Part shown: piece after piece, positions 1 through 64,000 of the stretch
Position numbering within the stretch: the first letter of the stretch is position 1
How the letters are laid out: each line of letters begins with the position of its first letter
Assembly (NCBI RefSeq): GCF_000027125.1
Contig: NC_017626.1
Strand: one strand, 5' to 3'
Length of the DNA: 64,000 nucleotides
Source of the DNA: Escherichia coli 042
GTDB lineage: Bacteria > Pseudomonadota > Gammaproteobacteria > Enterobacterales > Enterobacteriaceae
Notes under the pieces: model-generated
Databases searched by the model: none
Told to the model about the DNA's origin: nothing
What the model saw: the letters and a program-made list of their open reading frames with translations, nothing else
Program-made: the position numbers and the translations under genes

Positions 1-1
1 G

Positions 2-259
<258 letters not shown>

Positions 260-312
260 TAACATCCAGGCGGCGTCCGAACGCGCCGCCGCTCATCGTC
301 TAAGGAGTACTT

Positions 313-537
313 ATGAGCGCGCTATTTCTGGCTATTCCGTTAACCATTTTTGTGCTGTTTGTTTTACCGATCTGGTTATGGCTGCATTACAGCAATCGTT
401 CTGGTCGCAGTGAATTGTCGCAAAGTGAGCAGCAGCGATTAGCGCAACTGGCTGATGAAGCAAAACGGATGCGCGAACGTATTCAGGCGCTGGAATCTAT
501 TCTTGATGCAGAACATCCGAACTGGAGGGATCGCTAA
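313..537 (+). CDS. pspB: Phage shock protein B
   Basis: 74 aa, MSALFLAIPLTIFVLFVLPIWLWLHY..., single TM; position after pspA. Confidence 0.9.
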   Translation: MSALFLAIPLTIFVLFVLPIWLWLHYSNRSGRSELSQSEQQRLAQLADEAKRMRERIQALESILDAEHPNWRDR

Positions 538-896
538 TGGCGGGCATTAATCTCAATAAAAAATTATGGCGTATTCCACAGCAGGGCATGGTCCGTGGCG
601 TCTGCGCCGGGATTGCCAACTATTTTGATGTACCAGTAAAACTGGTGCGTATCCTGGTGGTGCTGTCGATTTTCTTCGGTCTGGCGCTGTTTACCCTGGT
701 TGCTTACATCATTTTGTCATTTGCGCTTGATCCAATGCCGGACAACATGGCCTTTGGTGAGCAGCTACCTTCCAGCAGTGAATTGCTGGATGAAGTCGAC
801 CGTGAACTGGCGGCAAGTGAAACGCGTTTACGCGAGATGGAACGTTATGTCACTTCCGATACTTTCACGTTACGTAGCCGTTTCCGTCAACTGTGA
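537..896 (+). CDS. pspC: Phage shock protein C
   Basis: 119 aa, start overlaps pspB stop (ATGG/TAATG coupling); recognised PspC sequence. Confidence 0.9.
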
Positions 897-904
897 GGGA
901 AGTT

Positions 905-1126
905 ATGAATACTCGCTGGCAACAGGCCGGGCAAAAGGTGAAGCCTGGTTTCAAATTAGCAGGCAAGCTGGTACTTCTTACCGCACTGCGCTATGGCCCG
1001 GCGGGTGTAGCTGGCTGGGCGATAAAATCAGTTGCTCGCCGACCACTGAAAATGTTGCTGGCCGTGGCGCTGGAACCGCTGTTAAGCCGGGCAGCCAATA
1101 AACTGGCGCAGCGTTATAAAAGGTGA
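905..1126 (+). CDS. pspD: Phage shock protein D
   Basis: ATG at 905 gives [16 protein letters not shown]..., 73 aa; ORF track shows longer frame from 893. Confidence 0.85.
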
Positions 1127-1200
1127 GGGGAGTTTCGCAAAAATTGTTAAAGCTAAGGCATATTATGGATGGCAATTTTCATCCATAGAAGGACGCTTAC

Positions 1201-1515
1201 ATGTTTAAAAAAGGCTTACTTGCTCTGACACTGGTGTTTTCACTGCCCGTTTTCGCCGCTGAACACTGGATCGATGTTCGTGTTCCAGAGCAGTATCAGC
1301 AAGAGCACGTTCAGGGAGCCATCAATATTCCCCTGAAGGAAGTGAAAGAGCGCATTGCCACCGCCGTTCCGGATAAAAACGACACCGTGAAAGTGTATTG
1401 CAATGCCGGACGCCAGTCAGGGCAGGCAAAAGAGATCCTTAGCGAGATGGGATATACCCACGTTGAGAACGCCGGCGGCCTGAAAGACATCGCAATGCCG
1501 AAGGTCAAAGGTTAA
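1201..1515 (+). CDS. pspE: Thiosulfate sulfurtransferase (periplasmic rhodanese) PspE
   Basis: 104 aa with signal peptide and rhodanese active-site Cys (VYCNAGRQS). Confidence 0.9.
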   Translation: MFKKGLLALTLVFSLPVFAAEHWIDVRVPEQYQQEHVQGAINIPLKEVKERIATAVPDKNDTVKVYCNAGRQSGQAKEILSEMGYTHVENAGGLKDIAMPKVKG

Positions 1516-1633
1516 CAAATTACTTATTGAGCGGTGTAAACAACGCCGCTTATTCATTTGATAAATCAAAATTAACCCACATTATTATCTCCAGTATCTA
1601 ATCCTTTCTACAGCTTTCTGGCACAGGACAGCA

Positions 1634-3031
1634 ATGAAGCGACTTAAAAATGAACTCAATGCGCTGGTGAATCGGGGTGTCGACAGACATCTGCGCCTCG
1701 CTGTAACCGGACTTAGCCGCAGCGGCAAAACAGCGTTTATCACCGCGATGGTTAATCAGTTGCTCAATATTCATGCCGGAGCACGTTTGCCGCTTTTAAG
1801 TGCGGTGCGTGAAGAGCGCCTGCTGGGCGTAAAACGCATTCCCCAGCGTGACTTTGGCATTCCGCGCTTCACCTATGATGAAGGGCTGGCGCAGTTATAT
1901 GGCGATCCTCCCGCCTGGCCAACGCCAACGCGCGGCGTCAGTGAAATCCGCCTGGCGCTACGTTTTAAATCGAACGATTCGCTGCTACGCCACTTCAAGG
2001 ACACCTCCACGCTGTATCTGGAGATTGTGGATTATCCCGGCGAATGGCTGCTCGATCTGCCGATGCTGGCGCAGGACTATTTAAGCTGGTCGCGCCAGAT
2101 GACGGGCTTACTTAATGGTCAGCGCGGCGAATGGTCGGCGAAATGGCGAATGATGTGCGAAGGGCTGGATCCGCTAGCGCCTGCCGACGAAAACCGGCTG
2201 GCAGACATTGCCGCCGCGTGGACCGATTATCTCCACCACTGTAAACAGCAGGGGCTGCACTTTATTCAGCCTGGGCGCTTTGTCTTGCCGGGAGATATGG
2301 CAGGTGCGCCCGCGCTGCAATTCTTCCCGTGGCCGGATGTCGATGCCTGGGGTGAGTCCAAACTGGCGCAGGCCGATAAGCATACCAATGCCGGAATGCT
2401 GCGCGAGCGGTTTAATTATTACTGCGAGAAAGTGGTGAAGGGGTTCTATAAGAATCATTTTCTGCGCTTTGACCGCCAGATTGTGCTGGTGGATTGCCTG
2501 CAGCCTCTCAACAGTGGGCCACAGGCATTTAATGATATGCGTCTGGCGCTGACGCAGCTGATGCAAAGTTTCCACTACGGGCAGCGAACCCTGTTCCGGC
2601 GTTTGTTTTCGCCGGTTATCGATAAGCTATTGTTTGCTGCCACTAAAGCAGACCATGTGACCATCGATCAGCACGCCAATATGGTTTCATTACTGCAACA
2701 ACTAATTCAGGATGCCTGGCAAAATGCGGCGTTCGAAGGGATCAGCATGGACTGCCTGGGGCTGGCGTCAGTTCAGGCGACCACCAGCGGCATTATTGAT
2801 GTTAACGGTGAGAAAATCCCGGCGCTGCGCGGTAATCGACTCAGTGATGGCGCACCGCTCACTGTTTATCCTGGCGAAGTTCCCGCACGTTTGCCTGGTC
2901 AGGCGTTCTGGGATAAGCAAGGCTTCCAGTTTGAGGCGTTTCGTCCGCAGGTGATGGATGTCGACAAACCGCTGCCGCATATTCGTCTTGATGCTGCGCT
3001 GGAATTTTTAATAGGAGATAAATTGCGATGA
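1634..3031 (+). CDS. ycjX: YcjX family P-loop NTPase
   Basis: 465 aa, Walker A GLSRSGKT; synteny after psp operon. Confidence 0.85.
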
Positions 3032-4089
3032 CCGAACCGTTAAAACCACGTATTGATTTCGACGGTCCACTGGAGGTTGATCAGAATTCAAAATTCAGGG
3101 CGCAACAGACCTTTGACGAAAATCAGGCGCAAAATTTTGCCCCGGCCACGCTCGACGAAGCGCAGGAAGAAGAGGGGCAAGTTGAAGCGGTGATGGACGC
3201 AGCGTTACGTCCGAAACGCAGCCTGTGGCGCAAAATGGTGATGGGCGGGTTGGCTCTGTTTGGCGCAAGCGTTGTCGGGCAGGGCGTGCAGTGGACAATG
3301 AACGCCTGGCAAACTCAGGATTGGGTAGCGCTGGGTGGATGTGCCGCTGGGGCATTGATTATCGGCGCTGGCGTAGGTTCTGTGGTAACAGAGTGGCGGC
3401 GCTTATGGCGCTTGCGACAGCGCGCCCATGAACGCGACGAAGCGCGCGATTTGTTGCACAGTCACGGCACGGGTAAAGGCCGCGCATTTTGCGAAAAACT
3501 GGCGCAGCAGGCGGGCATCGACCAGTCGCATCCGGCACTGCAACGCTGGTATGCCTCAATCCATGAAACGCAGAACGATCGTGAAGTGGTCAGCCTGTAT
3601 GCTCATCTGGTCCAGCCGGTTTTAGATGCCCAGGCGCGGCGCGAAATCAGCCGTTCGGCAGCGGAATCAACGTTAATGATCGCCGTTAGCCCGCTGGCGC
3701 TGGTGGATATGGCATTTATCGCCTGGCGCAATCTGCGTTTGATCAATCGCATCGCCACGCTGTATGGCATTGAACTGGGATATTACAGCCGTTTGCGCCT
3801 GTTTAAGCTGGTATTGCTGAATATCGCTTTCGCCGGAGCCAGCGAATTGGTGCGCGAAGTGGGGATGGACTGGATGTCGCAAGATCTCGCTGCGCGTTTG
3901 TCTACCCGGGCAGCTCAGGGGATTGGTGCAGGACTTCTGACGGCACGACTGGGGATTAAAGCTATGGAGCTTTGCCGCCCTCTGCCGTGGATTGACGATG
4001 ACAAACCTCGCCTCGGGGATTTCCGTCGTCGGCTTATCGGTCAGGTGAAAGAGACGCTGCAAAAAGGCAAAACGCCCAGCGAAAAATAA
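3028..4089 (+). CDS. ycjF: YcjF family inner membrane protein (DUF697-like)
   Basis: 353 aa, 4-nt overlap with ycjX stop, hydrophobic segments. Confidence 0.85.
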
Positions 4090-4148
4090 TGCAATATCGG
4101 GTGCTGACCGGATATCTTTACGCCGAAGTGCCCGTTTTTCCGTCTTTG

Positions 4149-4166
4149 TGTCAATGATTGTTGACA
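4149..4166. promoter_or_regulatory. TyrR box (TGTCAA-N6-TTGACA) upstream of tyrR, likely autoregulatory operator
   Basis: Palindrome TGTCAATGATTGTTGACA matches TGTAAA-N6-TTTACA consensus, about 70 bp upstream of tyrR start. Confidence 0.5.
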
Positions 4167-4236
4167 GAAACCTTCCTGCTATCCAAATAGTGTCATATCA
4201 TCATATTAATTGTTCTTTTTTCAGGTGAAGGTTCCC

Positions 4237-5778
4237 ATGCGTCTGGAAGTCTTTTGTGAAGACCGACTCGGTCTGACCCGCGAATTACTCGATCTACTCG
4301 TGCTAAGAGGCATTGATTTACGCGGTATTGAGATTGACCCCATTGGGCGAATCTACCTCAATTTTGCTGAACTGGAGTTTGAGAGTTTCAGCAGTCTGAT
4401 GGCCGAAATACGCCGTATTGCAGGTGTTACCGATGTGCGTACTGTCCCGTGGATGCCTTCTGAACGTGAGCATCTGGCGTTGAGCGCGTTACTGGAAGCG
4501 TTGCCTGAACCTGTGCTCTCTGTCGATATGAAAAGCAAAGTGGATATGGCGAACCCGGCGAGCTGTCAGCTTTTTGGGCAAAAATTGGATCGCCTGCGCA
4601 ACCATACCGCCGCACAATTGATTAACGGCTTTAATTTTTTACGCTGGCTGGAAAGCGAACCGCAGGATTCCCATAACGAGCATGTCGTTATTAATGGACA
4701 GAATTTCCTGATGGAGATTACGCCTGTTTATCTTCAGGATGAAAATGATCAACACGTCCTGACCGGTGCGGTGGTGATGCTGCGATCAACGATTCGTATG
4801 GGCCGTCAGTTGCAAAATGTCGCCGCCCAGGACGTCAGCGCCTTTAGTCAAATTGTCGCCGTCAGCCCGAAAATGAAGCATGTTGTCGAACAGGCGCAGA
4901 AACTGGCGATGCTAAGCGCGCCGCTGCTGATAACCGGTGATACCGGCACCGGAAAAGATCTCTTTGCGTATGCCTGTCATCAGGCAAGCCCACGCGCGGG
5001 CAAACCCTATCTGGCGCTGAACTGTGCTTCTATCCCGGAAGATGCGGTCGAGAGTGAATTGTTTGGTCATGCCCCGGAAGGGAAGAAAGGGTTCTTTGAG
5101 CAGGCGAACGGTGGTTCGGTACTGCTGGATGAAATAGGTGAGATGTCACCACGGATGCAGGCGAAATTACTGCGTTTCCTTAATGATGGCACTTTCCGTC
5201 GGGTTGGCGAAGACCATGAGGTGCATGTCGATGTGCGGGTGATTTGCGCTACGCAGAAGAATCTTGTCGAACTGGTGCAAAAAGGCGTGTTCCGTGAAGA
5301 TCTCTATTATCGTCTGAACGTGTTGACGCTCAATCTGCCGCCGCTACGTGACTGTCCGCAGGACATCATGCCGTTAACCGAGCTGTTCGTCGCCCGCTTT
5401 GCCGACGAGCAGGGCGTGCCGCGTCCGAAACTGGCCGCTGACCTGAATACTGTACTTACGCGTTATGCGTGGCCGGGAAATGTGCGGCAGTTAAAGAACG
5501 CTATTTATCGCGCACTGACACAACTGGACGGTTATGAGCTGCGTCCACAGGATATTTTGTTACCGGATTATGACGCCGCAACGGTAGCCGTGGGCGAAGA
5601 TGCGATGGAAGGTTCGCTGGACGAAATCACCAGCCGTTTTGAACGCTCGGTATTAACCCAGCTTTATCGCAATTATCCCAGCACGCGCAAACTGGCAAAA
5701 CGCCTGGGCGTTTCGCATACCGCGATTGCCAATAAGTTGCGGGAATATGGTCTGAGTCAGAAGAAGAACGAAGAGTAA
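4237..5778 (+). CDS. tyrR: Transcriptional regulator TyrR (sigma54-type AAA+ domain, C-terminal HTH)
   Basis: ATG at 4237 gives MRLEVFCEDRLGLTRELLDLL..., 513 aa; GDTGTGK Walker A, GAFTGA-like region. Confidence 0.9.
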   Translation: MRLEVFCEDRLGLTRELLDLLVLRGIDLRGIEIDPIGRIYLNFAELEFESFSSLMAEIRRIAGVTDVRTVPWMPSEREHLALSALLEALPEPVLSVDMKSKVDMANPASCQLFGQKLDRLRNHTAAQLINGFNFLRWLESEPQDSHNEHVVINGQNFLMEITPVYLQDENDQHVLTGAVVMLRSTIRMGRQLQNVAAQDVSAFSQIVAVSPKMKHVVEQAQKLAMLSAPLLITGDTGTGKDLFAYACHQASPRAGKPYLALNCASIPEDAVESELFGHAPEGKKGFFEQANGGSVLLDEIGEMSPRMQAKLLRFLNDGTFRRVGEDHEVHVDVRVICATQKNLVELVQKGVFREDLYYRLNVLTLNLPPLRDCPQDIMPLTELFVARFADEQGVPRPKLAADLNTVLTRYAWPGNVRQLKNAIYRALTQLDGYELRPQDILLPDYDAATVAVGEDAMEGSLDEITSRFERSVLTQLYRNYPSTRKLAKRLGVSHTAIANKLREYGLSQKKNEE

Positions 5779-5783
5779 GCGCG

Positions 5784-5818
5784 AATATGCCTGATGGTGC
5801 AACACCATCAGGCATATT
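5784..5818. terminator. Bidirectional rho-independent terminator between convergent tyrR and tpx
   Basis: Perfect 15-bp inverted repeat AATATGCCTGATGGT / ACCATCAGGCATATT with 5-nt loop. Confidence 0.55.
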
Positions 5819-5821
5819 AAC

Positions 5822-6328
5822 TTATGCTTTCAGTACAGCCAGAGCTGCTTCGTAATCCGGCTCGGTGGTGATTTCATCCACCAGCTGGCTGAAAATCACA
5901 TTGTCATTTTCATCAATAACCACAACGGCACGCGCTGCCAGACCTTTCAGTGGGCCATCAGCAATTGCCACACCGTAGGCTTGCAGGAATTCAGCGTTAC
6001 GGAAAGTGGAGAGGGTGATAACGTTGTTCAGACCTTCTGCGCCGCAGAAACGAGACTGGGCGAACGGCAGATCGGCAGAGATACACAGCACAACGGTGTT
6101 GTCGATCTCGGTTGCCAGTTGGTTAAACTTACGTACTGATGCGGCGCAAACACCGGTATCAATACTCGGGAAAATGTTCAGCACTTTGCGTTTACCCGCA
6201 AACTGACCGAGGGTGACGTCAGACAGATCTTTTGCCACGAGAGTAAAAGTCTGCGCTTTGCTACCCGCCTGCGGGATGGAATTGGCGACTGTAACCGAGT
6301 TGCCCTGGAAATGAACGGTTTGTGACAT
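5822..6328 (-). CDS. tpx: Thiol peroxidase Tpx
   Basis: 168 aa, recognised Tpx sequence ([22 protein letters not shown]...). Confidence 0.9.
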
Positions 6329-6436
6329 GATTATCTTTCCTGTTTACATATAGTTAACGTCACACCTAGTTTATGCTAACTGTCAATAACACAGCAAACG
6401 CTATTTGCGCTTAATCCGCAGACCACCGCGACAACA

Positions 6437-7386
<950 letters not shown>

Positions 7387-7412
<26 letters not shown>

Positions 7413-8115
7413 GATGCCAGCGCAGCAAGTTTGCCATCGCAAAGATATATTTTTCGCTGGCTTCGTCGGAGGAGATGGGCGGAAACTCTGCGGTGATGCA
7501 ATGCAGGTTGAGATCCGCACACCAACTACCGAAAGAGCCAGGCGTTTCATAACCGACGCTGGTTACCAGAGGCAATTCAAACGCCTGGGCCAGCCATTCA
7601 CCTAATTCGCTGTGTCTGGGATCTTCAATACAGGCCAGCGGATCGTGGAATGAGACCACCCAGGCAGGTTGAATGCGGTGTATAAGCTGGCACAGCGCCT
7701 GGGTTTCAGGTTCGGAGCCAGGTTTGTCACCTGTCAGCAATACGACATCACGTTCTTCAGCGGCGCTGTTCCAGCGATAAACGGTTTCACCTTCCTTCCA
7801 GTTCGCCGCCGGAAAGTTTCTGTTTAAATCCACACCATTAGCATTGGCCCGTAACCCCAACTGGCAGCCGTCAGGATTCACACACAGCACCACATGATGA
7901 CGGCGCAAAGAAGGTGTCAACGTCCGCAGAGCACAGGAGAGCGTGACGACCGAAGAGTTTTCATCACCGTGAGTGCCAGCCAGAATCAAACCACTTTCGC
8001 GGCTGGCTGCAGGGGCAGGAAACCAGATTAACGGCGCGCCCAATAATGAACGTCCGTAATGTTCTGTTCCGGGCGGAAATGCGCCGCGTTCGGCGCGTGG
8101 GCGAGTTACGGTCAT
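7387..8115 (-). CDS. mpaA: Murein peptide amidase A (gamma-D-Glu-Dap amidase)
   Basis: Start taken at internal Met (MTVTRPRAERGAF..., 242 aa); zinc carboxypeptidase-like HGDE motif; convergent overlap with ycjG 3' end. Confidence 0.85.
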
Positions 8116-8405
8116 GATCGTCTCTGGTTCAGGAAGTATTACAGGCAGTGTTGTGCAAATTTTGCGGATTATCAAATCCTTTTCTTCAACGCTATGTCAT
8201 CGATCTTGTATCACTTTTTTGCCGGAAGTTGTTTGCATTTTCATTGATGTGCAGATATTAGAATTGTCGTAATGTTATATACATGGCGTATTTTATTCTT
8301 ACTGGTTCTACACATGTTAATCGCATCTGATTGATCAGTTCACCTTAATAAGTTTAATAAATCGTACTGCACATAGTACAGTACGATGGTAGCTATATAA
8401 TTGAT

Positions 8406-9044
8406 TTACATGAAGAATGGCTTATCGCCATCAGTCCCGGGTTGATTGATGCCTATATTCTCACCAATGTGTTTCTCAGGTTTATCGATGATATCTGTAA
8501 TTAATGCTGCGACACTCTTACGTGATACGATCGTACCTTTGAATGGTTCATTGCGTGAGGTAAGCTCATAATCAATAATATCTTCATCAGTCAGCCAGGC
8601 AGGGCGAAGAATTGTATATTCCAGTCCAGAAGCCTCAATTGCATCCGCAGCCCTGCGGAATGGTTTTAGGGGCTCACCAATAACTGCATTATTCCATTCG
8701 CCAAATTTTCCTGGAACTTCATCATAAATACCGAGGGAAAGAACAAAGATCAGACGTTTAACATCACAGGCTTTCATCGCAGCGATCACTGAATTTGCCT
8801 GAATATCTAAATCTTCCCCCGTAAGGTTGGCATACACAACATCCTGTCCCTGCATGGCCTGCTTCAGTGCTGCATGATTCAGTACATCCCCCATAATAAT
8901 CTTGCTATTAGTTGGATAGGGTTTGTGGATTTTTGCTGGCTGACGGGCAAATAAAGTTTGTTTAATGGTTTGTTTATCTGCCAGTTGATTAATCACATGG
9001 CGGGCTATCTGACCGCCAGCACCAAGAATCAGTACATTTTTCAT
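8406..9044 (-). CDS. NAD(P)-binding oxidoreductase, NmrA/atypical-SDR-like, apparently intact (K-12 carries only ymjC/ymjD remnants here, from memory)
   Basis: 212 aa, N-terminal Rossmann motif ILGAGGQIARHV. Confidence 0.6.
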   Translation of the reverse strand: MKNVLILGAGGQIARHVINQLADKQTIKQTLFARQPAKIHKPYPTNSKIIMGDVLNHAALKQAMQGQDVVYANLTGEDLDIQANSVIAAMKACDVKRLIFVLSLGIYDEVPGKFGEWNNAVIGEPLKPFRRAADAIEASGLEYTILRPAWLTDEDIIDYELTSRNEPFKGTIVSRKSVAALITDIIDKPEKHIGENIGINQPGTDGDKPFFM

Positions 9045-9114
9045 GAAACTTTTCCCAGATTATTGGCAGCAATATGCCAGGCCATATCACTATTACGGAT
9101 TTGAATATGTTTCA

Positions 9115-10035
9115 TTACAGAGTTTCCTCAAAGAACGGCGCTAATACTGAAATTGCTTCAGCCACATAGACTTTGCCGTCATAAAGAACCATATGGTTTG
9201 CGCCTTCAACAATGTGATAGCGTTTATCCTGGCTTGATGCTCGATCGTACAGGTCGTCACTCATCCATTTGCTCCCTGCCTGGCTGCCCGCCACAATCTG
9301 TATCGGCTGAGTCAGGTACACTTCCGCCATATGGTAAGCATCATAGGTAATAATCTGGTTAAGGCTGCGCAAAGTAGCGTAACCCGGTGCTGTTGGATAC
9401 TGCGCGCGAGGGGTGTGGTAATACTCCCAGGCCTGACGCAGTTCTTCGTTCGGCGCATCGGACTCCTTCATTGGTGCCAGTGGCATGGTGGCGTATTCTC
9501 CGCTGCTAATATCGCTGGTTCGGGCGTTTGAACCCGCGTCAACGTATGGTAGGGCATCAATAGATTTCACATTGTTTTCCCAACCATTACGGAACATCGA
9601 ACCAATATTGACCGCACTAACAGTACCGATGGCCTTGATGCGGCGATCCTGAATTGCAGCATTGGCTGTATATCCTGCACCGGCACAAATTCCCATCGCA
9701 CCAATTCGGCTATTGTCGACATAAGAAAGCGTTGTCAGATAATCAATCACGGCACTGACGTCTTCAGTACGAATGTATGGGTTTTCTAACTGACGCGGCT
9801 CGCCGCCGCTTTCACCTTGATAAGATGCGTCATAAGCAATAGTGACAAATCCCTTTTCCGCCAGTTTTTCGGCATAGGTTCCAGCCGTTTGCTCTTTAAC
9901 GCCCCCACCTGGGTGAGATACCACAATTGCCGGATACTGACGGGTTTCATCAAATTTTGGAGGGAAATAGATCACTGCAGACAAAGAGATGGTTGGATTA
10001 TTGCTGTTAGTGAAGCTGACTTTATTATTCATCAT
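9115..10035 (-). CDS. ycjY: Alpha/beta hydrolase family protein YcjY
   Basis: 306 aa from MMNNKVSF...; hydrolase-type GxCxG nucleophile elbow (GICAGAG). Confidence 0.8.
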   Translation of the reverse strand: MMNNKVSFTNSNNPTISLSAVIYFPPKFDETRQYPAIVVSHPGGGVKEQTAGTYAEKLAEKGFVTIAYDASYQGESGGEPRQLENPYIRTEDVSAVIDYLTTLSYVDNSRIGAMGICAGAGYTANAAIQDRRIKAIGTVSAVNIGSMFRNGWENNVKSIDALPYVDAGSNARTSDISSGEYATMPLAPMKESDAPNEELRQAWEYYHTPRAQYPTAPGYATLRSLNQIITYDAYHMAEVYLTQPIQIVAGSQAGSKWMSDDLYDRASSQDKRYHIVEGANHMVLYDGKVYVAEAISVLAPFFEETL

Positions 10036-10172
10036 TCCGTTCCTCATGGAGTTGTCGGTTCGTTTTAACGGTTGGTGATATCACTATAGATATTGATCAT
10101 TAAGTTGATTAGACCCAAAATCATGATTAGACCTATCATTTAAATGATTAATAGATTGTATGGAGATACTGA

Positions 10173-11072
10173 ATGAAGCGTGAAGAAATCGCTGATCTGA
10201 TGGCGTTTGTCGTCGTTGCAGAGGAGCGTAGCTTCACTCGCGCAGCAGCCCGCCTGAGCATGGCGCAGTCAGCTTTAAGCCAGATAGTGCGCCGTATAGA
10301 AGAACGATTGGGATTGCGGCTTCTGACACGAACCACGCGCAGCGTTGTACCCACTGAAGCGGGCGAGCATCTTTTGTCTGTTCTTGGCCCTATGTTGCAT
10401 GACATAGATTCTGCCCTGACATCCCTGAGCGATCTGCAGAACCGCCCATCCGGGACAATACGTATTACTACTGTAGAACATGCAGCAAAAACGATATTGT
10501 TACCAGCTATGCGCACATTCCTGAAATCGCATCCTGAAATTGATATCCAGCTTACCATTGATTATGGTTTGACCGATGTCGTTTCTGAACGTTTTGATGC
10601 AGGCGTCCGTCTGGGTGGGGAGATGGATAAAGATATGATCGCCATTCGAATCGGGCCAGATATACCAATGGCTATTGTTGGCTCACCGGATTATTTTTCT
10701 CGTCGAAGTGCTCCAACGTCAGTGTCACAATTAATAGATCATCAGGCAATTAATTTGTATCTTCCCACATCGGGTACAGCAAATCGCTGGAGATTAATAC
10801 GCGGTGGACGTGAAGTTCGTGTTCGCATGGAAGGTCAGCTTTTACTGAATACGATAGACCTGATCATTGATGCTGCAATTGATGGGCATGGATTGGCGTA
10901 TCTACCTTATGATCAGGTTGAGCGGGCTATTAAAGAAAAAAAACTGATACGTGTTTTGGATAAATTCACACCAGATTTACCCGGTTATCACCTGTACTAT
11001 CCACACCGTCGACATGCTGGCTCGGCATTCTCATTATTTATAGATAGGCTGAAGTATAAAGGTGCTGTTTAG
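10173..11072 (+). CDS. ycjZ: LysR-family transcriptional regulator
   Basis: 299 aa, N-terminal HTH (FTRAAARLSMAQSALSQ), divergent from ycjY. Confidence 0.85.
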   Translation: MKREEIADLMAFVVVAEERSFTRAAARLSMAQSALSQIVRRIEERLGLRLLTRTTRSVVPTEAGEHLLSVLGPMLHDIDSALTSLSDLQNRPSGTIRITTVEHAAKTILLPAMRTFLKSHPEIDIQLTIDYGLTDVVSERFDAGVRLGGEMDKDMIAIRIGPDIPMAIVGSPDYFSRRSAPTSVSQLIDHQAINLYLPTSGTANRWRLIRGGREVRVRMEGQLLLNTIDLIIDAAIDGHGLAYLPYDQVERAIKEKKLIRVLDKFTPDLPGYHLYYPHRRHAGSAFSLFIDRLKYKGAV

Positions 11073-11408
11073 CACTACTTGCTGATACATTAATTTAATT
11101 CTTCTCTTAACGTATTCTCAGTTCCTTTCAACGTTTTGGTCATTTTTTATTCTTCGTACAATGGCGACAGATGCTGATTATGATACCGAAAACGGGTTTG
11201 AACGTGCGAAGCCCGAACGTAGTGTTCGGAGTTCTATGTGCTTTACCGCATTTTGGAGACTATTATTTACACTAAATCTGATTTGATATATTGATACTTA
11301 AAACATTTGATGCTTCCTTTGTCACTTTTTTGATGGAAGTTGTTTGCATTTCTTTAAGGCGAAACAAATAATTACGCATCAATTTTAATGTCGGTTAGAG
11401 GGAAACTT

Positions 11409-13022
11409 ATGAAGCACTCTGTTTCAGTCACGTGTTGTGCGCTGTTGGTCAGCAGCATTTCTCTTTCGTATGCTGCAGAAGTTCCGAGCGGCACAGTACT
11501 GGCAGAGAAGCAGGAGCTGGTGCGCCACATTAAAGATGAGCCTGCGTCGCTGGATCCCGCTAAAGCCGTGGGCCTGCCAGAGATTCAGGTCATTCGCGAT
11601 CTGTTTGAAGGACTGGTGAATCAGAACGAGAAAGGGGAGATTGTCCCCGGCGTTGCGACTCAGTGGAAAAGTAATGACAACCGTATCTGGACATTTACCT
11701 TGCGCGATAACGCAAAATGGGCGGATGGCACACCGGTAACGGCGCAAGATTTTGTCTACAGCTGGCAACGTCTGGTGGCCCCAAAAACATTGTCGCCATT
11801 TGCATGGTTTGCCGCGCTGGCGGGAATCAACAACGCACAGGCGATTATTGATGGTAAAGCCACGCCTGACCAGCTTGGCGTCACCGCAGTTGATGCCCAT
11901 ACTTTGAAAATCCAGCTTGATAAACCGTTGCCGTGGTTTGTGAATTTAACCGCTAACTTTGCCTTCTTCCCGGTGCAAAAAGCCAACGTAGAAAGTAGTA
12001 AAGAGTGGACGAAACCCGGAAAACTGATCGGTAATGGCGCTTATGTTCTTAAAGAGCGCGTAGTCAATGAAAAACTGGTCGTGGTACCGAATACCCATTA
12101 TTGGGATAACGCCAAAACGGTGCTGCAAAAAGTGACCTTCCTGCCAATTAATCAGGAATCCGCAGCCACTAAGCGTTATCTCGCGGGGGATATTGATATC
12201 ACCGAATCCTTCCCGAAAAATATGTATCAGAAGCTGTTGAAGGATATTCCGGGGCAGGTTTATACGCCGCCGCAGCTCGGGACCTATTATTATGCGTTTA
12301 ACACGCAAAAAGGGCCGACGGCCGATCAGCGTGTTCGCCTGGCATTAAGTATGACGATAGATCGCCGCCTGATGACCGAAAAAGTGTTGGGGACGGGGGA
12401 AAAGCCAGCGTGGCATTTTACACCAGATGTTACTGCCGGTTTTACGCCGGAGCCTTCGCCGTTTGAACAAATGAGTCAGGAAGAACTGAATGCGCAGGCA
12501 AAAACTTTGTTGAGCGCAGCTGGTTATGGTCCGCAAAAACCGCTGAAGCTGACGCTTTTGTATAACACTTCAGAAAACCATCAAAAAATTGCGATTGCTG
12601 TAGCATCGATGTGGAAAAAGAACCTTGGCGTAGATGTTAAATTGCAGAATCAGGAATGGAAAACCTATATCGATAGCCGTAACACCGGCAATTTTGATGT
12701 TATCCGCGCCTCATGGGTAGGGGATTATAATGAACCCTCCACTTTCCTTACGTTGTTAACGTCAACGCATTCAGGGAATATTTCACGCTTTAACAATCCG
12801 GCATACGACAAAGTACTGGCCCAGGCATCAACGGAAAATACCGTTAAAGCGCGTAATGCCGATTACAATGCGGCAGAAAAAATCCTCATGGAGCAAGCAC
12901 CGATTGCACCAATTTATCAATATACCAATGGACGATTAATCAAGCCGTGGCTGAGAGGTTATCCCATTAATAACCCGGAAGATGTGGCGTACAGTCGGAC
13001 TATGTATATTGTGAAGCATTGA
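11409..13022 (+). CDS. mppA: Periplasmic murein tripeptide-binding protein MppA (SBP family 5)
   Basis: ATG at 11409 gives MKHSVSVTCCALLVSSISLSYA..., 537 aa with signal peptide. Confidence 0.9.
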   Translation: MKHSVSVTCCALLVSSISLSYAAEVPSGTVLAEKQELVRHIKDEPASLDPAKAVGLPEIQVIRDLFEGLVNQNEKGEIVPGVATQWKSNDNRIWTFTLRDNAKWADGTPVTAQDFVYSWQRLVAPKTLSPFAWFAALAGINNAQAIIDGKATPDQLGVTAVDAHTLKIQLDKPLPWFVNLTANFAFFPVQKANVESSKEWTKPGKLIGNGAYVLKERVVNEKLVVVPNTHYWDNAKTVLQKVTFLPINQESAATKRYLAGDIDITESFPKNMYQKLLKDIPGQVYTPPQLGTYYYAFNTQKGPTADQRVRLALSMTIDRRLMTEKVLGTGEKPAWHFTPDVTAGFTPEPSPFEQMSQEELNAQAKTLLSAAGYGPQKPLKLTLLYNTSENHQKIAIAVASMWKKNLGVDVKLQNQEWKTYIDSRNTGNFDVIRASWVGDYNEPSTFLTLLTSTHSGNISRFNNPAYDKVLAQASTENTVKARNADYNAAEKILMEQAPIAPIYQYTNGRLIKPWLRGYPINNPEDVAYSRTMYIVKH

Positions 13023-13072
13023 TGTGATGGGAATTGGCGTTACCCTTGTGGATAACGCCAGTGATGTCTGAT

Positions 13073-14104
13073 TTAGCGACCCTGGTCCGGCGGTGTAATG
13101 TTATCCATATACAGCGTCTGGCTGGGGAAGGCAAAGTCCGCGCTGTGTGACTGTACAATATCGATAATCTTCAAATAAACGTCTTGCTGTGCAGCAAGCC
13201 ATTCAGCCCATACCGTGGTTTTGGTAAAGCAATAAACCATAATATTCAATGAGGAGTCAGCAAACTGGTTGAAATAAACCAGTAAGGTTTGTCGCTGGTC
13301 AATGGCCGGGTGATTTTTCAGCATCTCACGTACGGCTTCGACAATAACGCCCACTTTTGCCGCATCCTCATAACGTAAACCAATGGTCGTGGTAATGCGC
13401 CGGTTGGTCATTCGTCCTGGGTTTTCTACGCTGATTGACGAAAACAGCGAGTTCGGTACGTACAACGGACGATTATCAAAAGTCGTAATCTTGGTAATTC
13501 GCCAGCCAATTTCCGCTACTGTACCTTCGATATTTCTGTCCGGTGAACGGATCCAGTCGCCAATACTAAAAGGACGGTCGAAATAGAGCATAATCCCGGA
13601 AAAGAAGTTACTCAGAATATCTTTACCGGCCATACCGACAGCCAGACCACCAATACCACCAAAGGTCAACAAGCCAGAAAGGCTCATGCCGAAATGTTCG
13701 CCATAAAGCAGAACAAGCACAACAATAATGGTGATTTTGATGATACGCGACATAATCCGCGCACTGGTGATATCGCGACCTTTTTTAATCTGCTGTTTTT
13801 CAAACTGATTTATCAGCAGAAATAGTTTAATCGTCAGAATAACCGCAATCAGGGACGTACAGATAAAATCGATAACGCCTGGGGTGATAAATTTGAGTTT
13901 ATAGTTTTCTATAACATAATTAATGATGCTACCAACAGCACTGATAATTATGGTGTAGATTAAAAATTGCACCGCATGGAATAAAAATCCTTTTCTTTTA
14001 CGATTTCCGCGGCGAAACCAAAAGCTCATCAGAATCAATGCTGCGCAGCTACCGAAAATAATGACCAGATTAAGCGCATTATTTGTAAACAGTTCAGCGA
14101 TCAT
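13073..14104 (-). CDS. ynaI: Small-conductance mechanosensitive channel, MscS family
   Basis: 343 aa, multiple TM helices plus MscS-like C-terminal domain. Confidence 0.85.
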
Positions 14105-14347
14105 TGTTTTATCAGGCTCCTCCAGATAATTGTCGTCATGCCGGAAACCCCTGGCGGGGCTATTTTACCGCGACAATTCATTCAGATCATCAATAGTCAG
14201 GGAAGGAAGTAGCAACATTAGCTAACTAATCAATGCGTTGATTGTAAATCCAGCTAAGAGGTGAGGTTTTCAGAGCAGACAACGGTAAAATGTCATGGTA
14301 TTGTTATGTTTAGGTAACAAGAAATTTGTCTGCACAAGGATTACATC

Positions 14348-14605
14348 ATGATTATGGCGAAACTGAAGTCAGCGAAAGGGAAGAAATTTCTCTTTGGTTT
14401 GTTGGCGGTTTTCATTATTGCGGCGTCGGTTGTGACTCGCGCGACCATCGGCGGCGTGATAGAACAGTACAATATTCCGCTGTCTGAGTGGACGACATCA
14501 ATGTATGTGATTCAGTCATCGATGATTTTTGTTTATAGCCTGGTCTTTACTGTGTTACTGGCAATCCCGTTGGGAATTTATTTCCTTGGCGGCGAAGAGC
14601 AGTAA
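14348..14605 (+). CDS. ynaJ: Small inner-membrane protein YnaJ
   Basis: 85 aa, two hydrophobic segments; conserved position before uspE. Confidence 0.8.
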   Translation: MIMAKLKSAKGKKFLFGLLAVFIIAASVVTRATIGGVIEQYNIPLSEWTTSMYVIQSSMIFVYSLVFTVLLAIPLGIYFLGGEEQ

Positions 14606-14617
14606 GTAAATAAATAT

Positions 14618-14641
14618 CCTCCGGCATAGCCGGAGGTTTTT
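14618..14641 (+). terminator. Rho-independent terminator after ynaJ
   Basis: CCTCCGGC-ATA-GCCGGAGG hairpin followed by T5. Confidence 0.5.
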
Positions 14642-15330
14642 CAAATGCGCCTATAAGGCTCTCTTACCAGCCGCGCCCTAACAGGCGCACACGATCTGAC
14701 ATTTGCATCCAACTTCGTTACTTACGGCCCGTAAACGGGCTGCCCGGATAGGGAATCGATAACTGCTCTCCCATTTTATCCTCTTCAAGCTGGTGCTTTA
14801 TGTAATCCTGTATCTTCGCCGTGTTCTTACCCACCGTATCGACGTAATACCCTCTGCACCAGAACTCCCTGTTCCTGTATTTGAATTTCAAATCACCAAA
14901 CTGCTCGTAAAGCATCAGACTGCTTTTCCCTTTCAGATATCCCATAAAGCCTGATACGCTCATTTTGGGCGGGATCTCCACAAGCATATGGATATGATCT
15001 GCACAGCATTCAGCTTCCAGAATCCGTACACTTTTCCACTCACACAGCTTTCTCAAAATACAGCCTATTGCTCTACGCTTCTCTCTGTAGAACACCTGTC
15101 TTCGGTATTTTGGCGCAAATACTATGTGATATTTACAGTTCCATCGGGTGTGCGCTAAGCTCTTTTCGTTCCCCATTGGGACCCCCTTTTGATTTCTTGT
15201 TTGACACTTGCAGTTGCCAGACCGCAAGGTGTTTTAACAAATCAAAAGGGGTTTTAATAACTGGCTCAAAGCTGAAAGCTTTCCGGAACCCCCAGCCTAG
15301 CTGGGGGTTTTCTGTGCACAAAAAATAGGC
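14640..15330 (-). mobile_element. IS200-like insertion sequence (IS200/IS605 family); boundaries approximate
   Basis: About 690 bp between ynaJ and uspE terminators containing a Y1 transposase gene and a terminal hairpin CCCCCAGCCTAGCTGGGGG (about 15287..15305). Confidence 0.55.
14718..15176 (-). CDS. tnpA: IS200-type Y1 (HuH) transposase TnpA
   Basis: Start at internal Met with RBS: MGNEKSLAHTRWNCKYHIVFAPKYRRQVFY..., 152 aa; HuH motif HIHML and catalytic Tyr region. Confidence 0.8.
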   Translation of the reverse strand: MGNEKSLAHTRWNCKYHIVFAPKYRRQVFYREKRRAIGCILRKLCEWKSVRILEAECCADHIHMLVEIPPKMSVSGFMGYLKGKSSLMLYEQFGDLKFKYRNREFWCRGYYVDTVGKNTAKIQDYIKHQLEEDKMGEQLSIPYPGSPFTGRK

Positions 15331-15366
15331 CCGTTAACTCGGGCCTTGTCAGTTATTGAAGAGTCG

Positions 15367-16317
15367 TTAATCGTCTTCTTCGTCATCCAGTTCAACGGGT
15401 GTCTGATATTGGTCAGGTTTAATGACCAGCAGGTCGCAGCGAAGATGATCAATCACCTGTTCCGCCGTGTTGCCGAGGAATGCTGCTGAAATACCGGTGC
15501 GTCCGACCGTGCCCAGAACCACAATCCCCGCCTGTAAATGCTCCGCCAAATCAGGAATCACCTCTTCTGGCAGACCTTTTTCTACGTGCGTCATGTTTTC
15601 ATTAATGCCGAATTTCTGCCGCAGGGCTTTCATTGCCAGCAAATGTTGCCCACGAATGGCATCGTTATAAACGCTCGGATCAAATTCCGGCAGTTCAATC
15701 GCGATATTAATTGGCGTTACCGGATAAGCGCCAACCAGATGAACTTCGGTATGGTTGACTTGTTCCGCCAGTTCGATCGTCTCTTTGACCAGTTTTTCAT
15801 TGAGCGCATTATGGTACGGCTCTTCACTGGCGAGATTCACCGCCACCAGCGCCTTACCCCCTTCCGGCCACGGCTGGTCTTTCACCATCCACACCGGGCT
15901 TGGGCATTTGCGTAACAGATGCCAGTCCGTTGGCGTAAAAATCACCGCTTCCAGACGGTCATGTTGGTGCGCCATTTTTAGCACCAAATCGTGCCCGCCG
16001 CTGATCACTTCCTGAATGATGGCTTCGAAAGGACGGTTATGCCAGACCACTTTAATTTCAATGGGAACGCCAGCATTGAGATAATATTTTGCCTGCTCGT
16101 GGATCCAGGCTGTACGCTGGCTGATGACGCCCTGACGCATAGCGGTACGTTCGTCCGGAGAGAGCAGGGTGGTCATTTCGTATGAGAAGTCATAGATCGG
16201 CAAAAAGGCTTTAATTTTGCCACCAATCCGTTGATGTAAATAAACAGCTCGCCGCAATGCTGGTTGGTCGTCCTGGTTAGGATCGATAACAACGAGCATG
16301 TTCTGATACATAGCCAT
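15367..16317 (-). CDS. uspE: Universal stress protein E (tandem Usp domains)
   Basis: 316 aa from [17 protein letters not shown]... Confidence 0.9.
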
Positions 16318-16468
16318 ACAGGGTCTCCTTACAACAACTGTCAACGCAGTTTGTAATTAAAAGATTAACCCATATCTGGTGAATGAAACAGTGATGAACC
16401 TTCTGTCAGATCAATAAATCAGAAAAATTTAATGATATGACAGAAGGATAGTGAGTTATGCGGAAAAA

Positions 16469-17221
16469 TCAGGCAACGTTACGCGTATGACCAGCAAGCT
16501 GGGCCAGCGCATCGTTATTTTCGATGGTGATGTATTTACCTTTGACTGCCAGCATACCGCTTTTCTGGAAGCGACCCAGCAGACGGCTGATGGTTTCTAC
16601 CGTCAGGCCCAGATAGTTACCGATATCGCCACGAGTCATCGTCAGGCGGAATTCACGAGGGGAGAAGCCGCGTTGGGCAAAACGACGGGACAGGTTGTAG
16701 ATGAATGCAGCCAGACGTTCCTCGGCATTTTTCTTCGACAACAGCAGGATCATGTCCTGATCGCCTTTGATTTCACCGCTCATCAGACGCATCATCTGCT
16801 GACGCAGATTCGGCATTTTACCAGACAAATCGTCCAGCGTTTCGAACGGGATTTCACATACCATCGAGGTTTCCAGCGCCTGCGCGAAGCTCGGGTGATG
16901 ACCGCTGCCGATAGCGTCAAATCCCACCAGGTCGCCTGCTAAATGGAAACCAGTGATTTGCTCGTCGCCTTGCTCAGTGATGGTATAACTTTTAATCGTA
17001 CCGGAGCGGATGGCATAAAGCGATTTAAGTTCATCTCCAGCCTTAAACAGCGTCTGGCCTTTCTGAATAGGCTTCTTCCGCTCAATGATATTATCAAGCT
17101 GATCAAGCTCATGTTCGTTGAGTGTGAACGGGATGCAAAGCTGGCTGATGCTGCAATCCTGGCAATGGATAGCACAACCGCCAGACTGAATGCGCCGTAT
17201 AATTCGCTTTTCCGGGATCAT
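16469..17221 (-). CDS. fnr: Global anaerobic regulator FNR (CRP/FNR family)
   Basis: 250 aa from [32 protein letters not shown]... with N-terminal Cys cluster and C-terminal HTH. Confidence 0.9.
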
Positions 17222-17415
17222 AGGTCTGCTCAAGCCGTAATTGATATTTGTCAATTTTAACATCTTTTTAGGGAGCAAGTAAGTCTAAGCAAACCTTAAC
17301 AGCAGAGAATTCCGATATTAGATGTAAATATATGTCTATCTATTTGAAAACCCTTAAGTTGTTAAGGGTAACTTTACATAAAAGTGTGAACAAGCTGGCA
17401 CAAATTGTTTAATGT

Positions 17416-17931
17416 TTACAGCAAAAGATAACCTTCGTGGCGTAATAACCACTCTTTTCGCTGAACTCCGCCTGCATATCCGGTCATGGTACCGTTTCTG
17501 CCAATGACCCGATGACAAGGCACAACAATGCTGATGGGATTCGATCCGTTTGCCGCACCAACGGCACGCGCCGCACCAGGGCGGCCCAATTGTTCAGCCA
17601 GTTGGCCGTAATGCATTACCTGCCCGCAGGGGATTGTGCGTAATGTTTTCCAGACTTCGCGCTGAAATGGCGTCCCCCCCGTGGCAGTGGGAAGCGTATC
17701 AATAATGCTAAGATTACCGGCAAAATATTCACGAAGCTTGTCGCTTAAACCACCTGGGTTGGTGGCAGAAATGCGTTCATAGCCTTCTTTGCGGTAATGG
17801 ATGTCCAGCAGCTGCACCATGCGTTCGCTGTACTCTTCCCATTCAACCGCCCGCAGGCGAAATTGCTCATCGCAAATCACCCACAGTGGACCCAGTGGCG
17901 TGACAATTTTTTCTTCAAGTAATCTCAGCAT
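17416..17931 (-). CDS. ogt: O6-methylguanine-DNA methyltransferase Ogt
   Basis: 171 aa, active-site PCHRV motif. Confidence 0.9.
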
Positions 17932-17941
17932 CCGTTCTCTC

Positions 17942-19468
17942 TTAAGACAAACGTGGGTAAATCCCCGGACCTATCGGCAGACCGACAAGATACCACGCCA
18001 GCAACATCAGCAGCCATACCACCAAAAAGATAAGTGGATAGGGCAAAACTAACGAATAGTAAGTACCCAGTTTCGCGTCTGGTTTGTAACGTTGCAGGAA
18101 TCCAAGAAACAGTGGAACAAAAGGAGATACCGGCGCTAAAGGCAATACGGATGAGTCGGCAATACGAAAGAGGATTTGCGCAAATGCCGGGTGAAAGCCA
18201 AGTAGCATAAACATCGGTACGAAAATGGGGGCCAGAATCGACCAGATTGCGGAACCGCTGGCGATAAACATGCATAAGAAAGAGGAAAGCAACGCCAGAC
18301 CGACAAACGCCGGGATGCCGCTAAGCCCTGAACTTTCCAGTATATCGGTCAGCCCCACGGCGATGAATTTCCCCATGTTGCTCCAGTTAAACATGGCGAC
18401 AAACTGGGCGAGGGGAAAAACCATCACGATAAATCCCGCCATCTCTTTCATCGGTTCAATCATTAAATGCGGTAAATCCGCCTGACGTCGAATTGTGCGG
18501 GTAGCGATGCCATAAGCCAGCGAGACCACAAAGAAAAAAAGAATGATCAGTGGCACGATACCTTTAATAAAGGGGGATGGCATCACGGTGTGATTAATCG
18601 GATCGCGCAATATCCCGTTTTCCGGGATCACCATCAGCGCAATCGCAGCAATAAAAAGTAGCGATACGACACCTGCTATGCGTAAACCAAAACGCTGACT
18701 TTCGGTTAATGTCTGCAGTTTCTCATCGCTGTTTCCCTGCCATTGACCTAAACGTGGCTCAATGATTTTGTCGGTTATCAGGCCGCCAACAATCGTCAGT
18801 ACGACTACGGAGCTGGCCATAAAATACCAGTTATCAATTACACTGACGTGCATTTGCGGATTGAACGCAGCCGCAGCCTCCGTGCTGATCCCCGACAGCA
18901 ACACGTCGGTTGTGACAATCAGTAAATTAGCCGTAAAGCCGCAACCTACGCCTGCAATGGCGGCCAGTAAACCTGCAACTGGATGCCTGCCCACCGCCAG
19001 AAAAATCAGCGCACCCATCGGTGGCATGATCACTAACGCCGCATCGGAAGAAATGTGGCTAAAAAAAGCAATAAACAGCACCATATAACTGGCGTAGCGG
19101 GCATTCACATGCGATGCCATTTTAACCATCAACGCTGGCAGTAAGCCGACGCGCTCCGCCAGACCGGCACCTAAAACCAGCGCCAGGATCGCTCCAAGTG
19201 GAGCAAAACCGCTAAAGTTTTTAATAACATTGGGTAAAAACCAGTGTAATACTTCCACACTGAGCAGGTTTTTCACGACCACCGGCGTACCATCGGTCGG
19301 GTTTTTCGCACTGACGCCAAAGGCCGACAAAATTGCTGTCGTCACCATGAGTACGATAATCAAATAGATAAAGAGCAAAAAAGGATGGGGCACCTTGTTA
19401 CCAATTCTTTCGACCCAGCCATAGAGCTTCCCGGATTGGGAGGACGACGGTATGGATGACATACTCAT
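17942..19468 (-). CDS. abgT: p-Aminobenzoyl-glutamate transporter AbgT
   Basis: 508 aa from MSMSSIPSS..., polytopic membrane protein. Confidence 0.85.
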
Positions 19469-19504
19469 GGGCATTCCTCGTTTGTTGTGTTTGCGTTGTT
19501 GTTG

Positions 19505-20950
19505 TTATTTTAAAGGTGACGGTGTCACGTTTTTCGGGATAGGGCAGTGATACGGTTGCGTGTCCGTAACTTGCTGATGCTCTTGTTGGCATTCTTGCAA
19601 TAGCCCTGAATCAATGAAGAGATTAAGTGTGGTTGCTGCTATAGTTTTCGCCGCCAGCAGCATTCCTTTATGAGCAATAGATGTTCGCCCCTGGCTAACC
19701 AGTTGCCATGTATGTAGCGGGGTACCGACGGCAAAACAGGGACTGAAACACTGGGCAACAGGCAGTTTCCAACTGACGTCGCCGACATCAGTTGATGCCG
19801 CAAGCACGTTATCGGTGGCGGCATATGGAGCGACTTCATTCGCCAGTACCGTTTCACGATGACGTAGTGCAAAAGCCTTGCCGTTTTCGCCACCGGTTGC
19901 AGCGATATTATTCAGACTGTTTTGACGATCGTTGAGGGTGAGCGTAGCCTGAATTTGTTTCGCAAAAGCCAGTTCTTCGCAGTTCCATTCCGGGGTACCA
20001 AAATGGGATAGGGCTCGGTACATGGCATTTTCTAAGGTGCGATTCGGGAGATAACTGGAACAGGCTTTGTCGAAGCGGCATTCAACCGTGGTTTCGGTCA
20101 TCAATGCCGCACCTTCGGCGATTTTGGCGACCCGATCATAAATTTGCTGCACATCGGTCATTTCGGGGGCGCGGATAAGATAAAGCACTTCTGCCTGCGC
20201 CTGGACCACGTTGGGCGAGATCCCGCCGCTATCTGTGATGGCATAGTGTACGCGCGCTTTTTCAATAATATGTTCGTTGAGGAAGTTGGTGCCAGTGGTC
20301 ATCAACGTTACGGCATCAAGGGCGCTGCGTCCCAAATGAGGGGAATTCGCGGCATGTGCTGCGATCCCTTTAAAGCACCATGATGCCTGAATGTTTGCCA
20401 GCGTGCGGGTATTGAACATACCGGCAAAGGCTTCCGGGTGCCAGGTGAGTGCCGCATCCACATCATCAAATACCCCCTCGCGGACCATGAACGTTTTACC
20501 CGAGCCGCCTTCTTCGCCAGGACAACCATAAAAGCGCACCGTGCCGCATTGCCCATATTGTTCCAGCCATTTCTTGACGGCTATTGCTGCGGCAAAGGCG
20601 GCGGTTCCCAGCAAATTGTGTCCGCAACCGTGACCATTTTCACCGGGCGTCGCGGATGTAGGTTGCGCGCAACCTGCTTGCTGACTTAAACCTGCCAGGG
20701 CGTCATATTCCCCCAGCAGGGCGATAACCGGTTTGCCTTGACCAAACGAAGCAATAAAGGCATTTGGGATATTGCCTACGTTGCGGGTAACGGTGAAGCC
20801 TGCAGACTCCAGCGCCGAAGCCAGATGCTCCGCTGACCAGAACTCTTCAAAACGTGTTTCTGGATGATCCCAGATTTGATCGGCAATATCGGTATAACGT
20901 TGGCGATCGGCTTCAATCGCATCGTCGATAAAACGATAGATTTCCTGCAT
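19505..20950 (-). CDS. abgB: p-Aminobenzoyl-glutamate hydrolase subunit B (M20 peptidase)
   Basis: 481 aa, M20 family metal-binding motifs. Confidence 0.85.
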   Translation of the reverse strand: MQEIYRFIDDAIEADRQRYTDIADQIWDHPETRFEEFWSAEHLASALESAGFTVTRNVGNIPNAFIASFGQGKPVIALLGEYDALAGLSQQAGCAQPTSATPGENGHGCGHNLLGTAAFAAAIAVKKWLEQYGQCGTVRFYGCPGEEGGSGKTFMVREGVFDDVDAALTWHPEAFAGMFNTRTLANIQASWCFKGIAAHAANSPHLGRSALDAVTLMTTGTNFLNEHIIEKARVHYAITDSGGISPNVVQAQAEVLYLIRAPEMTDVQQIYDRVAKIAEGAALMTETTVECRFDKACSSYLPNRTLENAMYRALSHFGTPEWNCEELAFAKQIQATLTLNDRQNSLNNIAATGGENGKAFALRHRETVLANEVAPYAATDNVLAASTDVGDVSWKLPVAQCFSPCFAVGTPLHTWQLVSQGRTSIAHKGMLLAAKTIAATTLNLFIDSGLLQECQQEHQQVTDTQPYHCPIPKNVTPSPLK

Positions 20951-22260
20951 CAGATACCTCGCGTCCAGGGAAAATTGAGCGCGGTGCGCGCCAGCGTTTC
21001 GACGGCAATAGCGAGAACCTGCTCGTCAAAATCGAATTTTTCGTTGTGATGACCTGCCGCCAGCTGTGTGCCAAACACCATATAGGAGGCTTGCCCTTGA
21101 TGTTGCTGCACGCGGGCCATCATTAATGTGGCATCTTCGGAACCCGCAGGCGCTTCAACACGTTCAATGGCTTGATTGACCCCCGGGACCTGAGCTGCCT
21201 GACTTTGCAACCATGCGACCCATTGCGGCGAAGGAGAACTGGCGGTAGCTGCACCCATCAGACGAGTTTCAACGCCGACACCATACATGGTTGCTGCGCC
21301 CTGAATCGCTTGTTGTGCACGTTCAAAAACATATTGATTAATGACGTCGCTGGCCCCGCGTGTTTCCACTTTCAGCAACGCTGAGGCGGGAACAACATTA
21401 CGACCGCTTCCTGCCTGCATAACGCCCACGTTTACTCTGGAAGCGCCTTCGCTGTGCGGGGCGATTGCATGCAGTGCAAGAGTTGCTTGTGCTGCCGCCA
21501 ACAAGGCATTGTGACCGTCTTCTGGTTTTGCGCCTGCGTGAGCGGCGGTCCCGGTGAAGTGCGCGTCAAATTTGGTGGTTGCCATAAAATTATCACTGCC
21601 GCACACCACGGTGCCCGCAGGTACGCCAGTGCCAATGTGCACGGCAGTAAAATAATCAACATCATCCACTACACCTGCATCGACCATCGCCCGCGCGCCA
21701 CGCGTACCTTCTTCTGCAGGTTGAAAAATCAGTTTGATGACGCCATGTAGTCCGGACTCGAACTGTTTAAGGGTATGCGCCAGCCCAAGTCCAATGGCGG
21801 TATGTCCATCATGACCACAGGCATGCATCATTCCGGCGTTACATGACGCAAAACCGTCGCGGTAGGGGCGATGGCTGACATCCCGTTCTTCACTGAGATC
21901 CAGCGCGTCCATATCGACACGGAAAGCCATCACCGGACCGGGGCGACCGGTATCCAGGGTAGCGACGATGCCAGTGAAACCGCCTTCAAAAGCCGCAATC
22001 CATTGTTCTAGCGCACCCTGTTGACGAGCGCGCTCGAATTCGCGTTGTAGAGTGAATTCATCAGGTAATCCCATCCGGCTACTTTCATTAACTACTTCGC
22101 GGCCCAGCGCCAGTGAATAACCGAGCTGGTGCAATTCTTCCGCAACAAGGGTGGCAGTGCGGAATTCCACCCAGCCAGACTCTGCATAGTGGTGAAAATC
22201 ACGTCGCCAGTGCGATAATTTTGGGGCAAGCGAATTAATAAATTGATTCAAAGACTCCAT
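20950..22260 (-). CDS. abgA: p-Aminobenzoyl-glutamate hydrolase subunit A (M20 peptidase)
   Basis: 436 aa from MESLNQFINSLAPK...; stop/start overlap with abgB. Confidence 0.85.
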   Translation of the reverse strand: MESLNQFINSLAPKLSHWRRDFHHYAESGWVEFRTATLVAEELHQLGYSLALGREVVNESSRMGLPDEFTLQREFERARQQGALEQWIAAFEGGFTGIVATLDTGRPGPVMAFRVDMDALDLSEERDVSHRPYRDGFASCNAGMMHACGHDGHTAIGLGLAHTLKQFESGLHGVIKLIFQPAEEGTRGARAMVDAGVVDDVDYFTAVHIGTGVPAGTVVCGSDNFMATTKFDAHFTGTAAHAGAKPEDGHNALLAAAQATLALHAIAPHSEGASRVNVGVMQAGSGRNVVPASALLKVETRGASDVINQYVFERAQQAIQGAATMYGVGVETRLMGAATASSPSPQWVAWLQSQAAQVPGVNQAIERVEAPAGSEDATLMMARVQQHQGQASYMVFGTQLAAGHHNEKFDFDEQVLAIAVETLARTALNFPWTRGI

Positions 22261-22435
22261 AACCTTTCCCGTCATCAGTAAAAAGTGTGACCCGGTTCAC
22301 GTAGCGATAGTTTTTACTTATCACTAACTGATTTTTCACAGTTTTAACCGTTCATAAATTACCCTGACACAATCATCTGCATTAAAGTAGATGCCAGTTT
22401 CTTTGGTCTGATAAATAACGGTTATCGGTGGCGTC

Positions 22436-23344
22436 ATGGCTTTTCAGGTAAAAATTCATCAAATTCGGGCTTTTGTTGAAGTGGCTCGTCAGGGCAGCAT
22501 TCGCGGAGCGAGCCGAATGTTGAATATGTCGCAACCGGCACTGAGTAAATCTATTCAGGAGCTGGAAGAAGGGTTGGCGGCACAACTCTTTTTTCGCCGT
22601 AGTAAAGGCGTGACGTTAACTGATGCCGGTGAAAGTTTTTATCAGCACGCCAGTCTTATTCTTGAAGAGCTGCGCGCAGCGCAAGAGGATATTCGCCAAC
22701 GACAAGGGCAACTGGCAGGGCAAATTAATATCGGCATGGGGGCCAGTATTTCCCGCAGTCTGATGCCAGCTGTCATATCTCGTTTTCATCAGCAGCATCC
22801 GCAGGTAAAAGTACGCATTATGGAAGGGCAACTGGTATCGATGATTAATGAATTGCGCCAGGGGGAACTGGATTTCACCATCAATACCTATTATCAGGGA
22901 CCCTACGACCACGAATTTACTTTTGAGAAATTACTGGAAAAGCAATTCGCGATCTTTTGCCGCCCGGGACATCCCGCCATTGGTGCCCGTTCGATCAAAC
23001 AGTTACTGGACTACAGCTGGACAATGCCGACGCCACACGGCAGCTACTACAAACACTTGAGTGAATTGCTTGACGATCAGGCGCAAACGCCACAGGTCGG
23101 CGTAGTCTGCGAGACGTTCTCAGCCTGTATCAGTCTGGTGGCAAAAAGCGATTTTCTCAGCATACTACCTGAAGAAATGGGCTGCGATCCCTTGCACGGA
23201 CAGGGGCTGGTGATGTTGCCGGTTAGCGAAATTTTACCGAAAGCGACCTATTATTTGATTCAGCGGCGTGATAGTCGCCAGACACCACTGACCGCGTCAT
23301 TAATCACGCAATTTCGGCGAGAATGCGGCTATCTGCAAAGTTAA
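22436..23344 (+). CDS. abgR: LysR-family regulator AbgR
   Basis: 302 aa, N-terminal HTH, divergent from abgA. Confidence 0.85.
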   Translation: MAFQVKIHQIRAFVEVARQGSIRGASRMLNMSQPALSKSIQELEEGLAAQLFFRRSKGVTLTDAGESFYQHASLILEELRAAQEDIRQRQGQLAGQINIGMGASISRSLMPAVISRFHQQHPQVKVRIMEGQLVSMINELRQGELDFTINTYYQGPYDHEFTFEKLLEKQFAIFCRPGHPAIGARSIKQLLDYSWTMPTPHGSYYKHLSELLDDQAQTPQVGVVCETFSACISLVAKSDFLSILPEEMGCDPLHGQGLVMLPVSEILPKATYYLIQRRDSRQTPLTASLITQFRRECGYLQS

Positions 23345-23351
23345 AACTGCA

Positions 23352-23446
23352 TAAAAAAATAGAGTCTGTCGACATCCGCCAGACTCTACAGTACACACAG
23401 CAGTGCATCCGCGTCTTAAATCCGGCATGGTCTCCTCTGCGCCGGT
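23352..23446 (-). ncRNA. mcaS: Small regulatory RNA McaS (IsrA)
   Basis: Reverse complement reads ACCGGCGCAGAGGAGACCATGCCGGATTTAAGACGCGGATGCACTGCTGTGTGTACTGTAGAGTCTGGCGGATGTCGACAGACTCTATTTTTTT, matching remembered McaS, in abgR-smrA intergenic region with intrinsic terminator. Confidence 0.7.
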
Positions 23447-23673
23447 GACTGTGTTATAACGGTTTTAACCTTTAGTTGCCAATTTTCTTCAGTGACAGAT
23501 TTCACGAAAATATAAGTTACATTATTAATATCGTGAATGAATAATCATGCATAAGCATTTTGCTTAAAATATCGGCAATATTTGGAACTTATTACTGGAA
23601 ATTTGGGTAATACGTTGTTGGACCGACCCGGTCTGGTTATCATATCGCGCTCTTAATTGCGGGAGGATGTAAC

Positions 23674-24237
23674 ATGAACCTTGACGACAAATCGCTGTTT
23701 CTTGACGCCATGGAAGATGTCCAGCCGCTGAAACGTGCTACAGATGTCCACTGGCATCCAACGCGTAACCAACGTGCGCCGCAGCGTATCGACACGCTGC
23801 AACTTGATAATTTCCTCACCACTGGATTTCTCGACATCATCCCGCTAAGTCAGCCGCTGGAGTTTCGGCGGGAAGGGTTGCAACATGGGGTGCTGGATAA
23901 GCTGCGCAGTGGTAAATATCCGCAACAGGCGAGCCTGAATCTTTTGCGCCAGCCGGTGGAAGAGTGCCGCAAAATGATGTTCAGTTTCATTCAACAAGCC
24001 ATGGCGGATGGTTTGCGTAATGTGCTGATTATTCATGGTAAAGGGCGGGAAGATAAATCGCATGCCAATATTGTCCGCAGCTATGTGGCGCGCTGGCTGA
24101 CCGAATTTGATGATGTTCAGGCATATTGCACCGCGCTACCGCATCATGGCGGCAGCGGGGCGTGTTACGTCGCACTACGTAAAACGGCGCAGGCGAAGCA
24201 AGAAAACTGGGAGCGCCACGCTAAGCGCAGTCGTTGA
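23674..24237 (+). CDS. smrA: Smr-domain DNA endonuclease SmrA
   Basis: 187 aa, C-terminal Smr domain (LIIHGKG). Confidence 0.85.
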   Translation: MNLDDKSLFLDAMEDVQPLKRATDVHWHPTRNQRAPQRIDTLQLDNFLTTGFLDIIPLSQPLEFRREGLQHGVLDKLRSGKYPQQASLNLLRQPVEECRKMMFSFIQQAMADGLRNVLIIHGKGREDKSHANIVRSYVARWLTEFDDVQAYCTALPHHGGSGACYVALRKTAQAKQENWERHAKRSR

Positions 24238-24257
24238 TCTCGAGACGCATCCGCGGC

Positions 24258-25490
24258 TTATGCCGCCAGCACGCGGTTGCGTCCATCATTTTTCGCCCGA
24301 TACAAAGCATCATCAACGCGTTTAAACAGTTCATCGATGCTTTCATTTCCTTCGTGATGCGCCACACCAATGCTGACGGTAAAGCGTGGTAAGCCCGAAA
24401 TACTCACTTTTGCCACGCTTACGCGGATAGTTTCAGCCAGCGAAAGCGCGGTATCCAGTGGGGTTCTTGGTAGCAATAAGACAAACTCTTCGCCTCCCCA
24501 ACGAAACACCAAATCGCCTTTGCGAGCGCAACTTTCGAGGGGGCGGGCGAGGGCGCATAACACCTCATCACCTTTAGAATGCCCATAGAGATCGTTAATG
24601 TGTTTAAAACGATCGGTGTCGATGAGCAATAAGCTGTAATCCTGAGCGATGGCGAGGTGCTGCATTTGGCCTGGCTCGGTAATGTGGTAAAACTGTCGCC
24701 GATTCAGTAATCCGGTCATCGCGTCATGGTGGGCAGCATGTTCCAGCTGCTCCTCCAGCCGTTTTTGCTCAGTAATATCATGCACAATACATAACATGAG
24801 CTTGTCGCCATAAATTTCAATCGGCCCGGCATAGGTCTGCACATGACGAGTCGAACCATCCGCCAGTTTATGAACAAAATTCAAAGGCTTATGGCCACCG
24901 GGTAAATGCGAAATTTCATGCATGATAGGCATGACGCGTCGCCCGAGCATATTTATTTCCCAGGTATGTTTCTGGCACATCGTTTCATGGTTATAACCAT
25001 AGAAATTGAGCGCGGCGAGGTTAGCATCGACGATTTGTCCATCTCGTGACGGGTCAATCAACAACATTGGTGCAGAGTTAGTCAGAAAAAAGCGCGCATA
25101 AAAACCTTGTTTTTTGCGCTGATAATTTGCCGAGCGACTGGCTTTTAAACCCAGCGTTGCCGGTGCTTCGATACCTTCGAAAATAATCACCGGTTCTGCT
25201 TCTGTCAGCTTTCGCAAAACAAGCCGACAGCTCAATGCTGTTTCCTCTTCATTGCGCTGAACGGTGAGGATTTCGATAATATCGTGTTGGTTTTGCAGAT
25301 CGGAGAGGTATTTTGGCAGTTCTTTTTGTGAGGAGACGGAATAGGGACCGGTTCGTAGCTGACTAAACGTGAGGTCTTGCATCAACAGTCGCGCCGCGCT
25401 ATTGGCATAAATTAACTGTTCCTCAAAGGGCGAAACGATCCAGACAGGACTGGTGAGTAAGTCCAGGGTATTGAAGTTGTGCGTAATCAT
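24258..25490 (-). CDS. dgcM: Diguanylate cyclase DgcM (PAS-PAS-GGDEF)
   Basis: 410 aa from MITHNFNTLDLL...; GGEEF motif present (RWGGEEFVLLL). Confidence 0.85.
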   Translation of the reverse strand: MITHNFNTLDLLTSPVWIVSPFEEQLIYANSAARLLMQDLTFSQLRTGPYSVSSQKELPKYLSDLQNQHDIIEILTVQRNEEETALSCRLVLRKLTEAEPVIIFEGIEAPATLGLKASRSANYQRKKQGFYARFFLTNSAPMLLIDPSRDGQIVDANLAALNFYGYNHETMCQKHTWEINMLGRRVMPIMHEISHLPGGHKPLNFVHKLADGSTRHVQTYAGPIEIYGDKLMLCIVHDITEQKRLEEQLEHAAHHDAMTGLLNRRQFYHITEPGQMQHLAIAQDYSLLLIDTDRFKHINDLYGHSKGDEVLCALARPLESCARKGDLVFRWGGEEFVLLLPRTPLDTALSLAETIRVSVAKVSISGLPRFTVSIGVAHHEGNESIDELFKRVDDALYRAKNDGRNRVLAA

Positions 25491-25723
25491 TGAGATCCCG
25501 TTATTTTTATCAATTTTTGTTGCTATCCGATCGCAAAAAAGCCACGTCATATGATCAGATAATTCTGATAATGATAGACGCTATTTAACACTTCACACGG
25601 TTTGTATACGGAAAAGCATTTTGCTTTTTGTATTCAATTTAGACAGAATTTTATTAATCATTTCAGGGTAATGGGGTGATGAGATGTTGCGTAACAGGGC
25701 CAGAAGGCTAGACTACAAAATAA

Positions 25724-26728
<1,005 letters not shown>

Positions 26729-26774
26729 CAAAAGCAATTTTCCCGGCTGTCTGTATACAAAAACGCCGCAAAGT

Positions 26775-26788
26775 TTGAGCGAAGTCAA
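26775..26788. promoter_or_regulatory. FNR binding site (TTGAGCGAAGTCAA) centred about -42 relative to fnrS
   Basis: Matches TTGAT-N4-ATCAA consensus at 10 of 14 positions. Confidence 0.6.
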
Positions 26789-26823
26789 TAAACTCTCTAC
26801 CCATTCAGGGCAATATCTCTCTT

Positions 26824-26945
26824 GCAGGTGAATGCAACGTCAAGCGATGGGCGTTGCGCTCCATATTGTCTTACTTCCTTTTTTGAATTACTGCATAGCA
26901 CAATTGATTCGTACGACGCCGACTTTGATGAGTCGGCTTTTTTTT
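26824..26945 (+). ncRNA. fnrS: FNR-activated small RNA FnrS
   Basis: Sequence GCAGGTGAATGCAACGTCAAGCGATGGGCG... ending in hairpin GCCGACTTTGATGAGTCGGC plus T-run; position between zntB and dbpA. Confidence 0.8.
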
Positions 26946-27002
26946 GCCTGTTATTTATCAGCGTCTACCCTTTAAGAGTCCACCCAATGACCGGAGGGAA
27001 AT

Positions 27003-27176
27003 ATGACGACACTTATTTATTTGCAAATTCCTGTCCCTGAACCGATTCCTGGCGATCCTGTTCCAGTGCCCGATCCGATCCCTCGCCCGCAACCCATGCC
27101 TGACCCACCACCCGACGAAGAACCGATTAAATTGTCGCATCGTGAGCGTAGATCTGCGAGGATACGCGCCTGCTAA
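27003..27176 (+). CDS. Small proline-rich protein, 57 aa (not in the 60-aa ORF track)
   Basis: ATG 27003 preceded by GGAGGG RBS; translation MTTLIYLQIPVPEPIPGDPVPVPDPIPRPQPMPDPPPDEEPIKLSHRERRSARIRAC. Confidence 0.4.
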   Translation: MTTLIYLQIPVPEPIPGDPVPVPDPIPRPQPMPDPPPDEEPIKLSHRERRSARIRAC

Positions 27177-27205
27177 CTTTGCGTCGATGACCACGAGAAT
27201 AGATT

Positions 27206-28579
27206 GTGACCGCTTTTTCTACCCTGAATGTTTTGCCTCCTGCCCAACTCACGAACCTTAATGAGTTGGGTTATTTAACCATGACGCCGGTGCAGGCCGC
27301 CGCGCTTCCGGCGATCCTTGCCGGAAAAGATGTTCGCGTGCAGGCGAAAACCGGCAGCGGCAAAACGGCGGCTTTTGGCCTCGGCTTGTTACAGCAAATT
27401 GATGCGTCGCTATTTCAAACCCAGGCTTTAGTGCTGTGTCCTACGCGTGAACTGGCGGATCAGGTGGCAGGTGAATTGCGTCGGCTGGCGCGTTTTCTAC
27501 CAAATACCAAAATTTTGACGTTGTGCGGTGGTCAACCGTTCGGTATGCAGCGTGATTCGTTGCAACATGCGCCGCATATTATCGTGGCAACGCCGGGCCG
27601 TTTGTTGGATCATCTGCAAAAAGGCACGGTATCACTGGATGCGTTGAATACGCTGGTGATGGATGAGGCCGACCGCATGCTGGATATGGGATTTAGCGAT
27701 GCCATTGATGATGTCATCCGTTTTGCGCCAGCATCTCGACAGACGCTTCTGTTTTCGGCAACCTGGCCGGAAGCCATCGCCGCAATCAGCGGACGAGTGC
27801 AACGCGATCCTTTAGCGATTGAAATTGACTCAACAGATGCTCTGCCACCTATTGAACAACAATTTTATGAGACATCCAGCAAAGGCAAAATTCCGTTGTT
27901 GCAACGGTTATTAAGTTTGCATCAGCCATCCTCTTGCGTGGTGTTTTGCAATACCAAAAAAGATTGCCAGGCTGTCTGCGACGCGCTGAATGAAGTAGGG
28001 CAAAGTGCATTGTCGTTACACGGCAATCTGGAGCAACGTGATCGCGATCAGACCCTGGTACGTTTTGCTAACGGTAGCGCCCGTGTACTGGTTGCGACTG
28101 ATGTTGCTGCGCGAGGTCTGGATATTAAATCGCTTGAGCTGGTGGTGAACTTTGAGCTGGCGTGGGATCCTGAAGTTCATGTACATCGCATCGGTCGTAC
28201 AGCGCGTGCAGGAAATAGCGGTCTGGCGATCAGTTTCTGTGCTCCGGAAGAAGCACAGCGGGCCAATATCATTTCTGACATGTTGCAGATAAAACTTAAC
28301 TGGCAAACGCCGCCAGTTAATAGTTCCATTGTGCCGCTGGAAGCCGAAATGGCAACGTTATGTATCGATGGCGGGAAAAAAGCCAAAATGCGCCCGGGTG
28401 ATGTATTAGGTGCGCTGACAGGAGATATCGGGCTTGATGGCGCAGATATTGGCAAAATCGCCGTGCATCCGGCGCATGTCTATGTCGCGGTGCGTCAGGC
28501 TGTTGCTCATAAAGCATGGAAACAGTTACAGGGCGGGAAGATTAAAGGAAAAACGTGCCGGGTGCGGTTATTAAAATAA
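27206..28579 (+). CDS. dbpA: ATP-dependent RNA helicase DbpA (DEAD-box, 23S rRNA specific)
   Basis: 457 aa, GTG start, motifs AKTGSGKT, DEAD, SAT, HRIGRTAR. Confidence 0.9.
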   Translation: MTAFSTLNVLPPAQLTNLNELGYLTMTPVQAAALPAILAGKDVRVQAKTGSGKTAAFGLGLLQQIDASLFQTQALVLCPTRELADQVAGELRRLARFLPNTKILTLCGGQPFGMQRDSLQHAPHIIVATPGRLLDHLQKGTVSLDALNTLVMDEADRMLDMGFSDAIDDVIRFAPASRQTLLFSATWPEAIAAISGRVQRDPLAIEIDSTDALPPIEQQFYETSSKGKIPLLQRLLSLHQPSSCVVFCNTKKDCQAVCDALNEVGQSALSLHGNLEQRDRDQTLVRFANGSARVLVATDVAARGLDIKSLELVVNFELAWDPEVHVHRIGRTARAGNSGLAISFCAPEEAQRANIISDMLQIKLNWQTPPVNSSIVPLEAEMATLCIDGGKKAKMRPGDVLGALTGDIGLDGADIGKIAVHPAHVYVAVRQAVAHKAWKQLQGGKIKGKTCRVRLLK

Positions 28580-28626
28580 TGAAATGTTGAATCGCAGGGT
28601 GCAAGAGTAAACATCTTCTTCGGGAT

Positions 28627-28662
28627 TGCCGGATGCGACGCTGGCCGCGTCTTCTCCGGCCT
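28627..28662. repeat. REP (repetitive extragenic palindromic) element between convergent dbpA and ttcA
   Basis: GCCGGATGCGACGCTGGCCGCGTCTTCTCCGGC resembles E. coli REP consensus. Confidence 0.5.
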
Positions 28663-28707
28663 CCATAAGAGTAGCCCGATAAGCTTGCGCATCGGGCGCT
28701 ATCCGGG

Positions 28708-29643
28708 TTATTTCACTTCAACCACATTCAGTCGTAACTCATCCAACTGATTTTCATCTTCTTCAGGCTGCCAACCCGCCGGTTGTAGAGGGATCTCTTC
28801 GCGATCAAACGCCAGATCACCCCCGTTAACCACTTCAGAACCGTGGGTAATGCCTTTGAAATCGAACAGGTTGGTATCGCACAGATGCGACGGCACCACA
28901 TTCTGCATCGCGCTGAACATCGTCTCGATACGCCCCGGATAACGTTTATCCCAGTCACGCAACATGTCAGCAATCACCTGACGTTGCAGGTTAGGCTGTG
29001 AACCGCACAGGTTGCACGGAATAATCGGGAACGCTTTTGCATCGGCAAAGCGCTGAATATCTTTCTCGCGGCAGTAGGCCAGCGGGCGAATCACGATATG
29101 TTTGCCATCATCGCTCATCAGTTTCGGAGGCATACCTTTCATCTTGCCGCCGTAGAACATATTTAAGAACAACGTTTGCAGGATATCGTCACGATGGTGA
29201 CCCAGCGCGATCTTCGTCGCTCCCAGTTCCGTTGCGGTACGATAAAGGATACCGCGACGAAGACGAGAACACAGTGAGCAAGTGGTTTTGCCCTCCGGAA
29301 TCTTCTCTTTCACGATACCGTAAGTGTTCTCTTCCACAATCTTGTACTCAACGCCCAGCTTTTCAAGATACTCGGGCAGAACGTGTTCCGGGAAGCCCGG
29401 TTGTTTTTGATCGAGGTTGACAGCCACCAGCGAAAAATTGATTGGCGCGCTTTGCTGCAAATTGCGCAGAATTTCCAGCATGGTATAGCTGTCTTTACCC
29501 CCGGAGAGGCAAACCATGATGCGATCGCCTTCTTCAATCATATTGAAGTCAGCAATGGCTTCGCCCACGTTACGACGCAGACGTTTTTGTAATTTGTTCA
29601 GGTTGTATATCTCTTTCTTCGTATTCTTTTGATTTTCTTGCAT
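28708..29643 (-). CDS. ttcA: tRNA-cytidine(32) 2-sulfurtransferase TtcA
   Basis: 311 aa, PP-loop SGGKDS and CxxC motifs. Confidence 0.9.
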
Positions 29644-29694
29644 TATTTCAGTTCTCTGGTACTAAATGGGGCAAATTGGGGGCAAACTTTGCAA

Positions 29695-30930
29695 CTACGA
29701 TAACCGCGCATTCAACATAGCTACCTGTTCGTCGTTCATGTCATCAATCCACATACCGTAAATTTCATACACCATCTGCGCAGTTTCATGCCCCATCTGG
29801 CTGGCTATAAATGCCGGGTTCGCTCCTGCCGTCAACAGCCAGCAGGCAAAAGTATGTCGCGTATGGTACGGATTACGGCGGCGAATACCAGCACGTTTTA
29901 CTGCTGCATTCCATCTCGCACCCAAACTGCTTACCGAGTAATAAGGTTTCTGTTTTCCGTTACACATCCTGGGCATGAAAACAAAATGCAGTTTGTGCTT
30001 TTCGGTTCTGCCGTACTCCCGATGATAAAAAGTGATTTCGCTTTTGCGATGATGCCCGGTCAGTTTGTATTGCTCCTTCAGTGCTTCAAGAGCTGGCTGT
30101 AGTAGTGTTACCGTCCGGATCCCCGCATTTGTTTTTGGGGGACCGAACATATCAAGTATCGTCAGGTTTCTTCTGACATTCACAATTCCCTTCTCGAAAT
30201 CCACATCCTCCCACGCCAGAGCTGCCAGTTCCCCGTGACGAAGCCCGGAGTAAACGGCAAATTTCCACAAGTTCTGGCTCTGTCCTTTTTCACTTTCCAT
30301 TAATGCATTGAATTCTGTTTTAGATAACGGATCAGGCTTTATTCTGTTTCGCTGTAATTTTTTTACTCCTTCAAATGGTTTGGTTGATATAAATCCCGAC
30401 TGATACGCAAAACGTAACAACGAACAGAGCAGGGCGATATAGTTATCAACTGTGCGCACGGTTCTTCCTTTTTTGTTGGATCTTGGATTATCTAGGTAAA
30501 GTGTTTCTCCATGCAGCAGTTCATTCCGGTAGTTTAAGATATCGCTATAACGAATATGTGATATTGGGGTACTCTCACAAATTATTATCCTGAGTGTTTT
30601 TAATTGTGATTTCGTTTTCTTCATTGTGTTTGTTGTTAACTCTGTCTCTTTAATTTTTGTCCAGATATCACAAAGCTCCCCGAACGTTTTTATGACCCTC
30701 GTTGTCACCATTTTTGCCCCAGTGCTGGACTGGGGAAAACGTCTTAAATACTCAAATTCACCGGAGTTGATTTCATGAACTATCAACGCTCTTAAATTCC
30801 CGGCCTTTTTAATGTTACTGTTAGTAACCTCCCAGCCTTTCAATGTTTCCCGACATCGTTTTCCTCGAAACATGAACCAGATGCGAATGTATTTACCTCG
30901 AATCTCGACACCTGTTGGTAATTTAGACAT
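29695..30930 (-). CDS. intR: Rac-type prophage integrase (tyrosine recombinase)
   Basis: 411 aa; C-terminal R..HxxR..Y catalytic residues (HTRHTFACWL...Y); adjacent to ttcA 5' end. Confidence 0.85.
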   Translation of the reverse strand: MSKLPTGVEIRGKYIRIWFMFRGKRCRETLKGWEVTNSNIKKAGNLRALIVHEINSGEFEYLRRFPQSSTGAKMVTTRVIKTFGELCDIWTKIKETELTTNTMKKTKSQLKTLRIIICESTPISHIRYSDILNYRNELLHGETLYLDNPRSNKKGRTVRTVDNYIALLCSLLRFAYQSGFISTKPFEGVKKLQRNRIKPDPLSKTEFNALMESEKGQSQNLWKFAVYSGLRHGELAALAWEDVDFEKGIVNVRRNLTILDMFGPPKTNAGIRTVTLLQPALEALKEQYKLTGHHRKSEITFYHREYGRTEKHKLHFVFMPRMCNGKQKPYYSVSSLGARWNAAVKRAGIRRRNPYHTRHTFACWLLTAGANPAFIASQMGHETAQMVYEIYGMWIDDMNDEQVAMLNARLS

Positions 30931-30931
30931 A

Positions 30932-31147
30932 TCATGAGTCTTTGATAAACTGATTTATCTTTGGATAGTTGTACCAGATAATCCCTCGCTTACTGTCTGG
31001 TTTCCCTAAAGGAGATACTCGTTTGAAGTGGAAGCCTTCCTCCCAACAGTTCTGACGGTATGCTTCAATTTGTCTGGCCCCCAGACCAGTGCGAAGCATC
31101 AGGCCGTATTCAACCATCCACTCTTCATTAAAGATTACTTGTGCCAT
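30932..31147 (-). CDS. xisR: Prophage excisionase-like protein
   Basis: 71 aa from [10 protein letters not shown]...; immediately upstream of int. Confidence 0.75.
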
Positions 31148-31246
31148 CGCATCACCTCTGGCAGGCGCCAATGTTAGACTGAAATTGACGCCCGATGTTG
31201 ATTATTAATAATCAGCTATGAAGTTTTAATTTGAATACAATGCAAT

Positions 31247-31435
31247 TCACGACGACTGAAGTTTCTCGCAATTAAAATTTATCAGTTTTACTTTCTGCTC
31301 TCTGGAAACGCCTGCTTCTTTTTTACCTGAGAGCATTTTTTCGCATTCTGATTTGGTTAATTTTGTTTTTGAGTACCTTGTCCAGTTAGTAGGAGTGCCA
31401 CCTTCCTTTTCAATAGTGGCGGTAATTTTATACAT
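31247..31435 (-). CDS. ydaC: Rac prophage small protein YdaC-like
   Basis: Start chosen at MYKITATIEK... preceded by GGAGG RBS; start uncertain (in-frame upstream Mets). Confidence 0.55.
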   Translation of the reverse strand: MYKITATIEKEGGTPTNWTRYSKTKLTKSECEKMLSGKKEAGVSREQKVKLINFNCEKLQSS

Positions 31436-31622
31436 GAACACCTCCATTATTATTTCCAGTGGTTCGTTTATTCCATCGTTCGAGTGCTTCTTTTTCACTT
31501 CCACCATAGCCGGTTCGGGATTCGCATCCGTTACACTTCGCGCGGTAATATCCTGAAATGGCTTTCACCGTTACTGATGGACAACCACAAAAAGGGCATG
31601 GTTTGACTTTTTCATACCGCAT
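31428..31622 (-). CDS. lar: Restriction alleviation protein Lar (RalR)
   Basis: 64 aa MRYEKVKPCPFCGCPSVTVKAISGYYRAKCNGCESRTGY..., Cys4 zinc-ribbon-like. Confidence 0.7.
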   Translation of the reverse strand: MRYEKVKPCPFCGCPSVTVKAISGYYRAKCNGCESRTGYGGSEKEALERWNKRTTGNNNGGVHV

Positions 31623-31685
31623 TGTCTTTTCTCTCATAAAATAAAATTTTGTGATGGCGGTGAGGCTACACCGCCAAAGTCAATA

Positions 31686-32789
31686 TCAGGAGCCGATATA
31701 TTCTGGTTTCATATCTGTCAGTGTCGTTTTATACGCCTCATATAATTCACCCAGATGTGGCCGGGCAGCATTCAGCGTATTTTCCAGAGCAGTAAATTTT
31801 TGTTCTGCTTCTGGATCACCTGATGAAGGAAGGTCATTTATCATCTTCTCGATACTGGCAATAGCATTGAGACGGTGATGACGCCGAACCACTTTTCCTT
31901 TAAGCTCGGCAAAGAATTCGCCGATCTGGTTTTTCTGATCCTCTATCTCTTGGCGTAATGCAGTGGTTTCCTCAGTCGTGGCCGCGCTTTCGACACGCTG
32001 CCGGAATTCATCAATCCACGCTTCGTCAATACGCTGTTCGATGGTTTCTGTTCGCTGCTCGCTTACCTCGCTATAATTCTGTACCGGCACAGGATTGATG
32101 ATTTTTTCCTGTGGCTCTTCCAGTTCGTCCGGAGTATACACGCCCAGGATGACGTCAGGACAATAAAGGCGAGCCCAGTATTTCAACGCCAGATAGGCGA
32201 GCTGTTGTTTCGGGTTTGAGGTCCATAAAGGAGAATTACGCGTAATCACGCTGGAAAGAAACACCGGTTCTCCCCAGGTAATCTCACTTTCACCGCGAAG
32301 AACTGCACCAACTCGAACTGATAGACCATACTCATCTTCACTGGTCCAACATGGGATCGTTTCTTTTTTCTCATAGATTCCGCCTCCTTTGGCCGTTTTC
32401 TTAACGGTCTCCACTCGGGTGCGAGAGCATTTCTCCCAGTCTCCCTCGTACTTGTAATGGAAGCGGCCTACAATTGCACTTGAGCTAGAGATCACAGCGT
32501 TAACCAGTTGTGCTTCATAACCCAGAACTCCGTTTACCAGGTGTGTTTTCTGAGCCACAGCGTAGGGGTTCATGCCCCATTGCATGGCTTGCATGATGAT
32601 TGCCATGCAGTCGGCAGGATTTCCGCGAAGGTGATCGGGAACTGTGACGGTGGCCTGTGACATCAACCTGGCTACTGCCTGAAGTTGCGTCAACGCCTGA
32701 ACGTTAAAAATAGTGTTACTGGCAGAAATGGTATTTGGTGTCTGCTCTGTCGTGATGATATTGGTATTTTGCATGGTCAGGTTCTCCAT
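31686..32789 (-). CDS. Phage single-strand annealing recombinase in the recT position, divergent from K-12 RecT
   Basis: 367 aa; sits directly downstream of recE-like gene with ATGA overlap; sequence not matching remembered K-12 RecT. Confidence 0.55.
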   Translation of the reverse strand: MENLTMQNTNIITTEQTPNTISASNTIFNVQALTQLQAVARLMSQATVTVPDHLRGNPADCMAIIMQAMQWGMNPYAVAQKTHLVNGVLGYEAQLVNAVISSSSAIVGRFHYKYEGDWEKCSRTRVETVKKTAKGGGIYEKKETIPCWTSEDEYGLSVRVGAVLRGESEITWGEPVFLSSVITRNSPLWTSNPKQQLAYLALKYWARLYCPDVILGVYTPDELEEPQEKIINPVPVQNYSEVSEQRTETIEQRIDEAWIDEFRQRVESAATTEETTALRQEIEDQKNQIGEFFAELKGKVVRRHHRLNAIASIEKMINDLPSSGDPEAEQKFTALENTLNAARPHLGELYEAYKTTLTDMKPEYIGS

Positions 32790-35700
32790 TAAGCCAGATG
32801 CAGTGCTTCAAGACGACGAAGATCAAAGTCGTTTAATTCGTCGGTATAACTTTCGGTAATCGGTGCTGGCCAGTTGTTTGTCTCCAGGGCTTCGTTTATC
32901 TGGCGTAGCGTCCGGCGATATTCCTGTCGACCAAGTTCCAGGAGTTCCTGCGAGGCTTCCACGACAGCCACCCAGTGATAGCCAGCATCTTTGTTGACGA
33001 AGATCCAGAAAAATTTTTCCAGGTTTGCCACATCGCAATACATTGCGGCGCTGAGGTGATAATCACGCTCAATAATTTCACGGTGCAGGCGATCTTTAAG
33101 TCGTTCCTGCCGCACATAACCGAGGCTGACTGACTTCACGTCGGCGCAAATGCTTTCGTATGGCAGCCGGATTTCGATATCAGGACGGACCCTGATTTCC
33201 AGCCCGGTTTCTTCATCAAACCCGAAATAGCTGATTTCAGATTTGCGATCCGGGTGGTTGAGTAGCCTTGCCGCATCAGTATTGTTTTGCAGTGCCGCGT
33301 GAATATTTTTTGCCTGTTCATACATATCCGGACTGATAAACGTTTTCCCGGCGTTTTCTTCTTGCTGGCGTTTTTGCCAGTCCTCCAGTGTCACCAGTTC
33401 CGGGCGAATTTTCCGTGCGATTTCGGTTAATTGCTCTTTCGTGCCACTGATGTTGTAAGGCAAAGATTTAGCACGTTCTTTTTTTGCCAGTTCTGGGTCT
33501 ACAGTTTCAATTTGATCCAGAAGTTGCTCCCGTGCTCCACTGGTTTTCAACAGAGGAGGGAGGCTTGCGTTGTATTCTTTAATACAGGCTTTCATTGCTG
33601 ATGCTGTGTGTTTTTCCCCCTCAGGGATACGCCGAAATTCCACCGGAAGCGAACCGTAAAGGATGCCTGTTTCTTCGGCCCCAGCACTTACAGACAGTGG
33701 CTGTATAAGAGTGCTGTTGTAGCTTTCGATCCACTCTTTCATCTGCTCTGGTGTCATCAGTGCTGGCAGACTGGCATTGTGTTTTTTAATGATGGCGATC
33801 AGTTCGTTAGAAGTAGTAACCACATATTCAGGAACCGGTACCGGAATGGCATATTCATCAGCGAATTTATCCGTTTCCAGAACATAGCTGTGAATGATCC
33901 TCCCACGCAGCAGTGCATCACTTTCCTCATTCGGAATAGTTCCGGCAATGTGCCGCCCGTGGTAATACATCAGGCTGATACGGGCATCCTTCAGCATCGT
34001 GCTGCTTATTCCGTTGGCGGAGTGATAAACCTCGTTCGGGAGGTTTTCATAGCGGCCTGGCTCGAAATATGACGGCCACATGATTTCAGTTGCTACAGGA
34101 GCTGACGCTTCACCAGTTTGATCACTGCAATCACGATGCGGATCGCTGCCAGCATTCTCATTGTGCGGATGTTCAGCGCCTTCCATTTCCACCGGATCTT
34201 TTTCCTTAGCTTCAACCTGATTCTCTTCATCGAATGTTTCCTGGTATGTTGCGTCGCCCATCACCGCGCCACAGTCAGGGCAGTTACTGCCGCCGGTCTG
34301 ACCGCAGGCGGCGCAGACTTTTTCCGGTTCCTGTTGCGCTTCTGGTTCATTTTGTCGCGAATTTTGGCCGTTTTGTTCCGATTTTCGGTCGTTCTGTTCC
34401 GTTTTTGGCTGATGCTGGTACACAGAATCGCGGGTCTGGATCCCCTTAACCCATTTCGGATCATTCGGGTCGCTAATCCCTTCAACAAATTCTCCGCGAT
34501 AGGCAGCCAGTAATTTGTCTGCATCAACAGAATTTACCTGTGACTGAGCATCCAGCGGCTGCGTGTCCTGATGATGTTCAGTTGCATCCGGTTCCACTGT
34601 TTCAGCCGTTGCCTGTTCATCTGCCATTGCGCCAGATGGTTGCGGTTTTTCTTCATCATTCTGTTTTCCCTCCTCTGTTACACGCTGCGGCATCGGGGCA
34701 GAGGAGCGACCGCAGGCAATATCCACGATTTCCGGATCAGGGTTGGCATGATCGGTTTCAGTCAGTACTTTGTTCAGATATTCTGTGACGTGCGCGGGGA
34801 TGACCTCGATCCCAATTGGTGCTTCTTTCACGGACGCAACCACGATGGCGCGAGAATAATCCAGCCCGCCAGGCATGGTGATGAATTTGTCGCGGAAAAC
34901 AGAAAAGGGCGGTTTATTTTCAGCGATAATTTCCTCAATGCGTTTAGCGTGTGCCGGATGAAGGTTATAGATGTCCACGTCCATTGAACGGGCCAGTACG
35001 CCAGTGGCTACGTCGCGCGCCAGTGACGTAAGATCGTGGACGAAACCTTCGCCGCGATCGGTGAGGTTCCCGCCGCCAGCATTAGCACCGGAAGCCGTGC
35101 GAGTGATGCGTGAAACACGATTACCCTTCATCCACTCTTTTGTCAGCAGTCCTCGATCGGTGTAGTCAGCGTTCAGGTATACTTCGAAAAAAGCAGTTAA
35201 CAGTCCCAAGTCTGAATTACCAGGATTAGGGAAAACTTTGTCAGTGTCACGAACCAGTTTGTGGAGATCGCGAATTTCCAGCGGGTCGAGCAGGCTGGTT
35301 TTGTGGGAAACAGCCAGGGCAGTAACAGCCGGTAGTTCTTCAGCCCGTGCAATGTGTAATGCCTGGAGTTCGCCGCGTGAAACGTGCGTTACCGGTTTTT
35401 CGCTGCCGTGTTGAGCAAGCCAACGAATGGGCAGTTCCTGGCCAGAAATTGGGAGTAGCATATTCTCCTCAATCTCAGTCATGTCTTCGCCGTTGACGTT
35501 GGTATTGCCTTGATAGTGAGCGTTGTCTGGTGCTGCTCCCGGTTTTAGTTCCCATGTCATGGAGTCTTTGCTGAGTTGATAGCGTTCACTCCAGGTAAAA
35601 TCGATCTCACCTTCAGCGGGCAGGTCATTAACGACAGGAAAATTCGTGGCAACAGCTTTAAAATAGCTGCTCAGTTTTTTACCTGACTTAACGATCTGGT

Positions 35701-35812
35701 AGTCCAGAGTGGCACAGGTCGATTCAAAATCGTCACTTGCCCACAGGACGACGTCAGGTTCACCGGATGATTTTTTCGCTTTCCGTAACAGGAAGAGTGG
35801 TTTTGTGCTCAT
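32789..35812 (-). CDS. recE: RecE-like exonuclease VIII: N-terminal region like K-12 RecE, C-terminal nuclease domain divergent
   Basis: 1007 aa; N-terminus [26 protein letters not shown]... matches remembered RecE; C-terminal third differs. Confidence 0.7.
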
Positions 35813-35913
35813 TGTTTTTTAACCTCAACTCAGATTAAAATTCGTTTTGTTCAGTGAATGATCTTGCCGGATACACACTGTTCATAGCCTGCGCCATACG
35901 CAGGCTATTTCTT

Positions 35914-36189
35914 TCAGATTTCACCTTTTAATTTCATTGCAATCAGAGTTGCCAGAAATCCGGCTTTTTTTTCTGCGGGCAGATTCTTTCCGATATGCAC
36001 TAGGCTCATTTTTTTGACACCTTCGTGAAGTGTTTTAACGTTGCCTGATGGACCGTCGATATCAACTACAGTGAATGGGGTTTCTTTATTTTCTGTTTTA
36101 ATCACGTAGCCAATACGCTTTCCTTCCAGATTAACTTCGTGAACAATGTCATCAGTAGTTACAACAGTGGCTTCATAACTGGTAATCAT
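35914..36189 (-). CDS. racC: Rac prophage protein RacC
   Basis: 91 aa from MITSYEATVVTTDDIVHEVNLEGKRIGYV... Confidence 0.75.
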   Translation of the reverse strand: MITSYEATVVTTDDIVHEVNLEGKRIGYVIKTENKETPFTVVDIDGPSGNVKTLHEGVKKMSLVHIGKNLPAEKKAGFLATLIAMKLKGEI

Positions 36190-36263
36190 GTTTTTCTTCT
36201 TAATTAAGGTTGAGCGAATCCCTGCCATTGCTGGCATAAATTCAGTTTCGCATAGTCAGTTAA

Positions 36264-36434
36264 TTAAAGTTCGTGTGCCATCTGGTCTTTTTCGGCACAT
36301 ATTTCGCTACAATATTTTTTCATTTCCGTCGTTGGGATAACTCCACGCATGAAATGAAGTGGTCTTTTAATGCTTTTGCTTTCTTTAACTTCTTTATCGC
36401 AAAGGTGGTAAGCACATTTTATTTTCTTAGTCAT
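36264..36434 (-). CDS. ydaE: Rac prophage small zinc-binding protein YdaE
   Basis: Hand-translated 56 aa [56 protein letters not shown]; below ORF-track size cutoff. Confidence 0.7.
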   Translation of the reverse strand: MTKKIKCAYHLCDKEVKESKSIKRPLHFMRGVIPTTEMKKYCSEICAEKDQMAHEL

Positions 36435-36655
36435 CACCATGACTCCGCCTTTACAGGTAAACCATCACGACCGAGGAAGACTTTAATCATGCAGTCAGTA
36501 ATGCATGTTTTTGTGGTCAGGTTACGAATATAAAGCTTTCGCTTTTTAATATTGTTTGCCGAGGCAATATATGTCCGGCCGTTATGAAGAACATAATCAC
36601 CAGGAGTCACACACTGACGAGGTATTTCATCAGTTCCGAAGTGATGAGCAATCAT
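36434..36655 (-). CDS. kilR: FtsZ inhibitor KilR
   Basis: 73 aa from [35 protein letters not shown]... Confidence 0.8.
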
Positions 36656-37085
36656 AATTATCTCCATTTTCACAAATGAACTTTGTTGATGCGGTGCCTG
36701 GTGCCTCCAGGTGACGTTAACCAGTTAACAATTAACGCCGGATAATCCACCCATAACACTGATGCTTTTAACTGTTCCGCGTGCGCTTAGCCGCATTCAC
36801 CGCATCACAAAATTCACTTTAAAAAGGGCGGACATCAGCCGAACTTCAAGAAAAAACTGATGCCGCCAAGACTACACACAGCAATGTCGTTATTTACAAC
36901 CGGAGGCGCACTCCCACCATTTAAATTTAACAGACAAGACCGACTCTTTATGGATATCGGAAATGCGCCTTCGTGTTGCGCCCAGTTTTATTTCACCACC
37001 TCCGGGCTTCGGTGGTCTCGGCTATACCCCTACAGCGAGAGCTTGTGTTAACATTTCAATACCCTTACAGTTGAGAGTTATTGAT

Positions 37086-37574
37086 ATGTTGGATGTATTT
37101 ACTCCATTGTTGAAACTTTTTGCTAACGAGCCACTCGAAAGACTTATGTATACGATTATCATTTTTGGTCTCACTCTCTGGCTGATACCGAAAGAGTTTA
37201 CTGTCGCATTCAATGCTTATACTGAAATACCTTGGCTCTTTCAGATTATCGTTTTTGCCTTTTCTTTCGTGGTCGCCATTTCCTTCTCAAGATTGCGAGC
37301 ACATATTCAAAAGCATTTTTCATTACTACCAGAGCAACGAGTATTGCTTCGTTTATCTGAGAAAGAAATCGCTGTATTTAAAGATTTCCTTAAAACAGGA
37401 AATCTTATTATCACTTCTCCTTGCCGTAACCCGGTTATGAAAAAATTAGAACGGAAGGGCATCATTCAACATCAGAGTGATAGCGCAAACTGTTCTTATT
37501 ATCTCGTCACCGAAAAATACTCCCATTTTATGAAGTTATTCTGGAACAGCAGGAGTAGACGTTTTAATCGTTAG
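37086..37574 (+). CDS. sieB: Superinfection exclusion protein SieB
   Basis: 162 aa from MLDVFTPLLKLFANEPLERLMYTIIIFGLTLWLIP..., two TM segments. Confidence 0.8.
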   Translation: MLDVFTPLLKLFANEPLERLMYTIIIFGLTLWLIPKEFTVAFNAYTEIPWLFQIIVFAFSFVVAISFSRLRAHIQKHFSLLPEQRVLLRLSEKEIAVFKDFLKTGNLIITSPCRNPVMKKLERKGIIQHQSDSANCSYYLVTEKYSHFMKLFWNSRSRRFNR

Positions 37575-37726
37575 CTTACTGTGTGCTTCTCCAACCATCG
37601 GCGCGCACCAGTTTCGGTTTTAAATGTTTTGCTTTTTGTATACGTCATCGCGGTGAACGTACCGTCCTGGTTGGGAAACACGCCACACACTATGGATTCG
37701 TTGTTGCCGAGGTCGATTTTTTGCAT
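37571..37726 (-). CDS. ydaF: Rac prophage small protein YdaF
   Basis: Hand-translated 51 aa MQKIDLGNNESIVCGVFPNQDGTFTAMTYTKSKTFKTETGARRWLEKHTV; convergent 4-nt overlap with sieB stop. Confidence 0.7.
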   Translation of the reverse strand: MQKIDLGNNESIVCGVFPNQDGTFTAMTYTKSKTFKTETGARRWLEKHTVS

Positions 37727-37737
37727 TTTGGGAACCC

Positions 37738-37872
37738 TCACATCTTGTTGTTACGGATAGAGGCTTCTGCCTGCCAGAGATCCCAGTCGTTGCTGCGTAG
37801 AGCCTGTACAGCCTGGCTGTAAGTGATGCCGCAACAATCCATCAAATACTGAACTACTTCGTAATGCACCAT
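37738..37872 (-). CDS. ydaG: Rac prophage small protein YdaG
   Basis: Hand-translated 44 aa MVHYEVVQYLMDCCGITYSQAVQALRSNDWDLWQAEASIRNNKM. Confidence 0.7.
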   Translation of the reverse strand: MVHYEVVQYLMDCCGITYSQAVQALRSNDWDLWQAEASIRNNKM

Positions 37873-38159
37873 CTTATCTCTCCCCTTAACGCCGGGTGGC
37901 GGAACTAACTGCTGCACTGCAAAATTTGAATCCCGCCGTCATGTTCATACGCCTCGGGCTGGCTACTTAACCCCTGACCACTGCCTGGTAACTCGAAGTA
38001 TTGCCCTGCGTTCTGTGGGGCGGGGTGGGTTGGTAGGTATATGATGTACTTTGTGTTCATTGTTGTAAAGTACTTTAAGTACATTTTGTGTGTAAAAAAA
38101 TGAGATGGGATAAAGTGAAGCACAAACCCGGAGGGGGACGCTACCGGATTTATGCTGGT

Positions 38160-38579
38160 TTAAGAGGCTTTTTGTTTTTTCTTTCGTGCTAACTCTTCGT
38201 AAATTGCATTGTACTTCTGTTTTTTCTCCTCAAGAGTTTTTAAAAGTTCATCTGTCTCACTGTCAGGGAGCTCGTCCAGAAGGTCAATGATGATTTTTTG
38301 TCTTGGATTTAACTCCTGATAGAAACGTACCTGTCCACTTTCTTCTGTATCCTCTCCCAAAAGATAGGTTGGTGTTGTTCCAATGAGTGTTGCTAATTCC
38401 CTTAATTTCTCTCGGCGAGGAATTGTTTCGCCATTAAACCATTTGCTAACCGCTTTTGGTGTTAATTTCATTCGACGGGCAATTTCTGCCTGCCTTCCAT
38501 GTTGTTCATAACCAGCGTTTTCACAGGCTAGCGCAAGCCTACTGGCGAACTCTTTACGCGCTTTATCTTCATGAACCAT
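38160..38579 (-). CDS. racR: Prophage repressor RacR (cI-like HTH)
   Basis: 139 aa with HTH (QAEIARRMKLTPKAVSKWFNGETIP); divergent from ydaS. Confidence 0.75.
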   Translation of the reverse strand: MVHEDKARKEFASRLALACENAGYEQHGRQAEIARRMKLTPKAVSKWFNGETIPRREKLRELATLIGTTPTYLLGEDTEESGQVRFYQELNPRQKIIIDLLDELPDSETDELLKTLEEKKQKYNAIYEELARKKKQKAS

Positions 38580-38658
38580 AAGTTCAATGATATTCGCTCT
38601 TGAATGTACTGTCAGTTCTGTTATAGCATGTACTCAAAGTTCACATTGTGAGGGTGAT
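38580..38658. promoter_or_regulatory. Divergent racR / ydaS promoter-operator region
   Basis: 79-bp intergenic spacer between divergently oriented repressor and cro-like gene; operator sites not resolved. Confidence 0.4.
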
Positions 38659-38913
38659 ATGAACCAGAAAACACTTGAAGATGTAATCAAAACTGTTCGC
38701 GTTTCTGTTGTGGCCGACGTTTGTGGTGTCAGCCAAAGAGCAATCTACAAATGGATGGATAACGGAAAATTGCCTCGCACAGAATATACCGGCGAAACAA
38801 ATTACGCTGAAAAAATCGCTCATGCATCAAACGGATTATTTTCTGCCGATGCAATTTTAACTATTGGCAGAAATAAAACTACTACGAAAAAGCTGATGGG
38901 AGTTGATTCATGA
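38659..38913 (+). CDS. ydaS: Cro-like HTH protein YdaS
   Basis: Start at ATG 38659 (MNQKTLEDVIKTVRVSVVADVCGVSQRAIYKWMDNGKLP); start uncertain. Confidence 0.7.
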   Translation: MNQKTLEDVIKTVRVSVVADVCGVSQRAIYKWMDNGKLPRTEYTGETNYAEKIAHASNGLFSADAILTIGRNKTTTKKLMGVDS

Positions 38914-39332
38914 AAATCAAGCATGAGCACATCGAATCAGTGTTGTTAGCCCTGGCTGCTGAAAAAGGGCAGGCATGGGTAGCCAATGCCATTACTGAAG
39001 AATATCTGCGCCAGGGGGGCGGCGAATTGCCTCTGGTTCCAGGCAAGGACTGGAACAATCAGCAGAATATCTATCACCGTTGGTTGAAAGGTGAAACGAA
39101 AACGCAAAGAGAAAAAATTCAGAAGCTGATCCCAGCAATTCTGGCAATCCTTCCGCGCGAGCTGCGTCACCGACTCTGCATCTTCGATACCTTGGAACGC
39201 CGTGCATTACTGGCGGCGCAGGAAGCGTTAAGTACGGCAATTGATGCGCATGATGATGCTGTCCAGGCCGTTTACCGGAAAGCGCATTTCAGCGGTGGCG
39301 GGTCTTCCGACGATTCTGTCATTGTTCATTAA
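38910..39332 (+). CDS. ydaT: Rac prophage protein YdaT
   Basis: 140 aa, overlaps ydaS stop (ATGA). Confidence 0.75.
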   Translation: MKIKHEHIESVLLALAAEKGQAWVANAITEEYLRQGGGELPLVPGKDWNNQQNIYHRWLKGETKTQREKIQKLIPAILAILPRELRHRLCIFDTLERRALLAAQEALSTAIDAHDDAVQAVYRKAHFSGGGSSDDSVIVH

Positions 39333-39344
39333 GCAAAAGTTTTC

Positions 39345-40202
39345 ATGCTGTTTGTGCTTATTCTAAGCAACCGGACAGCATCATACGGGGCAATTATGGC
39401 CGCATTACCATACATGCAACTGTACATAGCTGATTACTTGGCTGACACCATGCATTTGTCAGCAGAGGAGCACGGTGCGTATTTGTTGCTGATGTTCAAT
39501 TACTGGCAAACAGGAAAGCCAATACCCAAAAACAGGCTGGCAAAAATTGCCCGTCTGACTAACGAGCGATGGGCTGATGTTGAACCATCCTTGCGGGAGT
39601 TTTTTTGCGATAACGGCGAGGAATGGGTGCATCTTCGGATTGAGGAAGATCTGGCATCAGTCAGGGAAAAATTAACCAAAAAATCAGCCGCAGGAAAAGC
39701 ATCTGTTCAGGCCAGAAGAAGCAGAAAGGAAGCAGATGTTCAAACAAAACAAGAGAGAAATTTAACAGGTGTTCAAACAGATGTTGAAGTGGTGTTTGAA
39801 CATGATGCCAACACAAAGGCAACTAATAAAGATACAGATAAAGATCTAAAAACAGATCCCCCCCTAAATCCCCCCCGGGGGAATCGAGGTGTCAAAAAGT
39901 TTGACCCTCTGGATATTGCTTTGCCGAACTGGATTTCTGTCTCGCTTTGGCGTGAGTGGGTTGAATTTCGCCAGGCATTGCGTAAACCGATTCGAACGGA
40001 GCAGGGCGCTAACGGGGCGATACGGGAGCTGGAAAAATTCCGCCAGCAGGGTTTTTCACCTGAGCAGGTGATTCGACACAGCATCGCCAATGAATACCAA
40101 GGCTTGTTCGCGCCAAAAGGTGTTCTACCTGAGACGTTACTCCGACAGGTTAACACCGTCTCGTTACCGGATAGTGCGATCCCGCCAGGCTTCAGGGGGT
40201 AA
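39345..40202 (+). CDS. ydaU: Prophage replication-associated protein YdaU (DUF1376-like)
   Basis: 285 aa, position upstream of DnaC-like gene. Confidence 0.75.
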   Translation: MLFVLILSNRTASYGAIMAALPYMQLYIADYLADTMHLSAEEHGAYLLLMFNYWQTGKPIPKNRLAKIARLTNERWADVEPSLREFFCDNGEEWVHLRIEEDLASVREKLTKKSAAGKASVQARRSRKEADVQTKQERNLTGVQTDVEVVFEHDANTKATNKDTDKDLKTDPPLNPPRGNRGVKKFDPLDIALPNWISVSLWREWVEFRQALRKPIRTEQGANGAIRELEKFRQQGFSPEQVIRHSIANEYQGLFAPKGVLPETLLRQVNTVSLPDSAIPPGFRG

Positions 40203-40208
40203 CTGACC

Positions 40209-40955
40209 ATGAAAAATATTGCGGCAGGCGGCATTCTTGAACGTATCCGCAGACTGGCCCCGCCACATGTAACCGCCCCATTCAAAACGGTAGCGGAGTG
40301 GCGCGAGTGGCAACTTTCCGAAGGCCAGAAACGTTGTGAGGAGATCAACCGTCAGAATCGTCAGTTGCGGGTGGAAAAAATTCTGAATCGCTCTGGCATC
40401 CAGCCATTGCACCGCAAATGCTCGTTTGCGAATTACCAGGTGCAGAACGACGGTCAGCGATACGCGTTGAACCAGGCGAAATCTATCGCTGATGAACTGA
40501 TGACCGGGTGTACAAATTTTGCGTTCAGCGGAAAACCTGGTACCGGAAAAAACCATCTGGCGGCGGCTATCGGGAATCGCCTGCTGAAAGATGGCCAGAC
40601 AGTGATTGTGGTTACCGTGGCTGATGTCATGAGTGCTCTACACGCCAGCTATGACGACGGGCAATCAGGCGAAAAATTTTTGCGGGAACTGTGCCAAGTG
40701 GATCTGCTGGTTCTTGATGAAATTGGCATTCAGCGCGAGACAAAAAACGAGCAGGTGGTGCTGCACCAGATTGTTGATCGCCGGACAGCGTCGATGCGCA
40801 GCGTGGGGATGCTGACAAACCTGAACTATGAGGCCATGAAAACATTGCTCGGCGAGCGGATTATGGATCGCATGACCATGAACGGCGGGCGATGGGTGAA
40901 TTTTAACTGGGAGAGCTGGCGTCCGAATGTCGTCCAGCCAGGAATTGCGAAGTGA
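40209..40955 (+). CDS. ydaV: DnaC-like helicase loader (AAA+)
   Basis: 248 aa, Walker [12 protein letters not shown] and Walker B LLVLDEIG. Confidence 0.8.
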
Positions 40956-40977
40956 TTTTTACCGGGAGGAAATTTTA

Positions 40978-41739
40978 ATGGAAACCGTTTTTGATGCACT
41001 GAAAGCAATGGGAAAAGCCACGTCGGTAGAACTGGCTGCGCGACTTGATATCAGTCGTGAAGAAGTGCTGAACGAGCTGTGGGAACTTAAAAAGGCTGGC
41101 TTCGTTGATAAAAGCGTATACACCTGGCGTGTGGCTGATAACAACGTTCAGCAGGAACAGCCAGAGCAGGCAGAACTGCCGGAAGAAACCACCACGGCAA
41201 CAGTAGCGAAAATCTCAGAGTGCGATTTAACCGCGACGATTGAACAACGTGGCCCACAAACGGCGGATGAACTGGCTACGTTTTTCGGCACCACATCACG
41301 CAAAGTGGCTTCAACGCTGGCAATGGCAATCAGCAAAGGCCGTCTGATTCGCGTTAATCAGAACGGTAAATTTCGTTACTGCATGCCGGGCGATGATTTA
41401 CCAGCAGAGCCGAAAGCTGCATCGGTAACGGAAACTGATGGTAAAGCCTTTCCTCAACCAGCAGGTGTTGCGTTACCGGGACAGGAAGCTGCAACACAGG
41501 AAGATATTAAAACAGAAACTGTGGCGGACATTGTGCAGTCGTTGCCATCGTTTACCGAAACGCGAGCGGATGACCTCGTTCTGCCATCGCTGCATATGGC
41601 AAACCGCGAACTGCGTCGGGCGAAAAATCATGTCCAGAAGTGGGAACGTGTCTGCGCCGCGCTGCGGGAGCTGAACAAGCACCGGGATATTGTTCGACAG
41701 ATTACTGATTCTTCTCGCTGTGTTGCATCGGAAAAGTGA
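40978..41739 (+). CDS. Phage protein YdaW-like, probable winged-helix DNA-binding
   Basis: ATG 40978 with GGAGGA RBS; 253 aa; two WH-like segments. Confidence 0.55.
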
Positions 41740-41754
41740 TTGCCGGAGGCGCTT

Positions 41755-42171
41755 ATGGCAAAAGTATTTACACAAGAAGAGCGGGAAAAAATCAAGGGAC
41801 AGGTTGTTGAGCTAGTACGCCGGAGTGGGCGCGAGACGTTACGGCAACTGGAAGCCAAGACAGGTGCGACAAGATATCTGATGAGCGTTCTCGCCAGAGA
41901 GCTGGTTGCCAGTGGCGATGTATACAACTCTGGCTACGGGTTATTCCCGTCTGAACAGGCTCGTAAGGACTGGCAAAATGCCCGCAAAAAACTATCTAGG
42001 GCAAAGGTGAAGAAACCATCTGTGGTTGATCCGGACCTTATCTGGTCATTACCTGACGGAGAAATACGTCGTTATGACAGGCACCAAAACATAATTTGCT
42101 GTGAGTGCCGGAAGAGCGAAGTTATGCAGCGCATACTGGCATTTTATCAGAGAAATTTTCGTTATTTATAG
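41755..42171 (+). CDS. Hypothetical phage protein
   Basis: ATG 41755 preceded by GGAGG; 138 aa; no recognised motif. Confidence 0.45.
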   Translation: MAKVFTQEEREKIKGQVVELVRRSGRETLRQLEAKTGATRYLMSVLARELVASGDVYNSGYGLFPSEQARKDWQNARKKLSRAKVKKPSVVDPDLIWSLPDGEIRRYDRHQNIICCECRKSEVMQRILAFYQRNFRYL

Positions 42172-42334
42172 ACGTTACTCGATTAAAGAGCATTAGTTCA
42201 GATGTGAATTGACATTTTCACGGCACAGGATTGAGCTAGCGTGGTTGTCTGCTTTGTGTCAAAAGCAGATATTACCAGATTTAGACATCTATTCCCGATA
42301 GCCCTGCTCTGATGCTACACTCTGTGCTATTTTC

Positions 42335-43021
42335 ATGACCCCAATAAAAATATTTATGACTATTGCTGATTTCAAACGGCCTAAATTGGAGCTCCCAAAC
42401 GGGGCAAACAAACTACTACTGCACTCTTGCTGTGCTCCATGTTCCGGTGAAGTGATGGAGGCGCTTCAGGCCTCGGGAATCGACTATACCATCTTTTTCT
42501 ACAACCCGAACATTCATCCTCAGAAAGAGTATTTAATTCGTAAGGATGAGAATATTCGCTTTGCTGAACAACACGGCGTGCCATTTATTGATGCTGATTA
42601 CGACACAGACAACTGGTTTGAACGTGCCAAAGGAATGGAATGGGAGCCCGAGAGGGGGATCCGTTGTACCATGTGTTTTGACATGCGTTTTGAGCGGACA
42701 GCGCTGTACGCTGCTGAAAATGGTTTCAGTGTGATCAGCAGTTCACTGGGCATTTCACGCTGGAAAAATATGCAGCAGGTTAACGACTGTGGGCGGCGAG
42801 CCGTCGCGCATTATCCGGGCATGGTGTACTGGGATTATAACTGGCGCAAGCAGGGCGGCTCGTCCCGCATGATTGAAATCAGCAAGCGCGAAAAATTCTA
42901 TCAGCAGGAATATTGTGGCTGTGTGTATTCTCTGCGCGATACCAATCTACACCGCAAATCTCAGGGACGCCCTCTTATCAAAATTGGTCAACTCCACTAC
43001 GGTAAAGAAGAGAAGGAGTGA
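42335..43021 (+). CDS. DUF208 / epoxyqueuosine reductase QueH-like protein (putative Fe-S enzyme)
   Basis: 228 aa with Cys motifs [14 protein letters not shown] and EYCGCVYS, as remembered for the QueH family. Confidence 0.55.
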
Positions 43022-43258
43022 TTTTATGGAGCACCTTTCTTATTGATTTCATATTGGCGAGGTAGCGGGAGTTAAGTAAAATTGCTGCGGGTGCTTGAGG
43101 CTATCTGCCTCAGGCATGAACACCAAAAGGCAGATAGAGAAAAGCCCCAGTTAACATTACGCGTCCTGCAAGACGCTTAACATTAATCTGAGGCTCAATC
43201 TATGCTGAACACATGTAGGTTAGCCTCTTACGTGCCGAAAGGCAAGGAGAAGCAGGCT

Positions 43259-43414
43259 ATGAAGCAGCAAAAGGCGATGTTAATCGCCCTGATCGTCATC
43301 TGTTTAACCGTCATAGTGACGGCACTGGTAACGAGGAAAGACCTCTGCGAGGTACGAATCCGAACCGGGCAGACGGAGGTCGCTGTCTTCACAGCTTACG
43401 AACCTGAGGAGTAA
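43259..43414 (+). CDS. hokD: Hok-family membrane toxin (type I toxin)
   Basis: 51 aa MKQQKAMLIALIVICLTVIVTALVTRKDLCEVRIRTGQTEVAVFTAYEPEE matches remembered HokD/RelF; in-frame upstream extension from 43202. Confidence 0.8.
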   Translation: MKQQKAMLIALIVICLTVIVTALVTRKDLCEVRIRTGQTEVAVFTAYEPEE

Positions 43415-43880
43415 GAGACCGGGCGAGGGAGAAATCCCTCGCCACCTCTGATGTATTATGCATCCTCAACGCACCCACACTTAACCAGTTTTGGCGAGTT
43501 TATTTTATCTGTAAATATTTTTATAAAAATAATGCCCACGCACAGCATAAAACAAAAAGTATTACAGATAAAAAAGGAGCGTAATGTGCAGATTTGTTGT
43601 TTTCCATATTTACTCACCTTAATATGATTGATCTTGATAGGATTGTTATTTCAGTGGTTTTCAAATGAGATATTATGGTGATCTGGTAGATTTGCATAAC
43701 ATTAAAATTTAATTTGTTTAACCGCTTTTAATAATAAGCGTTGTTTTTATCCCGGCAATCTGTTGTTTGGTTTTTATTCCATTAAGGTGGGGACTTTACA
43801 CTGGAGCCAGTTTATTTATACTTCATACGTCAGCCTGAACAACTGGCATCTGCTGCACTGCGCCATCGAGAGATTGAGAA

Positions 43881-44480
43881 ATGGCGCATATACAACTGGT
43901 CAAACAAACTTCTTCTGGTTTACTTCTCCCGGCGACGCCGGAGAGTTGCGATTTTCTGCATCAAATCAAAATAGGTGAGTGGATACACGCAGACTTTAAG
44001 CGTGTGCGTAACTACGCATTCCACAAGCGTTTTTTCAAACTCCTGCAACTGGGATTCGATTACTGGACTCCGGTCGGTGGGGCGATCACACCTCGCGAAC
44101 GAGAAATGGTGTTCGGCTTCGTTGATTACCTGTGTGAATCAGTAGGCAGGGAACATACGCCAGCTCTGAGTGATGCCGCGGAACAATATCTGAATACCGT
44201 TGCGACACGCAGAACCCGGGATATGGCATTGCTCAAATCATTTGACGCTTTCCGCGAGTGGGTAACCATTCAGGCCGGATTTTACACCGAGCATTTTTAT
44301 CCTGATGGTAGTCGTGGGCGTCGGGCGAAATCCATCGCGTTTGCGAATATGGACGAAACCGAGTTTCAGCAGGTTTATAAATCTGTACTGAATGTGCTGT
44401 GGAACTGGATTCTGTTCCGTAAATTTTCCTCTCCGGAACAAGTCGAAAATGTGGCCGCGCAGCTACTGGAGTTTGCGTAA
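43881..44480 (+). CDS. Hypothetical nin-region phage protein
   Basis: 199 aa, immediately upstream of YbcO-like gene with stop/start overlap. Confidence 0.5.
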   Translation: MAHIQLVKQTSSGLLLPATPESCDFLHQIKIGEWIHADFKRVRNYAFHKRFFKLLQLGFDYWTPVGGAITPREREMVFGFVDYLCESVGREHTPALSDAAEQYLNTVATRRTRDMALLKSFDAFREWVTIQAGFYTEHFYPDGSRGRRAKSIAFANMDETEFQQVYKSVLNVLWNWILFRKFSSPEQVENVAAQLLEFA

Positions 44481-44770
44481 TGGTGGATTTACGTAAAGCG
44501 GCGCGGGGCCAGATGTGCCAGGTCAGAATCCCTGGCTACTGCAATCACAATCCCGAAACTTCTGTGCTGGCGCATTACAGGTTGGCAGGGACGTGCGGAA
44601 CAGCGACAAAACCACACGATATGCAGGCAGCGATTGCCTGTAACTCATGCCACGATTTAATCGACGGGCGGGTAAAAACCAGCGATTACACCAAAGAAGA
44701 ATTACGCCTGATGCATGCAGAAGGTGTTTTTCGCACGCAAGAAATCTGGAGAAAGGAAGGTTATTTATGA
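44480..44770 (+). CDS. YbcO-like protein (DUF1364, Cys-rich putative nuclease)
   Basis: 96 aa MVDLRKAARGQMCQVRIPGYCNHNPETSVLAHYRLAGTCGT...IACNSCHDLIDGR, close to remembered DLP12 YbcO. Confidence 0.75.
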   Translation: MVDLRKAARGQMCQVRIPGYCNHNPETSVLAHYRLAGTCGTATKPHDMQAAIACNSCHDLIDGRVKTSDYTKEELRLMHAEGVFRTQEIWRKEGYL

Positions 44771-45303
44771 TTTACCCAACAAATACAGGCAAAAGCGGGG
44801 AACACCTTCGTCTCACCACGCTGGAAAGTGTCTGGATTCAGGGAAAACTGCGCATGTGGGGGCGCTGGTCGTATATTGGCGGCGGTAAGACGGGGAATAT
44901 GTTTAACCAGTTGCTGGCGTCAAAAAAATTGACGAAAACAGCCATCAATGAAGCCCTGCGCAGAATGAAAAAAGCGGGAATAGAGAAAGCTGAGCTGGAA
45001 GCGTTTTTGCGAGAGATGATCAACGGCAAGCAAAAGAGCTGGCTGGCGCATTGTACTGATGCAGAGGCACTAAAAATTGATAGTGTTATAGGTGAAGTTC
45101 TGGCGGATCATCCAGGACTACTAAATGTCCTGAGTCAGCGTTATGTGGGGCGAGGGATGAGTAAGAGAAGGATGGCCGAGTTATTAAACGAACAGTACCC
45201 AGAGTGGGCGTTGATTACATGCCGACGTCGTGTTGATCAGTGGTTGCGTGTTGCTGAGTTCATTTTGTATTCACCTATGAGAGAAGCGTTCGATTATGCT
45301 TAA
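44767..45303 (+). CDS. Putative late-gene antiterminator Q
   Basis: 178 aa; last nin-region gene, directly upstream of terminator hairpin, tRNAs and lysis cassette; family assignment from memory only. Confidence 0.5.
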   Translation: MIYPTNTGKSGEHLRLTTLESVWIQGKLRMWGRWSYIGGGKTGNMFNQLLASKKLTKTAINEALRRMKKAGIEKAELEAFLREMINGKQKSWLAHCTDAEALKIDSVIGEVLADHPGLLNVLSQRYVGRGMSKRRMAELLNEQYPEWALITCRRRVDQWLRVAEFILYSPMREAFDYA

Positions 45304-45397
45304 AAAATCATTGCAAAATGAGCCACAAACTGCTTCAATTTCGGTACGCTTCGCATAGCTGTATCGCGAGGCAAATTAAGCGCATGAACTTTAATAC

Positions 45398-45425
45398 AAC
45401 CCGCCATTGAGCGGGTTTTGTTGTT
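45398..45425 (+). terminator. Rho-independent terminator downstream of Q (candidate tR')
   Basis: ACCCGC-CATTGA-GCGGGT hairpin followed by TTTGTTGTTT. Confidence 0.45.
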
Positions 45426-45665
45426 TCTGTGGCGTGATATCAGAAACGACATTTAATAATCGCCTTCAAAATAAATTTGTTTATACATTGTCATGTATAT
45501 TTTAAGTGAAAGTGAATTATTCACATAAAATAAAAACACATAAATAAATTTACATAACTTGACGCAAAGTGTTGTTGCGATTGGAATATTAAATCGTATC
45601 ATCGAAAACGGTTCTGAGGGGGAACTCTTCTTTGCTCGGTGATATCGCTCCCCTGAAGAACCAAT

Positions 45666-45741
<76 letters not shown>

Positions 45742-45744
45742 TAT

Positions 45745-45819
<75 letters not shown>

Positions 45820-46182
45820 GCATTTGAAACAAGCCTTATTGTATTGCGGCACTGGCGTATTTTTTTATTACGTGGGAGCAGGTTGTTTTGAAAAAGCATT
45901 CTGTTCTCTGGCTATGATTTGAGGCCGGGTGTAGCCTCAGTGCTGATTTTTTACGGCAGCAGAATGGTGCATTATCGGTGGAGATTTTGTATTTCCTGGC
46001 AGGGTCGGTGATGCATCATTCTGGTGTTGTAAAAGCACCGCAGAGGCGTTCCTCAGGGCGAGGGTGGTTTAAAGAGTCGGTTTAGCGGGAAACCACAGTA
46101 TCCATACGGCACGGAATACTTCGGGAGGCACCCGACGCCTCGGTTTTATAACAATTAAATAATTCATCCCTTAATTGACCAA

Positions 46183-46207
46183 CCGCCGTATCAGGCGGTT
46201 TTTTTTA
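46183..46207 (+). terminator. Rho-independent terminator in the tRNA-holin spacer
   Basis: CCGCC-GTATCA-GGCGG hairpin followed by T9. Confidence 0.5.
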
Positions 46208-46595
46208 TTCCTTTCTCAGGACAAAAAAATACACGAGCATCCAGGAATACTCGTGGGACAACGTCCTTTGGATAGCAATTTGCGAGAGGGTGAAAAGTAG
46301 CGCGGTCGTCGGATTAAGACCGCGGGACAAAGTCCATGAAGAAGAATAAGTATCGGTCTCCTTCCGGAGACGAGTTGATATTACTAAGCTTTAAAAATGG
46401 TTTAAATCCTCAGATCAACCTTAATTTCAGATAAGGTTTATTTCATTTTCTCCGCGTCACATCCGACGCACATCACATCAGATAACACCACACAAAAGGC
46501 ATCTGCGGGTGTCTTTGACGGGGTGTTTTTTACGGGCCGCTGGTGGCCATTTTTTGTTTCCATTACACAGCGCCCGCATCTGCGAGGTGGGGGTT

Positions 46596-46811
46596 ATGAA
46601 ATCCATGGATAAGTTAACAACGGGTGTCGCCTATGGCACCTCCGCAGGCAGTGCTGGCTACTGGTTTTTACAGCTGCTCGATAAAGTCACGCCCTCACAG
46701 TGGGCAGCAATAGGTGTGCTGGGTAGCTTGGTATTTGGCCTGCTGACGTACCTGACAAACCTTTATTTCAAGATTAAAGAAGATAAGCGCAAGGCTGCGA
46801 GAGGTGAATAA
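46596..46811 (+). CDS. S: Class II pinholin (phage 21 S21-like) with dual-start motif
   Basis: 71 aa [71 protein letters not shown]; Met1/Met4 dual start; two TM domains. Confidence 0.85.
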
Positions 46812-47308
46812 TGCCTCCATCATTACGAAAAGCCGTTGCTGCTGCTATTGGTGGCGGAGCAATTGCTATAGCATCAGTGTTAATCACTGGCCCAAGTGGT
46901 AACGATGGTCTGGAAGGTGTCAGCTACATACCATACAAAGATATTGTTGGTGTATGGACTGTATGTCACGGGCATACAGGAAAAGACATCATGCTCGGTA
47001 AAACGTATACCAAAGCAGAATGCAAAGCCCTCCTGAATAAAGACCTTGCCACGGTCGCCAGACAAATTAACCCGTACATAAAAGTTGATATACCGGAAAC
47101 AACGCGCGGCGCTCTTTACTCGTTCGTTTACAACGTGGGCGCTGGCAATTTCAGAACATCGACGCTTCTTCGCAAAATAAACCAGGGCGATATCAAAGGC
47201 GCATGTGATCAGCTACGTCGCTGGACATATGCTGGCGGTAAGCAATGGAAAGGTCTCATGACTCGTCGTGAGATTGAGCGTGAAATCTGTTTGTGGGGTC
47301 AGCAATGA
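46811..47308 (+). CDS. R: SAR (signal-anchor-release) endolysin, lysozyme family (R21-like)
   Basis: 165 aa; Gly/Ala-rich N-terminal SAR domain ([20 protein letters not shown]) then lysozyme-like domain; TAATG overlap with holin. Confidence 0.85.
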
Positions 47309-47769
47309 ACAGAGTAACCGCGATTATCTCCGCTCTGGTTATCTGCATCATCGTCTGCCTGTCATGGGCTGTTAATCATTACCGTGATAATGCCATTACC
47401 TACAAAGCGCAACGCGATAATGTGAAGGAAAAACTCAACCAGGCGACCGCAATCATTACTGACATGCAGATACGCCAGCGTGATGTTGCTGCACTCGATG
47501 CAAAATACCTGAAGGAGTTAGCTGATGCGAAAGCTGAAAATGATGCTCTGCGTGATGATGTTGCCGCTGGTCGTCGTCGGTTGCACATCAAAGCAGTCTG
47601 TCCGTCCGTGCGTGAAGCCACCATCGCCTCCAGCGTGGATAATGCAGTCTCCCCCAGACTGGCAGACACCGCTGAACGGGATTATTTCACCCTCCGGGAA
47701 CGACTGGTAATGATGCAGGCCCAACTTGAAGGTGCTCAGCAATACATAACCGAACAGTGTTTAAAGTAA
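47305..47769 (+). CDS. Rz: Spanin inner-membrane subunit (Rz-like)
   Basis: 154 aa from [21 protein letters not shown]..., N-terminal TM plus coiled-coil; ATGA overlap with endolysin. Confidence 0.75.
47525..47710 (+). CDS. Rz1: Spanin outer-membrane lipoprotein subunit (Rz1-like), embedded in Rz in another frame
   Basis: 61 aa, signal peptide with lipobox VVGC, proline-rich mature region. Confidence 0.65.
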
Positions 47770-47906
47770 AATCTTAACTACAATATGATTCATTTTGATG
47801 ATTGTTTCATAAGGAACAGTGAAGTAAGATCTAAGATGAGTTAAATTTTATACAGTATAATCATAATGTTGCAGCAAGGTGGTTATAATTGAAAGAATAT
47901 TTAGAT

Positions 47907-49364
47907 ATGAATACATCTCATGTAAGAGTTGTTACTCATATGTGTGGGTTCCTGGTTTGGCTCTATAGTCTTTCAATGTTGCCACCAATGGTTGTAGCAT
48001 TGTTTTATAAAGAAAAAAGCCTGTTCGTTTTCTTTATAACTTTCGTTATATTTTTTTGCATTGGTGGCGGAGCGTGGTATACAACTAAGAAATCTGGTAT
48101 TCAATTACGTACCCGTGATGGGTTTATTATAATTGTAATGTTTTGGATTTTGTTTTCTGTTATTAGTGCATTCCCTTTATGGATTGACTCAGAACTTAAT
48201 TTAACGTTTATTGATGCTCTATTTGAAGGGGTTTCTGGAATAACAACAACAGGAGCAACTGTAATTGATGATGTTAGTTCATTACCTCGGGCATATTTGT
48301 ACTATCGGTCACAGTTAAATTTTATAGGTGGCTTAGGAGTTATTGTTCTGGCGGTTGCTGTATTGCCATTATTGGGTATTGGTGGTGCAAAGCTTTATCA
48401 GTCAGAAATGCCAGGGCCATTTAAGGATGACAAACTTACTCCCCGCCTGGCCGATACGTCACGGACACTTTGGATAACTTATTCTTTATTAGGTATTGCT
48501 TGTATTGTCTGTTATAGACTTGCAGGAATGCCTTTGTTTGATGCTATTTGTCACGGGATATCCACAGTTTCGCTTGGTGGTTTCTCAACTCATAGCGAGA
48601 GTATCGGATATTTTAATAACTATTTGGTTGAGCTGGTGGCTGGTTCTTTTTCCCTGCTATCGGCTTTCAACTTCACCCTTTGGTATATTGTTATTAGCAG
48701 GAAAACGTTAAAACCTTTAATCAGAGATATTGAACTTCGTTTCTTTCTGTTAATAGCCTTAGGGGTGATCATTGTTACCTCTTTCCAGGTCTGGCATATA
48801 GGTATGTATGACTTGCCTGGAAGTTTTATTCATTCGTTTTTTCTTGCCAGCTCCATGCTCACTGATAATGGTTTAGCTACGCAGGATTACGCAAACTGGC
48901 CCACGCACACGATAGTGTTTTTGCTGTTGTCAAGTTTCTTTGGGGGATGTATAGGTTCAACTTGTGGTGGAATTAAGTCACTTCGATTTCTTATACTTTT
49001 CAAACAAAGCAAACACGAGATAAACCAGCTTTCTCATCCCAGAGCGTTGTTGAGTGTAAATGTAGGAGGGAAGATAGTTACAGATCGTGTAATGAGGTCT
49101 GTATGGAGTTTCTTTTTTCTTTATACTCTCTTCACGGTGTTTTTTATACTGGTGTTAAATGGTATGGGATATGATTTTCTTACATCATTTGCAACAGTGG
49201 CTGCATGTATTAATAATATGGGATTAGGTTTTGGGGCTACTGCATCGTCATTCGGAGTGCTTAATGACATTGCAAAATATTTAATGTGCATAGCTATGAT
49301 TCTTGGTCGCCTTGAAATTTATCCTGTTATTATATTGTTTTCAGGTTTTTTTTGGCGCTCCTAA
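47907..49364 (+). CDS. trkG: Potassium uptake protein TrkG (TrkH family), prophage moron
   Basis: 485 aa from MNTSHVRVVTHMCGFLVWLYSL...; visibly AT-rich relative to flanks. Confidence 0.9.
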   Translation: MNTSHVRVVTHMCGFLVWLYSLSMLPPMVVALFYKEKSLFVFFITFVIFFCIGGGAWYTTKKSGIQLRTRDGFIIIVMFWILFSVISAFPLWIDSELNLTFIDALFEGVSGITTTGATVIDDVSSLPRAYLYYRSQLNFIGGLGVIVLAVAVLPLLGIGGAKLYQSEMPGPFKDDKLTPRLADTSRTLWITYSLLGIACIVCYRLAGMPLFDAICHGISTVSLGGFSTHSESIGYFNNYLVELVAGSFSLLSAFNFTLWYIVISRKTLKPLIRDIELRFFLLIALGVIIVTSFQVWHIGMYDLPGSFIHSFFLASSMLTDNGLATQDYANWPTHTIVFLLLSSFFGGCIGSTCGGIKSLRFLILFKQSKHEINQLSHPRALLSVNVGGKIVTDRVMRSVWSFFFLYTLFTVFFILVLNGMGYDFLTSFATVAACINNMGLGFGATASSFGVLNDIAKYLMCIAMILGRLEIYPVIILFSGFFWRS

Positions 49365-49501
49365 TATATGGCTGATTTATAATTGTGAGTTTAATATTAT
49401 ATTGACTCACTCATTGATCCAATACCTAACTTTACCAGCAACACCTCCGCCCCCAGTAGCACTGGCTGCTGGGGTGCGTTTTATTCATAAAGCAAGGCTG
49501 T

Positions 49502-50293
49502 ATGAGCGAGAAATTGAAGATCGTCTATCGCCCTTTACAAGAACTGTCTCCGTATGCACACAACGCCAGGACACACAGCCCTGAGCAGGTGGCACAACTG
49601 GTAGAAAGCATTAAGCAATTCGGCTGGACTAATCCGGTGCTGATTGATGAAAAGGGCGAAATTATTGCTGGTCACGGTCGCGTTATGGCGGCTGAAGTGC
49701 TCAAAATGGATTCCATTCCGGTCATCGTTCTGTCTGGTTTGATGGATGATCAGAAAAAGGCGTACCGCCTGGCAGATAATCGCCTGCCGCTGAACGCTGG
49801 CTGGGATGAAGAACTGTTGCGGATGGAGCTGTCGGAGCTAATCAATGCTGATTTTGATATCTCCCTGACAGGATTCAGCCCGACAGAAATTGATGAACTG
49901 TTGACGGATGTTTTGCCAGGTACAGGAAATGAGGAGGAGCCGTACACGACGAAAATTGATACGCCTGTTTATGAGCCGTCGGGCGATAAACCGGACATCA
50001 GTGAGCTGTACGACGATACGAAAACTCAGGAGCTGATCAGCCGGATACGTTCGGCGTCCCTTGAGCCCGATATCGAAAAATTCCTCCTGTGCGCGGCAGA
50101 ACGCCACACGGTGTTTAATTTCAGCAGAATTGCGGACTATTACGCTCACGCCCCCGCTGAAATTCAGTGTTTTTTCGAGGAGTCGGCGCTGGTGATCATT
50201 GATTATCAGCAGGCTATTGAAAATGGATTTGTCCGGATGACGCAGCGCATGGTGGAGATCATGCATGGTGGTGAGGAGGAGGAATATGCGTGA
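49502..50293 (+). CDS. ParB-like nuclease domain protein (apparently full-length counterpart of the K-12 ynaK remnant)
   Basis: 263 aa; N-terminal ParB/Srx-like domain (LSPYAHNARTHSPEQV...GHGRVMAA). Confidence 0.65.
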   Translation: MSEKLKIVYRPLQELSPYAHNARTHSPEQVAQLVESIKQFGWTNPVLIDEKGEIIAGHGRVMAAEVLKMDSIPVIVLSGLMDDQKKAYRLADNRLPLNAGWDEELLRMELSELINADFDISLTGFSPTEIDELLTDVLPGTGNEEEPYTTKIDTPVYEPSGDKPDISELYDDTKTQELISRIRSASLEPDIEKFLLCAAERHTVFNFSRIADYYAHAPAEIQCFFEESALVIIDYQQAIENGFVRMTQRMVEIMHGGEEEEYA

Positions 50294-51218
50294 TGATTTT
50301 TGCGCCTTTATTCTGACTCACGGGCGACCGGACAAAGTTCTGACTTACCGGACGTTGCGTCGTGCTGGCTATACCGGGAAAATTTTTATCGTTGTTGATG
50401 ATGAAGATAAGACACGGCATCAGTACATGGCTGAATTTGGTGAACAGGTGCTGGTGTTTTCCAAAGCCGATATCGCCAGTCGTTTTGACGAAGCCGATAA
50501 TTTCGGTGACCGCCGCTCAATTTTTTACGCCCGTAATGCCTGTTTCGACCTGGCAAAACTGGTCGGGTGTAAATACTTCATTCAGCTCGATGATGATTAT
50601 CACGAGTTCCAGTTTCGGGTGGATCGCAACTATGACCAGGCCTATTTTCCGATAAGGAAACTGGATGCGATCCTTTCTGAAATGCTGGCGTACTACGAAT
50701 CAATACCTGCTCTTTCCATCGCTATGTCGCAGGGCGGGGATTTTCTTGGTGACAATGGCGGCCATGCTTCGTGGGTGAAACGCAAGGCAATGAACAGCTT
50801 TATCTGTTCGGTTGATCGACCGTTCTCATTCATGGGGCGCATTAACGAGGATGTGAATACGTACACGAATCTCGGTCGCTGTGGTGAATTGTTTATGACG
50901 ATCGGTGCTGTCCAGTTAGGGCAGAAACAGACGCAGAAAAACAGCGGCGGAATGACCGAGCTGTATCTGGATTCCGGAACCTACGTTAAAAGTTTTTACT
51001 CCGTCATGTATGCGCCGTCGTGCGTAAAAATCTCACTGATGGGTGCCAGCCATAAACGCATTCACCATCAGGTCACCTGGAACAACGCTGCAGTAAAAAT
51101 CCTTCACGAAAAATACAGGAAGAAGACACCCTGCATATCAATAGGGGTGACAAATGATTCCATATTCGAAAGTCGAGTCTCTGGCAGCGTGCCGGATGAC
51201 TGCACAACAAATCGCTGA
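50286..51218 (+). CDS. Uncharacterised phage protein with DxD-type motif (possible GT-A-fold nucleotide-sugar transferase)
   Basis: ATG 50286 after GAGGAGG RBS; 310 aa; FIQLDDDYHE and N-terminal AFILTHGRPDKV resemble GT-A signatures; assignment tentative. Confidence 0.45.
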   Translation: MRDDFCAFILTHGRPDKVLTYRTLRRAGYTGKIFIVVDDEDKTRHQYMAEFGEQVLVFSKADIASRFDEADNFGDRRSIFYARNACFDLAKLVGCKYFIQLDDDYHEFQFRVDRNYDQAYFPIRKLDAILSEMLAYYESIPALSIAMSQGGDFLGDNGGHASWVKRKAMNSFICSVDRPFSFMGRINEDVNTYTNLGRCGELFMTIGAVQLGQKQTQKNSGGMTELYLDSGTYVKSFYSVMYAPSCVKISLMGASHKRIHHQVTWNNAAVKILHEKYRKKTPCISIGVTNDSIFESRVSGSVPDDCTTNR

Positions 51219-51405
51219 CGTTCTGGATGTTGATCTGAACCGACTGAAAGAAAATCGGGAAGCAATGACAGATTTTTATGCGGCCATCCGTAAGGGCAGA
51301 GCGAAAGGTGAAGCCGAGTTACGAGCGGCATTGTTTAAGCTTGCCAGAAAAGGGGATGCCTTTGCTCTGCGCGAACTACTCAGGGTGGATAAAAATCAGG
51401 ACTAA
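51154..51405 (+). CDS. Small putative DNA-binding protein preceding terminase (start uncertain)
   Basis: 83-aa ORF overlapping 3' end of previous gene; HTH-like MTAQQIADVLDVDLNRLK. Confidence 0.4.
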   Translation: MIPYSKVESLAACRMTAQQIADVLDVDLNRLKENREAMTDFYAAIRKGRAKGEAELRAALFKLARKGDAFALRELLRVDKNQD

Positions 51406-51408
51406 CTG

Positions 51409-52503
51409 ATGAGCAGACCGGACTGGGGGGCGTTGCAGCAGGAGTATATTGCTGAATACACCCGCTCCGGTATATCTCCGGTGGCATGGTGTGAAGCAAG
51501 GGGACTGAATTACGCAACAGCCCGTCGTTACATCAAAAAACCTCCGAAAAATGCGCAGACAGAAATGCGCAAAACTGCGCAAAAAAGTGCGCAGAAAAAA
51601 TCTGCGCAGACTGCACAAAAGCGGAACGAAAAATCTCAGGAAAAAAAGCCAGTATTCGATGCGGGCCTGAATGAGGGCGACGCGGAGGAATTTTCGTTCT
51701 GTCCCGATGAATTCGGCATTTCTGACCAGCAGGCTAAGTTTGCGATGCTTGTTGCTCAGGGGAAAAAGCCGACAGAGGCGTACCGACTAGCCGGTTATGA
51801 GGGGCAAGGTGCGACAGCTAACAGCAACGCCAGTCGTATGCTTAGAAATGCCAGGGTTTTTCGCGCTATCAGCTACTTCCGCAATCAGTACCAGAAACGC
51901 TATACCGCAGACCTGGATTTACTGGTGAGTCAGTTGATGGCCATTGTCCTGGCCGACCCCAATCAGCTTGCACAATTTCGCCGTGTTAACTGCCGTTATT
52001 GCTGGGGCGAGAATCATCTCTACCAGTGGCGCGATATAGCAGAATTCGACAAGGCAGCGGCGCAGGCTTCCAGAGATGGCAAACCCGAACCGGAATATGG
52101 AGGCCTCGGCTTTGTTGATAACGCCATACCCAATCCGGACTGCCCGAAGTGCTGCGGTGAGGGAACGGGACAGCTTTATATGGCTGATACCACTCTGCTT
52201 GATGGGGATGCGCGGCAATTATATGCAGGGGCAAAACTCGGAAAATTCGGCGTTGAGATCCTGCTGGAGGATAAGGCTGCCGCCCGGCGTGAATTGTTGC
52301 GTTTGCTTTCTGCTGGCGGGGCTTTATGTGCAGATAAGCGGCTACAGGAACTGGAAATTGAACGACGCAGAATGGAAAACCAGAAGCTGCGCAAAGAGAT
52401 CGAAACGGTGGAAGATAATGAACATCCCCAGCCTGTGGCGATCAATATTAATGTGGTTGATGCCAGAGTAAGGAGTGATGAAGATGATCTCTCCGACGCT
52501 TAA
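51409..52503 (+). CDS. Terminase small subunit (putative)
   Basis: 364 aa, N-terminal HTH (GISPVAWCEARGLNYATARRYIKK), directly upstream of terminase large subunit. Confidence 0.6.
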   Translation: MSRPDWGALQQEYIAEYTRSGISPVAWCEARGLNYATARRYIKKPPKNAQTEMRKTAQKSAQKKSAQTAQKRNEKSQEKKPVFDAGLNEGDAEEFSFCPDEFGISDQQAKFAMLVAQGKKPTEAYRLAGYEGQGATANSNASRMLRNARVFRAISYFRNQYQKRYTADLDLLVSQLMAIVLADPNQLAQFRRVNCRYCWGENHLYQWRDIAEFDKAAAQASRDGKPEPEYGGLGFVDNAIPNPDCPKCCGEGTGQLYMADTTLLDGDARQLYAGAKLGKFGVEILLEDKAAARRELLRLLSAGGALCADKRLQELEIERRRMENQKLRKEIETVEDNEHPQPVAININVVDARVRSDEDDLSDA

Positions 52504-62186: not shown

Positions 62187-64000
62187 ATGGCAGAGCAAAC
62201 CTCGCGTCTCGCAATAATTATTGATAGCACTGGAGCGAAAAATAATGCTGACAATCTGGCCTCCTCATTAGTCAAAATGACGCAGGCTGGGGAAACTGCT
62301 GCAAATAGCGCAGGGAAAGTGACTAAGGCAACAGAAGATGAGAAGAACGCGCTCGCAAAATTAAAAGCAGCTATTGATCCAGTTGGTGCCGCAATTGATA
62401 CTGTCGGTCGACGCTATTCTGAATTAAAGAAATTTTTCGATAAAGGGCTTATTGATAAAGAAGAATATGAATTTCTTGTCCGTAAACTTAATGAAACCAC
62501 AGAGGAATTGAGCGGGGTTGCGCAAGCGCAGAGAGAAGCCGAGAAGGCCGGAAAACTTGCTGCCGCCCAGCAGGAAGCGCAGGCTCAGGTCTTTCAAAGA
62601 ATGCTGGACAAGATCGACCCTCTGGCTGCGGCGCTAAGAAATCTTGAACAACAGCAGGATGAACTTAATGCTGCGTTTGCATCCGGGAAAATAAATGGTT
62701 CTCAGTTTGAGAATTATAGCCGAAAAATACAGGAAACACGGCGAGAGCTTACCGGAGAGGCTCAGGCAGAGCGAGAAGCAGCAAAAGCACATGATGAACA
62801 GGTTGCTGCTTTGCAACGTCTGATTGCTCAACTTGATCCTGTCGGAACTGCTTTTAATCGTCTGGTAGAACAACAGAAACAGCTCAATGAAGCAAAAGCT
62901 AAGGGGATGCTTTCTCCTGAAATGTATGAGGAGCTTTCTGGAAAACTTCGTGCTATGCGGAGTGAGCTTGAGGTTACTCAATCGCAATTAAGCAAAACCG
63001 GAATGTCGGCAAAACAAACGGCTTTTGCTATGCGCATGTTGCCTGCACAAATGACGGATATTGTTGTTGGGTTGTCCACTGGTCAGTCGCCATTTATGGT
63101 GTTAATGCAGCAGGGCGGCCAGCTAAAAGATATGTTCGGTGGGATTGGCCCGGCGATCAAAGGTGTAGGTTCTTATGTGCTGGGATTAATTAATCCTTTT
63201 ACCCTGGCCGCAGCAGCCGTTGGCGTCTTAGGGCTGGCTTACTATAAAGGCTCTCAGGAGCAGGACGAATTTAATAAATCTCTTATTCTTACCGGAAATC
63301 AGTTGGGGACAACCAGCGGGCAATTGGCCGATATAGCTCAACGTGCCGGGAATGCGGCTGATTCGACAACTGGCGCAGCGGCGGCAGTATTAAACCAGCT
63401 TGTGCGTTCGGGAAAGGTAGCGAGCAGTTCGCTGGAGCAAGTGACGACAGCGATAGTAAAAACGAGCGAAGTAACAGGAATATCAACCGAACAACTGGTT
63501 AATGACTTCAATGAAATTGCAAAGGATCCTGTCAGTGCTATATCAAAACTTAATGATCAGTACCATTTTCTGACACTTGCGACTTATAACCAGATTAAGG
63601 CGCTACAGGATGAAGGGAACCAGCAGGAGGCCGCCCGCATTGCGACAGAAGCATACTCATCCTCAATGATCCAGCGCACCAACCAGATTAAAGAAAATCT
63701 TGGTTATCTTGAGACTGCATGGAAAGCTGTCGCAGACTCCGCAAAATGGGCATGGGATTCCATGCTGGATATTGGCCGTGAGGCCTCCCTTGATCAAAAA
63801 ATCTCAGATGTTCTCCGTCAAATTGATGAAATAGAAAAAAATACCCGACCCGGAGTTTTCGGGTTAGGTGGCATTGGAGATGGCGGAGCTCAAAATAAAA
63901 AGCTGGCACGATTAAAGCAGCAATTGGGCGTACTTCAAGCAGAAAAAATTGCTCAGGACGTACTAAATTCATCAATAAACGATTACAACAAGCGACAACA
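62187..64000 (+). CDS. Tail tape measure protein, N-terminal part (continues beyond window)
   Basis: ATG 62187 ([23 protein letters not shown]...), open to window end; coiled-coil rich, internal hydrophobic block, Gly-rich segments. Confidence 0.75.

Follow-up and report, generated by a model that had tools for sequence, protein, structure and literature searches.

The last step of queuosine biosynthesis, in which epoxyqueuosine (oQ34) becomes queuosine (Q34) on tRNA, is assigned to two unrelated enzyme families. One is QueG, a cobalamin and [4Fe-4S] enzyme that needs B12 (PMC11841063), and the E. coli enzyme is accordingly cobamide-dependent (PMC11841063); the other is QueH, the recognised cobamide-independent alternative to QueG (PMC6461909, PMC5372724). 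The structure of QueH has been solved for T. maritima (7lc5; family DUF208, PF02677, IPR003828), where the gene is chromosomal. Phages are also described to carry queuosine or 7-deazaguanine genes, for example phage 9g, whose kind of system combines DpdA with FolE, QueD, QueE and QueC (PMC6884629). These DpdA systems modify phage DNA, for which they draw on the initial, preQ0 portion of the pathway and on a transglycosylase; no homologue of QueA, QueG or QueH was reported for the viruses covered by a 2019 survey of viral 7-deazaguanine genes (PMC6884629). Queuosine work in E. coli assumes that QueG is the sole oQ reductase and that Q formation is B12-dependent. As to QueH, the family is characterised by a [4Fe-4S] cluster with an iron next to it, and it typically substitutes for QueG where the latter is absent, a distribution by which the family was discovered but which does not strictly define it.

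The locus described here departs from this picture in several respects. It was noticed by a sequence-only reading of a 64,000-nucleotide stretch of the E. coli 042 chromosome (NC_017626.1; hereafter the window), as a 228-codon ORF on the + strand at 42335-43021 with the cysteine pattern of QueH. In our reading, to which we give a probability of about three in four, this gene encodes a functional QueH, is a moron occupying the slot from ren to ninB in a lambdoid prophage, stems from a chromosome elsewhere in the Enterobacteriaceae, and completes Q independently of B12 in lysogens. Whereas the phage systems above modify DNA, only the last, tRNA-specific step of the pathway is represented here.

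The proposed membership in the QueH/DUF208 family is borne out by profile, invariant residues and fold together. The HMM search that the sequence-only reading had suggested gave a full-model match to Pfam QueH PF02677 (E=2.3e-65, model positions 1-174 of 175), and the sequence of the solved T. maritima QueH, 7lc5, is matched at E=5e-22, while no family in NCBIfam was matched though RefSeq names the protein QueH, and the NCBIfam set may contain no QueH model. From a library of 1.84 billion proteins we gathered 4,754 homologues at E≤0.001, including 318 at E≤1e-30, and aligned diverse full-length ones. The prophage protein keeps all 15 columns that are invariant in an alignment of 43 diverse sequences (C25, C26, C29, N52, R62, E99, R103, C104, C107, R111, K137, Q184, C187, G188 and C189), among them all seven cysteines and the candidate catalytic and metal-ligand residues, and a set of 63 sequences agrees. 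The third cysteine of the CCAPC motif corresponds to Asp13 in T. maritima, and this might be taken as the mark of an inactive or divergent enzyme; we rejected that idea, as Cys is the family norm at this position (60 of the 63 sequences). Moreover, an AlphaFold model built from the homologue alignment has a pLDDT of 95.8, and the best five matches of this model against the PDB by Foldseek are all T. maritima QueH (TM 0.92, rmsd 1.2-1.3 Å), with related TtuA-type Fe-S tRNA enzymes ranked next. Judged by sequence and modelled fold, the prophage ORF is a true QueH. It shares with the T. maritima enzyme the fold, the CC.../CxxC/CGC motifs and the invariant E, R and K; on the other side the identity is about 30%, and the prophage protein is longer by about 18 residues at the N terminus and 25 at the C terminus, extensions that are common to other enterobacterial QueH. 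In fact the chromosomal QueH of Enterobacter, Citrobacter koseri, Klebsiella oxytoca, K. aerogenes, Cronobacter, Erwinia and Providencia are of equal length and 80-90% identical to it. Neither the family nor the name is new, since RefSeq already calls the protein "epoxyqueuosine reductase QueH"; what differs from the reference enzymes is that the E. coli copy is prophage-encoded.

While the ORF is real and its motifs (YCGCV and the others) are as first claimed, the start at 42335 has to be given up. The alleles indicate that the true start of queH is probably the second ATG, at 42356, which leaves a protein of 221 aa, and it is to this ATG that the RefSeq start of the identical APEC O1 protein (WP_021554705.1) corresponds. 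The first ATG was rejected on two grounds: in the ST70 allele ATT stands in its place and a stop codon lies two codons ahead of the second ATG, and the seven extra N-terminal residues diverge freely among alleles (MTPIKIF versus MNLINTF), whereas changes in codons 8-40 are nearly all synonymous. A third candidate, M41, is implied by PHROG 3217 ("unknown function"), which aligns to residues 41-228 only, and it was rejected as well because codons 8-40, with 6-8 synonymous changes versus 1 nonsynonymous between alleles, are constrained and contain three invariant cysteines. No Shine-Dalgarno sequence is evident ahead of the ATG at 42335 or of that at 42356. The features are collected in Table 1.

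Table 1. Features of the queH locus, in window coordinates (residue numbers of motifs refer to the 221-aa protein)
Feature	Coordinates	Strand	Basis
queH coding sequence (probable start), 221 aa and stop	42356..43021	+	PF02677, RefSeq start, invariant residues, AlphaFold model, dN/dS
In-frame upstream ATG and six codons, probably untranslated leader	42335..42355	+	ATT and stop in ST70, diverged residues
TGCTACACT, putative extended −10 promoter element, 43 nt 5' of the start codon	42313..42321	+	Conserved block
CCAPC motif: Cys25, Cys26, Cys29	42428..42442	+	Invariant in 43/43 diverse QueH
CxxC motif: Cys104, Cys107, after invariant E99 and R103	42665..42676	+	Invariant columns
CGC motif: Cys187, Gly188, Cys189	42914..42922	+	Invariant columns

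The element that carries the gene is a Rac-like prophage integrated beside ttcA, with its integrase at 29695-30930. On the 5' side of queH lie YdaU-like and DnaC-like replication genes, a DUF1627 gene and a Ren-like gene (DUF977), and on the 3' side follow hok/sok, a NinB-like gene, an HNH gene (DUF1364), a Q-like antiterminator, genes for tRNA-Thr(UGU) and tRNA-Gly(UCC), and lysis genes; with queH between the Ren-like and NinB-like genes, its earlier placement in the nin region is a fair label. The adjoining hok/sok type I toxin-antitoxin locus occupies 43089-43414, with an Rfam sok match of 119.6 bits at 43089-43264 and a Hok/Mok-like ORF (PHROG 251) at 43202-43414. The survey of other lambdoid prophages called for by the sequence-only reading found that the slot, in the order Ren-like, queH, hok/sok, ninB-like, is fixed in prophages of Rac and Qin type. 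The gene sits there in the prophages of APEC O1, ST70, ST131, O157:H7 Z1812 and strain 95-3322, and also in the isolated phage HannyBb. Among 92 IMG/VR loci examined, a Ren-like gene is found upstream in 87, mostly at 187 nt, and hok about 240 nt downstream in 74, while the more distal nin and Q modules vary.

Several other features of the element are recorded as they stand. Just 3' of queH there is a hot spot of cargo, which holds a Doc-family toxin in APEC O1 (L001, 21290-21973), a cytosine methyltransferase and an NgoMIV-type restriction enzyme in O157:H7 Z1812 (L005, 7872-9882), and a DUF1971 gene in ST70 (L003, 8290-8628). An ORF of about 490 aa at 47889-49364, after the lysis genes, matches in position trkG, a potassium transporter gene, in the homologous APEC O1 prophage, and is another non-phage cargo gene of the element. 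The DUF1364 protein (44480-44770) matches the PHROG HNH endonuclease family at E=3e-42, and its weak PADLOC matches to HNH effector models (E ~1e-3) probably reflect only a shared HNH motif. The integrase adjoins ttcA (28708-30930), whose product, tRNA 2-thiocytidine synthetase, is itself a tRNA-modification enzyme; this is probably the usual attachment site of Rac with no functional link to queH.

At the level of the species, 994 of 5,426 complete E. coli genomes (~18%) have queH, whereas matches to parts of the 24 kb around it are present in 5,425. Such presence and absence among related phages, between conserved phage modules, is that of cargo. The host gene queG, in contrast to this accessory distribution, is core: it is present in all but one of the same genomes (5,425/5,426) and is intact in APEC O1, which carries the identical queH allele. 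Hence the family's usual QueG-replacing distribution does not apply in E. coli, where queH is an addition to the cobalamin-dependent QueG and not a replacement, just as had been expected from the sequence. All 55 sampled E. coli rows are annotated as epoxyqueuosine reductase QueH, and none of the 55 as a pseudogene, one row covering only 65% of the query. IMG/VR has 163 near-identical copies, and about 22 further, more distant QueH are found in 2.9 million viral contigs. Among GenBank phage records HannyBb is the only one with a DNA-level match to queH; the others matched at the protein level are either short "Bacteriophage sp." contigs that lack annotation or records of excessive size that may be bacterial.

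The prophage queH is under strong purifying selection. Comparisons of the prophage and phage alleles give dN/dS of 0.02-0.09, with dS reaching 0.44. For alleles sharing the phage upstream region, the window differs from HannyBb by 24 synonymous and 4 nonsynonymous changes and from ST131 by 13 synonymous and 1 nonsynonymous; as the ratio is low even where the phage-specific upstream sequence is shared, the constraint operates inside the phage lineage. The divergence of alleles, notably that of ST70, may however predate separate captures, in which case part of the constraint would have been chromosomal. This evidence bears on the possibility that queH rides along as a passenger, unselected for any function in E. 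coli, and is kept by linkage to the hok/sok addiction module and the prophage backbone. Such a history would fit the closeness of hok/sok in 74 of the 92 loci, the fact that queG already covers the reaction, and the varied cargo that the slot carries elsewhere (the Doc toxin, the NgoMIV-type restriction-modification genes and the DUF1971 gene). We nevertheless consider it quite improbable, as it is hard to reconcile with the low dN/dS, that of alleles with the phage-specific upstream region included, with the lack of pseudogene annotation in the sampled rows, and with every invariant residue being intact.

With respect to its origin, the closest relatives of the prophage protein, about 90% identical, are encoded chromosomally in non-phage neighbourhoods on Enterobacter- and Citrobacter-like contigs, and their 90%-identity clusters also include proteins named from Klebsiella, E. 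albertii, Shigella and E. coli. Relatives of 80-86% identity are stand-alone chromosomal genes in Providencia, Erwinia, Photorhabdus, Ewingella, Pantoea and Gibbsiella. The simplest history would be that a chromosomal enterobacterial queH was captured by a lambdoid phage. The E. coli copy resembles these chromosomal genes in being a stand-alone single gene, and differs from them in that they are located amid housekeeping genes and it is located between the phage ren-like and hok/ninB-like genes. The chromosomal neighbourhood itself is different in each enterobacterial genus examined, namely purL-glrK in Erwinia, tmcA-purC in Providencia, beside benE in Photorhabdus, and LysR-acetyltransferase-csbD on the Enterobacter-like contig, which hints that queH moves often even outside phages.

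The sequence upstream of the gene bears on this proposed capture. Here the upstream regions were compared by anchoring them on the start codon, as a MAFFT alignment across genera was uninformative. All five prophage and phage alleles have in common an unchanged 13-nt block, TCTGATGCTACAC, and precisely there the upstream sequence of ST70, which is otherwise unrelated, begins to be homologous to the rest. The block includes the extended −10-like element of Table 1 (TGCTAnAnT), whose final T is A in ST70. The same motif is found upstream of chromosomal queH, as TGCTACACT in Erwinia, TGCTACAAT on the Enterobacter-like contig and TGCTAAAAT on the Citrobacter-like contig, and its distance upstream of queH is 36-43 nt in prophage and chromosomal copies alike; in Providencia, Photorhabdus and Pantoea a −10-like hexamer of the ordinary kind is found at −37 or −38. 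A motif shared with chromosomal genes at matching distance suggests that queH was captured together with its native promoter, and that it may be expressed in lysogens.

Against this stands, first, the lack of a visible Shine-Dalgarno sequence noted above. In addition, a scan with a stricter consensus gave no + strand promoter in 42172-42355 and did not list the TGCTAnAnT motif, and no terminator was found between the end of queH (43021) and the hok/sok locus, so that transcription could come solely from the early-right operon of the phage. The same enzyme would then serve the phage, being transcribed only in that operon after induction and tuning the host tRNA pool for lytic growth. Besides the result of the scan, it speaks for this alternative that queH is co-oriented with and placed between replication and nin genes with no predicted terminator on either side, and that the viable phage HannyBb has retained it. 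Yet we regard it as unlikely, for three points argue in the other direction. The −10-like motif common to the chromosomal homologues argues for independent transcription; the strong constraint on queH holds in prophages of Rac and Qin type, many of which are defective; and the prophage genes show no distinctive usage of Asn, Asp, His and Tyr codons, of which the U-ending ones make up 68% in the host versus 63% in the prophage, no difference being seen, a result that weighs on our main reading as well.

The sequence-only reading had further connected queH with the two phage tRNAs and with a 7-deazaguanine pathway. The tRNAs do exist, tRNA-Thr(UGU) at 45666-45741 and tRNA-Gly(UCC) at 45745-45819, just 3' of the Q-like antiterminator, and the ST131 prophage with the same queH has tRNA-Ile and tRNA-Arg at the equivalent place. 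But queuosine is confined to tRNAs with GUN anticodons, those for Asn, Asp, His and Tyr (PMC9508795), so none of these phage tRNAs is a substrate of QueH, and we rejected the functional link. The idea of a 7-deazaguanine pathway likewise did not hold. The annotations of the homologous APEC O1 prophage and of the complete HannyBb genome list neither a DpdA/TGT-like transglycosylase nor folE, queC, queD or queE, and with no genes for a transglycosylase or preQ0 synthesis there is no 7-deazaguanine DNA pathway; a PADLOC scan also gave no hit in support of such DNA modification. The same results weigh on the view that QueH has been re-purposed for a substrate other than oQ34, e.g. in 7-deazaguanine modification of phage DNA or in anti-defence. 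It is true that phages use 7-deazaguanine chemistry on their own DNA (PMC6884629, PMC10516641) and that queH sits amid defence and addiction cargo. Apart from the missing partner genes, however, the protein has about 90% identity to the chromosomal QueH of the Enterobacter- and Citrobacter-like contigs and the same invariant residues, and thus gives no sign of a new function evolving. We hold this to be very improbable, the least credible of the readings considered.

We return to the reading of a functional, captured QueH. Its most likely role, as deduced from the sequence comparisons, is the B12-independent conversion of oQ to Q in lysogens. The enzyme would be an iron-sulfur, cobalamin-independent tRNA epoxyqueuosine(34) reductase, its gene taken from the chromosome of another Enterobacteriaceae member, apparently with its own short promoter, and it would turn oQ into Q at position 34 of tRNA-Asn, -Asp, -His and -Tyr. 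The host QueG catalyses this same step and is encoded in the same strains, but it requires vitamin B12. E. coli cannot make B12 from scratch, and B12-starved cells reportedly accumulate oQ (Frey et al. 1988, cited by title in PMC10639084). Given a B12-dependent QueG and no de novo B12, a lysogen with queH should complete the Q modification whatever the B12 supply. That independence from B12 is the benefit under selection is speculative, because we know of no physiological difference between oQ and Q. It can be proposed tentatively, and with slightly more doubt than belief on our part, that the prophage queH acts in lysogenic conversion, changing the state of tRNA modification in the cell: expressed from the captured promoter, it would make the final queuosine step independent of B12 in about one in five E. 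coli strains, those of the ST131, O157:H7 and APEC lineages included.

The biology involved is modest: the enzyme family is well understood, and a phage has brought it into a host with near relatives that have a chromosomal copy. Within the library that we could search, no paper treating the prophage QueH as a phage gene was found. The implication for practice is that some 18% of complete E. coli genomes, major pathogenic lineages included, have on a prophage a second, predicted B12-independent enzyme, and this could confound experiments on queG or B12 outside K-12. If the reading as lysogenic conversion is true, the prophage enzyme would stand as the first of the queuosine-specific pathway with a demonstrated action in phage-borne form, and it would offer natural near-isogenic material on what the change from oQ to Q contributes to cell physiology. 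In this sense the prophage queH presents a proposed lysogenic conversion of tRNA modification that is easy to test.

Finally, the treatment of this gene in phage annotation deserves some attention. The profile phrog_3217 has 188 positions, is aligned to 42455-43018 of the window, and begins at residue 41 (MEALQ...) without the CCAPC motif; the gene calls behind it were probably truncated at the N terminus. With a label of unknown function and a profile lacking CCAPC, phage annotation pipelines are likely to miss queH. Moreover a Shine-Dalgarno-like sequence, GGTGAAG, is located just 5' of the internal ATG of M41, and this may mislead gene callers.

Follow-up and report, generated by a model that had tools for sequence, protein, structure and literature searches.

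Predicted hok/mok/sok type I toxin-antitoxin module in the nin region of a Rac-site lambdoid prophage of Escherichia coli 042

We analysed a 64,000-nucleotide stretch of Escherichia coli 042 DNA (NC_017626.1; hereafter the window) and found that positions 43054-43508 very probably constitute a complete hok/mok/sok type I toxin-antitoxin (TA) module. It belongs to the HokD/HokW subgroup and is a moron located in the nin region of a lambdoid prophage at the Rac site. Every sequence element is present, intact and conserved, and the locus is near-identical to one that has been tested experimentally. We infer that it is also expressed, processed and able to kill in the strain that carries it. The locus is an ordinary member of a thoroughly described family, and its annotation should cover the toxin, the leader ORF and the antisense RNA of the whole hok/mok/sok module and not, as in RefSeq, a hokD CDS by itself.

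The initial annotation had placed the locus at 43180-43440, which is the middle of the unit. The promoter and leader begin further upstream (at 43054 and 43089, respectively) and the fbi box and terminator remnant reach approximately 43508, so that the whole unit (~43054..43508) is wider than that interval. Its elements were mapped by reading the window against the R1 model, with tac, fbi, ucb and dcb as defined in PMC9841398, and against one R1-type plasmid locus. All of the R1-type elements could be placed: the hok promoter, tac, the metastable hairpin, ucb, the mok Shine-Dalgarno (SD) sequence, dcb, the hok SD, fbi, and a minus-strand Sok gene with its promoter. Conservation was counted across 66 distinct full-length relatives.

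Toxin and leader reading frames

The ORF listing gives a plus-strand ORF at 43202..43414 that opens with ATG and encodes 70 amino acids. An internal ATG at 43259, in the same frame and 19 codons into this ORF, yields a product of 51 amino acids (MKQQKAMLIALIVICLTVIVTALVTRKDLCEVRIRTGQTEVAVFTAYEPEE) that is identical to K-12 HokD, and the hok CDS (43259..43414, plus strand) differs from K-12 hokD by one synonymous base in the alignment. The product matches Pfam PF01848 HOK_GEF (E 3.5e-23, model positions 1-42 of 42) and PHROG 251 ‘MokW-like host killing’ (E 7.7e-33), and the NCBIfam Hok subfamily is also recovered (E 1.2e-12; below the curated cut-off with the 70-aa Mok fusion as query). Identity to HokD and the Pfam and PHROG matches rule out a chance ORF, and the 51-aa toxin frame proposed in the initial annotation is intact. 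Its hokD-type assignment also holds, since the protein is identical to HokD and a 100%-identical copy of the locus in another strain is annotated by RefSeq as ‘type I toxin-antitoxin system toxin HokD’. Overexpression of the HokD CDS has been found to be toxic (bioRxiv 10.1101/2025.08.07.668861).

The transmembrane and cysteine pattern expected of a Hok protein is preserved. The hydrophobic stretch comprises residues 7-25, Cys15 and Cys30 are encoded in the DNA, and the third conserved position is occupied by Tyr47, as in K-12 HokC, HokD and HokE, in which this residue is reported to be edited to Cys. The Tyr47 codon (UAC, 43397..43399, plus strand), read directly from the sequence within GCUUACGAA, is the same as in K-12 and is the site reported to be edited in K-12 hokD mRNA, where TadA-mediated A-to-I editing changes Tyr47 to Cys at a low level (PMC12214031; bioRxiv 10.1101/2025.08.07.668861).

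The in-frame extension from 43202 that the initial annotation had remarked on is the mok frame, annotated as mok in phage 933W. This leader ORF (43202..43414, plus strand) has 70 codons, lies in frame with hok and shares its stop codon, which is the layout of the annotated mokW of 933W. In R1, mok presumably occupies a frame other than that of hok. The arrangement seen in the window is shared by 45 of the 66 relatives, while in 15 of the 66 the mok stop and the hok start overlap as ATGA. The mok SD (GAGG, 43190..43193, plus strand), which can be read 8 nt 5′ of the mok ATG, is invariant across the 66 relatives and aligns with that of R1; the hok SD (AAGGAG, 43244..43249, plus strand) can likewise be read 9 nt 5′ of the hok ATG.

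The hok transcript, the Sok antisense gene and RNA folding

A consensus scan identified the hok promoter at 43054..43082 on the plus strand (9/12 matches), with a -35 element TTGGCG at 43054-59, a 17-nt spacer and a -10 element TAAAAT at 43077-82. The promoter ends 6 nt 5′ of the point at which the Rfam leader match starts, which is also the position of the R1-type +1. That match, to RF01794, covers the full-length model at 43089-43264 (plus strand) with 119.6 bits against a gathering score of 59. The match carries the label ‘sok’, and we rejected the idea that it marks the antisense gene: it lies on the hok-sense strand and extends into the hok start codon, and therefore models the hok mRNA leader and not Sok. 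The real Sok is a partial reverse complement of this leader. A stem-loop ‘insertion’ of 16-19 nt relative to the Rfam consensus was also considered as an oddity and set aside, being the majority form among HokD-type loci.

We place the full-length hok mRNA at 43089..43508 (plus strand), its 5′ end by homology. Its 3′ end is uncertain and would lie at or past the end of fbi (43476), possibly at a degenerate terminator. The latter is an intrinsic terminator remnant (CCAGT-TTTG-GCGAG followed by TTTATTTTAT; 43485..43508, plus strand) recognized by comparison with the relatives, 57-62 of 66 of which have CCCGC-TTCG-GCGGG followed by a T-run directly after fbi. Three substitutions relative to this family consensus have broken two of the five stem pairs and weakened one; the repaired form would read CCCGCTTCGGCGGG. 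A terminator scan made no call at 43485..43508. Because the terminator after fbi is degenerate, both the mRNA 3′ end and the timing of processing are uncertain.

The initial annotation expected a Sok-like RNA opposite the leader, and the gene can be placed on the minus strand at approximately 43210→43138 through its homology to sokW. The predicted Sok RNA (43136..43210, minus strand) has its 5′ end near 43210 and its 3′ end at 43136-43140; the GenBank sokW feature of 933W maps to window positions 43140..43210 with two differences in 71 nt. In the predicted fold (-36.5 kcal/mol, z = -6.4) the first 9 nt form a free 5′ tail, after which come a long hairpin (43186→43151 core) and a U-rich GGGGCUUUUCUCU tail, and a 75-nt version was folded as well.

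A search of the minus strand for the Sok promoter, which had been suggested as a comparison, was also successful. The promoter (43217..43245, minus strand), read from the sequence, consists of a -35 element TTGCCT at 43245→43240, a 17-nt spacer and a -10 element TAACCT at 43222→43217. It is weak by consensus, the -10 matching at three of six positions, and a generic promoter consensus scan did not pick it up; the call is made on homology to 933W, in which the promoter region is identical. We take its position to be equivalent to that of the R1 Sok promoter. In sokW, mutation of the -10 element abolished antitoxin activity (PMC8621323).

The fold-back elements that a comparison with other hok/sok loci should reveal (tac, ucb, dcb and fbi) are all present. 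The tac (translational activator) box (GGGUGCUUGAGG; 43089..43100, plus strand), recognized from the folds and by alignment with R1 tac, is invariant in the 66 relatives and has three alternative partners: its local partner in the metastable hairpin (43107-43117, plus strand, from the folds), fbi and ucb. The ucb or anti-SD box (AAGCCCCAG; 43142..43150, plus strand), supported by the pair list and the Rfam consensus structure, has the mok SD as its partner in the closed form and tac in the open one, tac/ucb being paired in 99.6% of cells. Constrained folds place dcb (AGCCUC; 43222..43227, plus strand) opposite the mok SD region in the open form, and the SD/dcb pairs are invariant in the 66 relatives. 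The fbi (fold-back inhibition) box (CCUCAACGCACCC; 43464..43476, plus strand), taken from the pair list, forms 12 bp with tac, with one bulge, in the minimum free energy (MFE) fold. This helix is paired in 99.5% of cells across the 66 relatives, differs from the R1-type helix by one compensatory C:G to U:A double change, and is worth 14 kcal/mol, as judged from a fold in which fbi was barred from pairing.

The GC-rich hairpin noted directly downstream of hok proved to be a real and conserved 3′-UTR stem-loop (43422..43443, plus strand) of 9 bp with a GAAA loop. Its arms (GGCGAGGGA, 43422-43430; TCCCTCGCC, 43435-43443) begin 8 nt past the hok stop codon, the fold aligns with the R1-type GC hairpin, and it is paired in 99.5% of cells across the 66 distinct relatives, with G-U/A-U/G-C variation at one pair. 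We rejected the view that it is a terminator because no T-run follows it; it aligns with a conserved stem-loop, and fbi and the terminator remnant lie beyond. By position it would be the last stem-loop of the 3′-processed, translatable mRNA. The role of the R1 3′ GC hairpin has been described (PMC9841398).

The MFE fold of the full-length hok mRNA contains both the tac/fbi and the ucb/mok-SD helices (z = -7.56 against shuffles). For the 3′-truncated RNA, constrained folds put the closed form (metastable hairpin with ucb/SD) and the open form (tac/ucb, SD/dcb and the target hairpin) 0.2-3 kcal/mol apart, and such near-equal modelled energies are as expected for a switch. The unconstrained MFE fold of the truncated RNA slightly favoured the closed form, the open form requiring constraint. 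Among the 66 distinct full-length relatives, pairing reaches 98-100% for tac/fbi, tac/ucb, SD/dcb and the 3′ stem-loop; the 5′ hairpin shows compensatory changes, as does the long hairpin at 43149-43187 opposite the Sok stem-loop. A covariation test on the same relatives gave only a modest signal, the sequences being ~94% identical and the key boxes invariant; it supports conservation and does not prove structure.

Relatives and prophage setting

The closest characterized relative is hokW/mokW/sokW of the Stx2 phage 933W and Sakai prophage 5 (Sp5; AF125520, AP000422), with 93.8% nucleotide identity over window positions 43069-43487. The promoter-to-fbi layout is the same, mok is in frame with hok and has 70 codons in both, and in 933W all three features (hokW, mokW and sokW) are annotated in GenBank. 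HokW and the window Hok are identical at 47 of 51 residues, the four differences being C-terminal (FTAYEPEE in the window, FVDYESEK in HokW). The hok -10 element reads TAAAAT in the window and TAGAAT in 933W, and the 933W sequence past fbi is unrelated to that of the window. The settings also differ: the 933W locus is on the opposite strand, lies near the far prophage end and adjoins a very large ORF, whereas the window locus is a nin-region one, with the replication genes on one side and Q on the other. Experiments have established the hokW-sokW pair as a type I TA system (Takada et al., 2021; PMC8621323). Upon RecA-dependent induction Sok is lost and Hok is made, and release of Sp5 is doubled (PMC8621323).

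The alignment with the plasmid-borne R1/IncF hok/mok/sok (parB) covers tac and its metastable partner, ucb, the mok SD and ATG, dcb, the hok SD, the Tyr codon within GCUUACGAA, the 3′ GC hairpin and fbi, all in the same order. The alternative pairings predicted for the window are those of R1, whose mechanism is set out in PMC9841398. The two Hok proteins share 42% identity, the stem-loop opposite Sok is ~19 nt longer in the window than in R1, mok is in frame with hok in the window, and the window locus is carried in single copy by a prophage.

The initial annotation was right that K-12 hokD (relF) lies in a different prophage, the cryptic prophage Qin, where it is downstream of relB-relE. It encodes the identical 51-aa protein, and its DNA is near-identical to the window from the hok SD (~43246) to ~43505, including the 3′ stem-loop and fbi; it too occupies, in general terms, the part of a lambdoid prophage that separates the immunity/replication side from Q. 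K-12 hokD keeps the strong terminator that the window allele has lost. It lacks the hok promoter, tac, ucb, the mok start, the Sok gene and the Sok promoter, and has relB-relE in their place. In the window the leader is present, and the gene upstream is QueH-like and not relE. Because homology starts at the hok SD and everything upstream is unrelated, K-12 hokD is a 5′-truncated derivative, and it has been described as inactivated by rearrangement (PMC12214031). The window copy is the common intact form and K-12 hokD the odd one; the textbook K-12 gene is what truncation has left of a module that most wild lambdoid prophages carry in full.

The literature describes an enrichment of hok loci in prophages. 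The host element in the window is a lambdoid prophage at the Rac site, in agreement with the initial placement of the locus inside a prophage: the window and the Rac-site prophage of strain 190 are collinear, with ~98% identity. The order common to both runs ttcA-intR-xisR-ralR-recT-recE-kilR-sieB-racR-ydaS/T/U/V in its first part and Q-lysis-terminase-capsid-tail in the rest, and FnrS, McaS and RalA are at their expected places in the window. The hok neighbours, named from PHROGs, are a QueH-like gene upstream (42335-43021) and NinB-like, DUF1364 and Q-like genes downstream (43881-45303), all in the same orientation, which gives the nin-region order QueH – hok – NinB-like – DUF1364 – Q. An NCBIfam scan of the neighbouring genes returned nothing. 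An AT-rich spacer of 370 bp lies 3′ of hok. Other exclusion genes, namely sieB, ralR/RalA and one for a Ren-like protein, are also found near hok in the prophage.

A member of the same prophage family, ‘Escherichia phage Rac’ (MN652886), carries the locus at 92.4% identity with mok and hok annotated, at the same nin-region position (… hok – rem – DUF1367 – DUF1364 – Q). It has rem 3′ of hok where the window has the spacer, its upstream neighbours also differ, its Sok-target haplotype is not that of the window, and a GGTC variant of the pre-SD hairpin shifts its mok frame.

Relatives are widespread. Matches were found in 4727 of 5426 complete E. coli genomes, at a median of two places per genome, while the exact allele is rare (at least 99% identity in 6 of 5144 matching records); strain 190 (NZ_CP020520) and strain 2009C-3133 are examples of its carriers. 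More than 574 IMG/VR viral contigs hold a relative, and the identical protein is encoded by every one of the best 80. Among 81 viral contigs with the window's Hok protein the leader is kept in 73, with the relE junction in 4-5 and another leaderless junction in 2. Most related viral contigs have the nin-region setting in the same orientation, with YdfU, Rem or a NinB-like gene downstream.

Mechanism, role and alternative readings

By homology with R1, the hok promoter would direct synthesis of a stable mRNA from near 43089, in which the 5′ tac box would be held during transcription in the local hairpin at 43091-43117. In the finished mRNA, tac would pair with fbi (43464-43476) and ucb would cover the mok ribosome-binding site, so that neither mok nor hok would be translated and Sok would be unable to bind. 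Slow 3′ trimming towards the stem-loop at 43422-43443 would then remove fbi, upon which tac would switch to ucb, the dcb stem would present the mok SD and the hairpin targeted by Sok would form. The short-lived Sok RNA, made from its own promoter, would pair with the mok start region, blocking mok translation and committing the duplex to degradation. Once Sok had decayed, mok would be translated into and through the hok start, and the 51-aa Hok would insert in the inner membrane and collapse it.

The most likely role of the module is that established for hokW-sokW in Sp5, in which induction would bring about loss of Sok and production of Hok, leading to faster lysis and phage release. The phage-release effect was obtained with a copy that belongs to another phage and sits elsewhere in it. 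Studies of induction and of the timing of lysis in Rac-type prophages should consider the module, because it may contribute as hokW-sokW does in Sp5. Prophage stabilization and exclusion of other phages are alternative roles. That a working module serves mainly in abortive-infection defence or prophage addiction, and not in helping its own phage to lyse the host, is a possible reading, if not the one we would expect. T4 plating was lowered by R1 hok/sok when a multicopy plasmid carried it, as cited in PMC8621323; the annotators of 933W labelled hokW ‘prophage maintenance’; and the neighbouring exclusion genes listed above would fit a defensive role. However, a recent survey reports no enrichment of hok near defence systems, and the only direct test of a near-identical prophage copy gave a positive effect on phage release (PMC8621323).

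We consider it unlikely that the module is intact in sequence and functionally silent or decaying, persisting by riding on a mobile nin-region cassette. Such a module would cause no killing and stabilize nothing, like the chromosomal hok loci reportedly tested by Pedersen and Gerdes. In favour of this reading are the terminator hairpin, which is degraded by its three substitutions, the rarity of the allele, and K-12 hokD, which demonstrates that members of the family do decay. The preprint bioRxiv 10.1101/2025.08.07.668861 cites chromosomal hokA, hokB and hokC as having given no post-segregational killing. Against silence, both promoters, tac, ucb, dcb, fbi, both SDs, both start codons and the CDS are intact, these elements are identical or near-identical to those of the experimentally active hokW-sokW, and tac/fbi and SD/dcb are strongly conserved in the 66 relatives. 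The degenerate terminator is not disqualifying, since the 933W locus works without that canonical terminator.

It is highly improbable that hok is an orphan toxin like K-12 hokD, free of antisense control and expressed at the tail of upstream QueH-like/early rightward transcripts: the same Hok protein is so arranged in K-12 Qin and in 4-5 of the 81 viral contigs, and hok is co-oriented with the upstream early genes, but the 170-nt leader missing from K-12 is present here with its high-scoring Rfam match, and the locus has its own hok promoter and a sokW-homologous Sok gene and promoter. Read-through transcripts are nevertheless plausible in addition to hok's own, given this co-orientation.

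For the complete module that we favour, diversity in the Sok-recognition segment is the one observation that might repay further work. This segment (43195..43220, plus strand), which spans mok codons 1-6 and the target hairpin, is complementary to the Sok 5′ end. Variability in these 26 nt is far higher than anywhere else in the HokD-type loci, which are otherwise near-identical: pi is 0.31, with 18 haplotypes among the 66 sequences, compared with pi of 0.05-0.13 in the flanking leader. Changes in its stem appear to preserve the target hairpin.

Two linked ideas follow, which we put forward tentatively and rate as rather doubtful. The diversity could reflect selection for mutually orthogonal Sok specificities among the several lambdoid prophages resident in one E. 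coli genome, in which case each prophage would control its own toxin only. In addition, in the nin-region setting, sense transcripts that run on from the early rightward operon after induction would meet the convergent Sok transcript head-on and titrate it. This would be a simple way to account for the RecA-dependent disappearance of Sok and burst of Hok reported, and so far unexplained, in hokW-sokW. A comparison of haplotypes within genomes is uninformative on the first idea, because the four same-genome locus pairs, all of which differ in 43195..43220, stand against a chance expectation of 90% differing among random pairs. The haplotype of the window in this segment is that of 933W except for one base just before the mok ATG.

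Diversity of the Sok-recognition segment

Nucleotide diversity in the hok leader is concentrated in one short segment. Across the 66 distinct full-length HokD-type loci of alignment A3, the interval corresponding to window positions 43195-43220 (alignment columns 107-133) has a pi of 0.31 and 18 haplotypes, while the flanking leader in the same loci has a pi of 0.05-0.13, and outside this hotspot the loci are approximately 94% identical. The hotspot extends from just 3' of the mok Shine-Dalgarno (SD) sequence to the dcb box, and therein lie mok codons 1-6, the complement of the Sok 5' end, and the spacer that separates the Sok -10 element from the Sok start. The target hairpin appears to be kept despite these substitutions, and diversification of Sok specificity may be the cause of the hotspot.

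The Rfam model RF01794 ('sok antitoxin') matches the window at 43089-43264 on the hok-sense strand, with the match ending at the hok start codon. What RF01794 in effect models here is the hok mRNA leader, not the antisense RNA, and strand calls that are based on it would assign Sok to the wrong strand.

Structural variation among hok relatives

The relation between the mok and hok reading frames varies among the relatives in alignment A3, with L017, L018 and L026 among the loci that differ from the window. An in-frame 70-aa Mok-Hok fusion is encoded by 45 of the 66 loci, including that of the window, and in a further 15 loci the pre-SD hairpin carries a +1 indel, as a result of which mok ends at a TGA that overlaps the hok start codon (ATGA). 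What is conserved seems to be translation as far as the hok start, rather than the Mok protein.

Leaderless hokD genes show two distinct junction types: the relE-hokD arrangement, as in the K-12 Qin prophage (L002, 5120-5420, minus strand), and a junction with unrelated DNA upstream of hokD. The loci that show these junctions are L002 and, among viral loci, L054 and a few more. Both break at almost the same point, immediately 5' of ACAGGAGAAGCAGGCT, which suggests either that they descend from one truncated ancestor or that the hok SD is a hotspot for recombination.

Downstream, most relatives carry an intrinsic terminator after fbi, which in the window (43485-43508) is degenerate through three stem substitutions. 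Related 'TTTATTTTATCTGTAAATA' alleles represent this terminator at intermediate stages of decay.

Prophage neighbourhood and other RNA genes

Immediately 5' of the hok promoter is a prophage-borne QueH-like gene (epoxyqueuosine reductase, DUF208; 42335-43021), an auxiliary tRNA-modification gene of the nin region that belongs to PHROG 3217, a family without an assigned function. Between hok and the NinB-like gene is an AT-rich spacer of approximately 370 bp (43500-43880), in which no convincing ORF was found; in related phages this place is occupied by rem or ydfU. The spacer contains a terminator-like site (43723-43750) and, 5' of the NinB-like gene, a strong promoter-like site (TTTACA-16-TATACT; 43795-43822).

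The prophage that carries hok also has a second type I toxin-antitoxin system, RalA/ralR. The RalA antitoxin RNA (31251-31429; Rfam RF02694, 215 bits) adjoins ralR, as placed by collinearity with the Rac-site prophage of E. coli strain 190. Genes for a Thr(TGT) and a Gly(TCC) tRNA occur at 45666-45819, 3' of the Q-like antiterminator gene and 5' of the lysis cassette. The host sRNA genes STnc490 (15186-15309), McaS (23351-23446) and FnrS (26824-26941) lie to the chromosomal side of the prophage, and their placement fits the abgR–ttcA region around the Rac attachment site in K-12.

Follow-up and report, generated by a model that had tools for sequence, protein, structure and literature searches.

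The spacer between tRNA genes and lysis cassette in a Rac-like Escherichia coli prophage: a probable cargo-free moron slot with RNA-level features

The window analysed here, a stretch of 64,000 nt from Escherichia coli 042 (NC_017626.1), is a Rac-like lambdoid prophage of E. coli of the APEC O1-like kind, with 99.9% identity to E. coli APEC O1, and RalA, FnrS and McaS in the window show that it lies at the Rac locus. Its genes run in the order Q-like gene, tRNAs, spacer and essD-rrrD-Rz-trkG. The Q-like gene (44767–45303) matched phrog_753, 'anti-termination protein Q-like', with E = 4e-78; we found no experimental study of its family (DUF1133/phrog_753) in the literature. Right after this gene lies a candidate late promoter on the plus strand (45311–45339; –35 TTGCAA, 17-nt spacer, –10 TTCAAT), which we infer to be PR′. 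Relatives keep the TTG of the –35 and the TTCAAT –10 at 17-nt spacing, and the sequence between them differs. An intrinsic terminator at the tR′ position (45398–45427, plus strand; terminator scan, –13.6 kcal/mol, z = –4.1) is kept in relatives and, with a U tract after its hairpin, folds more stably than shuffled sequence. Short PR′–tR′ transcripts are known from lambda (6S RNA) and from Stx phages (StxS; review PMC7873438). The segment 45311–45427 has the equivalent position after the Q-like gene, and candidate promoter and terminator would yield a terminated leader of ~80 nt in the lysogen, but the segment has no sequence relation to 6S RNA or StxS and no Q-binding or pause element was identified in it.

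The tRNA operon has a predicted sigma-70 promoter of its own, a scan match on the plus strand (45575–45602; –35 TTGCGA, 16-nt spacer, –10 TATCAT). In relatives the –35 remains TTGnnn and the –10 TATCAT, TAATAT or TATTAT at a kept spacing of 16–17 nt, and the promoter lies 7–8 nt before the leader hairpin even where the upstream genes are unrelated, with a DNA methyltransferase replacing Q. The tRNA precursor has a 5′ leader hairpin (45610–45662, plus strand; –20.4 kcal/mol, z = –2.5), and in three relatives (L012, L024 and L028) the T-A pair at the foot of its stem has become C-G, a compensatory change. The tRNA-Thr(TGT) gene (45666–45741) and the tRNA-Gly(TCC) gene (45745–45819) follow on the plus strand, both called by ARAGORN and by the Rfam tRNA model (73.8 and 65.6 bits, respectively).

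The spacer (45820–46595) separates tRNA-Gly from the holin gene. An earlier note on this DNA had seen no ORF of at least 60 aa between the tRNAs and the holin, which we confirmed, and the ORF poverty goes beyond chance. The longest complete ORF in any frame is 41–42 aa; only the holin frame, if read from an upstream GTG at 46509, is longer. When the 776 bases were shuffled 2000 times with dinucleotides preserved, the longest ORF had a median length of 81 aa; 11% of the shuffles lacked any ORF of at least 60 aa, and in just 0.25% did the longest not exceed 42 aa. Stop codons are over-represented in every frame. Terminator-like sites are also abundant, seven in 45200–46900 compared to 1.8 ± 1.5 in shuffles. 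Of 5426 complete E. coli genomes, 424 carry the spacer at 78–100% identity, 210 of them at near full length, and almost none of the matching genomes annotate it. Its breakpoints, at 46033, 46210, ~46293 and ~46451, divide it into modules. An Rfam search of the window (gathering thresholds; E ≤ 1) returned the two tRNAs alone in this region; matches to miRNA families and Plastid-ycf2 were artefacts from a long hairpin and from antisense tRNAs. The spacer is conserved, mosaic, non-coding DNA in four parts: the tRNA trailer with its hairpin, the terminator T2, a minus-strand unit and a pre-holin leader. Conservation, covariation, strand asymmetry, modular mosaicism and cargo insertions in relatives were all observed.

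The earlier note rightly placed the segment at the position where Stx phages carry toxin genes, a slot with the late-promoter-proximal tRNAs on one side and the lysis cassette on the other. In Sakai Sp5, stx2AB fills the equivalent slot, and in relatives the tRNA trailer and the pre-holin leader are separated by TerB with DUF3927, by IraM, by a 180-aa hypothetical protein or by IS66. The spacer is a moron site, cargo-free here. That it might instead be an eroded toxin or other moron gene, the 'remnant cargo' of the earlier note, is suggested by the occupants of this slot in Sp5 (stx2AB) and in close relatives (TerB/DUF3927 or IraM), and by the 100–130-aa 'hypothetical proteins' that PGAP and one phage submitter annotate here in some genomes. 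These CDSs, however, start with GTG or TTG, differ in frame and strand and cross T2; we regard them as spurious, as their translations pass through terminators in inconsistent frames and strands. In addition, tblastn of the relatives' cargo proteins (TerB, DUF3927, IraM, the 180-aa hypothetical protein and others) against the spacer gave nothing at E < 0.1, the longest ORF falls below that of 99.75% of shuffles, stop codons are enriched in all frames, and the sequence is under structural RNA constraint. Decay of a former cargo gene is thus extremely improbable.

The earlier guess of a structured RNA was borne out twice, by a covarying 32-bp hairpin and by a convergent minus-strand RNA unit. 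The hairpin (45950–46033, plus strand) is an 84-nt conserved element of the tRNA 3′ trailer, with a 28-bp lower helix, a conserved 3′-side internal loop UGGCAGGG and a 4-bp apical helix. The RNA fold of 45935–46040 reached –48.2 kcal/mol (z = –6.1) on the plus strand compared to –26.9 on the minus strand. Across 31 variants 98.0% of cells were paired (slid controls, 33–59%), and double changes occurred at seven pairs, a number reached by 0 of 500 shuffles. The hairpin is ~95% conserved where its flanks drop below 60%. It lies ~105 nt 3′ of tRNA-Gly; 133 of 144 matches fell at 120–147 nt, measured to the start of the search pattern.

Near-invariance of the arms, beyond what base-pairing demands, and coincidence of the module boundary at 46033 with the repeat end would both fit a DNA element, with the 84-bp inverted repeat working as a protein-binding or recombination site. 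Against this, G·U makes up 222 of 992 cells on the plus strand only; the same cells are C·A on the minus strand, where pairing drops from 98% to 76%, and every mismatch in the window copy is likewise a G·U on the plus strand only. The compensatory double changes at the seven pairs, and a position and orientation fixed within the transcribed tRNA trailer, also argue against it, and we consider a DNA-level explanation of the hairpin distinctly unlikely. The most likely site of action of the hairpin is the RNA, where it would be an element for double-strand-specific (RNase III-type) processing, with predicted cleavage, or for stability. Its 28 + 4 bp compare with the at least ~20 bp of nearly continuous duplex of an RNase III substrate. 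RNase III processing hairpins occur in phage transcripts at the lambda sib and N-leader sites and at T7 intercistronic sites, and, like them, the hairpin is a long near-perfect duplex that exceeds two helical turns, contains an internal loop and lies between functional units of a polycistronic phage transcript. We know of no RNase III requirement for strict conservation of both arms and the UGGCAGGG loop. The arms are more invariant than pure structural selection would make them, possibly owing to a sequence-specific partner or to a role in DNA. The hairpin, with its invariant arms and its UGGCAGGG loop, may be the site of a sequence-specific factor, beyond a generic RNase III site, and such a factor might link the maturation of the tRNAs or the stability of the trailer to lysogeny or lytic growth.

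We rejected put-like antitermination of the HK022 kind by this hairpin, which is one long helix and not two short stem-loops; a put-like element would also make T2 leaky to transcription from a constitutive promoter, with the holin expressed in lysogens. A second scan-listed hairpin with a T run (45919–45940) loses its pairing in L001-type relatives and is not a conserved element. The long hairpin was found in 395 of 5426 E. coli genomes. In a GTDB search with one genome per species no enterobacterial representative carried it, and three matches, in Clostridiales, Prevotella and Cyclobacteriaceae, were taken as chance. The hairpin thus looks limited to E. coli phages and prophages at the search stringency used. 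Complementarity of the hairpin, the minus-strand RNA and the leader to the rest of the 64-kb window was at chance level.

Two terminator-like hairpins had been noted earlier in the spacer. The one at about 46,183–46,207 is a genuine strong intrinsic terminator, T2 (46181–46206, plus strand; z = –3.8), which closes the tRNA operon with a stem at 46181–46200 and a run of eight T (–12.5 kcal/mol). A T2-type CCGCC/GGCGG stem with a run of 6–9 U follows the long hairpin after 74–175 nt in nine of nine contexts examined, and the stem is conserved across eight different loops. The promoter, the tRNAs, the hairpin and T2 travel together among differing phage contexts. The other site, at about 46,123–46,150, did not hold up as a terminator: T1 (46125–46150, plus strand; a scan match) is a weak hairpin (46125–46141) with a GGUUUUAU tail, its z is –0.46 and 59 of 200 shuffles folded equally well. 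The T1 hairpin overlaps the motif CGGGAGGCACCCG, common to the sRNA STnc100.

The remainder of the trailer up to T2 (46016–46208, plus strand) matched the STnc100 model (RF02076) over its full length at 17.5 bits (E = 0.12), far below the gathering score of 47. The same site in relatives scored 18–27 bits, always full-length, on the plus strand and ending at T2, compared to 94–208 bits for true members. STnc100 as the sense member of a pair is ~170–206 nt with an internal CCGGGAGGCACCCGG hairpin; the trailer fits in position and length, with 13 motif bases identical and the hairpin shortened to CGGG/CCCG. This 13-nt motif, CGGGAGGCACCCG, is shared by the trailer, Sp5 STnc100 and, in part, PasD2. 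Inspection of the trailer by eye identified no internal promoter able to drive a separate STnc100-like RNA.

Facing T2, fold and covariation, a promoter footprint and a terminator of its own outline a candidate sRNA with four hairpins on the minus strand (46223–46371). Its candidate promoter (46378–46406, minus strand) consists of –35 TTTAAA (46406–46401), a 17-nt spacer and –10 TAATAT (46383–46378). Every phage haplotype retains both hexamers, with TAATAT or TAGTAT as the –10, at this spacing, and the sequence of the promoter spacer varies; the match to consensus is 8 of 12, under the promoter-scan threshold. The layout from the 5′ end is a hairpin at 46371–46356, a CU-rich single-stranded CUUAUUCUUCUUCAU (46350–46336), hairpin m (46335–46325), hairpin b (46324–46301) and a U-rich tail; in allele B, U7 comes directly after hairpin b. 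The predicted short form is ~80 nt, and read-through to the terminator at 46255–46232 would give ~150 nt. The minus-strand intrinsic terminator (46223–46255; z = –4.7, 0 of 200 shuffles) converges on T2, and the ends of the two U-tracts are 16 nt apart. The L004-type allele has a different stem sequence, still with a minus-strand hairpin and U run and with two compensatory pairs.

The 150-nt minus-strand fold has –46.5 kcal/mol (z = –4.9), and 96.3% of cells at its 30 pairs are paired compared to 34–47% in slid controls. Six pairs have double changes; the opposite strand would pair 91.1%. Pairs with a change on both sides are within the shuffle range (285 of 500), and the covariation comes mostly from two or three haplotypes. 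The core of module 3 is invariant between alleles with differing flanks. An unannotated paralog of the unit adjoins serU in 5351 of 5426 E. coli genomes (MG1655, about 2,043,088–2,043,180, plus strand). With ~70% overall identity, this K-12 core paralog keeps –35 TTTAAA, 17 nt and –10 TATGAT, and it retains hairpins m and b and the U tail. Our literature search on an sRNA between serU and yodB found nothing relevant. The minus-strand unit is probably an sRNA gene opposite to the tRNA operon, as judged from these sequence features. The family may be phage-borne, with a domesticated, unannotated serU copy in essentially every E. coli, and its copies may combine conserved 3′ hairpins with differing single-stranded 'seed' stretches, by analogy to the AgvB/AsxR anti-sRNAs.

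It is also conceivable that the spacer is a passive, terminator-rich, non-coding leader with no discrete functional sRNA, in which the minus-strand terminator just blocks antisense transcription from the lysis region and the hairpin is a mere stabilising 3′ structure of the tRNA precursor. No Rfam family scored above threshold, the minus-strand promoter is weak by consensus and unlisted by the scan, and the module-3 covariation stems from few haplotypes, all of which would suit such a leader. A passive leader is harder to reconcile with the retention of promoter hexamers, hairpins and U tail in the core paralog, with an invariant module-3 core despite differing allele flanks, and with the steep fall in conservation from hairpin to flanks; moreover, proven Hfq-bound sRNAs occupy the equivalent position in EHEC/EPEC prophages. 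On balance we regard the passive leader as rather unlikely.

The candidate sRNA is fully antisense to the start region of a 32-aa ORF proposed in the earlier note. That ORF exists (46336–46434, plus strand), but we judge it not to be a gene. If real, it would encode a small protein, possibly controlled by the antisense RNA in the manner of a type I toxin-antitoxin pair; the perfect antisense match of the candidate RNA points this way, as do the open frame and common stop in 20 of 26 unique variants, with a start of ATG or GTG. Of the remaining variants, one has the ORF replaced (L029) and five are frameshifted by 1-nt deletions in a hairpin loop, which break the frame and preserve the RNA hairpin. 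Changes between haplotypes are mostly non-synonymous (K3N, R7W, S8P, E13M, L14F and others), and the ORF has no hydrophobic segment and no PHROG match. The start abuts the hairpin GGAC-AAA-GUCC, within which the only Shine-Dalgarno-like bases (GGGA) sit, and in the core paralog it has changed from ATG to ATA with the RNA features kept. The ORF thus did not behave as a type I toxin, being non-hydrophobic, frameshifted in five of 26 variants and without a start in the paralog, and a functional small protein is very unlikely.

The last part of the spacer is the pre-holin leader module (46451–46562, plus strand), made of terminator-like hairpins: 46495–46516 is nested in 46484–46527, and 46535–46548 is followed by T6. 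The module is 82–93% identical ahead of two different holin types, and in relatives it comes directly after the DUF3927 stop codon. Folding gave z = –2.1 for the plus strand and –1.6 for the minus strand. The lysis cassette then opens with an S21-like class II holin gene at 46596–46811 on the plus strand (essD in RefSeq; phrog_9876, phrog_20). Control by Q antitermination, as proposed earlier, turned out to be an incomplete description: conserved promoter footprints were seen for the tRNA operon and, separately, for the minus-strand unit, and Q read-through would be just one of the inputs.

EHEC prophages are known to carry convergent pairs of sRNAs in the moron site downstream of PR′ (PMC4104026; review PMC7873438). 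Tree et al. 2014 described STnc100/EcOnc27 and AsxR behind stx2AB in Sp5, and AgvB in Sp10 and Sp17 (PMC4104026). In our Sakai Sp5 positive control, STnc100 (plus) and AsxR (minus) ended 1 nt apart behind stx2B. The spacer shares the slot of this pair, downstream of Q/PR′ and phage tRNAs and upstream of the lysis genes, and in both cases the intrinsic terminators of opposite RNA units face each other (z = –3.8 for T2 and –4.7 for the minus-strand terminator here), at 16 nt here and at 1 nt in Sp5. The members differ. The sense RNA here is the tail of a tRNA operon without a preceding cargo gene, with CGGGAGGCACCCG in common but otherwise a weak full-length match to STnc100 far below gathering. 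The antisense RNA is predicted at ~80–150 nt, not the 51–60 nt of AsxR/AgvB, whose conserved 3′ region is ~42 nt. The AsxR and AgvB models (RF02703, RF02702) gave no match at E ≤ 1 in 44000–48000 or at E ≤ 10 in 45990–46400 (411 nt), whereas AsxR scored 88 bits in Sp5. Like the RNAs of that pair, the two units of the spacer may be expressed and bound by Hfq.

EPEC prophages carry the sRNAs PasA and PasC (Pearl Mizrahi et al. 2021, PMC8550237; Zhu, Shabalina and Storz 2026 preprint). PasA is likewise an antisense sRNA a few hundred nt before a holin, starting 214 nt from it compared to 225 nt for our candidate, and its major short and minor long forms (85 and 236 nt) find a counterpart in the two successive terminators predicted here. 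The Pas sRNAs have Northern and RIL-seq support, whereas the candidate is predicted from sequence, and in blastn with word size 7 PasA, PasC and PasD2 of E2348/69 gave chance matches only in the window. For the sense member a further parallel is 3′ETS-leuZ, the 3′ external transcribed spacer of the glyW-cysT-leuZ tRNA operon (Lalaouna et al. 2015, cited in PMC7873438). Both lie between the last tRNA and the operon terminator, here between the end of tRNA-Gly at 45819 and T2 at 46181–46206, and both are conserved beyond the needs of termination. The parallel shows a route by which a tRNA trailer gains its own function. 3′ETS-leuZ is reportedly short and a sponge of RyhB and RybB, whereas the trailer here is ~390 nt, is dominated by the 32-bp hairpin and has a partner RNA that is only hypothetical.

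Taken together, the spacer is probably a cargo-free moron slot of a Rac-like lambdoid prophage that holds RNA-level features rather than genes. In the model we favour, a self-contained tRNA-Thr/tRNA-Gly operon would be transcribed in the lysogen from the promoter at 45575–45602 to T2. The hairpin in its ~390-nt 3′ trailer would serve the processing (of RNase III type) or the stability of both the tRNA precursor and late read-through transcripts, and the distal trailer (46016–46208) may survive as a stable STnc100-like 3′ fragment. The minus-strand unit would start at ~46371, end at ~46291 and ~46223 and converge on T2, its RNA having the predicted build of an Hfq-type sRNA (5′ hairpin, CU-rich single-stranded part, terminator hairpins and U tails). 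The last 110 nt of the spacer would serve as a terminator-studded holin leader. Upon induction, Q-modified RNA polymerase from ~45311–45339 would pass tR′, T2 and the leader hairpins to reach holin, endolysin and spanin. In this model the transcription start sites are all inferred, as are cleavage by RNase III, dependence on Hfq and read-through by Q, and every RNA end and promoter given for the spacer is a prediction.

The layout mirrors the STnc100/AsxR pair behind stx2 in Sp5; the arrangement was already known and its members are different. Tentatively, these members may represent two undescribed RNA families, a hairpin cis-element of phage tRNA-Thr/tRNA-Gly cassettes and a minus-strand sRNA family. 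Lambdoid phages carry Shiga toxin and other virulence cargo between Q and the lysis genes, and in EHEC/EPEC this slot is also known for abundant Hfq-bound sRNAs through which host regulation is rewired. A non-toxigenic Rac-like prophage with the same RNA architecture but other, unannotated members would extend this principle beyond the phages of pathogens. Extraintestinal, commensal and laboratory-derived strains of E. coli (APEC O1, E. coli W/LY180 and ATCC 8739) widely carry the Rac-like prophage. The positions given above locate a strongly covarying hairpin that accompanies phage tRNA genes, the candidate sRNA and its candidate K-12 core paralog, and they flag the recurrent spurious 'hypothetical protein' calls over this region in RefSeq and phage records.

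The spacer at 45820–46595, between the phage tRNA genes and the holin gene, lies in a Rac-like lambdoid prophage, assigned to the Rac locus because RalA, sok, FnrS and McaS are present elsewhere in the window; the region is 99.9% identical to that of E. coli APEC O1. The gene order is NinB-like, HNH/DUF1364, Q-like antiterminator (44767–45303; phrog_753, E = 4e-78), tRNA-Thr(TGT), tRNA-Gly(TCC), spacer, S21-type holin (46596–46811), SAR-type endolysin, Rz and trkG. The gene for the tRNA-modification enzyme QueH (epoxyqueuosine reductase) is located ~2.6 kb upstream of the prophage tRNA genes, at 42335–43021, and is followed by a hok/sok locus at 43089–43414.

The spacer had been described in the earlier note as devoid of ORFs of 60 aa or more, and this ORF poverty is real. 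The longest complete ORF inside 45820–46595 has 41–42 aa; among 2000 dinucleotide-preserving shuffles of the spacer, 0.25% were as ORF-poor and 11% lacked any ORF of at least 60 aa. Terminator-like sites were enriched (7 vs 1.8 ± 1.5 expected). Only one of the two terminator hairpins named in that note stood: 46181–46200 with its T8 is strong (z = –3.8), and 46125–46141 behaves like shuffled sequence (z = –0.46). The 32-aa ORF proposed alongside them is present in the sequence; among 26 unique variants, 20 keep it open, five are frameshifted by 1-nt deletions inside a hairpin loop and one has it replaced. Differences between its haplotypes are mostly non-synonymous, it had no PHROG match, and its start ATG is ATA in a core-genome paralog of this part of the spacer while the RNA features stay there. 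On these grounds we rejected it as a gene. 'Hypothetical proteins' of 100–130 aa annotated across the spacer in some of the related loci compared with the window (718–1116 of L010, 752–1108 of L014, 719–1030 of L015 and, on the minus strand, 3190–3507 and 3615–3740 of L001) were called by RefSeq/PGAP and in one GenBank phage record, from GTG or TTG starts and in inconsistent frames and strands. Since they run through the terminator T2 (46181–46206, plus strand) in differing frames and strands, we rejected them as real genes; they are probably annotation artefacts. The spacer is functional non-coding DNA, and its homologs display conservation, covariation, strand bias, modular linkage and, in relatives, cargo.

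Of 5426 complete E. coli genomes, 424 contain a match to the spacer; every match is chromosomal and hardly any is annotated. Nearly full-length matches number 210, at 78–100% identity. Among deposited phages, only vB_EcoS-683R6 and the LT-IIb phage SerU-LTIIb carry most of its length. When 68 unique homologs, taken from genomes and from IMG/VR contigs, were compared, recombination breakpoints fell at 46033, 46210, ~46293 and ~46451, which shows the spacer to be built of successive modules. The LT-IIb enterotoxin phage SerU-LTIIb has the tRNA-Gly/spacer/holin module twice in tandem (1201–2032 and 3107–3744), the second copy without module 3.

Module 1 is marked by an 84-nt plus-strand hairpin (45950–46033) that lies ~105 nt after tRNA-Gly. 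The predicted fold of 45935–46040 has –48.2 kcal/mol (z = –6.1) on the plus strand vs –26.9 on the minus strand. Across 31 distinct variants, standard pairs occupy 98.0% of 992 pair cells (33–59% in slid controls), and double, compensatory changes occur at 7 of 32 pairs, a level reached by none of 500 shuffles. G.U pairs fill 222 cells, which would lower pairing to 76% of the cells if the opposite strand were folded; this marks the element as a plus-strand RNA. Its arms are ~95% identical even where the flanks fall below 60%, and the 3'-side internal loop, UGGCAGGG, is retained even with the apical part replaced. This identity exceeds the needs of pairing alone. The hairpin is present in 395 of the 5426 E. 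coli genomes, and none was detected, at the stringency used, in GTDB representative genomes of other species. The hairpin pattern starts 120–147 nt after tRNA-Gly in 133 of 144 pattern matches, the remaining 11 being mostly unrelated chance matches.

Upstream of tRNA-Thr, a sigma-70 promoter match (TTGCGA-16-TATCAT, 45575–45602) precedes a leader hairpin with a compensatory T-A to C-G change. In relatives with a DNA methyltransferase upstream instead of Q, the sequence around the promoter is unrelated; they still have –35 TTGnnn and –10 TAATAT/TATTAT at equal spacing, and the 7–8 nt from promoter to leader hairpin is preserved. This footprint suggests that the phage tRNAs form a self-contained transcription unit. 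The cassette's own promoter and covarying leader hairpin (45575–45662) are thus kept despite differing upstream genes; some relatives have extra tRNAs (Ile, Arg) in place of the leader hairpin. Rfam 'Plastid-ycf2 5'UTR' matches (26–36 bits; 45666–45819, minus strand) are reverse complements of the tRNA genes. They recur at tRNA genes in every relative and were rejected as a database artefact.

The operon ends in module 2. In nine of nine contexts examined, the same terminator lies 74–175 nt after the 84-nt hairpin; its stem is CCGCC/GGCGG, its loop comes in eight versions, and 6–9 U follow in a row. Everything from the promoter and leader through the tRNA pair and the hairpin to T2 therefore moves as one cassette, in keeping with the definition of a moron by Juhala et al. 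2000 that PMC4104026 quotes. In an Rfam search confined to 411 nt, the top match for 46016–46208 was STnc100 (RF02076), full length at 17.5 bits (E = 0.12), and the corresponding segment of relatives scores 18–27 bits, the gathering score being 47. This trailer has 13 nt (CGGGAGGCACCCG) in common with the STnc100 of Sp5, the Sakai prophage carrying stx2AB. A distant kinship with STnc100 is possible.

Module 3 holds a convergent minus-strand unit. Its terminator (46255–46223, minus; z = –4.7, 0 of 200 shuffles) lies 16 nt past the final U of T2; in a second allele (L004 type) the stem sequence differs, yet a hairpin and U run again follow on the minus strand. The minus strand upstream of it is nearly invariant in sequence and contains a 5' hairpin (46371–46356), a small GGAC-UUU-GUCC hairpin (46335–46325) and a 7-bp hairpin (46324–46301). 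Pairing holds in 96.3% of 537 cells from 18 distinct sequences (slid controls, 34–47%), with double changes at six pairs; for the plus strand the figure would be 91.1%. A promoter footprint (46406–46378, minus; TTTAAA-17-TAATAT or TAGTAT) is found in all haplotypes, although the sequence between the hexamers varies. Since allele B has U7 directly after the 7-bp hairpin, the predicted RNA could plausibly exist in a short form (~80 nt) as well as in a long one (~150 nt). The unit has the build of an Hfq-type sRNA and is a candidate for one.

A core paralog of module 3 occupies the serU-yodB intergenic region in 5351 of 5426 E. coli genomes, K-12 included (1492–1600 of the serU-yodB locus L173; ~2,043,088–2,043,180 of MG1655 NC_000913.3, plus strand). 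It is ~70% identical to module 3 over ~157 nt, with the same –35/–10 arrangement (TTTAAA-17-TATGAT) and the same two hairpins, then UUCCUUUUUU; the single-stranded stretch differs. K-12 RefSeq NC_000913.3 has no annotation for it; possibly it is a core sRNA of phage origin that has yet to be described.

Module 4 (46451–46562) is common to two unrelated holin types, upstream of each, at 82–93% identity, and in relatives sits right behind the stop codon of DUF3927. Nested hairpins and a weak terminator-like site (46535–46555) lie within it, and its simplest interpretation is that of a moron terminator joined to a holin 5' leader. At 46495–46516, in the window and relatives, a 6-bp indel (GATGCC) decides which of two perfect stems the first pre-holin hairpin forms, GGCATC-TGCG-GATGCC or AAAGGCATC-TGCG-GGTGTCTTT. 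With an A run and a T run around it, this palindrome could act as a bidirectional terminator. Between T2 and module 4, relatives carry TerB plus DUF3927 (L016, L017, L107), IraM (L017), a 180-aa hypothetical protein (L105) or IS66 (L109); tblastn with these cargo proteins found no remnant in the window. In L017 (strain 08-00022), TerB-DUF3927 comes after the tRNA/hairpin/T2 cassette, and beyond this cargo lies a bona fide STnc100 (4987–5162, 93.7 bits) adjoining iraM, which is in reverse orientation. The trailer and a true STnc100 can therefore coexist in one prophage.

This organisation is the already known moron-site RNA hub of lambdoid phages. EHEC prophages have convergent sRNA pairs 3' of PR' at this site (Tree et al. 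2014, PMC4104026), and EPEC PasA and PasC are antisense sRNAs immediately upstream of holin. Sakai Sp5 has Q, three tRNAs, stx2AB, STnc100 (plus, 208 bits) and AsxR (minus, 88 bits), the two sRNA ends 1 nt apart. The window has the same architecture point by point but without cargo: candidate PR' and tR', tRNAs, sense RNA to T2, convergent antisense unit and holin leader. Judged by sequence and covariance model, the antisense unit is none of AsxR, AgvB, PasA and PasC. The members of the hub here are unannotated: the tRNA-linked hairpin, the candidate sRNA with a core-genome paralog and the possible distant STnc100 relative.

In a lysogen, the tRNA promoter would yield a ~600-nt precursor ending at T2. 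The 84-nt hairpin probably serves as a double-strand-specific processing or stability element, an RNase III-type role being our preferred guess because of its 32-bp duplex; the distal trailer may persist as an STnc100-like fragment, and the minus-strand unit would produce an sRNA. Once the prophage is induced, polymerase modified by Q would start at PR' and reach the lysis genes by passing tR', T2 and the leader hairpins. The candidate PR' is a conserved footprint after the Q-like gene (TTGCAA-17-TTCAAT; 45311–45339, plus), and the tR' candidate a strong plus-strand terminator (45398–45427). The ~80-nt RNA that the two together (45311–45427) would give in a lysogen corresponds in position to lambda 6S RNA and to StxS, an sRNA of Stx phages.

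Follow-up and report, generated by a model that had tools for sequence, protein, structure and literature searches.

A predicted phage-21-type lysis cassette of pinholin, SAR endolysin, and nested spanins in a Rac-type prophage of Escherichia coli 042

Does a Rac-type prophage of Escherichia coli still carry a complete set of lysis genes, and by which route would these genes open the cell? The question is raised by a locus of E. coli 042 (RefSeq assembly GCF_000027125.1, contig NC_017626.1), from which we analyzed a stretch of 64,000 nucleotides (the window, to which all coordinates refer). Four uninterrupted open reading frames (ORFs), S, R, Rz, and Rz1, lie on the + strand within 46596-47769, base for base where the initial annotation of this DNA had placed four intact lysis genes. 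In translationally coupled overlaps, the R ATG overlaps the S stop codon (TAATG), and the Rz ATG overlaps the R stop codon (ATGA). Chance ORFs are excluded by the Pfam matches of the four proteins (PF04971, PF00959, PF03245, and PF06085), and PHROG lysis families also match the cassette proteins. NCBIfam assigned a family to none of S, Rz, Rz1, and the Q-like protein encoded upstream, and R gave only matches far below the cutoff.

The cassette had also been called phage-21-type, with an alignment to the phage 21 proteins proposed as the check. In that alignment, run with the counterparts encoded by the phage 21 genome OL657228.1, all four proteins aligned, with identities of 61/71 (86%) for S, 164/165 (99.4%) for R, 130/154 (84%) for Rz, and 53/61 (87%) for Rz1. 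In the PDB and curated phage genomes, S and R were matched with at most one residue different. The phage 21 cassette (OL657228.1, 39866-41036; R21 structures 3HDE/3HDF) has the same gene order, the same overlapping start/stop junctions, and the same MKSM dual start, and it likewise combines a class II holin with two transmembrane domains (TMDs), a signal-anchor-release (SAR) endolysin, and an Rz1 gene embedded in the +1 frame. On sequence grounds, the locus is a predicted intact pinholin, SAR endolysin, and nested-spanin lysis module in an apparently full-length E. coli prophage of the Rac type. The module is genuine but unremarkable, being already known as a near match to the well-studied genes of phage 21, phage 434, and DLP12.

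The prophage is Rac-type by position and by gene content: it lies at ttcA, runs colinear to the Rac prophage of K-12 and the prophages of APEC O1 and K56-43-un, and shares the Rac gene set (intR, xisR, ralR, recET, kilR, sieB, and ydaT-V, through to trkG). All phage ORFs inside the window have the expected length, and the prophage continues past the window end. K-12 Rac, at the same ttcA site with the same flanking genes, lacks window positions 41428-47326, a 5,899-bp deletion that joins ydaW to Rz codon 8 and takes out the Q-like gene, two tRNA genes, S, R, and codons 1-7 of Rz, leaving a 5'-truncated rzpR pseudogene and an intact rzoR. The remark that the cassette differs from a degenerate K-12 Rac lysis region was thus accurate, S and R being absent there and rzpR truncated. 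From 47650 on, across the junction into trkG, the K-12 DNA is 98-99% identical and has the same Rac-type Rz/Rz1 3' end. The cassette shows the K-12 Rac lysis region as it was before the 5.9-kb deletion and fixes the endpoints of that deletion.

The S gene has two potential starts, at 46596 and 46605, and its N-terminus reads MKSMDK (M1-K2-S3-M4). The long form of 71 aa from Met1 (46596..46811, + strand) is a predicted antiholin (anti-pinholin) with the extra Lys2, and the short form of 68 aa from Met4, encoded by the same ORF (46605..46811, + strand), is a predicted class II holin or pinholin; the phage 21 and phage 434 records label the equivalent 68-codon product "holin class II". The Met-Lys-Ser-Met signature of a putative holin/antiholin pair, pointed out in the initial annotation, is therefore present as in S21-71/S21-68, a dual-start pair in which the antiholin has one extra N-terminal positive charge (PMC9636201). 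Just 5' of the dual start, a tandem Shine-Dalgarno-like purine run (AGGTG GGGGT, 46585..46594, + strand) was read from the sequence and may serve both starts; the curated phage 434 record gives separate S71 and S68 ribosome-binding sites at the same offsets (-11..-7 and -6..-2). When the mRNA around both S starts was folded for the window, phage 21, and DLP12, the minimum free energy structures differed, and no shared start-selection hairpin was found.

S matched PF04971, "Bacteriophage P21 holin S", with 121 bits (cutoff 26, E=2e-35). It shares with S21 the dual start, TMD2, and the charged tail, which is basic at the C-terminus, although the DNA identity to S21 is only 75.5% and W27L changes the aromatic patch of TMD1. 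The description of S as close to S21 holds at 86% amino acid identity, but its nearest named relatives are the phage 434 S protein/antiholin and K-12 DLP12 EssD, to which it is identical (71/71 aa). TMD1 (residues 8-28) is weakly hydrophobic, with 57% Gly/Ala/Ser/Thr, and stays under the hydrophobicity threshold, while TMD2 (36-58) reaches a maximum Kyte-Doolittle value of 2.1 and carries G40/S44/G48, a GxxxSxxxG motif identical to that of S21. A glycine zipper in pinholin TMD2 has been described (PMC9025707). The predicted topology and the dual start place S in the class II holin or pinholin family of phage 21 S. S21-68 makes small (~2 nm, heptameric) pinholes that depolarize the membrane but do not release a soluble endolysin (PMC9636201), and the 86% identity to S21 with a near-identical TMD2 suggests that S would form such pinholes as well.

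R (46811..47308, + strand, 165 aa) is a predicted SAR endolysin with the fold of T4 lysozyme, that is, a muramidase, as indicated by its PF00959 match (E=1e-45) and its identity to R21. The match to R21 in PDB 3HDE has E=3e-111, residues 1-97 are identical between the two proteins, and 164/165 residues are also shared with RrrD of K-12 DLP12 (PDB 4ZPU). The E35, D44, and T50 residues, which we take to be the catalytic Glu-Asp-Thr triad in the numbering of the R21 literature, are all present. The N-terminus is hydrophobic over residues 4-31, and Gly and Ala make up 55% of residues 8-27, in agreement with the Gly/Ala-rich N-terminal SAR domain proposed earlier. The first Cys does not come before residue 52, and the predicted SAR domain is thus Cys-free, without the disulfide-switch Cys of the P1 Lyz type. 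Both its catalytic domain and its putative SAR domain make R an R21-type SAR endolysin.

These two proteins also bear on whether the cassette could instead be a canonical lambda-type system, in which a large-hole holin releases a soluble cytoplasmic endolysin. Lambda has the same S-R-Rz/Rz1 order and dual-start motif; its lysis genes likewise sit in the late operon, follow the holin/antiholin scheme of a dual start, and have Rz1 embedded in Rz. However, S of lambda is a large-hole holin with three TMDs and its R a soluble transglycosylase, from other families and with another release mechanism (PMC9636201), whereas S of the cassette has only two TMDs and falls in PF04971 rather than the lambda S family. 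Its R is a PF00959 muramidase with a SAR domain, 99.4% identical to R21, and not the lambda transglycosylase. A lambda-type route, already contradicted by the sequence, has practically no chance of being correct.

Rz and Rz1 fit the pinholin and SAR-endolysin reading as well. Rz (47305..47769, + strand, 154 aa) is a predicted i-spanin, the inner-membrane subunit, with matches to PF03245 (E=2e-49) and, over its full length, to phrog_13; it has an N-terminal TMD (residues 1-27) as well as Cys99 and Cys152. Rz1 (47525..47710, + strand, 61 aa) is a predicted o-spanin, the outer-membrane lipoprotein, with a match to PF06085 (E=4e-18) and a V-V-G-C lipobox (17-20) containing Cys20. It lies wholly within Rz, in the +1 frame relative to it, and an AAGGAG Shine-Dalgarno sequence stands 7 nt 5' of its ATG. 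The earlier observation of an Rz1-like lipoprotein frame with a VVGC lipobox embedded in Rz was therefore correct. Position +2 holds Thr, with no Lol-avoidance Asp, and the mature part of 42 aa contains Cys29 and 9 Pro. These features and the nesting of the genes identify Rz/Rz1 as a putative embedded two-component spanin, one of the described classes of spanin gene architecture (PMC9636201). Rz C99/C152, Rz1 C20/C29, and the Pro-rich region match lambda positions, and in lambda Rz the two Cys form homodimer disulfides (PMC5295617). The stretch of five prolines reads PPSPP in Rz1; the altered position, 34, is one at which lambda accepts substitutions (PMC5295617). E150 is kept in Rz, but Rz1 carries N59 and D60 (ending in GNDW) and Rz ends in CLK, and the E150-R59 salt bridge of lambda was not found here. 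The missing R59 is weak evidence against function because the lambda Rz1 tail past residue 55 is dispensable (PMC5295617). The GNDW-type ending is common to K-12 RzoR, to which Rz1 is 93% identical, and the Rz C-terminus is identical to that of the K-12 Rac rzpR remnant; in phage 21, the corresponding ends are CR for Rz and ERG for Rz1. The Rac-specific termini (CLK and GNDW) might conceivably mark a distinct pairing specificity of the predicted spanins, though this is a long shot.

The cassette has a mosaic make-up: S resembles 434/DLP12, R and the 5' end of Rz resemble phage 21, the middle of Rz is close to no comparator, and the 3' end of Rz/Rz1 is specific to Rac. In the Rz segment 47350-47500, identity to every comparator is just 74-81%, and divergence from phage 21 Rz falls at about residues 39-60. 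DLP12 (essD-rrrD(ybcS)-rzpD-rzoD) and phage 434 (S-R-Rz-Rz1) have the same architecture, with S DNA 96.8% identical, R 164/165, Rz 81%, and Rz1 87% identical, and GTG as the Rz start. Upstream, the DNA is unrelated past ~17 bp, with nmpC in their case and a spacer and the tRNAs in the window; downstream, they have bor in place of trkG, as does phage 21.

Upstream of the cassette, a candidate Q-like late antiterminator (DUF1133; 44767..45303, + strand) matched PF06576 with E=7e-103 and PF06530 (Phage_antitermQ) with 28.2 bits (cutoff 26). Its match to the Q21 structures 6P18/6JNX was weak (E~2e-4), and it is only distantly related to Q21; a homolog is called "antitermination protein Q" in the record of vB_EcoS-683R6. 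A candidate late promoter with weak hexamers (TTGCAA-17 nt-TTCAAT, 4/6 each; 45311-45339, + strand) was read from the sequence, and a terminator-like site search gave a putative tR'-like hairpin with a T-run (45398-45427, + strand). The block 45311..45427 containing both is conserved in four other Rac-type loci, and in arrangement it resembles the annotated pR'/terminator of phage 21. Genes for tRNA-Thr(TGT) and tRNA-Gly(TCC) (45666..45819, + strand; ARAGORN, and 73.8 and 65.6 bits with the Rfam tRNA model) separate the Q-like gene from the lysis genes; in phage 21, too, a pair of tRNAs lies between pR' and S, and a terminator between the Q gene and S. An Rfam scan of 44500-48000 (E<=1) gave these two tRNAs only, with nothing credible around the two S starts or in the spacer of 776 bp. 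A Q21 binding element-like site, ATTGCAAAATGAGCCA (45310), was dropped, as it is not conserved in other Rac-type loci. The 683R6 entry has the same Q-tRNA-S-R-Rz-trkG layout; we rejected it as an isolated Rac-type virion since its paper gives a PHASTER-predicted prophage, and it counts only as another prophage copy.

Read as the lysis module in the late operon of a lambdoid prophage of the Rac type, the cassette would follow the phage 21 pinholin, SAR-endolysin, and two-component-spanin pathway, a reading to which we assign a probability of roughly 93%. The mechanism of its motifs is taken from the literature (PMC9636201, PMC9025707, bioRxiv 2021.04.20.440580, and PMC5295617). Upon induction, the Q-like antiterminator would enable transcription from the candidate promoter just 3' of its own gene to pass several terminators and the two tRNA genes and reach S-R-Rz/Rz1. 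Both S starts would be used, giving the 68-aa pinholin and the 71-aa form, which may act as antiholin because its extra Lys would slow TMD1, which is weakly hydrophobic, in leaving the membrane. R would be exported by Sec and tethered, inactive, to the inner membrane by its Gly/Ala-rich SAR domain. At a critical pinholin concentration, TMD1 would leave the bilayer, and TMD2 would assemble into many pinholes of the S21 kind (~2 nm, heptameric), collapsing the proton-motive force. This depolarization would free the SAR domain, upon which R would refold as an active muramidase (E35/D44/T50) and degrade the murein. The complex of Rz and Rz1, freed from the murein meshwork, would then fuse the inner and outer membranes and complete lysis. 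We infer the lysis activity from near-identical characterized proteins, and the expression, timing, and actual lysis by the cassette are predictions of the same analysis.

Could the frames be open yet never expressed, or no longer functional, in a cryptic prophage? Rac is the textbook cryptic prophage, and close relatives carry inactivating lesions in other genes, since the terminase small subunit gene is interrupted by an internal stop codon in APEC O1, and K56-43-un has frameshifted sieB and tail tube genes; one trkG-linked cassette (H70) is itself split by an IS3 element. Against such a silent relic, the four frames, both starts, the ribosome-binding sites, and all catalytic and structural hallmarks are intact, and all four frames were open in 9/9 sampled trkG-linked loci. 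Among Rac-type copies, S and R have dN/dS of 0.00-0.10 at dS values of up to 0.36, a pattern that is at odds with neutral decay and indicates strong purifying selection. The cloned DLP12 operon gives a lytic phenotype, with an S identical to and an R nearly identical to those of the cassette (PMC7918800). KingRac, a full-size Rac-like prophage comparable in prophage type and ttcA site, is mitomycin-inducible and makes virions, although its induction and lysis are weak (PMC6731689). The cassette marks the window prophage as a candidate inducible prophage, like KingRac. We regard a silent relic as very unlikely.

The closeness to DLP12, with S identical and R one residue off, bears on another reading, in which the host has domesticated the module and retains it, not for phage release, but for cell-wall turnover at a low level, for vesiculation, or for biofilm functions, as proposed for the DLP12 operon. 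Outer-membrane vesicle production, cell-wall maintenance, and stress-regulated transcription have been reported for the DLP12 proteins (PMC7918800). The selection on S and R would fit a host function, as would the wide spread of colinear S-R-Rz-trkG (686/5,426 complete E. coli genomes), but an active phage would show purifying selection equally. The prophage is apparently full-length, with intact packaging, head, and tail genes, and the cassette holds the normal late-operon position behind the Q-like antiterminator and several terminators. Moreover, the loss of S and R from Rac had no obvious cost in K-12, and the Rac-type prophage of strain KK19-02, whose chromosomal flank is 100% identical to that of the window, has a different lysis module; such exchange argues against a fixed host function. 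We therefore consider domestication unlikely as the main role, though it and phage release are not mutually exclusive.

E. coli APEC O1 carries the same cassette DNA, with 100% identity. The window itself is not APEC O1, since only 43881-64000 is 99.7% identical and the remainder ~97%, and no complete RefSeq genome matched the whole prophage (best match, 92% coverage at 97.6% identity). RefSeq already lists the identical cassette, as essD/rrrD/lysis protein, the exact DNA being annotated in APEC O1 and other genomes. The locus has little weight as a discovery, its proteins being identical or nearly so to several of the best-characterized lysis proteins (S21, R21, EssD, RrrD, Rz, and Rz1); its practical value is as a reference point. 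It also illustrates an annotation gap: RefSeq records at such loci usually call Rz or the embedded Rz1, not both.

Downstream, 137 bp 3' of Rz and on the same strand, trkG (47907..49364, +; PF02386 TrkH, E=2e-143) lies between the lysis and packaging genes as a low-GC cargo gene for a K+ transporter (GC 35-41%, vs 46-50% in the flanks), and it is so annotated in APEC O1, K-12, and others. A terminator-like site search found none between Rz and trkG, and trkG therefore probably belongs to the Q-dependent late transcription unit. Both the triggering of the pinholin and the release of the SAR endolysin hinge on the proton-motive force, and late K+ uptake by TrkG might therefore conceivably tune lysis timing or counter premature depolarization in Rac-type phages. 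We put this forward as a long shot; if true, it would explain the colinearity of S-R-Rz-trkG in the 686 genomes.

Four uninterrupted open reading frames, all on the + strand, were found within 46596-47769 of the window, exactly the interval in which the initial annotation, made by a model from the sequence alone, had placed a phage-21-type lysis cassette with four intact genes. The first, S (46596-46811), encodes a 71-aa pinholin/antiholin and has a second in-frame ATG at 46605. It is followed by the SAR endolysin gene R (46811-47308, 165 aa), whose ATG overlaps the S stop (TAATG), and by the i-spanin gene Rz (47305-47769, 154 aa), whose ATG overlaps the R stop (ATGA). The o-spanin gene Rz1 (47525-47710, 61 aa) occupies the +1 frame wholly within Rz and is preceded, 7 nt upstream, by the Shine-Dalgarno AAGGAG. 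Pfam identified S as 'Bacteriophage P21 holin S' (PF04971, E=2e-35), R as a phage lysozyme (PF00959, 1e-45) and the two spanins as Rz (PF03245, 2e-49) and Rz1 (PF06085, 4e-18), and PHROGs gave lysis families for all four. A four-frame pattern with such matches cannot have arisen by chance.

The individual proteins carry the hallmarks that had been noticed on first reading, namely the dual start of the holin (M1-K2-S3-M4), the Gly/Ala-rich signal-anchor-release (SAR) N-terminus of the endolysin and the embedded lipoprotein frame with its VVGC lipobox. In S, the first transmembrane domain (TMD1, residues 8-28) is weakly hydrophobic, with 57% Gly/Ala/Ser/Thr, TMD2 (36-58) is strongly hydrophobic and contains G40/S44/G48, and the C-terminal tail is basic. 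Residues 4-31 of R are hydrophobic and devoid of Cys, which makes it an endolysin of the R21 type and not of the P1 Lyz disulfide type; R also carries E35/D44/T50. Rz has an N-terminal TMD, Cys99 and Cys152, and Rz1 has Cys20 with Thr at +2, Cys29 and a mature peptide of 42 aa with nine prolines; the cysteine positions of both are those forming homodimer disulfides in lambda (PMC5295617). The penta-proline stretch of Rz1 reads PPSPP, and the altered residue, position 34, is the only one reported to tolerate substitution (PMC5295617).

The pinholin/SAR-endolysin/spanin pathway is established for S21/R21 and lambda Rz/Rz1, as is the antiholin role of the extra N-terminal charge (PMC9636201; PMC9025707; bioRxiv 2021.04.20.440580; PMC5295617), and the cloned operon of the K-12 prophage DLP12, with an identical S and an R different by one residue, gives a lytic phenotype (PMC7918800). 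The reading as a phage-21-type lysis cassette is supported, with its function drawn from homology.

Alignment with the annotated S21-71/68, R21, Rz and Rz1 of the curated phage 21 genome OL657228.1, the comparison suggested in the initial annotation, gave 61/71, 164/165, 130/154 and 53/61 identical residues, respectively. R also differs by a single residue from each of two proteins of known crystal structure, R21 (3HDE/3HDF) and the DLP12 lysozyme RrrD (4ZPU), both matched at E~1e-111. The S protein is close to S21, as the initial annotation had it, but closer still to the holin of phage 434 and DLP12 EssD, with both of which it is 100% identical. Segment-wise DNA comparison with relatives showed the cassette to be a mosaic. 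The S gene is 94-100% identical to 434/DLP12 but just 72-75% to phage 21, which in turn matches R and the start of Rz (~100 nt) at 95-100%. From ~47650 on, the DNA is Rac-specific: K-12 Rac and 683R6 (vB_EcoS-683R6, a predicted prophage copy) match it at 99%, and past the Rz stop the identity to phages 21 and 434 falls below 50%. These comparisons refine the assignment, S being of the EssD/434 type rather than strictly of the S21 type and the 3′ end of Rz/Rz1 of the Rac type. Within Rz, identity to phage 21, phage 434, DLP12, 683R6 and K-12 Rac drops to 74-81% over 47350-47500 (codons about 16-65), against 91-100% in the flanks. Here the first periplasmic helix is present as a distinct allele, which strain APEC O1 also carries.

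The Rac-type ends of Rz and Rz1 (47690-47769) are unlike those of lambda and phage 21. One contact of the lambda family, Rz E150 with Rz1 R59, is altered here: Rz keeps E150 and ends in CLK, whereas Rz1 ends in GNDW and lacks R59. Because the lambda Rz1 tail past residue 55 is dispensable (PMC5295617) and K-12 RzoR ends as Rz1 does here, we treat these endings as a Rac-type variant and not as a defect. A reversed or alternative contact, e.g., of Rz K154 with Rz1 D60, is conceivable.

The degeneration of the K-12 Rac lysis region, mentioned in the initial annotation, was confirmed and traced to a deletion. Colinearity between K-12 Rac and the window holds up to 41427 and again from 47325, with a TA dinucleotide shared at the junction. 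K-12 lacks 5,899 bp (41428-47326), with TA microhomology, and has ydaW joined to Rz codon 8; the loss begins inside the DUF1627 gene (ydaW), whose 3′ end it takes, and runs through the Q-like gene, the tRNAs, S and R to the first seven Rz codons. The rest of Rz is readable but startless (the rzpR pseudogene), and rzoR is intact. A second K-12 deletion of ~11.6 kb (about 49756-61363), between ynaK and ydaY, removed packaging and head genes.

Judged by its neighbours, the cassette belongs to a Rac-type prophage located at ttcA, which extends past the window end. The gene order is intR, xisR, ralR, recT/recE, kilR, sieB, immunity region and ydaT-ydaV, followed by DUF1627, DUF977, QueH, DUF1367, YbcO, a Q-like DUF1133 protein, tRNA-Thr and tRNA-Gly, and then by S-R-Rz/Rz1, trkG, a ParB-like gene, terminase, portal, capsid and tail genes. 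No phage ORF inside the window departs in length from its annotated counterparts in relatives, and the terminase small subunit is full-length, where APEC O1 has an internal stop. The cassette DNA is 100% identical to APEC O1 1484198-1485371, annotated as essD, rrrD and 'lysis protein', with no Rz1 feature though the gene is intact. This omission arises because PGAP annotates one frame of the nested pair: in all RefSeq PGAP-annotated loci inspected, either Rz ('lysis protein' or rzpD) or the embedded Rz1 (rzoR or rzoD) was called, never both. Full-size Rac-like prophages have been described (PMC5917428; PMC6731689), among them KingRac at ttcA, which can be induced, causes weak lysis and produces virions (PMC6731689). 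With identical sequence deposited and annotated, its proteins characterised structurally and genetically, and such prophages published, the cassette is already known.

In 686 of the 5,426 complete E. coli genomes, at least 80% of a 1.8-kb query from the S upstream region to the trkG 5′ end was covered at a single site. In nine trkG-linked copies taken from high in the hit lists, a non-random sample, the four frames were always open, one copy having an in-frame 6-codon insertion, and dN/dS against the window was 0.00-0.08 for S and 0.00-0.10 for R (dS up to 0.36). Another trkG-linked copy, in strain H70, is split by an IS3 element. No complete RefSeq E. coli genome matched the window over its full length. 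Strain KK19-02 shares the chromosomal flank of the window at 100% identity. Its Rac-type prophage (NZ_CM144238.1 2850966-2857239), compared with window 44767-49364, has the same Rz/trkG behind a different spacer and another lysis module (class II holin, YdfR and a 177-aa lysozyme). This difference is ordinary lambdoid module exchange, with lysis modules swapped in one prophage lineage.

Upstream, the DUF1133 protein passes the Pfam cutoff for Phage_antitermQ, and its match to the Q21 structures is weak. Eight nt after its stop lies a candidate Q-dependent late promoter (TTGCAA-17 nt-TTCAAT, 45311-45339, +) with weak hexamers (4/6 each), and 3′ of it a tR′-like, terminator-like hairpin that is rich in GC and has a T-run (45398-45427, +); the block 45311-45427 is kept in four other Rac-type loci. 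This promoter/hairpin/tRNA/S order parallels the annotated pR′/terminator/tRNA/S layout of phage 21. The 776-bp spacer between tRNA-Gly and S (45820-46595) has four + strand terminator-like hairpins, no ORF of at least 60 aa and no Rfam match; the whole scanned region has 10 such hairpins against 2.6 expected. Hairpins in such number fit a transcript needing antitermination. The same slot of the LT-IIb phage SerU (KU052038.1), from Q/tRNA to holin, is filled by a duplicated pair of tRNAs and a further copy of the holin.

On the late-gene strand, trkG (47907-49364, +) has Rz on one side and the ParB-like and terminase genes on the other, and the stretch from Rz to trkG shows no terminator-like site; induction would therefore probably lead to its transcription together with the late operon. 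Its GC content is 35-41%, against 46-50% in the flanks. The one speculative thread is that this low-GC gene sits within the presumed late operon, immediately behind lysis genes whose action is set off when the membrane potential is lost.

The recT/recE region (31686-35812) is unlike K-12 recET, with no match over ~2.4 kb, and its RecT-family gene is longer than in K-12, as in strain K56-43-un. A 375-bp stretch (43506-43880) occupies the place of a 1.3-kb hok/doc-toxin segment in APEC O1. Finally, a homolog of the epoxyqueuosine reductase QueH (42335-43021, PF02677, E=2e-65) is encoded in the early region of the prophage, which also has two tRNA genes.

Follow-up and report, generated by a model that had tools for sequence, protein, structure and literature searches.

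Why does a potassium transporter gene stand between the lysis and packaging genes of a prophage, and did it arrive with expression signals of its own? We addressed this question for trkG in the 64-kb stretch of Escherichia coli DNA analysed here (the window). Our reading is that positions 47770–49431 would be the trkG cassette of a Rac-type lambdoid prophage lying beside ttcA. The cassette would be of foreign origin, would be transcribed both from its own promoter and with the late genes, and would bring the host a modest benefit. We give this account as a whole a probability of about 0.93. Its core, a foreign and AT-rich trkG with its own promoter and dampened by H-NS, is already known from the near-identical K-12 copy. 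In Rac, trkG is a textbook case of a prophage-borne, AT-rich, H-NS-dampened duplicate of a core function, and it has little significance beyond annotation. In the window, the gene belongs to what appears to be a complete Rac-type prophage, unlike the decayed K-12 remnant, so that its late-operon position between lysis and packaging genes is evident. The small additions made here are a right boundary of the cargo near 49432, the placing of a downstream hairpin in shared junction DNA, sibling prophages that lack trkG, a chromosomal TrkG clade and a possible TTG start codon.

The TrkG protein and the prophage that carries its gene

The trkG gene occupies 47907–49364 on the plus strand and is annotated as trkG in RefSeq, with a product of 485 aa. 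The product matched Pfam PF02386 with an E value of 1.8e-143 and 479 bits (cut-off, 27) over profile positions 3–500 of 502. It also passed NCBIfam TIGR00933 with 413.9 bits (cut-off, 331.15). Residues 7–485 were aligned to residues 4–485 of the solved Vibrio parahaemolyticus TrkH structures 4j9u and 3pjz (E = 6e-121). The earlier note had proposed a TrkH-family potassium transporter gene, and both family models and this full-length alignment confirmed it. The score against the TrkH equivalog model NF008020 was 453.1 bits, below the cut-off of 866, indicating that TrkG is a paralogue and not the TrkH orthologue. G322, the third P-loop pore glycine, and D327 are both present in TrkG (...TDNGLATQD...); these two residues have been linked to the Na+ dependence of TrkG (PMC9898762).

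The annotated start codon is the ATG at 47907. An in-frame TTG at 47889–47891 lies six codons 5' of it, and would give an ORF at 47889–49364 of 491 aa. This TTG is preceded by AAGGTGG at 47877–47883. The 491-aa homologues of Pectobacterium (TTG) and Enterobacter (GTG) begin at the codon that corresponds to this TTG, and their codon 7 is not ATG. The E. fergusonii homologue retains GGAGGT followed by TTG at the upstream start position. On this comparison, the true N-terminus of TrkG may be the TTG at 47889, and the annotated 485-aa form would then be 6 residues too short.

The location between the lysis and packaging modules, as first proposed, was upheld by the genes on both sides. Upstream of trkG are essD, encoding the holin (46596–46811), and rrrD, encoding the endolysin (46811–47308), both identified from the ORF list and the APEC O1 annotation. 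They are followed by Rz, encoding the i-spanin (47305–47769, plus strand), which was identified from the ORF list, the APEC O1 RefSeq annotation and a match to Pfam Phage_lysis PF03245 (E = 2.6e-49). The ORF of the Rz1 lipoprotein (47525–47710) is embedded in Rz. Rz closes the lysis cassette and is the left neighbour of trkG. The right neighbour is ynaK (49502–50293, plus strand), which encodes a ParB_N domain protein (PF02195, E = 2.3e-6) and is annotated as ynaK in many genomes. It heads a block in which the gene of a TAGT-family glycosyltransferase (50286–51218) follows, with terS and terL, the genes of the small and large terminase subunits, downstream of it. No trkA gene was found near trkG in the 64-kb window.

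The prophage adjoins dbpA–ttcA, and its left end has the order dbpA–ttcA–intR–xisR as in Rac. It also contains recE/recT, kilR and sieB. A Q-like gene, tRNAs, holin and endolysin genes, an intact Rz, a full ynaK, the TAGT gene, terminase genes, and head and tail genes are all present. From this gene content, the prophage looks like a full-length Rac-type element integrated beside ttcA. At 47600–49600, a single base in 2 kb separates the window from APEC O1 and several other strains in which the gene is named trkG by RefSeq. Positions 43881–64000 are 99.7% identical to APEC O1, and the early prophage region is mosaic, with 84–98% identity.

Several other features of the prophage were observed. 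The terS gene (51409–52503) is intact and encodes 364 aa; in APEC O1, a T at the equivalent of 51607 creates a stop codon, and RefSeq lists a pseudogene. Because terS is intact here, the prophage may have retained the ability to package DNA. Just 5' of terS, ynaK is paired with an overlapping PF20691 gene (TET-associated glycosyltransferase, E = 6.5e-35), the two together spanning 49502–51218. The pair stays together even in relatives with about 50% identity (L056–L065), and no TET/JBP dioxygenase gene is adjacent to it. It could be a DNA-modification or packaging-associated module. The stretch at about 41400–43400, which separates the replication genes from the nin-like region, encodes a hok/gef toxin, a doc-family toxin and a QueH-like epoxyqueuosine reductase, all assigned by similarity to the APEC O1 annotation. 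Two tRNA genes, tRNA-Thr(UGU) and tRNA-Gly(UCC), are located at 45666–45819 between the Q-like gene and the holin gene. The UCC anticodon is expected to read GGA. GGA makes up 31% of the glycine codons of trkG and 18% of those in flanking genes, perhaps a coincidence with the tRNA-Gly(UCC).

Base composition and limits of the trkG cassette

The GC content of trkG is 0.379 and its GC3 is 0.321. The 22 neighbouring late genes have GC contents of 0.446–0.518 and GC3 values of 0.409–0.572, and thus trkG is below every one of them on both counts. With sliding windows of 1458 bp over the 64 kb, only 0.54% were as AT-rich as trkG, and all of these overlapped the trkG locus. The lowest value in the whole 64 kb, 0.367, came from the 1458-bp window that starts at 47761. 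Synonymous codon usage was also different between trkG and its flanks (chi2 = 110.9, df = 41, p = 2e-8). ATA and TTA each occur 35 times per 1000 codons in trkG and 9 times per 1000 in the flanks, a difference of about fourfold. The earlier note had described the gene as visibly more AT-rich than the flanking phage genes and had named sliding-window GC and codon usage as the check; both differed clearly from the flanks. Shorter AT-rich dips (GC 0.35–0.41) were observed at 42000–42400, 43400–44000 and 45200–45800, mostly in intergenic DNA or small ORFs. No other dip in the prophage is as long or as deep as that of the trkG region.

The many Ile, Leu and Phe residues of a polytopic membrane protein might by themselves make its gene AT-rich, in which case the composition of trkG would be uninformative on foreign origin. 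The GC content at second codon positions (0.397) is close to that of flanking genes, as this explanation would have it. When TrkG was re-encoded with the codon preferences of the flanks, the GC content already fell from about 0.48 to 0.449. However, the observed value of 0.379 is still lower; this value and the GC3 are below those of all neighbouring late genes, and synonymous codon usage differs from the flanks. Amino-acid composition accounts for roughly a third of the GC deficit, and codon choice accounts for the rest. The non-coding spacers around trkG are even more AT-rich than the gene (0.255 and 0.269), and the step in GC content coincides with a homology breakpoint, described below. 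In addition, a GC content of 53% has been reported for the core paralogue trkH (PMC9898762). Amino-acid composition as the sole cause of the AT-richness is therefore largely refuted by GC3 and spacer composition, and we consider it scarcely credible. Foreign origin is the reading we retain, and it agrees with the published view of the K-12 gene. Tanudjaja et al. (2022, PMC9898762) compared the GC contents of trkG (38%) and trkH (53%) and considered trkG a foreign, phage-acquired gene.

AT-rich spacers had been proposed on both sides of trkG. The upstream spacer (47770–47906, plus strand; 137 bp) has a GC content of 0.255 and fits this description. The downstream spacer does so only in part, as it splits into an AT-rich piece at 49365–49431 (plus strand; GC 0.269) and a piece at 49432–49501 with a GC content of 0.543. 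The position of this step was compared with prophages that lack trkG. In many loci without trkG (e.g., L004–L010 and L083, the last on the chromosome of E. coli SC418), the block ynaK–TAGT–terS is retained at 92–97% DNA identity. Some of these siblings, including L008, L009 and that of SC418, have the same Q-like gene and tRNA pair. Beside ynaK they carry another lysis cassette in place of essD–rrrD–Rz–trkG; it consists of two holins, a GH108 endolysin and small spanin-like ORFs (L008, 3790–5600; L083, 2865–4412). Homology between the window and these siblings ends at 46562 and restarts at 49432 or 49448. The restart coincides with the sharp GC step from 0.269 to 0.543 at 49431/49432. As the homology breakpoint and the GC step are at the same place, we assigned 47770–49431, 1662 bp, to trkG-specific DNA; the 3' end of this segment was set by both. 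Its overall GC content is 0.365, against 0.47–0.49 in the flanks.

Of 5426 complete E. coli genomes, 1550 contained the segment 47770–49431, usually in one place only (median, 1 place per genome; maximum, 2). It was at least 95% identical in all but 19 of the 1554 matching E. coli records. Ten phage genome records contain the cassette as well. When viral contigs were scanned with YnaK, 79 loci were obtained, 20 of which had the order Rz–trkG–ynaK. In the 16 viral contigs with matching cassette coordinates, divergence from the window was at most 1.4%. The Rz proteins of trkG-bearing loci were 83–100% identical. We then searched the 5426 E. coli genomes for a direct junction of Rz and ynaK, using a 600-bp query made of the last 300 bp of Rz and the first 300 bp of ynaK and requiring both halves; none was found. 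A simple insertion event therefore could not be reconstructed.

Transcription signals around trkG

The upstream spacer is presumed to be the site of the sigma-70 promoter of trkG and of H-NS binding. Two exact TATAAT hexamers occur in this spacer (47856–47861 and 47884–47889), neither with a good −35 element. A promoter scan also gave the match TTTAAA-18-TATGAT at 47760–47789. The consensus sigma-70 scan of 47000–50000 returned 6 sites, against 7.2 expected from shuffles, and supported no particular promoter. When the H-NS high-affinity motif TCGATAAATT was searched with up to 2 mismatches, the upstream spacer had no match, and the whole of 47770–49431 had 4 weak matches with 2 mismatches each.

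The spacer differs from that of K-12 at 2 of 137 positions, and published work has dealt with the K-12 copy. In a genomic SELEX study, Yamamoto et al. (2018, PMC5811629) assigned to trkG a constitutive RpoD promoter, which they said had entered Rac with the gene. A trkG promoter fragment of K-12 drove luciferase (PMC9898762). In the same work, qRT-PCR showed that trkG mRNA was increased in hns and hns stpA mutants of K-12; the gene was not fully silenced, and earlier ChIP-chip data were cited. The earlier note had credited trkG with its own expression signals. The promoter reported for the near-identical K-12 spacer (PMC9898762, PMC5811629) supports this claim for the upstream side; the downstream hairpin is not specific to the cargo.

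The hairpin had been placed at about 49,441–49,475. It is real and close to that position, at 49448–49478 on the plus strand, and it has a folding energy of −25.2 kcal/mol (z = −4.5; 0 of 200 shuffles were as stable). A short U-tract (UUUUAUU) follows, and by terminator scan and folding the whole element (49448–49485) looks like an intrinsic terminator. It lies to the right of the breakpoint near 49432, outside the AT-rich cargo and in DNA of normal GC content. The U-tract and part of the stem are homologous to trkG-less phages, as indicated by alignment with L008, L009, L006, L004, L036 and L055. In the siblings, the equivalent site folds weakly (−14.6 kcal/mol, z = −0.5) and is followed by U6. 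Because trkG-less siblings share this DNA, the hairpin could not be regarded as one of the signals brought in by the cargo. From these alignments it appears to be a junction element upstream of ynaK and is not demonstrably trkG's own terminator, although it may end transcripts of the local trkG promoter. A small hairpin, GTGAGT...ACTCAC at 49385–49410, falls within the AT-rich cargo DNA, but no U-tract follows it.

These data can be combined into a working model. TrkG would be the membrane subunit of a Trk K+ uptake system, Na+-dependent and working with host-encoded TrkA; in K-12, K+ uptake by TrkG depends on TrkA (PMC9898762, PMC5811629). Judged by composition, the donor was probably more AT-rich, and trkG would have been inserted directly after Rz/Rz1 and before the ynaK–terminase block. 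In the lysogen, by analogy with the K-12 literature, a constitutive sigma-70 promoter in the 137-bp spacer would transcribe trkG, dampened but not silenced by H-NS/StpA. During lytic growth, gene order suggests that trkG would be within the Q-dependent late unit, where antiterminated polymerase would transcribe it as well. Transcription that starts at the local promoter would probably halt at the hairpin and U-tract (49448–49485), and antiterminated late transcription would pass through. In lambdoid phages, Q-modified transcription is expected to read through such a hairpin. The high conservation of the cassette while its neighbours recombine would fit retention for a modest host benefit.

The role of trkG and its comparison with known systems

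The earlier note regarded trkG as a horizontally acquired cargo that benefits the host. Foreign composition and the K-12 literature agree with acquisition; the benefit is modest and weakly documented (PMC9898762). In K-12, K+ uptake by TrkG needs Na+, and TrkG also imports Na+. Its activity is lower than that of TrkH, yet it is able to replace TrkH, and it backs up TrkH only when Na+ is present. Deletion of trkG altered growth in no stress condition that was found (all PMC9898762). Krishnamurthi et al. (2017, PMC5700373) listed trkG and recE among the few well-conserved genes of Rac.

The lack of a growth phenotype of the K-12 deletion also allows the gene to be viewed from the side of the phage. 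TrkG might be kept mainly because, made late, it alters K+/Na+ flux or membrane potential and so serves late synthesis or holin triggering, with any benefit to the lysogen being secondary. The gene lies between the lysis and packaging genes in the same orientation as both, with no strong terminator ahead of it, and intact phage records carry it. However, siblings with the same Q region and the same ynaK–terminase block manage without trkG. The defective Rac of K-12 has lost the late promoter region, holin, endolysin and head genes and still conserves trkG, and the promoter at trkG is constitutive and of host type (PMC5811629). Whichever holin and endolysin are present, the gene always follows directly on an Rz/Rz1 pair, at a constant distance of 137 bp, but common descent explains this linkage more simply. 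We consider retention mainly for the phage very unlikely. Another proposal ties trkG to the lytic programme, instead of seeing in it a simple lysogenic-conversion gene, in that a late-made, Na+-coupled K+ transporter would shift membrane potential or ions and thereby change holin timing or burst size; separately, it places the N-terminus of TrkG possibly at TTG 47889. Its lytic part derives from the position of the gene, and the proposal as a whole appears very unlikely.

The closest known system is trkG of the K-12 Rac prophage (b1363). The two proteins are identical at 481 of 485 residues, the substitutions being I268L, H304P, S330N and C458Y. The genes differ at 18 nucleotides, 14 of them at third codon positions, and the amino acid is altered in just 4 codons. 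K-12 Rac has the same order, rzpR/rzoR–trkG–ynaK, the same two 137-bp spacers (~99% identical), the same hairpin and the same integration site beside ttcA. A difference is that K-12 Rac is deleted on both sides of trkG, its rzpR is a pseudogene and its ynaK is truncated, whereas the prophage in the window looks full-length.

TrkH, which is encoded in the core genome and structurally known from V. parahaemolyticus (3pjz, 4j9u), belongs to the same family; as a paralogue below the NF008020 cut-off, TrkG differs from it in the published properties of Na+-dependent K+ uptake, Na+ uptake, lower activity and control by H-NS (PMC9898762). Homologues of the TrkG clade with 60–79% identity over the full length were found in E. 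fergusonii, Citrobacter, Pectobacterium, Pantoea, Enterobacter, Leclercia, Cronobacter, Buttiauxella, Serratia and Xenorhabdus. The three loci examined (E. fergusonii, Pectobacterium and Enterobacter) have chromosomal neighbourhoods that are not phage-like, and their locations differ from one another. The GC contents of these genes are nearer to those of their hosts than is the case for trkG: 0.424 in E. fergusonii, 0.428 in Pectobacterium (flanks ~0.50) and 0.567 in Enterobacter (flanks ~0.58). No donor was found among the closest non-E. coli homologues (70–79% identity), which are chromosomal and less AT-rich than trkG; for a donor, they are too distant or not AT-rich enough. The chromosomal paralogues share with prophage TrkG the N-terminal region and the position of the upstream non-ATG start. 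By these sequence relationships, prophage TrkG belongs to an enterobacterial paralogue clade, and its gene is more AT-rich than that of any relative examined.

As a prophage gene, trkG can be compared with the morons of lambdoid phages (Hendrix/Juhala). A lambdoid moron is a single non-essential gene of deviant composition at the lysis–packaging junction, with its own promoter for expression from the repressed prophage and a terminator-like hairpin behind it. In lambda, bor is located just downstream of Rz, and DLP12 has borD. The deviant composition and the place at this junction are shared by trkG, which is likewise a single non-essential gene. In contrast to bor-type morons, the flanks of trkG were not found adjacent to each other in any relative, and its hairpin is not specific to the cargo. 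It also differs from them in lying on the late-operon strand, and its product is a large transporter of a housekeeping type where theirs are small surface or virulence factors.

Follow-up and report, generated by a model that had tools for sequence, protein, structure and literature searches.

A TAGT-family glycosyltransferase gene translationally coupled to a ParB-like partner gene next to the terminase genes of an Escherichia coli 042 prophage

Phage DNA glycosylation has so far been understood solely as the decoration of 5hmC, 5hmU or 5-hydroxycytosine. The founding characterised member of the families PF20691 (TAGT) and phrog_842 is the beta-glucosyl-HMC-alpha-glucosyltransferase of phages T2 and T6, which transfers sugar to DNA (PMC13216743); this T-even enzyme adds a second glucose onto alpha-glucosyl-5hmC and requires a dCMP hydroxymethylase and an alpha-glucosyltransferase. 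Sugar transfer to DNA has also been described for the phage GT-A enzymes associated with 5mYOX (TET/JBP) and for the trypanosome enzyme JGT (bioRxiv 10.1101/2023.12.21.572611). The 5mYOX-associated enzymes act post-replicatively on 5hmC or 5hmU provided by a neighbouring methyltransferase/5mYOX and have ParB and terminase genes as frequent neighbours; in metaviromes, ParB, glycosyltransferase and terminase genes often co-occur with 5mYOX (PMC13229309). Many TAGT or GT-A genes in recent surveys are not accompanied by a precursor enzyme (PMC13216743; bioRxiv 10.1101/2023.12.21.572611), such "solitary" TAGTs being present in 288 of 753 phages (PMC13216743).

ParB-like proteins have been linked to DNA-modifying enzymes in two ways. 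The phage protein ParB176 is required to activate the thymine dioxygenase 5mYOX176 on dsDNA (O'Toole et al., PNAS 2026, PMC13229309); proteins of this type lack a DNA-binding domain, being built of an N-domain that binds NTP, a disordered linker and a C-terminal domain, and are encoded beside the post-replicative DNA-modifying enzyme that they activate; in the same study a stable complex of ParB and enzyme was not trapped and ParB mutants in the NTP site stayed active (PMC13229309). Fusions of a ParB N-domain to a DNA methyltransferase are enriched in prophages, and the ParB fold has been described as an NTP-binding module (Kaljevic et al. 2025, PMC12704722). A protein acceptor is also known in the TAGT/JGT-related superfamily: GREB1, a large animal protein, O-GlcNAcylates ER-alpha, a DNA-binding transcription factor (PMC7968844).

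The locus studied here belongs to a Rac-like prophage of E. coli 042 and lies in a stretch of 64,000 nucleotides (RefSeq assembly GCF_000027125.1, contig NC_017626.1), which was analysed as a whole and is referred to as the window. As the initial annotation had reported, trkG (47907-49364) and the terminase genes flank two overlapping genes. The pair comes after Q and the lysis genes. The upstream ORF in the positive strand (49502..50293; phrog_620, E = 1.5e-88) encodes a ParB-like protein of 263 aa, the full-length YnaK, called here the partner (AF2 pLDDT 79), and the downstream one (50286..51218, positive strand) encodes a 310-aa glycosyltransferase. The GC content drops to 32-40% across trkG, and a consensus scan revealed a terminator-like hairpin with a 10-bp stem and a T-rich tail (49451..49474, positive strand), which probably marks the end of a low-GC trkG moron; the partner gene starts 28 nt past it. 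The transferase ORF would give 317 aa from its first ATG (50265) and 310 aa from the ATG at 50286. The latter is the start used by PGAP for the APEC O1 copy and is preceded by a strong Shine-Dalgarno sequence, GAGGAGGAGG (50273..50282, positive strand, read directly from the sequence), embedded in the codons of the partner's acidic tail; with this start the two genes overlap by 8 nt at the partner stop (ATGCGTGA). The 3' end of the transferase gene is in turn overlapped by orf83 (51154..51405), a small gene of the TerS-like HTH family phrog_309 (E = 8e-23), followed in the same strand by the genes for the terminase small subunit TerS (51409..52503, 364 aa; phrog_51, E = 1.7e-76) and the large subunit TerL (52475..53785; phrog_2 and phrog_10250). 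The late region was 99-100% identical to that of APEC O1 and the early region was mosaic. When calculated against diverged copies, dN/dS was 0.10-0.15 for the partner gene and 0.05-0.12 for the transferase gene, which rules out chance ORFs. Since, in addition, copies of the pair (at least 80% of the 2-kb stretch covered) occur in 866 of 5,426 complete E. coli genomes, about one in six, both ORFs are regarded as genuine.

The TAGT family was reportedly defined by Iyer et al. in 2013. The 310-aa protein had been left unassigned in the initial annotation, which noticed its DxD-like motif and its GT-A-like N-terminus; a family-level assignment exists, as residues 8-222 matched PF20691 (model 4-205 of 205, E = 1.3e-34), the only Pfam family matched, and the protein belongs to phrog_842 (E = 2.4e-103). 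PF20691 was carried by all 120 transferase homologues among the matches listed. A fold search, which could have pointed to a non-transferase family, returned a transferase fold, with SpsA (1qg8, E = 5e-5), K4CP, ColGalT1 and glycogenin as the top Foldseek matches in the PDB; a PDB sequence search gave no match, and NCBIfam has no model for this protein. The AF2 model had a pLDDT of about 90 or higher in the N-half and was poor beyond residue 150 or so; because of this low-confidence C-half, the fold call rests on the Rossmann-like N-half and on the Pfam match. The segment FIQLDDDYHE (residues 98-107) contains the putative metal and nucleotide-sugar motif D102-D103-D104 (50589..50597, positive strand), located by alignment and motif match. 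R14, D102-D104 and E188-D189 were invariant in one alignment (A1); in a more divergent one (A3), D102-D104 and D189 were still invariant and the Arg and Glu positions were consensus-conserved, not invariant. The catalytic motifs were kept across more than 30 diverged sequences, and the R...DDD...ED pattern, like the superfamily itself, is common to this protein, the 5mYOX-associated phage enzymes and JGT. These sequence features support the identification of the 310-aa protein as a GT2-like GT-A glycosyltransferase of the TAGT family with a DxD motif.

Beyond the Pfam domain, residues 223-290 are basic (+6), highly conserved and unfolded when modelled alone in AF2, and the last 20 residues or so form an extension specific to E. 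coli, most homologues having 283-290 aa. Among the best 150 representatives, the transferase was found fused to P-loop kinase-like, SAM-methyltransferase, second glycosyltransferase and sulfotransferase-like domains, and no ParB::TAGT fusion was seen. Some E. coli copies are labelled "GREB1-related protein" by PGAP, in agreement with the superfamily shared with GREB1. A Gtr-type enzyme for serotype conversion or another cell-surface glycosyltransferase was also considered and rejected, as GtrA/GtrC-type neighbours are missing and Pfam gives TAGT alone. No PADLOC defence model matched either the transferase or orf83.

The 310-aa protein shares its Pfam and PHROG family, the GT-A fold and the DxD motif with the T2/T6 enzyme. 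In a tblastn search of 50,697 phage records (E <= 1e-5), however, no T2/T6-type record was matched, and the best T4-like match was Aeromonas phage Ah1, with 24.7% identity (E = 1e-5) and neither ParB nor a C-terminal-domain partner within +/-4 kb. The enzymes that would supply glucosyl-5hmC, namely dCMP hydroxymethylase and an alpha- or beta-glucosyltransferase, are absent from this prophage. Because the similarity is remote and both the supply enzymes and a partner in Ah1 are absent, the product name "beta-glucosyl-HMC-alpha-glucosyltransferase", spread through PHROG, is an over-annotation here and is misleading.

The partner is made of a ParB/Srx N-domain (residues 1-136, 49502..49909), an acidic linker, a novel C-terminal domain (residues 147-243, 49940..50230) and an acidic tail, all encoded in the positive strand. 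The AF2 model delimited the N-domain at 1-135, a disordered stretch at 137-155 and a helical C-terminal domain, a layout matching that described for the ParB proteins on which thymine dioxygenases depend; in this case the gene overlaps that of its client, and the client is not a dioxygenase but a glycosyltransferase, which would depend on the partner. Both an HMM match to PF02195 (ParB_N) and the fold place the N-domain in the ParB/Srx group. Box I contains N21 and R23, Box II reads G57-H58-G59-R60 where GERR is expected, and Box III contains D92-N93; across the partners N21, G57, R60 and D92-N93 were conserved, and Box II had His or Asn at the position of its catalytic Glu (GHGR or GGNxR). 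The N-domain is a ParB/Srx module of the presumably NTP-binding type. Its nearest sequence relatives are the N-domains of the ParB-methyltransferase fusions (phrog_498, E = 3e-50; PADLOC MTase_II, E = 6e-37), the PADLOC match being confined to the ParB-like N-part of the MTase_II model. In those fusions the ParB N-domain is joined covalently to a methyltransferase, whereas here the ParB-like protein stands alone as a polypeptide, has a C-terminal domain of its own and is coupled to a glycosyltransferase. The term nuclease used in the initial annotation is a historical name and finds no support here, since apart from ParB/Srx itself the searches revealed neither a fold nor a motif of a nuclease. 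A canonical partition ParB was discarded because the TIGR00180 score (36 bits) was below the cut-off of 58.45 and no ParA gene was found in the neighbourhood. The partner has a pI of 4.5 and a net charge of -26 (-10 in the stretch past the N-domain), partners of all lineages are acidic (pI 4.1-4.9), and with such a composition it appears too acidic for a DNA clamp.

The initial annotation had overlooked a separate C-terminal domain that makes up half of the "ParB" protein. It begins with an extended segment rich in Tyr, Thr and Pro, YTxKIxxPxYEP, whose Tyr residues are invariant and whose Thr (T149) is near-invariant; the motifs AAxRHxVF, YYxH and SALVIID belong to the helical bundle that comes next. 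Conservation was higher than in the ParB domain (55% vs 40%), with seven invariant polar residues (Y148, Y157, R201, H202, Y214, E226 and D234) and the near-invariant residues H216, Q222 and S228. Its profile found nothing among PDB sequences, and its alignment found nothing significant in Pfam. This domain was found only beside TAGT and was retained where the ParB domain had been lost. The C-terminal domain, previously undescribed, is the constant partner of the transferase, and the ParB domain is not.

The arrangement of the two genes was examined in other viruses. In a first scan, covering 80 loci, the end of the partner gene fell in all 80 either 1-17 nt into the TAGT gene or 1 nt ahead of its start, and in a second, more distant scan a partner lay immediately 5' of TAGT in 76 of 77; in the lone apparent exception a methyltransferase gene alone sits between the C-terminal-domain gene and TAGT. 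Start-stop coupling was counted in about 170 loci of bacterial and archaeal viruses, which span enterobacteria, Lactobacillus (phages jlb1 and c5), Porphyromonas (28% identity), high-GC phages and Haloarcula (virus HHTV-2). The partner was likewise found 5' of kinase::TAGT and TAGT::methyltransferase fusions, and three representatives at 50% identity, on contigs of 1-2 kb, each had an overlapping upstream gene. Sequenced phage isolates with the pair include Escherichia phage vB_EcoS-606R9 and its relatives and Salmonella phage SPF_0923. Genes for sugar tailoring are sporadically attached to the cassette (methyltransferase, second glycosyltransferase, sialyltransferase-like and sulfotransferase-like). 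The pair, which the initial annotation had treated as a unit to be checked by co-occurrence, was kept in every locus examined and is a conserved unit under purifying selection, with dN/dS of 0.05-0.15 over both genes. In almost all loci it is located directly 5' of TerS/TerL, and in phage c5 its genes are the first after cos. In enterobacteria orf83 accompanies the pair; it was present past TAGT in 59 loci, with 55-100% identity among those tabulated. In more distant phages TAGT is followed by a gene for a full phrog_309/Terminase_4 TerS.

The genes that would provide an acceptor by known chemistry were also searched for. No TET/JBP, ThyA-like hydroxymethylase or other 5hmC/5hmU-making or base-modifying gene was found in this prophage, and no 5mYOX or C5-methyltransferase in it or in the flanks of its relatives. 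Precursor genes were likewise absent from the deposited annotation of the complete genomes of Lactobacillus phages jlb1 and c5 and from within +/-10 kb of TAGT in three Pfam-annotated contigs. As no hydroxymethyl-pyrimidine pathway was found in the prophage or its relatives, the transferase has no acceptor by known chemistry, and 5hmC or 5hmU made by the phage, judging from gene content, cannot serve as such. Glycosylation of a canonical DNA base is not known for any GT-A enzyme.

We propose, with a probability of roughly 0.5, that the two proteins form a glycosyltransferase of two subunits, expressed late and directed at phage DNA, with the partner as activator. In this model the 310-aa protein would be the catalytic subunit, in which D102-D104 would hold the NDP-sugar and a divalent metal and E188/D189 would serve as the base. 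The conserved, acidic C-terminal domain of the partner would provide the contact to the basic C-terminal third of the transferase, and its ParB/Srx N-domain would bind NTP and serve to regulate or activate the enzyme, the partner being neither a nuclease nor a DNA binder. Translational coupling at the head of the late (packaging) operon would ensure that both subunits are made together. Once replicated, the phage DNA would be glycosylated by the complex, either ahead of packaging or in the course of it, and the modified progeny DNA would be shielded from nucleases or other DNA-sensing defences in the next host. The interaction between the proteins, the activation, the DNA acceptor and the protective role are all four what we infer. 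The two-subunit arrangement is suggested by the charge complementarity between the partner and TAGT residues 223-290, and the activator role by the precedent of ParB-like activators of DNA base-modifying enzymes (PMC13229309). A DNA acceptor is suggested by the characterised phage and trypanosome members of the superfamily, which transfer sugars to DNA, and a role in DNA modification by the closeness of the N-domain to those of the ParB-DNA-methyltransferase fusions. The strict gene coupling, the location at the terminase genes and after Q and the lysis genes, the purifying selection and the sporadic sugar-tailoring genes also speak for the model. The missing precursor gene, the action of GREB1 on a protein and the acidity of the partner cast doubt on a DNA acceptor. 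The model is also weakened by the poor C-half of the transferase structure prediction and, as regards the precedent, by the ParB-enzyme complex that escaped trapping and the NTP-site mutants that stayed active (PMC13229309). The functions put forward in the initial annotation for the pair, namely DNA modification, anti-restriction or an association with packaging, are plausible. A more specific version, which we offer only tentatively, is a self-sufficient post-replicative glycosylation of DNA without any hydroxymethyl-pyrimidine precursor. The transferase, held and activated by the C-terminal domain of the partner, would attach the sugar directly to a canonical base, to a DNA end or to the backbone; alternatively, the C-terminal domain would itself make the acceptor.

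The main rival to the DNA-acceptor reading, rather improbable in our estimation, is that the sugar is transferred to a protein: the partner itself, a packaging protein (TerS or portal), or a virion or host protein, with the partner as substrate, adaptor or chaperone. GREB1 shows that the fold can accept proteins, its substrate being a transcription factor (PMC7968844), and this possibility would also fit the lack of a DNA acceptor pathway in these phages, the position of the cassette at the head of the structural operon, a partner acidic unlike DNA binders, and the YTxKIxxPxYEP segment, whose T149 is a candidate glycosylation site. Against it, all characterised phage and trypanosome TAGT members act on DNA, the ParB/Srx N-domain is elsewhere fused or coupled to DNA-modifying enzymes, and a non-exhaustive search yielded no documented virion glycosylation for these phages. 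An unlikely reading is a self-contained two-step pathway of new chemistry, in which the acceptor is created or presented by the C-terminal domain of the partner, acting as an enzyme in its own right or contributing half of a composite active site. Such a role would agree with a conservation above that of the ParB domain, with the invariant and near-invariant polar residues from Y148 to D234 and with the persistence of a domain without known relatives after ParB loss; the domain, however, is small (about 95 residues), helical and strongly acidic and shows no recognisable cofactor motif, and its conservation could reflect a tight interface with a very conserved transferase.

A function in defence or exclusion, by which the pair would glycosylate (or further glycosylate) the 5hmC/5hmU DNA of superinfecting phages or otherwise interfere with them, would account for a TAGT without its own precursor pathway and for the abundance of the pair among E. 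coli prophages; prophage glycosyltransferases hypermodifying invading genomes have been suggested (bioRxiv 10.1101/2023.12.21.572611). We consider it quite unlikely, given that Q, the lysis genes and the terminator-like hairpin all precede the pair, whose place in the late operon is not that of a moron expressed in lysogens, that it comes first in phage c5, whose deposited annotation has no integrase or repressor, that the terminase genes always adjoin it in hosts as unlike as Haloarcula and Lactobacillus, and that the transferase matched no PADLOC defence model. Finally, the two genes could be unrelated neighbours or the decaying relic of a ParB-5mYOX-GT system, with the ParB-like protein serving in partition or packaging or as a nuclease and the glycosyltransferase being a moron or relic. 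The frequent company of ParB, glycosyltransferase and terminase genes with 5mYOX in metaviromes (PMC13229309) and the truncated cassettes in K-12 and in some L. delbrueckii phages would be in line with this view. It is disfavoured to the point of being barely credible, as the start/stop overlap is kept in about 170 loci of bacterial and archaeal viruses, dN/dS is low in both genes, the dedicated partner domain is found only beside TAGT, and neither a ParA gene nor a TIGR00180 score above the cut-off was obtained.

The system preferred here, a two-subunit glycosyltransferase acting on phage DNA, would thus belong to a known family (TAGT) in the form of an uncharacterised, widespread variant. 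Orphan TAGTs of this class gain an anatomy, i.e., a translationally coupled partner, an undescribed constant domain and a place at the head of the packaging operon, and are shown to be under selection. As a member of the class resides in ordinary E. coli prophages, it can be tested by standard genetics and nucleoside LC-MS, and the outcome may be a new DNA modification or anti-defence function in temperate coliphages, a second class of clients for ParB activators, or phage protein glycosylation. Glycosylation without a precursor, if true, would be a new DNA modification chemistry, present in about one sixth of the complete E. coli genomes and in phages of Firmicutes, Bacteroidetes, Actinobacteria and haloarchaea.

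The literature on ynaK offered no relevant paper among the top-ranked matches. The initial annotation had named ynaK and ydaY as the fragments left at this place in K-12. For ydaY this did not hold, as it is a tail-region gene, flanked in APEC O1 by the genes for the tail tube and the tape measure (window positions 61356-61715, approximately), and no remnant of the 310-aa gene. K-12 ynaK, on the other hand, does correspond to the 5' part of the ParB-like gene: only query bases 3-356 matched, and the K-12 gene represents its first 85 codons or so.

The element in the window was a Rac-type prophage at ttcA with the order int, xis, recET, cI/cro-like, replication genes, NinB, Q, two tRNAs, lysis genes, trkG, the gene pair studied here and packaging/head genes; its late region shared 99-100% identity with E. 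coli APEC O1 and its early region was mosaic, which assigns the window to another strain. The pair, located between trkG and the terminase genes, comprised an ORF call of 263 aa in the positive strand (49502-50293) and, in the same strand, a transferase ORF (50265/50286-51218) of 317 or 310 aa depending on the start chosen. The ATG at 50286, which is also the PGAP start in APEC O1, came after the Shine-Dalgarno sequence GAGGAGGAGG (50273-50282), and its overlap with the stop of the 263-aa ORF was 8 nt long (ATGCGTGA). In 866 out of 5,426 complete E. coli genomes, a copy spanned at least 80% of a 2-kb stretch. K-12 ynaK corresponded to just the first ~85 codons of the 263-aa gene; ydaY, listed in the initial annotation as another K-12 fragment of this region, turned out to be a tail-region gene and no remnant of the 310-aa gene. 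Upstream, trkG (47907-49364) was a low-GC moron (32-40% GC) inserted between Rz and the ParB-like gene, ended by a terminator-like hairpin (49451-49474) and absent from this position in most related prophages. The tRNA-Thr(tgt) (45666-45741) and tRNA-Gly(tcc) (45745-45819) genes, both in the positive strand, were flanked by Q on one side and the lysis genes on the other. The nin region contained, about 3 kb further upstream, a putative tRNA-modification gene (42335-43021, positive strand), whose APEC O1 homologue PGAP names epoxyqueuosine reductase QueH; its sole match was phrog_3217 (unknown function), and no NCBIfam model matched.

The 310-aa protein matched Pfam PF20691 (TAGT, TET-associated glycosyltransferase; E 1.3e-34) and phrog_842 (E 2.4e-103), with no NCBIfam model and no PDB chain similar by sequence. 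The AF2 model was confident only for the N-terminal ~150 residues, which Foldseek grouped with SpsA, chondroitin polymerase, ColGalT1 and glycogenin, i.e., a GT-A fold; residues 223-290, in the part that AF2 failed to fold alone, were basic. The motif FIQLDDDYHE occupied residues 98-107. Invariant residues were R14, D102-D104 and E188-D189 in the alignment of closer homologues, and D102-D104 plus D189 in the more divergent one, in agreement with the R...DDD...ED set of phage GT-A DNA glycosyltransferases and trypanosome JGT (bioRxiv 10.1101/2023.12.21.572611). In a full HMMER scan over 1.84 billion representatives the family proved large, with 1,499 clusters (50% identity) at E<=1e-3, 708 of them at E<=1e-30. 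TAGT is the second-glucose transferase of T2/T6, and the PHROG name 'beta-glucosyl-HMC-alpha-glucosyltransferase' was taken from that enzyme (PMC13216743); the T-even enzymes were very distant, the sole T4-like match by tblastn at E<=1e-5 being Aeromonas phage Ah1 (24.7% identity).

By sequence, the 263-aa partner was closest to the N-domains of proteins in which ParB is fused to a DNA methyltransferase (phrog_498, E 3e-50; PADLOC MTase_II, E 6e-37), and nothing pointed to the nuclease proposed initially. As a partition ParB the protein scored below the cut-off, and its Box II was GHGR, not GERR. The N-domain was followed by a disordered acidic linker and a helical domain at residues 147-243 (confident AF2 model) with the signature YTxKIxxPxYEP ... 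AAxRHxVF ... IAxYYxH ... QxLxExSALVIID ... AIxxG. Mean pairwise identity was 55% in this C-terminal domain versus 40% in the ParB domain, and the partner was strongly acidic in all lineages (pI 4.1-4.9, net charge -14 to -47).

The coupling of both genes was surveyed in two non-random samples, each restricted to the 80 top-scoring loci out of more than 500 confirmed matches. In the 80 IMG/VR loci nearest the E. coli protein (TAGT identity 57-99%), the partner ORF in every case ran 8-14 nt past the TAGT start or stopped 1 nt short of it. A further 77 loci came from distant representatives used as seeds: in 69 of them both the N-domain and the C-terminal domain stood immediately upstream of TAGT, in four the contig end fell within the C-terminal domain, and in three a stand-alone C-terminal-domain protein was present; the single apparent exception (L141) had a stand-alone C-terminal-domain gene, a methyltransferase gene and then TAGT. 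The coupling also extended to the Lactobacillus phages phi jlb1 and c5, to Haloarcula virus HHTV-2, to a Porphyromonas phage with an identity of just 28%, and to short metagenomic and long Pfam-annotated contigs; the partner also preceded fused genes of the P-loop-kinase::TAGT and TAGT::methyltransferase types. Vibrio phage pv27 (191 kb) encoded a 139-aa protein with the C-terminal domain only, 116 nt upstream, and no partner was found in the T4-like phage Ah1. Therefore, the C-terminal domain is the constant partner of this TAGT clade, the ParB domain being usual yet dispensable. Both genes were under purifying selection (dN/dS 0.05-0.15). The transferase gene was fragmented or reduced to ~45 codons in the L. 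delbrueckii phages KJ564037 (Ld17), AY739900 (LL-Ku) and KJ564036 (Ld25A), so the cassette is dispensable in those lineages; c5, PMBT4 and phiLdb matched 88-89% of the transferase length, phiLdb in two pieces.

In the window, the pair comes after Q and the lysis genes, a position that points to late expression. In nearly all loci it was followed by a TerS-like HTH protein (phrog_309 or Terminase_4), TerL and the portal, and in the cos phage c5 it constituted ORF1-ORF2, directly after cos. In E. coli prophages a block of ParB, TAGT, orf83 and a 364-aa TerS (window 49502-53785 versus loci L006, L007 and L045) was combined with TerL genes of at least two unrelated types; thus, this 'TerS' segregates with the cassette and not with TerL. 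The small orf83 (51154-51405, positive strand; 83 aa, 69 aa in the PGAP version) overlapped the final 65 nt of the transferase gene and matched the HTH portion of phrog_309 'terminase small subunit'. It accompanied the pair in all enterobacterial loci, besides the separate 364-aa TerS (phrog_51); in distant phages a full-length phrog_309/Terminase_4 TerS came next after TAGT. The TerS ORF (51409-52503) was open in the window, and for APEC O1 PGAP annotated it as a pseudogene containing an internal stop; compared with locus L002 (TerS 5012-6106), the window had seven differences over 17.6 kb, one inside the TerS gene.

The phage and trypanosome relatives characterised so far depend on 5hmC, glucosyl-5hmC or 5hmU. 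No TET/JBP, ThyA-like hydroxymethylase, C5-methyltransferase or other base-modifying gene was found in the prophage of the window (covered by PHROG scans and by the PGAP annotation of its APEC O1 homologue), in the deposited annotation of the complete jlb1 (38-kb) and c5 (32-kb) genomes, or within 10 kb on either side in three Pfam-annotated contigs; the 5mYOX search drew on PHROGs, precomputed Pfam hits and annotation already available. Solitary TAGTs have been reported in 288 of 753 GT-encoding phages, with a function 'yet to be defined' (PMC13216743), and base-modification enzymes are missing from the neighbourhood in ~65% of mined phage GT contigs (bioRxiv 10.1101/2023.12.21.572611). A subclass of phage thymine dioxygenases requires, on dsDNA, ParB-like activators without a DNA-binding domain (PMC13229309), and in prophages the ParB-CTPase fold, which binds CTP, ATP or GTP, is often fused to DNA methyltransferases (PMC12704722). 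Neither the TAGT family nor the concept of DNA modification assisted by ParB is new; our literature search found no experimental work on the ParB-TAGT cassette, and a terminase-adjacent clade with an obligate partner domain and no precursor pathway is, as far as we could find, uncharacterised. This clade is very widespread, common E. coli prophages included.

The best-supported reading, to which we give a probability of about one half, is a two-subunit, late-expressed, partner-activated glycosyltransferase acting on phage DNA around packaging time. The C-terminal domain of the partner would dock on the transferase, the TAGT enzyme would be held and activated by its partner, and the ParB/Srx N-domain would be an NTP-dependent regulatory module; the complex would modify phage DNA around packaging, in a presumably protective role. 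The main rival, a rather unlikely one, is a protein acceptor; GREB1, a eukaryotic relative, glycosylates protein (PMC7968844). Less likely still, a C-terminal domain that is itself catalytic or creates the acceptor comes next. The operon position, the coupling and the selection count against a defence function expressed in the lysogen, which is improbable, and also against unrelated or vestigial genes, the least credible of these explanations.

In a few lineages the cassette had sugar-tailoring neighbours: a methyltransferase, a second GT, a sialyltransferase-like gene, a sulfotransferase-like domain and, once, a radical SAM gene. Serratia/Yersinia-like prophages (L045, 3912-6017; also L059 and L062) carried, directly upstream of the ParB-like gene, three additional genes, sialyltransferase-like (phrog_4603), phrog_6804 (unknown function) and methyltransferase (phrog_6564), which may serve glycan elaboration. 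Fusions in the TAGT clade (P0126, P0134, P0148, P0144, P0152 and P0168) added a SAM-methyltransferase (N- or C-terminal), a second GT or a sulfotransferase-like domain; the methyltransferase was a separate gene in L141, L159 and L160. The radical SAM gene lay directly upstream of the ParB-like gene in L173 (80-3270) and matched no specific family above its cut-off; the transferase there carried a fused P-loop kinase-like domain at its N terminus (P0143). Another phage with the pair (L172) had four consecutive GT2-family glycosyltransferase genes directly after the major capsid gene (17837-20316), which may be a virion glycosylation cluster.
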